Shown: piece by piece, positions 1 through 4,017 of the stretch
Layout: each line of letters opens with the position of its first letter
Numbering within the stretch: the stretch's first letter is position 1
Origin: a virus
Taxonomy: Duplodnaviria > Heunggongvirae > Uroviricota > Caudoviricetes
Strand: one strand, 5' to 3'
Virus record (IMG/VR): IMGVR_UViG_2695420427_000018
DNA length: 4,017 nucleotides
The notes under the pieces: generated by a model
Told to the model about the DNA's origin: nothing
Seen by the model: the letters and a program-made list of their open reading frames with translations, nothing else
Databases searched by the model: none
Program-made: the position numbers and the translations under genes

Positions 1-34
1 CTCCAATGACTAGTCTAAAAACTAGTATTAAGAC

Positions 35-54
35 TATCACTTATTTAAGTGATA
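35..54. promoter_or_regulatory. Perfect inverted repeat TATCACTT-ATTT-AAGTGATA (8-bp arms, 4-bp spacer); candidate distal operator
   Basis: Read directly: 35-42 tatcactt is the reverse complement of 47-54 aagtgata. It shares the TATCAC half-site with the palindrome at 847-861 next to the repressor start. The functional role is inferred. Confidence 0.35.
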
Positions 55-293
55 CTGGTTGTCTGGAGATTCAGGGGGCCAGTCTAGTTGCCAAGATCGA
101 TAGTATTCATGTTGACCCCATTTCCCCTTAACGCCGGGTGGCGGAACGTTTTATCTACTGCGCTTTGTATCAATCAACAACTGCCGTCATGTTCGTATGC
201 CTCAGGCTGGCTACTTAGCCCTGTTCAGTGACTGGATAACTCGAGGTATTGTCCTGCCGTTCTCTGGTGGGGCGTTGTTTGGATATGCTTATT

Positions 294-332
294 AAACACA
301 ATTTGTTTTCTTGTGTCAACACGCAATGTGTT
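294..332. repeat. Cluster of short inverted repeats of the ACACAA/TTGTGT type downstream of the repressor terminator
   Basis: Read directly: acacaa 296-301 pairs with ttgtgt 311-316, and aacac 318-322 pairs with gtgtt 328-332. The same motif family recurs at 869-880 and 893-907 in the divergent promoter region. Confidence 0.3.
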
Positions 333-360
333 TTATGGTGAGTGTCATATGATGATGCTA

Positions 361-385
361 CAAAAAAGCCCGCTGATAGCGGGCT
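361..385 (-). terminator. Rho-independent terminator for the repressor gene
   Basis: GC stem gcccgc 368-373 / gcgggc 379-384 with loop tgata. On the minus-strand transcript the hairpin is followed by a run of six U (plus-strand A run 362-367). It lies about 30 nt downstream of the repressor stop at 416-418. Confidence 0.7.
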
Positions 386-415
386 GATTGGCATATTACT
401 GTGATAGCAAGATCA

Positions 416-835
416 TTATTCCGGTGGGGGATTATCTTTAATCCTGCCTCTCAAATATTTTTCTACATACTCATCGATTTCTTTTAGCCGGACTTCAAAT
501 AGCTCAATCATTCGTTGTTGTTCTGAGCCCGGTAGCTGGTTAAACAACTCAAGAAGTTTTCGTTGGGATTCATTTAACCACAATTCAGAAGATTCCTGTT
601 CTCCAAAGAGGAGCTCAGGAGGAGATATGCCAAGTGCCTTTCCCAATACGACAGCGTCATGTACTCCAACATTTCTGCTGCCCGCCTCATAGTTACCTAT
701 ACGCGATTGCGTCCATCCGCAGATTTCAGCAAGTTTTCCTTGAGATAAACCAAGCTTCTGCCTGCGCTCTTTAAGACGCATTGCAATTTTGTCATTGAGC
801 CTACTAGCGGCAATTTTTTCGTTTTCTTTTTCCAT
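416..835 (-). CDS. racR: Prophage repressor, XRE/cI-type HTH (RacR-like), 139 aa, no peptidase domain
   Basis: Intact 139-aa ORF. The N-terminus has a helix-turn-helix with LGLSQGKLAEICGWTQSRIGNYEAG. AAGGA sits 5 nt upstream of the ATG on the minus strand. It is divergent from a Cro-like gene, the classic cI position. The symbol is by synteny and recall of the Rac prophage; my recalled K-12 length differs, so this may be a related allele. Confidence 0.88.
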   Translation of the reverse strand: MEKENEKIAASRLNDKIAMRLKERRQKLGLSQGKLAEICGWTQSRIGNYEAGSRNVGVHDAVVLGKALGISPPELLFGEQESSELWLNESQRKLLELFNQLPGSEQQRMIELFEVRLKEIDEYVEKYLRGRIKDNPPPE

Positions 836-846
836 TGCATCCTTGT

Positions 847-861
847 ATCACGAATCGTGAT
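847..861. promoter_or_regulatory. Operator candidate: perfect palindrome ATCACGA-A-TCGTGAT
   Basis: Read directly: 7-bp arms 847-853 and 855-861 are reverse complements. It sits immediately upstream of the repressor RBS and start codon, and shares the TATCAC half-site with the site at 35-54. Confidence 0.5.
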
Positions 862-892
862 TTACATAAAACACAAAACAGCTTGGCTATAT

Positions 893-907
893 AACACAAG
901 GTGTGTT
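893..907. promoter_or_regulatory. Operator candidate: palindrome AACACA-AGG-TGTGTT
   Basis: Read directly: 6-bp arms 893-898 and 902-907 are reverse complements. It lies between the putative -35 and the RBS of the Cro-like gene. Confidence 0.4.
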
Positions 908-931
908 TAAAATTGTCATCGGAGGTTTTCA

Positions 932-1174
932 ATGAACAAAATTTCAACATATCGAAAACAGCTTGGGCTGTCTCAAAGACAACTTGCTGTTCAGTTAGGG
1001 TGGATACAAAGCCGACTGGCAAATTACGAAGCAAATTTTCGTACCCCTGGACTAGAGGAGTGCAGAAAAATTGTTTCTACCCTTAATCGGCTTGGCGCTC
1101 ATTGTGGACTTGACGATGTATTCCCCCCAGACGGTAAGCATAGCGAAAACAGCATAGGAGCGGTTGATTCATGA
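932..1174 (+). CDS. ydaS: Cro-like HTH DNA-binding protein (YdaS family), 80 aa
   Basis: GGAGG RBS 921-925 with a 6-nt spacer to ATG 932. The HTH segment LGLSQRQLAVQLGWIQSRLANYEAN has a recognition helix nearly identical to the divergent repressor. An upstream in-frame stop at 908-910 excludes a longer N-terminus. The symbol is by synteny and recall; my recalled K-12 length differs. Confidence 0.85.
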   Translation: MNKISTYRKQLGLSQRQLAVQLGWIQSRLANYEANFRTPGLEECRKIVSTLNRLGAHCGLDDVFPPDGKHSENSIGAVDS

Positions 1175-1593
1175 AAATCAGGCATGAGCACATCGAATCA
1201 GTGTTGTTAGCCCTGGCAGCCGAAAAAGGGCAGGCGTGGGTCGCTAACGCAATTACTGAAGAATATCTGCGCCAGGGGGGCGGCGAATTGCCCCTTGTAC
1301 CAGGCAAGGACTGGAACAATCAGCAGAATATCTATCACCGTTGGTTGAAAGGTGAAACGAAAGCGCAAAGGGAAAAAATTCAGAAACTGATCCCTGCGGT
1401 TCTGGCAATTCTTCCGCGCGAGCTGCGTCACCGACTCTGCATCTTCGATACCCTGGAACGCCGTGCATTACTGGCGGCGCAGGAAGCGTTGAGTACGGCA
1501 ATTGATGCGCATGATGATGCAGTCCAGGCCGTTTACCGGAAAGCGCATTTCAGCGGCGGCGGGTCTTCCGACGATTCTGTCATTGTTCATTAA
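1171..1593 (+). CDS. ydaT: YdaT-family protein (CII-like regulator / putative growth inhibitor), 140 aa
   Basis: 140-aa ORF with AGGAG at 1156-1160 upstream. Its start overlaps the ydaS stop by ATGA (1171-1174), suggesting translational coupling. The sequence closely matches what I recall of Rac prophage YdaT (MKI.HEHIESVL.ALAAEKGQAWVANAITEEYLRQGGGELPLVPGKDWNNQQNIYHRWLKGETKAQREKIQKLIPA). Confidence 0.9.
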   Translation: MKIRHEHIESVLLALAAEKGQAWVANAITEEYLRQGGGELPLVPGKDWNNQQNIYHRWLKGETKAQREKIQKLIPAVLAILPRELRHRLCIFDTLERRALLAAQEALSTAIDAHDDAVQAVYRKAHFSGGGSSDDSVIVH

Positions 1594-1605
1594 GCAAAAG
1601 TTTCC

Positions 1606-2805
1606 ATGCTGTTTGTGCTTATTCTAAGCAACCGGGCAGCATCATACGGGGCAATTATGGCCGCATTACCATACATGCAACTGTACATAGCTGATTACCT
1701 GGCTGACACCATGCATTTGTCAGCAGAGGAGCACGGCGCGTATTTGTTGCTGATGTTCAATTACTGGCAAACAGGAAAGCCAATACCCAAAAACAGGTTG
1801 GCAAAAATTGCCCGTCTGACTAACGAGCGATGGGTTGATGTTGAACCATCCTTGCGGGAGTTTTTTTGTGATAACGGCGACGAATGGATGCATCTTCGGA
1901 TTGAGGAAGATCTGGCATCTGTCAGAGAAAAATTAACCAAAAAATCAGCCGCAGGAAAAGCATCTGTTCAGGCCAGAAGAAGCAGAAAGGAAGCAGATGT
2001 TCAAACAAAACAAGAGAGAAATTTAACAGGTGTTCAAACAGATGTTGGAGTGATGTTCGAACATGATGCCAACACAAAGGCAACTAATAAAGATACAGAT
2101 AAAGATCTAAAAACAGATCTAACCCATCCCAAACCCTTCCCTTCCGGAAGGGAGTTTCGGGATTTTGTGGCTGGAGTGCTTGAGGGGAGATTATCTGGCG
2201 GTACTGCAGCGGAATTTTGTAATTCTGCGGTGGTTGCGTTGCAGGCTGCTGGCCTGGATGTCTGTCGTGAGTATCCGGTGCCAGAGCGTGGTGACGGTTG
2301 CGGAGGGCGGATTGATATCGTCGTGACTGACAGGAACGGTGTCCGGTGTGGGAGCGAGCTTGACCGAAATTCTCCGCGACAGAAATCACTGCTCAAAATC
2401 GGTGCTGTTGAAACCGGGATATGTGTCTTGCGGCGCAGTGATATCGCAAGGCACACCGAGCAGGGAATTCTGGTTATCGGTGGGGCTGTTCGCCAGAAAA
2501 AATTTGACCCGTTGTCAGTTGATCTGCCCGACTGGTTGCCAGAAACACTCTGGCATGAGTGGGTCCAGTTCAGGCAGGCATTGCGAAAACCGATTCGAAC
2601 GGAGCAGGGCGCTAACGGGGCGATACGGGAACTGGAAAAATTCCGTCAGCAGGGTTTTACACCTGAGCAGGTGATTCGACACAGCATCGCCAATGAATAC
2701 CAGGGTCTGTTCGCGCCGAAAGGTGTTCGGCCTGAGACGTTGCTCCGACAGGTTAACACCGTCTCGTTGCCGGACAGTGCGATCCCGCCAGGCTTCAGGG
2801 GGTAA
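1606..2805 (+). CDS. ydaU: Replication initiation/primosome-like protein: DUF1376-type N-terminus, low-complexity linker, ~115-aa central insertion, DnaT-like C-terminus (YdaU-like)
   Basis: Long ORF in operon position before a DnaC-like gene. The N-terminal motif LPYMQLYIADYLADTMHLSAEEHGAYLLLMFNYWQTGKPIPKNRLAKIA is YdaU/DUF1376-like. The C-terminus ...LLRQVNTVSLPDSAIPPGFRG resembles the C-terminal tail of E. coli DnaT as I recall it. The true start is probably ATG 1657 (GGGG at 1647-1650, protein starting MAALPYMQLY) rather than 1606, which has a poor RBS and a hydrophobic junk-like leader. The stop at 2803-2805 is firm. Confidence 0.85.
   Translation: MLFVLILSNRAASYGAIMAALPYMQLYIADYLADTMHLSAEEHGAYLLLMFNYWQTGKPIPKNRLAKIARLTNERWVDVEPSLREFFCDNGDEWMHLRIEEDLASVREKLTKKSAAGKASVQARRSRKEADVQTKQERNLTGVQTDVGVMFEHDANTKATNKDTDKDLKTDLTHPKPFPSGREFRDFVAGVLEGRLSGGTAAEFCNSAVVALQAAGLDVCREYPVPERGDGCGGRIDIVVTDRNGVRCGSELDRNSPRQKSLLKIGAVETGICVLRRSDIARHTEQGILVIGGAVRQKKFDPLSVDLPDWLPETLWHEWVQFRQALRKPIRTEQGANGAIRELEKFRQQGFTPEQVIRHSIANEYQGLFAPKGVRPETLLRQVNTVSLPDSAIPPGFRG
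1996..2063. repeat. Iteron-like direct repeats GrTGTTCrAACA (3 copies plus one partial) inside the linker-coding region; candidate replication origin element
   Basis: Read directly: GATGTTCAAACA 1996-2007, GGTGTTCAAACA 2029-2040, GATGTTCGAACA 2052-2063 (which contains the 10-bp perfect palindrome tgttcgaaca at 2054-2063), and partial gatgttgg 2041-2048. They are followed by an AT-rich tract 2070-2125 with two AGATCT palindromes (2103-2108 and 2115-2120). The origin role is inferred by analogy to lambda ori lying inside gene O. Confidence 0.35.
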
Positions 2806-2811
2806 CAGACC

Positions 2812-3558
2812 ATGAAAAATATTGCGACAGGAGGCGTTCTGGAGCGTATCCGCAGACTGACCCCACCACATGTAACCGCCCCATTCAGAACGGTTGCGGA
2901 GTGGCGCGAGTGGCAACTTGCTGAAGGCCAGAAACGTTGCGAGGAGATCAACCGCCTGAATCGTCAGTTGCGGGTGGAAAAAATCCTGAACCGCTCCGGC
3001 ATCCAGCCGTTGCACCGGAAGTGTTCGTTTGCGAATTACCGGGCGCAGAACGACGGTCAGCGACATGCACTGAGTCAGGCGAAATCCATAGCTGACGAAC
3101 TGATGACAGGCTGTACGAATTTTGTGTTCAGCGGTAAGCCCGGCACCGGAAAAAATCATCTTGCAGACGCGATTGGCAACCGGCTGATGGCGAAGGGGCG
3201 TAGCGTGATTATCGTCACCGTGTCCGATGTCATGAGCGTGTTGCATGAGAGCTACGACAACGGCAAATCCGGTGAAAAATTTTTACAGGAGCTTTGTGGT
3301 GTTGACCTGCTGGTCCTGGATGAAATTGGCATGCAGCGGGATACGAAAAACGAGCAGGTGGTACTGAACCAGATTGTTGATCGCCGGACGGCATCGTTAC
3401 GCGGTGTGGGGATGCTGACAAATATTAACCATGCAGCGATGAATACACTTCTCGGCGAGCGGGTGATGGATCGCATGGTCATGAACGGCGGGCGCTGGGT
3501 GAATTTTAACTGGGAGAGCTGGCGTCCGAATGTTAGCCATTCGAGGGTTGTTAAGTAG
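2812..3558 (+). CDS. ydaV: DnaC-family AAA+ helicase loader (prophage paralog), 248 aa
   Basis: Walker A FSGKPGTGKNHLADAIG (Asn in the P-loop as in E. coli DnaC), Walker B DLLVLDEIG, and DnaC-like segments NRSGIQPLHRKCSFANY, LNQIVDRR, GMLTNIN and LLGERVMDRM. The start at 2812 is 7 nt after the ydaU-like stop. Confidence 0.92.
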   Translation: MKNIATGGVLERIRRLTPPHVTAPFRTVAEWREWQLAEGQKRCEEINRLNRQLRVEKILNRSGIQPLHRKCSFANYRAQNDGQRHALSQAKSIADELMTGCTNFVFSGKPGTGKNHLADAIGNRLMAKGRSVIIVTVSDVMSVLHESYDNGKSGEKFLQELCGVDLLVLDEIGMQRDTKNEQVVLNQIVDRRTASLRGVGMLTNINHAAMNTLLGERVMDRMVMNGGRWVNFNWESWRPNVSHSRVVK

Positions 3559-3572
3559 TTTCAGGAGGATTT

Positions 3573-3989
3573 ATGGCGAAACCTTTTACTCCCGAACAGC
3601 GGGAAGAACTGAAGACGCGAATTGTGGAACTCGTGCATCAGGACGGTCGGGTCACGATTCGGCAGTTGTCAGATGAAACAGGTATCAGTCGTGCGTCTGT
3701 CGGTCGCTTATGCATGGAACTGGTCGCAAGTGGTGATGTATATAATTCTGGCTACGGGGTATTTCCCTCTGAACAGGCTCATAAAGACTGGCAAAACGCC
3801 CGCAAAAAGCTATCGAGGGTAAAGGTGAAGAAACCGGTTGTGGTTGATCCTGACCTTATCTGGTCATTACCAGACGGAGAAATACGCCGCTACGACAGGC
3901 GCCTGAATATAATCTGTCGCGAGTGCCGGAAGAGCGAAGCTATGAGGTGTACTGGCAATAGCGGACACTACCATTTGTTCTTTTTTTAA
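3573..3989 (+). CDS. Small winged-helix (DeoR/MarR-like HTH) protein with C-terminal Cys/His cluster, 138 aa; function unknown
   Basis: Strong RBS AGGAGG 3563-3568 with a 4-nt spacer to ATG 3573. The N-terminus ELKTRIVELVHQDGRVTIRQLSDETGISRASVGRLCMELVASGDV looks like a winged-helix HTH. The C-terminus CRECRKSEAMRCTGNSGHYH has a C-x2-C-x7-C-x6-H-x-H arrangement. The ORF ends in LFFF at a T-run (3978-3987), so the C-terminus may be non-native. It may correspond to the ydaW position of Rac but I cannot confirm. Confidence 0.65.
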   Translation: MAKPFTPEQREELKTRIVELVHQDGRVTIRQLSDETGISRASVGRLCMELVASGDVYNSGYGVFPSEQAHKDWQNARKKLSRVKVKKPVVVDPDLIWSLPDGEIRRYDRRLNIICRECRKSEAMRCTGNSGHYHLFFF

Positions 3990-4017
3990 GCAGCCATCTG
4001 ATGATATTTTTCCCTGA

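Follow-up and report, generated by a model that had tools for sequence, protein, structure and literature searches.

A probable lambda-style immunity region in a Rac-type Escherichia coli prophage remnant, with an exchanged repressor/Cro cassette next to ydaT

A repressor gene standing divergent from a Cro-like gene and ydaT raises the question of how far such a locus can be equated with racR-ydaS-ydaT of the Escherichia coli K-12 Rac prophage, and whether it should be read as a phage switch or as a toxin module. We analysed a stretch of viral DNA of 4,017 nucleotides (the window) that contains such a locus.

Gene content and setting of the locus

Three open reading frames were found at 416-835 (-), 932-1174 (+) and 1171-1593 (+), exactly where a preliminary description had placed them. 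Its proposal of a repressor divergent from a Cro-like and CII-like pair was borne out, with matches to Pfam HTH_3 for the first two products and to PF06254 for the third. A 96-bp intergenic region separates the divergent repressor and Cro-like genes. The same three ORFs are annotated by RefSeq in a 99.5% identical E. coli prophage. Because positions 87-3944 match annotated prophage DNA throughout, and because a palindromic motif is repeated in the non-coding flanks of the repressor gene, a chance ORF pattern is excluded. The genes and ends of the window are:

1-86: left end of IS2, with the transposase body left of the window (100% match, 20,770 places in 4678 E. coli genomes)
87-110 (-): first 8 codons of a DUF1391 (ydaF-like) gene cut by IS2; first gene of the leftward early operon
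123-274: leader of the leftward operon; last K-12 Rac homology left of the cassette (76% identity, blastn)
367-385 (-): intrinsic terminator 3' of the repressor gene (8-bp stem, 6 GC pairs, then TTTTTT)
416-835 (-): repressor, 139 aa, N-terminal XRE-type HTH and DicA-like helical C-terminal part (Pfam HTH_3, 4.6e-13)
932-1174 (+): Cro-like regulator, 80 aa, XRE-type HTH (HTH_3, 6.7e-10)
1171-1593 (+): ydaT, CII analogue, 140 aa; its ATG overlaps the cro stop codon (ATGA)
1606-2805 (+): ydaU, DUF1376, replication initiator or primosomal-like (95% / 89% identity to K-12 YdaU either side of an insert)
2119-2496 (+): 126-aa in-frame insert within ydaU (phrog_1347 match)
2812-3558 (+): ydaV, DnaC-like helicase loader (83% identity to K-12 YdaV; NF009043, 503.8 bits, above cut-off)
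3573-3942 (+): DUF977 gene, 3' end replaced by an IS end (PF06163, 4.7e-30; the prophage match stops at 3944)
3943-4017: end of an IS600-family (IS3 family) element, annotated 'IS3-like element IS600 family transposase'

On the 3' side of ydaT, the replication genes ydaU and ydaV and then the DUF977 gene follow in the order of the K-12 Rac prophage. The insert distinguishes the YdaU of the window from that of K-12 Rac and, searched alone, gave no Pfam family even at E = 10. The 99.5% identical copy sits in a prophage integrated at ttcA, with intR/xisR; ttcA is also where Rac resides in K-12. At the left end, the same 86 nt immediately precede an 'IS3-like element IS2 family transposase' in NZ_AP018488, the prophage match begins at 87, right after the IS2 end, and the DUF1391 CDS of the 99.5% identical prophage (11869-12024, -) corresponds to window positions -45 to 110. 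At the right end, 5885 places match positions 3950-4017 with 95-100% identity. Rfam, searched with the entire window, gave nothing above threshold; a weak Trp_leader match at 360-446 was rejected as reflecting the terminator hairpin. PADLOC, run on six proteins, returned generic HTH/regulator and ATPase matches only and no defence system. We read the locus as an ordinary lambda-style lysis/lysogeny switch of a Rac-type E. coli prophage remnant.

The repressor/Cro cassette and its boundaries

The preliminary description had called the locus an allelic variant of racR-ydaS-ydaT and had proposed a BLASTP comparison with the K-12 proteins. This comparison upheld the claim for ydaT only: YdaT is 97% identical to its K-12 counterpart, the repressor has no detectable similarity to RacR (E = 2.1), and the Cro-like protein gave no alignment with YdaS. 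Pfam assigned the Cro-like protein to generic HTH families only, whereas K-12 YdaS matches PF15943 (P22_Cro) at 107.7 bits. Of the supposed 'ydaS-ydaT pair', ydaT therefore stands (136 of 140 residues, PF06254) and ydaS, lacking a PF15943 match, does not. Since the repressor shows no detectable similarity to RacR, and the Cro-like protein none to YdaS and only generic HTH families, the window has no 'ydaS' and does not hold a racR-ydaS allele.

The repressor is related to K-12 DicA of the cryptic Qin prophage (29% identity over 129 aa, that is full length including a C-terminal LLELFNxLPxSEQ segment; E = 2e-15). This relationship appears to be distant; the score against the NCBIfam DicA model (NF007257) was 57.3 bits, under the cut-off of 101. 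Neither DicA nor the repressor of the window has an autocleavage domain; for the 139-aa repressor Pfam returned HTH families only and no S24 peptidase domain. Induction, if it still occurs, would therefore proceed via an antirepressor or repressor dilution and not via RecA-stimulated self-cleavage. Qin and the window also share a DUF1391 gene after the repressor on the leftward side; they differ in that the Cro of the window is not DicC-like (no alignment with DicC) and that ydaT, ydaU and ydaV stand downstream rather than ydfX/ydfW. The HTH of the Cro-like protein is a paralogue of its own repressor's HTH (45% identity over 42 aa, E = 2e-10), outside the YdaS and DicC families; the nearest solved structure is 28tn, a 'lambda repressor-like protein' (E = 8e-15).

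A blastn comparison with K-12 Rac delimited the segment that differs:

275-1164: exchanged immunity cassette, comprising OL, terminator, repressor, OR and cro (gap in the blastn alignment to K-12 Rac)

Homology extends over 123-274, is absent from 275-1164 and resumes at 1165. DNA identity thus falls from 76% to nothing at 274/275, and rises from nothing to 96% across 1164/1165. Boundaries as sharp as these point to cassette exchange rather than divergence: a different immunity cassette (275-1164) has recombined next to the ydaT module, the K-12 YdaT being kept and repressor and Cro swapped. K-12 Rac and the window share gene order, prophage family and a YdaT-box over the ydaT start, with YdaT at 97%, YdaU at 89-95% and YdaV at 83% identity. 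They differ in the sequence-unrelated repressor and Cro, in the operators, in the 22-nt gap that precedes ydaT in K-12 where the cro stop overlaps the ydaT start in the window, and in the K-12 promoter PracR4, which lies inside ydaS and has no homologue in the window.

Of 5426 complete E. coli genomes, 162 carry the cassette, in every case on the chromosome; Rac-type ydaT is found in 1513 genomes and the K-12 racR-ydaS cassette in 1089. Among IMG/VR loci, the same ydaT stands after different repressors, and at least three different upstream cassettes are linked to Rac-type ydaT. Given these differing genome counts and the different repressors, YdaT has no fixed partner. Genes annotated 'toxin YdaT' are thus not tied to YdaS or RacR, which corrects an assumption made at the level of annotation, and ydaT is best described as the conserved first gene of a replication-side module joined to interchangeable repressor/Cro cassettes. 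Findings on RacR and YdaS from K-12 are not transferable to the approximately 3% of E. coli genomes with this cassette, of which a literature search found no description.

Candidate operators and promoters, and the YdaT-box

The motif AWCAC-N5-GTGWT flanks the repressor gene on both sides, with a 23-bp spacing in both sets. Against an expectation of 0.02, three exact copies were found, each of them outside coding sequence and beside the repressor gene, and a fourth copy carries one mismatch. The candidate control sites are:

291-319 (-): candidate leftward early promoter (PL analogue), TTGACA, 17 bp, TTTAAT; top score in 100-1250, heuristic scan
295-309: candidate operator OL2, AACACAATTTGTTTT; one mismatch; within the PL spacer, overlapping the -10
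318-332: candidate operator OL1, AACACGCAATGTGTT; exact motif match, touching the PL -35
847-861: repressor-proximal candidate operator (OR3-like position), ATCACGAATCGTGAT; exact motif match
870-884: middle candidate operator, only the left half-site good (AACAC); read from sequence, 23 bp from each neighbour
883-913 (+): candidate rightward early promoter (PR analogue), heuristic scan; -35 TTGGCT at 883-888
893-907: cro-proximal candidate operator (OR1-like position), AACACAAGGTGTGTT; exact motif match, between PR -35 and -10
1151-1156 (-): speculative -10 (TATGCT) of a YdaT-dependent leftward promoter (PRE analogue); low-scoring heuristic hit
1164-1181: YdaT-box, TTGATTCATGAAAATCAG (TTGATT-CATGAA-AATCAG), over the ydaT start codon; one mismatch to TTGATT-N6-AATCAA

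This layout resembles that of lambda, 434 and P22, in which a divergent repressor and cro share a tripartite operator and a second set lies at the leftward promoter. Two predicted full sites and one half-site occupy the 96-bp region between the divergent genes, and the sites at 295-309 and 318-332 would form the second set, overlapping the TTGACA-17-TTTAAT candidate. As in these phages, a CII-type activator follows cro and is itself followed by replication genes (ydaT, PHROG 163; ydaU; ydaV), and as in 434, the HTH domains of repressor and Cro are homologous (434 repressor match, E = 6.5e-4). In contrast to these phages, the repressor of the window is devoid of an S24 autocleavage domain, the operators, palindromic over 15 bp, share the core CAC-N5-GTG, and the CII analogue belongs to another fold family, that of a POU-like HTH tetramer (PMC9986795).

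Conservation supports the operator assignment. In 33 distinct related intergenic regions none of the 25 half-site positions varied, as compared to 34 of the 71 others (Fisher p = 3.6e-6); the half-sites were defined on the window itself, and the samples are non-independent because the related sequences are close relatives. The central spacer positions varied at 6 of 10. Half-sites of the site at 847-861 were invariant in the 33 regions, as was the AACAC of the middle operator among relatives; at 893-907 the half-sites were invariant while 4 of the 5 N5 positions varied. OL1 likewise has conserved half-sites and a varying N5 spacer among relatives, and OL2 has a left half-site invariant in groups A and B of the related loci and a variable right half.

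Groups A and B encode repressors with identical HTH and have the same operator half-sites. The repressors of the diverged group C (60-64% identity) carry the recognition helix SGSSR instead of TQSR and adjoin operators CTCAC-N5-GTGAG at the same positions. The window type thus combines TQSR with AACAC-N5-GTGTT, and the pPE4/group C type SGSSR with CTCAC-N5-GTGAG; in the diverged group, the half-sites change along with the recognition helix. The site at 847-861 retains its left half ATCAC in group C and has GTGAA as right half, and the repressor-proximal operator is the best conserved one across groups A, B and C (ATCAC-N5-GTGAW).

On both sides, operators sit in the spacer that separates the -35 from the -10 in the best promoter candidates. 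These candidates were assigned by heuristic score and conservation; a stricter built-in consensus scan called neither PL nor PR (2 sites versus 2.8 expected in shuffled sequence). In 41 distinct related sequences, the PL -35 (+ strand TGTCAAC) never varies. For PR, the -10 may be TAAAAT at 908-913 (19-bp spacer) or TTTAAA at 906-911 (17-bp spacer), so that the candidate requires either a 19-bp spacer or a -10 without the -11 A; as for its -35, TTGACC is the form in 49 related loci, TTGACT that in 4 and TTGGCT that in 5 (window included). No maintenance promoter for the repressor gene could be assigned from the consensus scan, the heuristic scan and conservation.

YdaT of the window matches Pfam YdaT_toxin (PF06254) at 44.4 bits versus a cut-off of 21, is called a 'CII-like transcriptional activator' by PHROG 163, and distantly matches the solved CP-933P YdaT (8bt1). 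Residues H56 and R57 of K-12 YdaT, which are needed for DNA binding (PMC11879457), are kept (...IYHRWLK... unchanged). The K-12 YdaT-box, ATGATTCATGAAAATCAA, has been footprinted (PMC11879457). In the window, the mosaic junction abuts the left edge of the box, and in those representative related loci that were checked, Rac-type ydaT comes with a YdaT-box. K-12 YdaT also binds in the intergenic region, where the window has only 3-mismatch matches to the box, at chance level.

The YdaT-dependent promoter of K-12 is PracR4. As it lies inside ydaS, which is absent here, we infer YdaT-dependent repressor synthesis for this cassette rather than carry it over. The weak PracR4-like reverse candidates are TATGCT at 1156-1151 by the box and TTGAGA-19-TATGTT at 976-946. 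The TATGCT hexamer stands 7 nt from the YdaT-box, an arrangement reminiscent of lambda PRE; at the corresponding position K-12 lacks a hexamer resembling a -10.

In CP-933P of E. coli O157:H7, PaaR2-YdaS-YdaT has been shown experimentally to be a CI/Cro/CII-like bistable switch, with TTGATT-N6-AATCAA at the ydaS/ydaT junction as the binding site of its YdaT homologue; the perfect half-site there equals the left half of the box in the window. Identity between the YdaT proteins of CP-933P and Rac is only about 30%, PaaR2 and CP-933P YdaS are likened here by description, and the window lacks the ParE2 toxin-antitoxin pair found in the CP-933P repressor operon.

Proposed regulation of the locus and alternative readings

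We consider it highly probable that the locus represents the lysis/lysogeny (immunity) region of a lambdoid prophage remnant of the Rac type, made of two modules joined at position 1164. The first (275-1164) would be a self-contained repressor/Cro cassette. Its DicA-like repressor, presumably a dimer, would bind the 15-bp operators AWCAC-N5-GTGWT, three of them, spaced by 23 bp, in the divergent intergenic region and two more downstream of the repressor gene, and would thereby shut both the rightward (cro-ydaT-ydaU-ydaV) and the leftward promoter. The 80-aa Cro would bind the same set of sites, most likely with a preference for the repressor-proximal one, turning the repressor gene off. The second module would start with the YdaT-box and ydaT; YdaT, as a tetrameric CII analogue, would bind the box and promote transcription running leftward to the repressor gene. 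Its K-12 counterpart (97% identity) has been shown to activate the host gene rcsA and cause filamentation on over-production, and the YdaT of the window might do likewise. The roles of the homologues have precedent in experimental work of 2021-2025, in which YdaS and YdaT homologues emerged as transcription factors analogous to Cro and CII, and in which the toxicity of K-12 YdaT accompanied the activation of rcsA (PMC8630535, PMC9986795, PMC11879457). In the light of these papers, the debate between toxin pair and Cro/CII analogues to which the preliminary description had referred is largely out of date. The present comparative data, taken alone, back the published view that YdaS and YdaT are Cro/CII analogues and not a toxin pair. 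Growth inhibition may be carried over from K-12 by inference, and for YdaT only.

Broken up by IS elements, the prophage could be a dead fossil whose switch regulates nothing of consequence in this genome. The leftward operon is interrupted by IS2 after 8 codons, the DUF977 gene has lost its 3' end to an IS600-family element, and the PR -35 TTGGCT departs from the TTGACC form of 49 relatives. However, none of the five complete ORFs lying between the two IS ends is disrupted, and each differs from its relatives by a few residues at most; the operator half-sites and YdaT-box are all intact, and an intact repressor beside an intact ydaT is what would be expected if derepression were still harmful. 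We thus regard a dead switch as rather doubtful, although it may be partly disabled in this genome by the IS2 insertion and the altered PR -35. The fossil reading concerns present-day activity and is compatible with the mechanism proposed for the module.

It is very improbable that the locus constitutes a toxin-antitoxin or 'toxin-repressor' module, in which the Cro-like protein and YdaT would solely inhibit growth and be silenced by the repressor. The family is still named 'toxin YdaT' in Pfam and RefSeq, and the expression of K-12 ydaS and ydaT is reported to be toxic (PMC5700377, PMC5700373). Against this stand the lack of a fixed co-inherited partner (1513 versus 1089 versus 162 genomes, and different repressors), the surrounding prophage replication and recombination genes, and the fact that 0 of 6 proteins match a toxin or defence-system effector model. 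Moreover, published work has described YdaT homologues as DNA-binding tetramers that activate a leftward promoter and CP-933P YdaT as not toxic, and argues, for YdaS/YdaT homologues, against type II neutralisation by direct antitoxin binding.

Finally, a diverged racR-ydaS-ydaT allele, homologous throughout and open to direct transfer of the K-12 RacR/YdaS results, has gene order, Rac-type prophage position and the near identity of ydaT, ydaU and ydaV in its favour, but is scarcely credible, being already refuted at the sequence level by the repressor and Cro comparisons, by the Pfam families (PF15943/P22_Cro for YdaS versus HTH_3-type only for the Cro of the window) and by the sharp breaks in DNA identity.

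The immunity-region model opens no new kind of biology; its operator part (half-sites, spacing and recognition-helix covariation) provides a ready design for binding and immunity tests. Cro is 100% identical between the window-type and the pPE4/group C repressor/operator sets. One Cro might thus serve two sets of different specificity by recognising mainly the repressor-proximal site, which would uncouple Cro from immunity specificity; we judge this unlikely. If true, Cro from one prophage could stop a heteroimmune relative from making its repressor, and Rac-type prophages resident in the same cell might thereby cross-induce one another.

Gene order and relation to K-12 Rac

The locus is a lambdoid immunity region of the standard kind, made up of two modules. 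As the preliminary description had it, a repressor gene diverges from Cro-like and CII-like genes at 416-1593; RefSeq annotated the same ORFs, concordantly, in an E. coli FDAARGOS_944 prophage 99.6% identical to the window at 87-3944 (blastn; 99.5% at 87-3956 by megablast). This prophage carries intR and xisR and adjoins ttcA, where Rac is integrated in K-12.

Features of the window
1-86, IS2 left end
87-110, truncated DUF1391 (ydaF-like) gene, 24 nt remaining, then a non-coding stretch
416-835, minus strand, HTH gene (repressor), 139 aa; 96-bp intergenic region to the next gene
932-1174, HTH gene (Cro-like), 80 aa
1171-1593, YdaT-family gene, 140 aa
1606-2805, ydaU
2812-3558, ydaV
from 3573, DUF977 gene
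about 3943-4017, IS600-family (IS3 family) end

The description of this region as an allelic variant of the K-12 Rac racR-ydaS-ydaT module held for ydaT and for the repressor/Cro-like/CII-like layout. YdaT shares 136 of 140 residues with K-12 YdaT, whereas in protein comparisons the repressor showed no similarity to RacR (E=2.1) and the Cro-like protein gave no alignment with YdaS. In Pfam, K-12 YdaS matched PF15943 (107.7 bits) and P22_Cro, and the Cro-like protein HTH_3-type families only. YdaV is 83% identical to its K-12 counterpart, and the parts of YdaU that flank an insert are 95% and 89% identical. At the DNA level (blastn), homology to K-12 Rac covered 123-274 (76%), 1165-2119 (96%) and 2497-3533 (84%), with no K-12 Rac match in the stretches between these segments. 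Because this homology is absent from 275-1164, that interval is an exchanged immunity cassette; together with the lack of RacR and YdaS protein similarity, the gap rules out an allele of racR-ydaS. The cro stop and ydaT start codons overlap at 1171-1174 (ATGA), which implies translational coupling, whereas 22 nt separate ydaS and ydaT in K-12 Rac.

IS2 interrupts the DUF1391 gene after 8 codons and so separates the leftward early operon from its promoter and operators; kil and recE belong to this operon in Rac-type relatives that are intact (K-12 Rac, strain N1420). At the other end, the last DUF977 codons are replaced by the IS600-family end (3943-4017). The fragment is thus bounded by two different IS elements, suggesting an IS-rich host. 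With both the leftward operon and the DUF977 gene cut, the module is a remnant, albeit one with intact ORFs, operators and YdaT-box (the published YdaT binding site, TTGATT-N6-AATCAA).

Repressor, operators and candidate promoters

The repressor aligned over its full length to DicA of the Qin prophage (29% identity, E=2e-15), including a conserved C-terminal LLELFNxLPxSEQ segment, but scored below the curated DicA-family cut-off (57.3 vs 101 bits); it has no S24 peptidase domain. The Cro-like protein, unrelated to DicC when compared with it, resembled the HTH of its own repressor (45% identity across 42 residues, E=2e-10), and the two probable recognition helices are almost alike (GWTQSRIGNYEAG in the repressor, GWIQSRLANYEAN in Cro). 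Among solved structures, the one nearest to Cro was PDB 28tn, a 'lambda repressor-like protein' (E=8e-15; about 43% identity, counted by hand from the alignment).

The motif AWCAC-N5-GTGWT occurred in three exact copies in the window (0.02 expected), all in non-coding DNA beside the repressor gene, with a constant start-to-start spacing of 23 bp across the sites (847, 870, 893; 295, 318).

Operator sites
295-309, one-mismatch copy (OL2)
318-332, exact copy (OL1)
847-861, exact copy
870-874, good half-site
893-907, exact copy

We fetched 80 related IMG/VR loci and grouped them by repressor identity.

Related loci, with identities to the window's proteins
Group A: repressor 97-100%; Cro 99-100% in most loci; Rac-type YdaT downstream in most loci
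Group B: repressor 82-84%; Cro 75-78%; a different gene downstream
Group C: repressor 60-64%; Cro 100% in five loci, all with Rac-type YdaT downstream, and 62-85% in three
Group D: repressor about 30%; DicC-type Cro; DicA/DicC pairs

When 33 distinct intergenic regions from groups A and B were compared, all 25 half-site positions were invariant, against variation at 34 of the 71 other positions (Fisher p=3.6e-6, for sequences akin to one another and sites defined on the window itself), 6 of the 10 central spacer positions among them; this conservation is supportive rather than decisive evidence for operators. Covariation offers stronger support: the repressor HTH is the same in groups A and B, as are the half-sites, and group C repressors, with an altered recognition helix (CGWSGSSRIANYEAG), have CTCAC-N5-GTGAG at matching positions. 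The repressor-proximal operator (ATCAC..GTGAW) was the best conserved across groups. The window's Cro recurs at 100% identity beside the 60-64% identical repressor (PP818812.1, 4360-4709; L062-L066); one identical Cro with two repressor/operator specificities is the sole feature that might merit experiment.

The top promoter-like site within 100-1250 was leftward, TTGACA-17-TTTAAT (minus strand, 319 to 291), with a -35 unchanged in 41 distinct relatives; OL2 occupies its spacer and OL1 abuts its -35. The rightward candidate mirrors this geometry: its -35 (883-888) is followed by the operator at 893-907 and a -10 of either TAAAAT (908-913, 19-bp spacer) or TTTAAA (906-911, 17-bp spacer). At that -35, 49 related loci have TTGACC, 4 have TTGACT (the FDAARGOS_944 copy among them) and 5 have TTGGCT, the window being one of these. 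The window lineage therefore has a substitution away from consensus, possibly a down-mutation affecting the rightward promoter. A stricter consensus scan called neither candidate, and no maintenance promoter could be placed for the repressor gene, which is followed by a clean intrinsic terminator (385-367).

The ydaT module and growth inhibition

K-12 YdaT was footprinted on ATGATTCATGAAAATCAA, overlapping the ydaT start codon; this box is required for 29-fold activation of the leftward promoter PracR4, inside ydaS about 190 bp off, which increases racR expression (PMC11879457). The window's box is TTGATTCATGAAAATCAG (1164-1181), its left half a perfect CP-933P half-site (PMC9986795). Since K-12 homology starts at 1165, the recombination junction abuts the box. 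In representative loci the box accompanied Rac-type ydaT and was missing where another gene follows cro. Because ydaS has been replaced, PracR4 has no homologue in the window. Two weak candidates for a YdaT-dependent leftward promoter, neither statistically outstanding, were seen: a -10-like TATGCT (1156-1151), a hexamer that K-12 Rac lacks at that place, spaced 7 nt from the box so that the box would lie over the -35 as in lambda PRE; and TTGAGA-19-TATGTT (976-946), 188 bp from the box.

The locus had further been described as growth-inhibitory when derepressed. This can be inferred for YdaT only, not for the Cro-like protein. YdaT matches its K-12 counterpart at 97% identity and has kept H56/R57, residues required for DNA binding (PMC11879457); the toxic effect of K-12 YdaT goes along with rcsA activation. 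The joining of ydaT to unrelated partners argues against a cognate toxin pair, and the comparisons agree with published experiments that treat YdaS/YdaT-type proteins as Cro/CII analogues (PMC5917428, PMC8630535, PMC9986795, PMC11879457). The locus is an uncharacterised example of a well-known type.

Distribution and the ydaU insert

Rac-type ydaT was found in 1513 of 5426 complete E. coli genomes (1662 places), the K-12 racR-ydaS cassette in 1089 and the window's cassette in 162, where it is chromosomal in every case and mostly single-copy; subtraction leaves some 400 ydaT copies tied to neither cassette at megablast sensitivity. In one IMG/VR contig (L009, 1043-2404), window-type cro and ydaT are separated by an additional, partial DicA-like fragment together with a DicC-like gene (74% identity). 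Repressor relatives (43-65% identity) occurred in Citrobacter, Raoultella, Enterobacter and Phytobacter. The window's cassette was absent from every record of the phage collection; the closest, 'Actinobacillus phage vB_Apl-pPE4' (PP818812.1), combines a group C repressor with an identical Cro and a YdaT of Rac type, which over its first 70 residues departs from the window protein at just a few positions. The early region of this record encodes exonuclease VIII, Kil, the DicA-like repressor, Cro and YdaT, a set typical of E. coli Rac-type prophages. The Actinobacillus host assignment looks doubtful.

The YdaU insert relative to K-12 (126 aa, in-frame, 2119-2496, 56% GC) had no Pfam family and a sole match to phrog_1347 (unknown function). 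It recurs at 99-100% identity in the FDAARGOS_944 locus, L006-L011, L062 and L064; RefSeq annotates the FDAARGOS_944 ydaU as two 'partial' YdaU pseudogenes, yet the ORF is continuous. Just ahead of the insert, at 1996-2063, ydaU contains three iteron-like 12-mers (GATGTTCAAACA, GGTGTTCAAACA, GATGTTCGAACA), with 6 matches in the window at <=2 mismatches against 0.5 expected; an origin of replication may lie within this initiator gene, by analogy with lambda O.

Follow-up and report, generated by a model that had tools for sequence, protein, structure and literature searches.

Predicted repressor and Cro operators in the immunity region of a Rac-like prophage of E. coli

The 96-nt gap between two divergent HTH genes in a Rac-like prophage very probably serves as the right operator (OR) in a bistable switch of the lambdoid kind. 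Three 15-bp sites with the form AWCAC-N5-GTGWT, set at 23-bp spacing across positions 836-931 and accompanied by OL copies at 295-332, would be read by a repressor of the DicA/Gifsy type and by a related Cro-like protein. Overlapping use of these operators by the two proteins is the best reading, because both are predicted to place the same residues (Q, S, R, and N) at the base-contacting positions of the recognition helix. The DNA analyzed, called the window here, is a stretch of 4,017 bp that comprises the part of a Rac-like lambdoid E. coli prophage devoted to immunity and replication. The window's operators are absent from the literature searched for three exact operator strings. This particular switch, which has not been described previously, is of a familiar and ordinary kind and leaves the general picture of lambdoid switches unchanged. 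Its most useful aspects are a series of co-varying operators and recognition helices and a set of natural chimeras in which different repressors are paired with one Cro.

Gene content and prophage setting

The genes and regulatory features of the window are collected in Table 1. Their order, a divergent HTH repressor and HTH Cro followed by ydaT, ydaU, and a dnaC-like gene, is the same as in Rac, CP-933P, and Qin, and the window's immunity genes form a heteroimmune cassette within a Rac-like backbone. The immunity region is found in 153 of 5,426 complete E. coli genomes (including O157:H7, O145, and O55:H7 strains), as one chromosomal copy. Salmonella also carries close relatives of this immunity type, and a Salmonella homologue 83% identical to the repressor is located in a prophage of the recE/ydaT/dnaC type. 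The operator sites are a direct handle on the silencing of a Rac-like prophage, including its YdaT and its toxic genes of the kil/ydfA type.

Table 1. Genes, operator sites, and putative promoters of the window, in order of position
Feature	Position	Strand	Basis or remarks
IS2 element, end portion	1-86		
ydfA/ydaF-like DUF1391 gene, first 8 codons	start 110	minus	interrupted by IS
Putative PL: -35 TTGACA (319-314), 17-bp spacer, -10 TTTAAT (296-291)	291..319	minus	by eye and homology
OL1, AAAAC-AAATT-GTGTT on minus strand	295..309		1-mismatch match; occupies PL spacer
OL2, AACAC-GCAAT-GTGTT	318..332		exact pattern match; overlaps leftward -35 by 2 bp
Intrinsic terminator, 3' of repressor gene	367..385	minus	terminator scan: 8-bp stem, 6 GC pairs, then T run
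Repressor gene, 139 aa	416..835	minus	ORF; Pfam HTH_3
Intergenic region, 96 nt, between repressor ATG (835, minus) and cro-like ATG (932)	836-931		
Putative -10 of repressor maintenance promoter, TACAAG	842..847	minus	begins at last OR3 base, ends 6 nt before ATG
OR3, ATCAC-GAATC-GTGAT	847..861		pattern search, arms conserved; touches putative repressor-promoter -10
OR2, AACAC-AAAAC-AGCTT, degenerate	870..884		23 bp from OR3 and OR1; only left half conserved
Putative PR (cro promoter): -35 TTGGCT (883-888), 17-bp spacer, -10 TTTAAA (906-911)	883..911	plus	read by eye, and homology
OR1, AACAC-AAGGT-GTGTT	893..907		pattern search, arms conserved; occupies PR spacer
Cro-like gene, 80 aa, XRE HTH	932..1174	plus	ORF; Pfam HTH_3
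YdaT box, TTGATTCATGAAAATCAG, across ydaT start codon	1164..1181		1 mismatch to TTGATT-N6-AATCAA
ydaT, CII-like regulator, 140 aa	1171..1593	plus	Pfam YdaT_toxin; PHROG CII-like activator
DUF1376/ydaU-type replication gene, dnaC-like gene, DUF977 gene	after ydaT, in this order		

The repressor and the Cro-like protein

A near-identical recognition helix had been attributed to the two proteins by an earlier, sequence-only reading of this DNA, and the claim holds. Both peptide motifs are present in the ORF translations as described, GWTQSRIGNYEA at repressor residues 40-51 (nt 683-718) and GWIQSRLANYEA at Cro residues 23-34 (nt 998-1033). The recognition helix itself is QSRIGNYEA in the repressor (helix 3, residues 43-51, nt 683-709, in the AlphaFold model) and QSRLANYEA in Cro (a predicted helix at residues 26-34, nt 1007-1033). 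Seven of the nine residues are the same, the differences being I/L and G/A, and the residue that precedes the helix is T42 in the repressor and I25 in Cro. By BLASTP, the proteins are 45% identical over 42 ungapped residues (E = 2e-10). A phmmer search matched repressor residues 17-82 to residues 2-66 of the 434 repressor chain. The base-contacting positions of the 434 recognition helix are textbook knowledge, and Q43, S44, R45, and N48 of the repressor are predicted to align with them; Cro matches the repressor at all four.

The two HTH coding regions also have a 30-nt inverted repeat between them (727-756 versus 960-989) that is 83% complementary. Recent duplication or gene conversion of the HTH coding regions was considered and rejected, as the aligned 126 nt are only 50% identical, with 36% identity at third codon positions. 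At this low level of coding similarity, the resemblance is therefore old and has been kept at the protein level.

The repressor is composed of an N-terminal five-helix XRE HTH domain and a two-helix C-terminal domain, according to an AlphaFold model with a mean pLDDT of 84.6 and helices at residues 2-27, 32-39, 43-51, 58-68, 72-77, 89-99, and 103-133. In model comparisons, the N-terminal domain superposes at about 1 Å on C.AhdI and on the P22 C2-operator complex, and at 1.4-3.0 Å on the 434 repressor and Cro (3.0 Å being the 434 repressor NMR model); over most chains of the P22 complex and the 434 proteins, the range is 1.0-1.7 Å. A homologue of Cro has a solved structure (PDB 28tn, E = 8e-15).

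The C-terminal domain has many positions that are invariant among 21 homologues. Over its full length, the repressor is 29% identical to DicA of Qin (E = 2e-15), and the sequence LLELFNxLPxSEQ is common to both C-terminal regions. Pfam assigns only HTH families to the 139-aa protein, from which an S24 peptidase domain is absent. Membership in the family of LexA-like, self-cleaving repressors typified by CI of lambda, 434, and P22 is ruled out by this absence. Homology and predicted architecture place the repressor with the short repressors of the DicA/Gifsy GfoR-GtgR kind (about 125-160 aa, with an XRE HTH, a helical C-terminus, and no cleavage domain).

The repressor HTH domain is also 58% identical to the N-terminus of mEp213 CI, a protein that one record labels as a LexA-family regulator.

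Operator sites and promoters

Two perfect palindromes had been claimed for the intergenic region, and sequence read-out and pattern search confirm both exactly where they had been placed: ATCACGAATCGTGAT (847-861) and AACACAAGGTGTGTT (893-907). The description of the left palindrome as two 7-bp arms around a single base is correct in part. Its 6-bp arms (ATCACG...CGTGAT) are conserved among relatives, but positions 854 and 855 vary, and the 7-1-7 form is specific to the window's copy. Both palindromes fit A-W-CAC-N5-GTG-W-T, with starts 46 bp apart. Beyond the two that were first noticed, there are further sites: the degenerate OR2 at 870-884 and the OL copies at 295-332. The starts of neighboring sites are always 23 bp apart, both at OR (847/870/893) and at OL (295/318). 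Among the window's sites, OR3 is the only one with ATCAC in both halves. Inspection by eye revealed no third OL site where one would be expected (341-355).

The window contains three exact matches to AWCAC-N5-GTGWT where 0.02 are expected, and four with at most one mismatch where 0.48 are expected, counts that are indicative only and optimistic as shuffle statistics because the motif was defined after the sites were seen. All four matches fall within the two regulatory regions. Of mononucleotide-shuffled intergenic regions, 15% have one or more palindromes with arms of 6 bp and a spacer of 0-5 bp. A single palindrome is thus unremarkable, and the sites taken together are far beyond chance; the conservation tests described below are independent of the post hoc choice of motif.

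The three promoters in Table 1 were placed by eye and by homology, as a promoter scan reported none of PR, PL, or the repressor promoter. PR was missed because the scan requires an A at position 2 of the -10 element. The one promoter that the scan did report in this area (913-942) was set aside, as it runs into the cro coding sequence. PR aligns with the TTGACx-N17-TTTAAT arrangement of most relatives, its -35 element is overlapped by the last 2 bp of OR2, and a GGAGG Shine-Dalgarno sequence (921-925) lies upstream of the cro ATG. PL, which would drive the ydfA-like early-left operon, matches the position of dicBp in Qin (PMC10448788), and its layout of OL2, TTGACA, OL1, and TAAT is also present in relatives. 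Promoters and sites have one and the same geometry at both operators and in the loci examined, with O2 overlapping the -35 element and O1 in the spacer.

Every one of the 13 aligned loci has a hexamer beginning with TA at 6-7 nt before the repressor ATG, T14 and A15 being invariant columns of the alignment, and in several a Shine-Dalgarno sequence is absent from the repressor start. The repressor mRNA would then be leaderless or nearly so, its ATG probably also being the transcript start, by analogy with the leaderless transcripts of lambda cI and paaR2 (PMC8630535). If the repressor start is taken to be near 835, the centers of OR3, OR2, and OR1 fall near -19, about -42, and -65, respectively, with the order reversed for PR. 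The cro transcript is predicted to begin near 918 and the leftward transcript near 284-285. The predicted order of the three sites between both promoters is the same as in the OR layout of lambda.

Conservation within the immunity type

Looking for the same half-sites in homologous prophages had been proposed as a check, and the half-sites do recur: the palindrome arms are invariant among 33 variants of the intergenic region, and 13 diverse loci all retain the CAC/GTG cores without change. The nearer of these samples consists of 80 IMG/VR contigs that encode repressors 83-100% identical to that of the window and yield 33 distinct ungapped intergenic sequences; the scan found these close relatives only, at 83-100% identity, and no further immunity types. 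The repressor motif GWTQSRIGNYE and the Cro motif GWIQSRLANYE are present in 80 of the 80 contigs. Across the 33 variants, 36 of the 96 intergenic positions vary, and the 20 positions in the arms of OR3 and OR1 are all constant (one-sided Fisher P = 1.9e-5). With the AACAC half of OR2 added, which is likewise invariant, 0 of 25 positions vary (P = 6.9e-7); both P values are generous and overstate independence, the variants being mutually related. Variable positions include the spacer centers (854-855 and 899-902) and the right half of OR2 (880-882). A smaller set comprising six E. coli genome copies and one Salmonella copy has the same pattern. At the left operator, an exact AACAC-N5-GTGTT occupies the OL2 position in all 80 IMG/VR loci, with variable spacers, and the GTGTT arm of OL1 that adjoins the -10 element is conserved in every IMG/VR locus displayed. 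As judged from these alignments, the palindrome arms are under purifying selection.

Co-variation across more distant relatives

More distant loci were gathered by a scan of one genome per species and by look-ups of selected homologues. They derive from Salmonella, Citrobacter, Dryocola, Klebsiella, Pectobacterium, Enterobacter, Kosakonia, Kluyvera, and Yersinia, together with a Serratia-like contig deposited as Sphingomonas and two phage records. When 13 intergenic regions, drawn from 9 genera, are aligned, the columns are 53% identical on average. The invariant columns are the repressor start codon, the TA pair beside OR3, the CAC(G)/GTG cores of OR3 and OR1, one OR2 position, and two bases beside OR1. 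A degenerate middle site occupies the place of OR2 in most related loci.

The outer two bases of the half-sites differ among immunity types, and OR1 and OL nearly always agree within a locus. AACAC half-sites at OR1 and OL are found with repressors whose recognition helix starts as GW[TA]QSR; GACAC or GTCAC half-sites (G[AT]CAC) with GWATASR or GWSTASR; and TTCAC or CTCAC half-sites with GWSG[AS][SP]R or GWSTSSR. Such co-variation with the repressor helix is the behavior expected of real operators that evolve alongside their repressor. The operator types predict which prophages are homoimmune, and the natural series of recognition-helix and half-site variants represents a small data set on specificity change in XRE repressors.

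The form of OR3 differs from that of OR1 in every locus examined, and it follows the Cro type. OR3 is ACCAC...GTGTT or ACCAC...GTGGC where the start of the Cro helix has Arg (GWRQSR, GWGRSR, or GWKRSR), and it is ATCAC...GTGAA or ATCAC...GTGAT where Cro has GWIQSR, GWNQPR, or GWGQSR, a link that spans about five lineages and two states. Chimeric loci separate the two kinds of site. In the phage record pPE4, a Cro with 100% identity to the window's is accompanied by a GWSGSSR repressor and CTCAC-type OR1 and OL sites; OR3 of pPE4 (ATCAC-GATGT-GTGAA) keeps the ATCAC half. Two Salmonella loci, L025 and L029, likewise have one Cro in common and different repressors and operators. Operator sets that are paired with the same Cro have in common the CAC/GTG cores and the ATCAC half of OR3, and little else.

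In the Yersinia locus (L030), the repressor and Cro helices are identical (GWSQSRIGNYE) and the sites are half-palindromes only, and this locus has no clean fit to the pattern.

Comparison with known systems

The lambdoid OR/OL architecture is found in the window in the form of divergent genes with a short gap, three phased OR sites, and matching OL/PL sites, two of which are recognizable. Lambda CI and Cro had been proposed as the model for the two proteins. The three-site OR/OL layout bears out this comparison, but the 434 and P22 systems are closer, because in them repressor and Cro alike have the five-helix XRE HTH fold and nearly the same recognition helix. In detail lambda is the wrong analogue, as the folds of its CI and Cro are unrelated. 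The recognition helix and the operators are held in common by the 434 repressor and Cro, and 434 and P22 also have three phased palindromic operators between divergent promoters, with matching OL sites. The predicted operators of the window are 15-mers (AWCAC-N5-GTGWT), in contrast to the 14-mer ACAA-N6-TTGT of 434, so the mechanism would be of the same kind and the specificity different. The window's 139-aa repressor, with its DicA-type helical C-terminus and no S24 self-cleavage domain, is also unlike those of 434, P22, and lambda.

Qin has the same layout of cro-like gene, operator region, repressor, terminator, leftward promoter, and ydfA (DUF1391). DicA and DicC form a bistable switch in which DicA acts at dicCp and dicBp (PMC10448788, PMC3441716), and DicA is inactivated by the antirepressor Rem (PMC10448788). 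In contrast to the window, the DicA operator Oc is TTGTTAGTCATAACTAACAA (PMC3441716), a different specificity, and DicC is unrelated to the window's Cro and does not resemble the DicA HTH. The Gifsy repressors GfoR, GfhR, and GtgR are short lambdoid repressors without a cleavage site that are displaced by antirepressors, and DicA and RacR have been placed in their family (PMC3121763). Like them, the window's repressor has no cleavage domain, and its link to the family is through homology to DicA; it has no relationship to RacR by direct comparison (E = 2.1).

The right arm of the window resembles Rac and CP-933P in its YdaT, in the YdaT box over the ydaT ATG, and in the ydaU and ydaV-like (DnaC-type) genes that follow. 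The footprints of PaaR2 and YdaS overlap at OR of CP-933P, and each also represses a PL at which similar operators are present (PMC8630535). The repeat consensus there is GTTTAGTAA (PMC8630535), and it is by this consensus only that the PaaR2 module is set apart from the window. No similarity was found between the window's Cro and either YdaS of Rac or DicC of Qin, YdaS giving no alignment. Membership in the RacR/YdaS or DicC families was therefore rejected, as these have no sequence similarity to the window's proteins, and the published Qin and CP-933P operators differ.

The window's YdaT is 97% identical to YdaT of Rac in K-12. TTGATT-N6-AATCAA has been footprinted in CP-933P (PMC9986795), and ATGATTCATGAAAATCAA has been footprinted in Rac as the YdaT site (PMC11879457). 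The YdaT box and the repressor/Cro operators are different motifs. YdaT may nonetheless act as a third protein at the window's intergenic region, as at racR-ydaS of Rac (PMC11879457).

Proposed switch and alternative explanations

In the proposed switch, the repressor, presumably a dimer, would bind the sites of AACAC type, OR1 and OR2 on the right and their counterparts OL1 and OL2 on the left. OR1 lies in the PR spacer and OR2 over the PR -35 element, and OL1 and OL2 would cover PL likewise, so that a repressor occupying the sites at PR and PL would shut off both early operons. The center of OR2 is some 41-42 bp upstream of the repressor ATG, and repressor bound there could activate its own weak promoter. 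Lambda CI activates its own promoter from OR2. Cro, with the same Q-S-R...N helix residues, would read the same CAC/GTG core and would prefer the ATCAC half-sites of OR3; since OR3 abuts the -10 element of the repressor promoter, Cro bound there is proposed to turn repressor synthesis off. Induction would be expected to proceed via an antirepressor, as the repressor is without a self-cleavage domain; neither an antirepressor gene nor a LexA box was found within the 4,017-bp window. The binding order, the occupant of each site, the promoter starts, autoactivation, and the route of induction are all put forward as likely features deduced from this arrangement.

Whether the two palindromes are distinct operator types or belong to different regulators had been left as an alternative in the sequence-only reading. 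In its strict form, the AACAC sites would be used by the repressor only and the ATCAC palindrome by Cro only, with no real competition. This division is unlikely, and part of the evidence does favor it: the form of OR3, which is never that of OR1, tracks the Cro type and not the repressor type; an identical Cro is paired with both AACAC-type and CTCAC-type OR1/OL sets; and no AACAC-type site in the window has T at position 2, a base that OR3 has in both halves. Nevertheless, both site types have the same CAC-N5-GTG core, the same length, and the same 23-bp phasing, and repressor and Cro are identical at the 434-type base-contacting positions of the helix (Q, S, R, and N). OR3 in most relatives is a hybrid whose right half is of the OR1 type (ACCAC...GTGTT or ATCAC...GTGAA), which suggests that both proteins can use it, and overlapping use is a feature of lambda, of 434, and of the PaaR2/YdaS footprints (PMC8630535). 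The palindromes thus seem to be one family of differently tuned sites, the AACAC form at OR1 and OL tracking the repressor and the ATCAC form at OR3 tracking Cro, and the notion of distinct classes appears to hold as differential affinity and not as different regulators.

Binding of the CII-like YdaT or of a host factor to the 847-861 palindrome, in place of the repressor and Cro, is highly improbable. In Rac, YdaT does protect some 100 bp between racR and ydaS and reduces the expression of racR (PMC11879457), its counterpart in the window is nearly the same protein, and a YdaT-box-like sequence with 3 mismatches (857-874) overlaps the right edge of OR3. However, the footprinted box has another half-site and another spacing, and a good copy of it is present at 1164-1181. 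The 857-874 sequence, which is the sole intergenic match, is at chance level (four such matches found versus 3.1 expected). OR3 is also conserved beside the repressor start where YdaT differs in size (164-187 aa versus 140 aa), and its outer bases track Cro. YdaT was accordingly rejected as the binder of the palindromes. That the palindromes are chance features of AT-rich intergenic DNA, or promoter elements without a dedicated binding protein, is scarcely credible, even with the 15% frequency of single palindromes in shuffled regions and the overlap of OR3 and OR1 with the putative -10 and spacer elements. Against this, the arms are invariant in the 33 variants while 36 other positions vary, matching copies are present at OL, and the outer bases change with the recognition helices across genera, a pattern that is inexplicable by promoter function alone.

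Division of specificity between repressor and Cro

Within the proposed switch, the chances are about even that OR3 is the best site of Cro and that T is the position-2 base suited to a Cro of the Ile type, a proposal that draws on few lineages. A broader joint reading is offered more tentatively and is, on balance, doubtful. According to it, immunity would be set by the start of the repressor helix and by the outer two bases of OR1 and OL, and Cro would read the invariant CAC core together with base 2 of OR3 (T with Ile, Asn, or Gly, and C:G with Arg). One Cro would thereby serve at least two heteroimmune sets, essentially via OR3 alone. If this is true, the natural chimeras (the window versus pPE4, and L025 versus L029) are a ready-made specificity code of one residue and one base pair, and new immunities arise through recombination between OR1 and cro.

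Apparent joint exchange of DNA-reading domains and operators

In 12 related loci (L013-L024), from Klebsiella, Serratia, Sodalis, Kluyvera, Pluralibacter, Dryocola, Phytobacter, Symbiopectobacterium and Lonsdalea, the repressor has the C-terminal domain of the window repressor and a different N-terminal HTH (e.g., GVTPQAVNGWFKKG). In ten of these loci the partner is a short Cro, similar in its HTH to the repressor of the same locus (e.g., GVSGMAVSQWKAKG). Because the C-terminal domain is kept while the HTH is replaced and matched in Cro, the repressor HTH, the Cro HTH and the putative operators appear, from sequence comparison, to be swapped jointly as a cassette. Taken alone, the HTH of the window repressor (gene at 416-835; residues 12-83) shows 58% identity to the N-terminal part of mEp213 phage CI, and likewise 58% to a corresponding unannotated segment in phage ECP1; for the CI proteins of mEpX1 and the Stx1 phage VT1-Sakai the figure is 49%. 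Since the CI proteins of mEp213 and mEpX1 are labelled LexA-family regulators in RefSeq, one DNA-reading domain seems to have been joined to either a cleavable or a DicA-type C-terminus.

In each of two pairs of loci (the window and L002 of the pPE4 phage record; Salmonella L025 and L029), one identical Cro protein is accompanied by two different repressors, each with its own operator set. The two Salmonella loci have the stretch immediately upstream of the cro ATG in common, which places the recombination junction between OR1, the operator nearest cro, and that stretch. Some segments of the pPE4 record match E. coli prophage DNA at 96% identity, and for this reason Actinobacillus looks doubtful as the host of this phage.

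The Yersinia locus L030 (Logan SRR17289144) does not fit the simple pattern of the other loci. The motif GWSQSRIGNYE is identical in its repressor and its Cro, and its intergenic sites are half-palindromes only (ATCACGATATGCATT and AATTCATATTGTGTT). Loci L010 and L023 lie on contig NZ_JBNNOB010000016, deposited under Sphingomonas sp. Over the available sequence, the repressor of this contig matches the Serratia homologue P0023, and a related Cro and operator module is found alongside; the record is probably contaminated or mislabelled.

The window Cro-like protein (gene at 932-1174) has a homologue of solved structure at E = 8e-15, the 82-aa “lambda repressor-like protein” of PDB entry 28tn, for which a literature search found no paper. 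The two proteins share the C-terminal CRKIV..LN..GA..DDVFPP part, whereas the recognition helix of 28tn differs (LTAGAICHYENG).

Locations of features in the window and of the pPE4 locus
Feature	Location	Detail
IS2 terminal 86 bp	window 1-86	transposase gene just past the left edge of the window
Truncated ydfA/ydaF-like DUF1391 gene	window, minus strand	start codon at 110
PR -35	window 883-888	TTGGCT
YdaT box	window 1164-1181	TTGATTCATGAAAATCAG; 1 mismatch to footprinted TTGATT-N6-AATCAA
pPE4 locus (L002)	3299-4028	phage record PP818812, “Actinobacillus phage vB_Apl-pPE4”

Promoters and the IS2 insertion

The spacer of the YdaT box contains the ydaT ATG, and the YdaT protein of the window is 97% identical to that of the Rac prophage of K-12. 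Given a near-perfect box and so similar a regulator, a YdaT-activated reverse promoter is expected within the cro-like gene, where it would be the counterpart of lambda PRE.

The intergenic region between repressor and cro is identical to that of the window in only 6 of the 80 IMG/VR copies (contigs with repressors 83-100% identical to the window's). Nearly all other IMG/VR copies, and also the genome copies examined, read TTGACC, TTGACT or TTGACA at the -35 of the cro promoter PR; by this comparison, the window hexamer is likely a PR down-mutation of its lineage.

Across E. coli genomes, IS2 ends with 100% identity to the one in the window occur at over 20,000 places. The DUF1391 gene is truncated by the insertion, so that the early-left operon is disrupted in the window's prophage copy. 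This copy carries both the IS2 insertion and the PR -35 change.

Follow-up and report, generated by a model that had tools for sequence, protein, structure and literature searches.

The window analysed here, a 4,017-nt stretch of viral DNA, contains two adjacent genes on the plus strand that together suggest a function in replication. A ydaU-like gene (1606–2805, from the open reading frame list) encodes a 399-aa product that matches Pfam DUF1376 (E = 7e-25) and is followed by a ydaV-like gene (2812–3558) encoding a DnaC/IstB-type AAA+ helicase loader, as judged by Pfam matches to IstB_IS21 and Bac_DnaA and by assignment to PHROG 50, the DnaC-like helicase loaders (E = 7e-82). By its gene content the window is assigned to the replication module of a Rac-type prophage, in which a ydaU-like initiator precedes the ydaV DnaC-like loader. 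The ydaU-like gene is 95.7% identical to ydaU of the E. coli K-12 Rac prophage outside a 342-nt insert, and the conserved methionine of its MAALPYMQ motif lies at 1657.

The ydaU-like protein opens with an N-terminal DUF1376 domain and a linker that bears the repeats described below; an extra middle domain follows, and the C-terminal domain is DnaT-like. In the AlphaFold model the N-domain (pLDDT 90) ends in a long helix at about position 1999 and displays a helix-helix-helix-hairpin topology; together with Foldseek matches that do not reach significance (best E = 0.06), this topology hints at a winged-helix-like fold. The C-terminus matches the C-domain of DnaT (PDB 2ru8, E = 2e-4) and this domain begins at about 2524. 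The extra middle domain (2119–2496, plus strand) was located in frame as an alignment gap in K-12 ydaU, from which it is absent, and belongs to PHROG 1347. It is found in 241 representative clusters, in many of them as the middle domain of initiator-like proteins. Its own structure model (pLDDT 52) was too poor for a fold search. The domain starts directly 3' of an AT-rich tract and hence adjoins the candidate origin, outside its limits.

The repeats occupy 1996–2063, within the interdomain linker. A repeat search returned a single family of three 12-mers, starting at 1996, 2029 and 2052, all on the plus strand. Repeat 1, GATGTTCAAACA (1996–2007), is read in frame 0 as DVQT and adjoins an 11-nt stretch that, in our alignment, is exclusive to the E. 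coli Rac clade. Repeat 2, GGTGTTCAAACA (2029–2040), is also read in frame 0, as GVQT, and is homologous to the core AAC..GTTC.AAC, which does not vary in the family (invariant columns 69–83 of a 9-sequence alignment reaching from E. coli to a Moraxella phage, in which the core is invariant and the flanks vary). Between repeat 2 and the last copy, reading of the sequence together with the repeat search revealed a degenerate repeat 3, GATGTTGGAGTG (2041–2052, plus strand), which retains GATGTT and aligns with GGTGTT of the homologues. Repeat 4, GATGTTCGAACA (2052–2063), is read in the +2 frame as MFEH. The repeat core, TGTTCGAACA, is palindromic, and ATGTTCGAACAT (2053–2064) forms a perfect 12-bp palindrome, itself centred within an imperfect palindrome of 32 bp. 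The K-12 allele of repeat 4, GGTGTTTGAACA, corresponds to the core of repeats 1 and 2 in inverted orientation. The start-to-start spacings of repeats 1 to 4 are 33, 12 and 11 bp, each approximately a multiple of the helical turn, and three to four short dyad-symmetric repeats thus share one face of the helix. The initial annotation had described three near-identical 12-bp repeats plus a partial copy, with the last three about one turn apart (starts 2029, 2041 and 2052); both descriptions agree with what the repeat search and the 12- and 11-bp spacings show.

A family of three 12-mer copies with at most one mismatch within 70 nt was found in none of 300 dinucleotide-preserving shuffles of the window and in none of 1000 protein-preserving permutations of its synonymous codons. 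Allowing up to two mismatches, 6 matches to the repeat were observed where 1.39 were expected. These include a weak outlying site on the plus strand, GATGTTGAACCA (1837–1848), which contains GTTGAAC and is what is left here of a second repeat cluster farther upstream. Such a cluster is present family-wide at +165 to +200, and in the homologues it shares sequence with the codons for the predicted recognition helix (NERWxDVExxL), which is helix 56–67 in the structure model and whose residues show codon bias.

Downstream of the repeats lies an AT-rich tract of low stability (2082–2121, plus strand), a candidate unwinding element that was identified as a stability minimum with a 6-nt periodic GATNNA pattern. 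Its codons are AAT AAA GAT ACA GAT AAA GAT CTA AAA ACA GAT CTA. With a GC content of 22.5%, this 40-mer has the lowest stability of any in the ydaU ORF and ranks second lowest in the window (ΔG = −41.9, compared to a mean of −55.0, s.d. 4.1). Two copies of AGATCT lie within it (2103–2108 and 2115–2120), so the AT-rich stretch with two such palindromes that had been noted 3' of the repeats is indeed there. Homology breakpoints between E. coli alleles also fall inside the tract, at 2096, 2100, 2112 and 2118.

To place these elements in a wider context, we compared about 30 homologues, from Enterobacteriaceae to phages of Pseudomonas, Azotobacter and Moraxella. Related dyads, AACGNNCGTT or GTTSAAC, recur in them at the same place, often as tandem 11-bp units that fall in two or three reading frames. 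They are followed by an (ACAGAT)n tract whose codons are ACA and GAT throughout, even in genomes of 60–66% GC. Over 25 non-redundant loci, 29 matches to AACGNNCGTT fall in the 81-nt linker interval and 21 in the other 143.6 kb, a 98-fold enrichment; in the same loci GTTSAAC is enriched 55-fold and GTTNNAAC 39-fold, with p-values that are inflated because the relatedness of the loci is ignored. A tandem 11-bp unit, AAC GAC CGT TCA ACG ACC GTT CAA (NDRSTTVQ), is found in Rahnella, in Pseudomonas phage PfDIW6 and in Moraxella phage Mcat18. Mcat18 shares only 31% identity in the N-domain, yet the identical AACGACCGTTCAACGACCGTTCAA is present. The only constant neighbour of the motif is the DUF1376 gene itself, while immunity genes and downstream partners vary among the loci. 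No origin is annotated at this site in any of the phage or genome records examined, those of phages with a DUF1376 initiator included. A plasmid search gave 14 matches, mostly prophages in large replicons, and no small replicon that would prove autonomy.

The repeats might merely encode a repetitive K/E/T/D-rich linker, as the initial annotation had offered for an alternative. Copies 1 and 2 do yield DVQT and GVQT, codon-aligned, and the linker is of low complexity. However, repeat 4 stands in the +2 frame, and one and the same DNA motif is read in differing frames among homologues: the Citrobacter site TGTTCAACA gives CST where the window site TGTTCAAACA gives VQT, and the linker matches to AACGNNCGTT are split between frame 0 (13) and frame 2 (15). 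A peptide-repeat linker with no function in the DNA was rejected on this split and on the +2 frame of repeat 4. With the codon permutations and the dyad symmetry of the motifs, the frame analysis contradicts the encoded peptide as sole cause and leaves this explanation a negligible probability. The same observations, along with the identity of the Mcat18 motif, answer a check that had been named beforehand, whether the nucleotide repeats are kept beyond what the protein needs, in the affirmative. Substitutions between the window and K-12 are as frequent in the repeats as in the remainder of the N-terminal part, about 3%, and are therefore uninformative at such a distance. That the palindromes act through folding of the mRNA, for instance by pausing translation or affecting transcript stability, is very improbable. 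A fold of 1985–2130 has a z-score of −2.8, and 2 of 200 shuffles fold equally well, but any set of DNA palindromes yields such a score and we attribute this modest value to them; moreover, the family keeps the sequence itself with no compensatory changes, palindromes of 9–10 nt are too short to form hairpins alone, and no Rfam match was obtained. The hexamer tract alone could be a slippage microsatellite that encodes a flexible TDTD linker, is kept by descent and is made uniform by slippage, with no function as DNA. The tract has 1 to 9 units depending on the locus, as slippage predicts, and would encode a plausible flexible, acidic linker. Its codons speak otherwise: threonine is ACA in 66 of 66 cases (17% elsewhere in the same genes) and aspartate is GAT in 78 of 78 (44% elsewhere), and this fixation holds in 24 of 24 tract-bearing loci, in gamma- and beta-proteobacterial hosts of 47–66% GC, genomes of 57–66% GC included. 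In the Enterobacteriaceae the peptide repeat has decayed (NKDTDKDLKTDL) and the 6-nt GAT phase and AT-richness have nevertheless been retained, whereas outside this family the tract is (ACAGAT)n that lacks GATC. We consider the microsatellite explanation distinctly unlikely, and 2082–2121 is, judging by this comparison, the version of the family's (ACAGAT)n tract found here. Both the repeats and the AT-rich tract are selected at the level of the DNA throughout the DUF1376/YdaU family.

Selection on DNA could also reflect another role in cis, such as an operator or roadblock at which the initiator or a host factor acts on ydaU/ydaV expression, or a joint for genetic exchange. The breakpoints of the E. 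coli alleles inside the AT-rich tract fit a joint, the identity of the motif in Mcat18 despite its diverged N-domain fits a conserved host factor, and DnaA boxes are absent nearby. Yet for a recombination joint a conserved stretch would suffice, with no need of phased dyads beside the least stable DNA, and the lambda origin likewise combines an origin with joints. A scan for promoters and terminators gave no relevant match around the repeats and, against an operator, no repeat copy lies in the promoter region. The subfamily with a T5orf172 insert bears on the identity of the binding protein. It lacks the usual motifs and instead has at least 4 copies of GTAGCTACGG 5' of the same ACAGAT tract; its N-domain is 94% identical to that of the other type over aa 1–54, compared to 38–46% in the predicted recognition helix and 38–62% in the wing. 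All copies change together by subfamily, from CGTT..AACG to TGTT..AACA or GTAGCTAC, and such concerted change favours a phage protein that evolves along with the sites over an invariant host factor. At the same time Mcat18 combines a diverged N-domain, the predicted recognition helix included, with an identical repeat, so there is no simple rule that relates helix to repeat, and the binding protein may be other than the initiator. Overall we regard another role in cis as unlikely, though less so than the explanations above.

The most probable explanation, in our analysis, is that the repeats and the AT-rich tract form the origin from which a Rac-type prophage replicates vegetatively, equivalent to K-12 oriJ and located inside the initiator gene as the lambda origin is inside O. 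In the mechanism that we propose, the winged-helix-like N-domain of the YdaU-like protein would bind as an oligomer to the repeats, on a single face of the helix, and the bound oligomer would bend and stress the DNA such that the adjacent GATNNA/(ACAGAT)n tract (2082–2121) opens. The DnaT-like C-domain and the DnaC-like loader YdaV, presumably the partner recruited to the opened origin, would then bring host DnaB onto the opened strands. Transcription from the promoter on the ydaS side would read through the site, as in lambda. Because its DNA is conserved, the element would also serve as the joint at which phages exchange the N- and C-terminal parts of their initiators.

About 1500 of 5426 complete E. 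coli genomes carry a module of the Rac type. The window shares with the Rac prophage of E. coli K-12 the racR/ydaS/ydaT/ydaU/ydaV synteny and repeats at matching positions in ydaU; it differs by the 342-nt extra domain 3' of the AT-rich tract and by copy 4, which is palindromic here and inverted in K-12. The oriJ origin of K-12 Rac is reportedly the subject of work by Diaz and Pritchard in 1978, Diaz et al. in 1979 and Potrykus et al. in 2000. No sequence-level position of oriJ was found in the literature searched, outside which these original studies lie. Rac has been described with an active oriJ (PMC3945230), and recent papers describe K-12 Rac as replication-defective. The "oriJ" primers of PMC3945230 map in ydaV, 660–885 bp downstream of the repeats. 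No repeat structure was found in this primer region, and we therefore take the primers as a probe of copy number, not as a map of the origin. The embedded origin probably corresponds to Rac oriJ.

We tentatively extend this interpretation, with confidence just short of an even balance, to the entire DUF1376/YdaU family. In this joint reading the whole family would have an origin within the gene, and the DNA signal would exceed the protein in both age and conservation. The NDRSTxV and TDTDTD peptides would be by-products of the 11-bp repeats and the hexamer tract, respectively, a second cluster would lie in the codons of the predicted recognition helix, and the linker spot would repeatedly gain nuclease-type domains. 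Domains of this type at the spot are HNH, T5orf172/GIY-YIG-like and the middle domain of the window. If true, this would constitute an undescribed, widespread class of origin with unusually deep dual coding. Parts of the linker in DUF1376 proteins are conserved on account of the DNA and not the peptide. The Rac-type origin, and by extension oriJ, gains a location at the sequence level that can be tested. In phages with a DUF1376 initiator, a search some 350 nt from the gene start should target phased 11-bp dyads with an (ACAGAT)n tract after them. For annotators, codon-level conservation and one pseudogene call at this spot are signs of an overlapping DNA signal and of module exchange, not of constraint on the protein.

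Iteron origins of theta plasmids (pSC101, F, P1, R6K and RK2) consist of helix-phased direct repeats by an AT-rich unwinding element. Their initiators have winged-helix domains, and their iterons, of 17–22 bp, lie outside the rep gene, usually with DnaA boxes. The window shares with them the helix-phased direct repeats beside an AT-rich element, but its repeats are shorter, lie inside the gene and have no DnaA boxes, none having been found within 1000–2650 with 1 mismatch allowed. In E. coli oriC the unwinding element contains 13-mers (GATCTnTTnTTTT). AGATCT is said to be the ATP-DnaA 6-mer of Speck and Messer, and the tract in the window has two AGATCT. On the minus strand, 2119–2107 of the tract reads GATCTGTTTTTAG, a 13-mer-like match with 2 mismatches that agrees with the R 13-mer GATCTCTTATTAG wherever the consensus specifies a base. 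Across the window, neither the resemblance to oriC 13-mers nor the count of GATC exceeds chance. A DnaA-dependent origin of the oriC type was rejected, as there are no DnaA R-boxes and the 13-mer matches are at chance level.

The closest layout is that of phage lambda, as had been proposed from the sequence, and the position in the gene, the order of repeats and AT-rich DNA, and the joints all uphold the comparison. In both, the site lies inside the initiator ORF at the junction of an N-domain that binds the origin, or in the window is predicted to, and a partner-binding C-domain, the lambda iterons at +348 to +432 from the O start and the window repeats at +340 to +407 from Met 1657. Both have dyad-symmetric repeats followed by an AT-rich region; the rightward transcription through the site and the next gene that brings in the host helicase in lambda have presumed counterparts in the window. 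Lambda has recombination joints just 3' of the iterons, and the allele breakpoints of the window fall at 2096–2118. The systems differ in their components. DUF1376, not Phage_rep_O, is the only Pfam match in the initiator N-domain, which excludes a lambda O homologue or descent from the O–lambda origin lineage and makes the likeness one of function. In place of lambda P the window has a AAA+ loader of the DnaC/IstB type, and the C-domain is DnaT-like. The window has three or four repeats of 10–12 bp spaced 11–12 (33) bp apart, compared to four of 18 bp at 20–24 bp in lambda, and its repeat sequence is kept across very distant hosts rather than being phage-specific. From these combined features we infer that the repeats are bound and act as an origin, which would make this locus a further example of a lambda-style embedded origin.

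The window corresponds to the immunity–replication module of a lambdoid prophage of the Rac type. It encodes a RacR-like HTH repressor (416–835, minus strand), a YdaS-like HTH protein (932–1174), YdaT (1171–1593), a YdaU-like protein of 399 aa whose N-terminal domain is DUF1376 (1606–2805), a YdaV DnaC/IstB-type AAA+ helicase loader (2812–3558) and a DUF977 protein (3573–3989). Genes closely related to this ydaU occur in roughly 1500 of the 5426 complete E. coli genomes, and the window gene is 95.7% identical to K-12 Rac ydaU when a 342-nt in-frame segment unique to the window allele is excluded. By eye, palindromes TCACGAATCGTGA (848–860) and AACACAAGGTGTGTT (893–907) lie between the divergent racR-like and ydaS-like genes and are candidate operators, and directly downstream of the racR-like gene a minus-strand hairpin followed by a T run (GCCCGC-TGATA-GCGGGC, 368–384) looks like an intrinsic terminator. 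A 9+2+9 palindrome, TATCACTTA TT TAAGTGATA (35–54), lies where the duplex is least stable in the whole window.

The ydaU-like gene contains four copies of a short repeat followed by an AT-rich tract. Repeats 1 (GATGTTCAAACA, 1996–2007) and 2 (GGTGTTCAAACA, 2029–2040) are codon-aligned in frame 0 and encode DVQT and GVQT, respectively, repeat 3 (GATGTTGGAGTG, 2041–2052) is degenerate, and repeat 4 (GATGTTCGAACA, 2052–2063) is in the +2 frame, encoding MFEH. The copies are spaced by 33, 12 and 11 bp and therefore all lie on about one face of the helix. A perfect palindrome, ATGTTCGAACAT, spans 2053–2064, and the K-12 counterpart of repeat 4, GGTGTTTGAACA, is an inverted copy of the repeat 1/2 core. 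Two AGATCT copies (2103–2108 and 2115–2120) are located in the AT-rich tract, a 40-mer (2082–2121) with 22.5% GC that forms the least stable duplex anywhere in the ORF and deviates by about 3 sd from the mean for the window. A three-copy family of matching quality arose in none of 300 dinucleotide-preserving shuffles. The repeats, the AGATCT pair and the AT-rich tract are all present as the initial annotation had described them.

That annotation had also considered that the repeats might simply encode a repetitive K/E/T/D-rich peptide linker. We reject this reading because of the frame of repeat 4, because synonymous-codon permutation that kept the protein produced three copies in 0 of 1000 trials, and because the frame differs in Citrobacter braakii, where the homologous site TGTTCAACA encodes C-S-T while the window site TGTTCAAACA encodes V-Q-T, a 1-nt difference within the conserved DNA site shifting the local frame. 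In our view the case for a functional element at the DNA level is about as strong as sequence analysis can make it.

The comparative set comprised 42 loci with relatives of the N-terminal half, drawn from one-genome-per-species contigs, plus five bona fide phages, with the conserved methionine of MAALPYMQ (window 1657) serving as the reference point for relative positions. The dyad-symmetric AACGNNCGTT and GTTSAAC concentrate between +345 and +400 and form a second cluster between +165 and +200. The 81-nt linker window of 25 non-redundant loci holds 29 occurrences of AACGNNCGTT, versus 21 in the other 143.6 kb (98-fold), and these linker matches are divided between frame 0 (13) and frame 2 (15). 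GTTSAAC and GTTNNAAC are enriched 55-fold and 39-fold; the p-values are inflated by kinship among loci, the effect being very large nonetheless. Many loci carry tandem 11-bp units. In particular, AAC GAC CGT TCA ACG ACC GTT CAA (NDRSTTVQ) is present in Rahnella, Pseudomonas phage UFJF_PfDIW6 (four units) and Moraxella phage Mcat18, and in a Pseudomonas locus AACGAACGTTGG ACGGACGTTGG ACGAACGTTG is translated in three frames. The core AAC..GTTC.AAC is the sole invariant part of a nine-sequence alignment, and window repeat 2 is homologous to it. Immunity genes and downstream partners vary between loci, which leaves the DUF1376 gene as the motif's sole constant neighbor. The feature of greatest interest is the dual coding seen across the family. 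In distant DUF1376 genes, Acetobacter phage phiAX1 (locus L052, 1810–1892) has four ..TGCAAA.. copies spaced by 23, 23 and 11 bp and Azospirillum phage Cd (locus L051, 1698–1719) has TGGMCCGGTTC twice, 11 bp apart; both sit at places similar to the family repeats and may represent further specificity types.

An AlphaFold model of the N-domain (pLDDT 90.3) contains helices at residues 23–39, 45–51 and 56–67, a β hairpin (71–78) and a long helix (80–114), a winged-helix topology with residues 56–67 at the recognition-helix position. The best Foldseek matches in the PDB, the MepR-DNA complex and the N-domains of Rio2 and MerB, are all winged-helix structures; none is significant (best E 0.06), and the assignment is therefore suggestive only. 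Three loci with a T5orf172/GIY-YIG-like insertion (L028, L029 and L033) are without AACGNNCGTT/GTTSAAC-type motifs and instead carry another palindrome, GTAGCTACGG, at least four times and in two frames, followed by an ACAGAT tract as elsewhere. Their N-domains are 91–94% identical to those of the other type over residues 1–54, compared with 38–46% over 55–67 and 38–62% over 68–80. The upstream cluster (+165 to +200) overlaps the NERWxDVExxL codons, among which AAC (18/18), CGT (14/21), GTT (17/21), GAA (15/17) and TTG (18/27) are fixed to these extents; the window retains only GATGTTGAACCA (1837–1848). Here the codons of the predicted recognition helix (NERWVDVEPSL, 1822–1854) overlap the second 11-bp cluster of the homologues, where synonymous codons are fixed; the segment predicted to read the repeat is itself encoded by repeat-like DNA.

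The last 93 residues of the YdaU-like protein (2524–2805) are homologous to the C-terminal domain of E. coli DnaT (2ru8, E 2e-4), the ssDNA-binding domain of the host primosomal protein, with an identical terminal IPPGFRG, and other family members match Pfam DnaT. This homology suggests DnaT mimicry by the phage initiator, through which DnaB and DnaC-type proteins would be recruited. The next gene encodes a DnaC-like loader, and the YdaU-like and YdaV-like proteins are predicted to be an origin-binder and helicase-recruiter pair.

Nuclease-type domains, T5orf172/MUG113 (GIY-YIG-like) or HNH, occupy the linker of other YdaU-family initiators (L028 3025–4044, L029 3025–4077 and L033 3004–4101; proteins P0122, P0130 and P0163), and the linker that carries the candidate origin seems to have received such domains repeatedly; they may be homing-type passengers or take part in initiation. 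In the window, the 342-nt in-frame extra domain (2119–2496), missing in K-12 ydaU, begins exactly past the AT-rich tract. Just 2 of the 5426 complete E. coli genomes carry it; in strain FDAARGOS_944, NCBI PGAP splits the gene into two 'pseudogene' pieces, although the ORF is intact. The same architecture is seen in a Salmonella protein of 392 aa. The domain is PHROG 1347 (241 representative clusters), mostly a middle domain of 300–470-aa proteins, one of which carries a lambda-O N-domain. A RIDIVV...ELD motif and an α-β-β-β-α-β order suggest a restriction-endonuclease-like fold; the structure model (pLDDT 52) is too poor for a fold test.

Located 3' of the repeats in almost every locus is (ACAGAT)n, translated TDTD. 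Its Thr codons are ACA in 66/66 cases (17% elsewhere in those genes) and its Asp codons GAT in 78/78 (44% elsewhere), a fixation seen in 24/24 tract-bearing loci including Azotobacter (66% GC), Frateuria and Pseudomonas. The window tract, AAT AAA GAT ACA GAT AAA GAT CTA AAA ACA GAT CTA, keeps the 6-nt GAT phase and is the partly decayed form typical of the enterobacterial loci. On its minus strand, GATCTGTTTTTAG (2119–2107) fits the R 13-mer of oriC (checked against the oriC sequence) wherever the consensus specifies a base, and AGATCT equals the ATP-DnaA 6-mer consensus. Neither 13-mer-like matches nor GATC are enriched across the window, no DnaA box was found near the repeats, and the tract lacks GATC outside Enterobacteriaceae; for these reasons no role for DnaA is claimed. 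For the repeat region, the RNA-fold z-score (−2.8) is what DNA palindromes yield, and Rfam gave no match.

The best-supported reading is that the element is probably a replication origin bound by the N-domain of its own initiator, given its anatomy, the lambda parallel, its setting among initiator and loader genes, the way repeat type co-varies with the helix and wing region, and the known existence of oriJ. The main caveat is Mcat18, in which the 24-nt NDRSTTVQ-encoding repeat is identical while the N-domain has only 31% identity to that of the window. Rac has been described as carrying an active origin, oriJ (PMC3945230). Our literature search found no sequence coordinates for oriJ, and none of the phage or genome records examined annotates an origin at this site. 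The primers described as 'framing oriJ' yield a 155-bp ydaV product (L001, the K-12 Rac locus, 3622–3776; window about 3069–3225) about 660 bp (660–885 bp) downstream of the repeats; this amplicon contains no repeat structure and is a usable copy-number probe that does not bracket the candidate origin.

The lambda-like layout proposed initially holds: the repeats lie at +340 to +407, compared with +348 to +432 of gene O for the four annotated O-binding iterons (39034–39118). The lambda record also annotates two recombination joints (39157 and 39165), and comparison with two other E. coli allele classes (H16; H17/H18), Rac-SA53 and K-12 placed homology breakpoints at 2096, 2100, 2112 and 2118, all within the AT-rich tract; thus the candidate origin region is also a module joint, as in lambda. 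The kind of element is already known and this member is new: it would act like ori-lambda, yet it lies outside the O/ori-lambda lineage.
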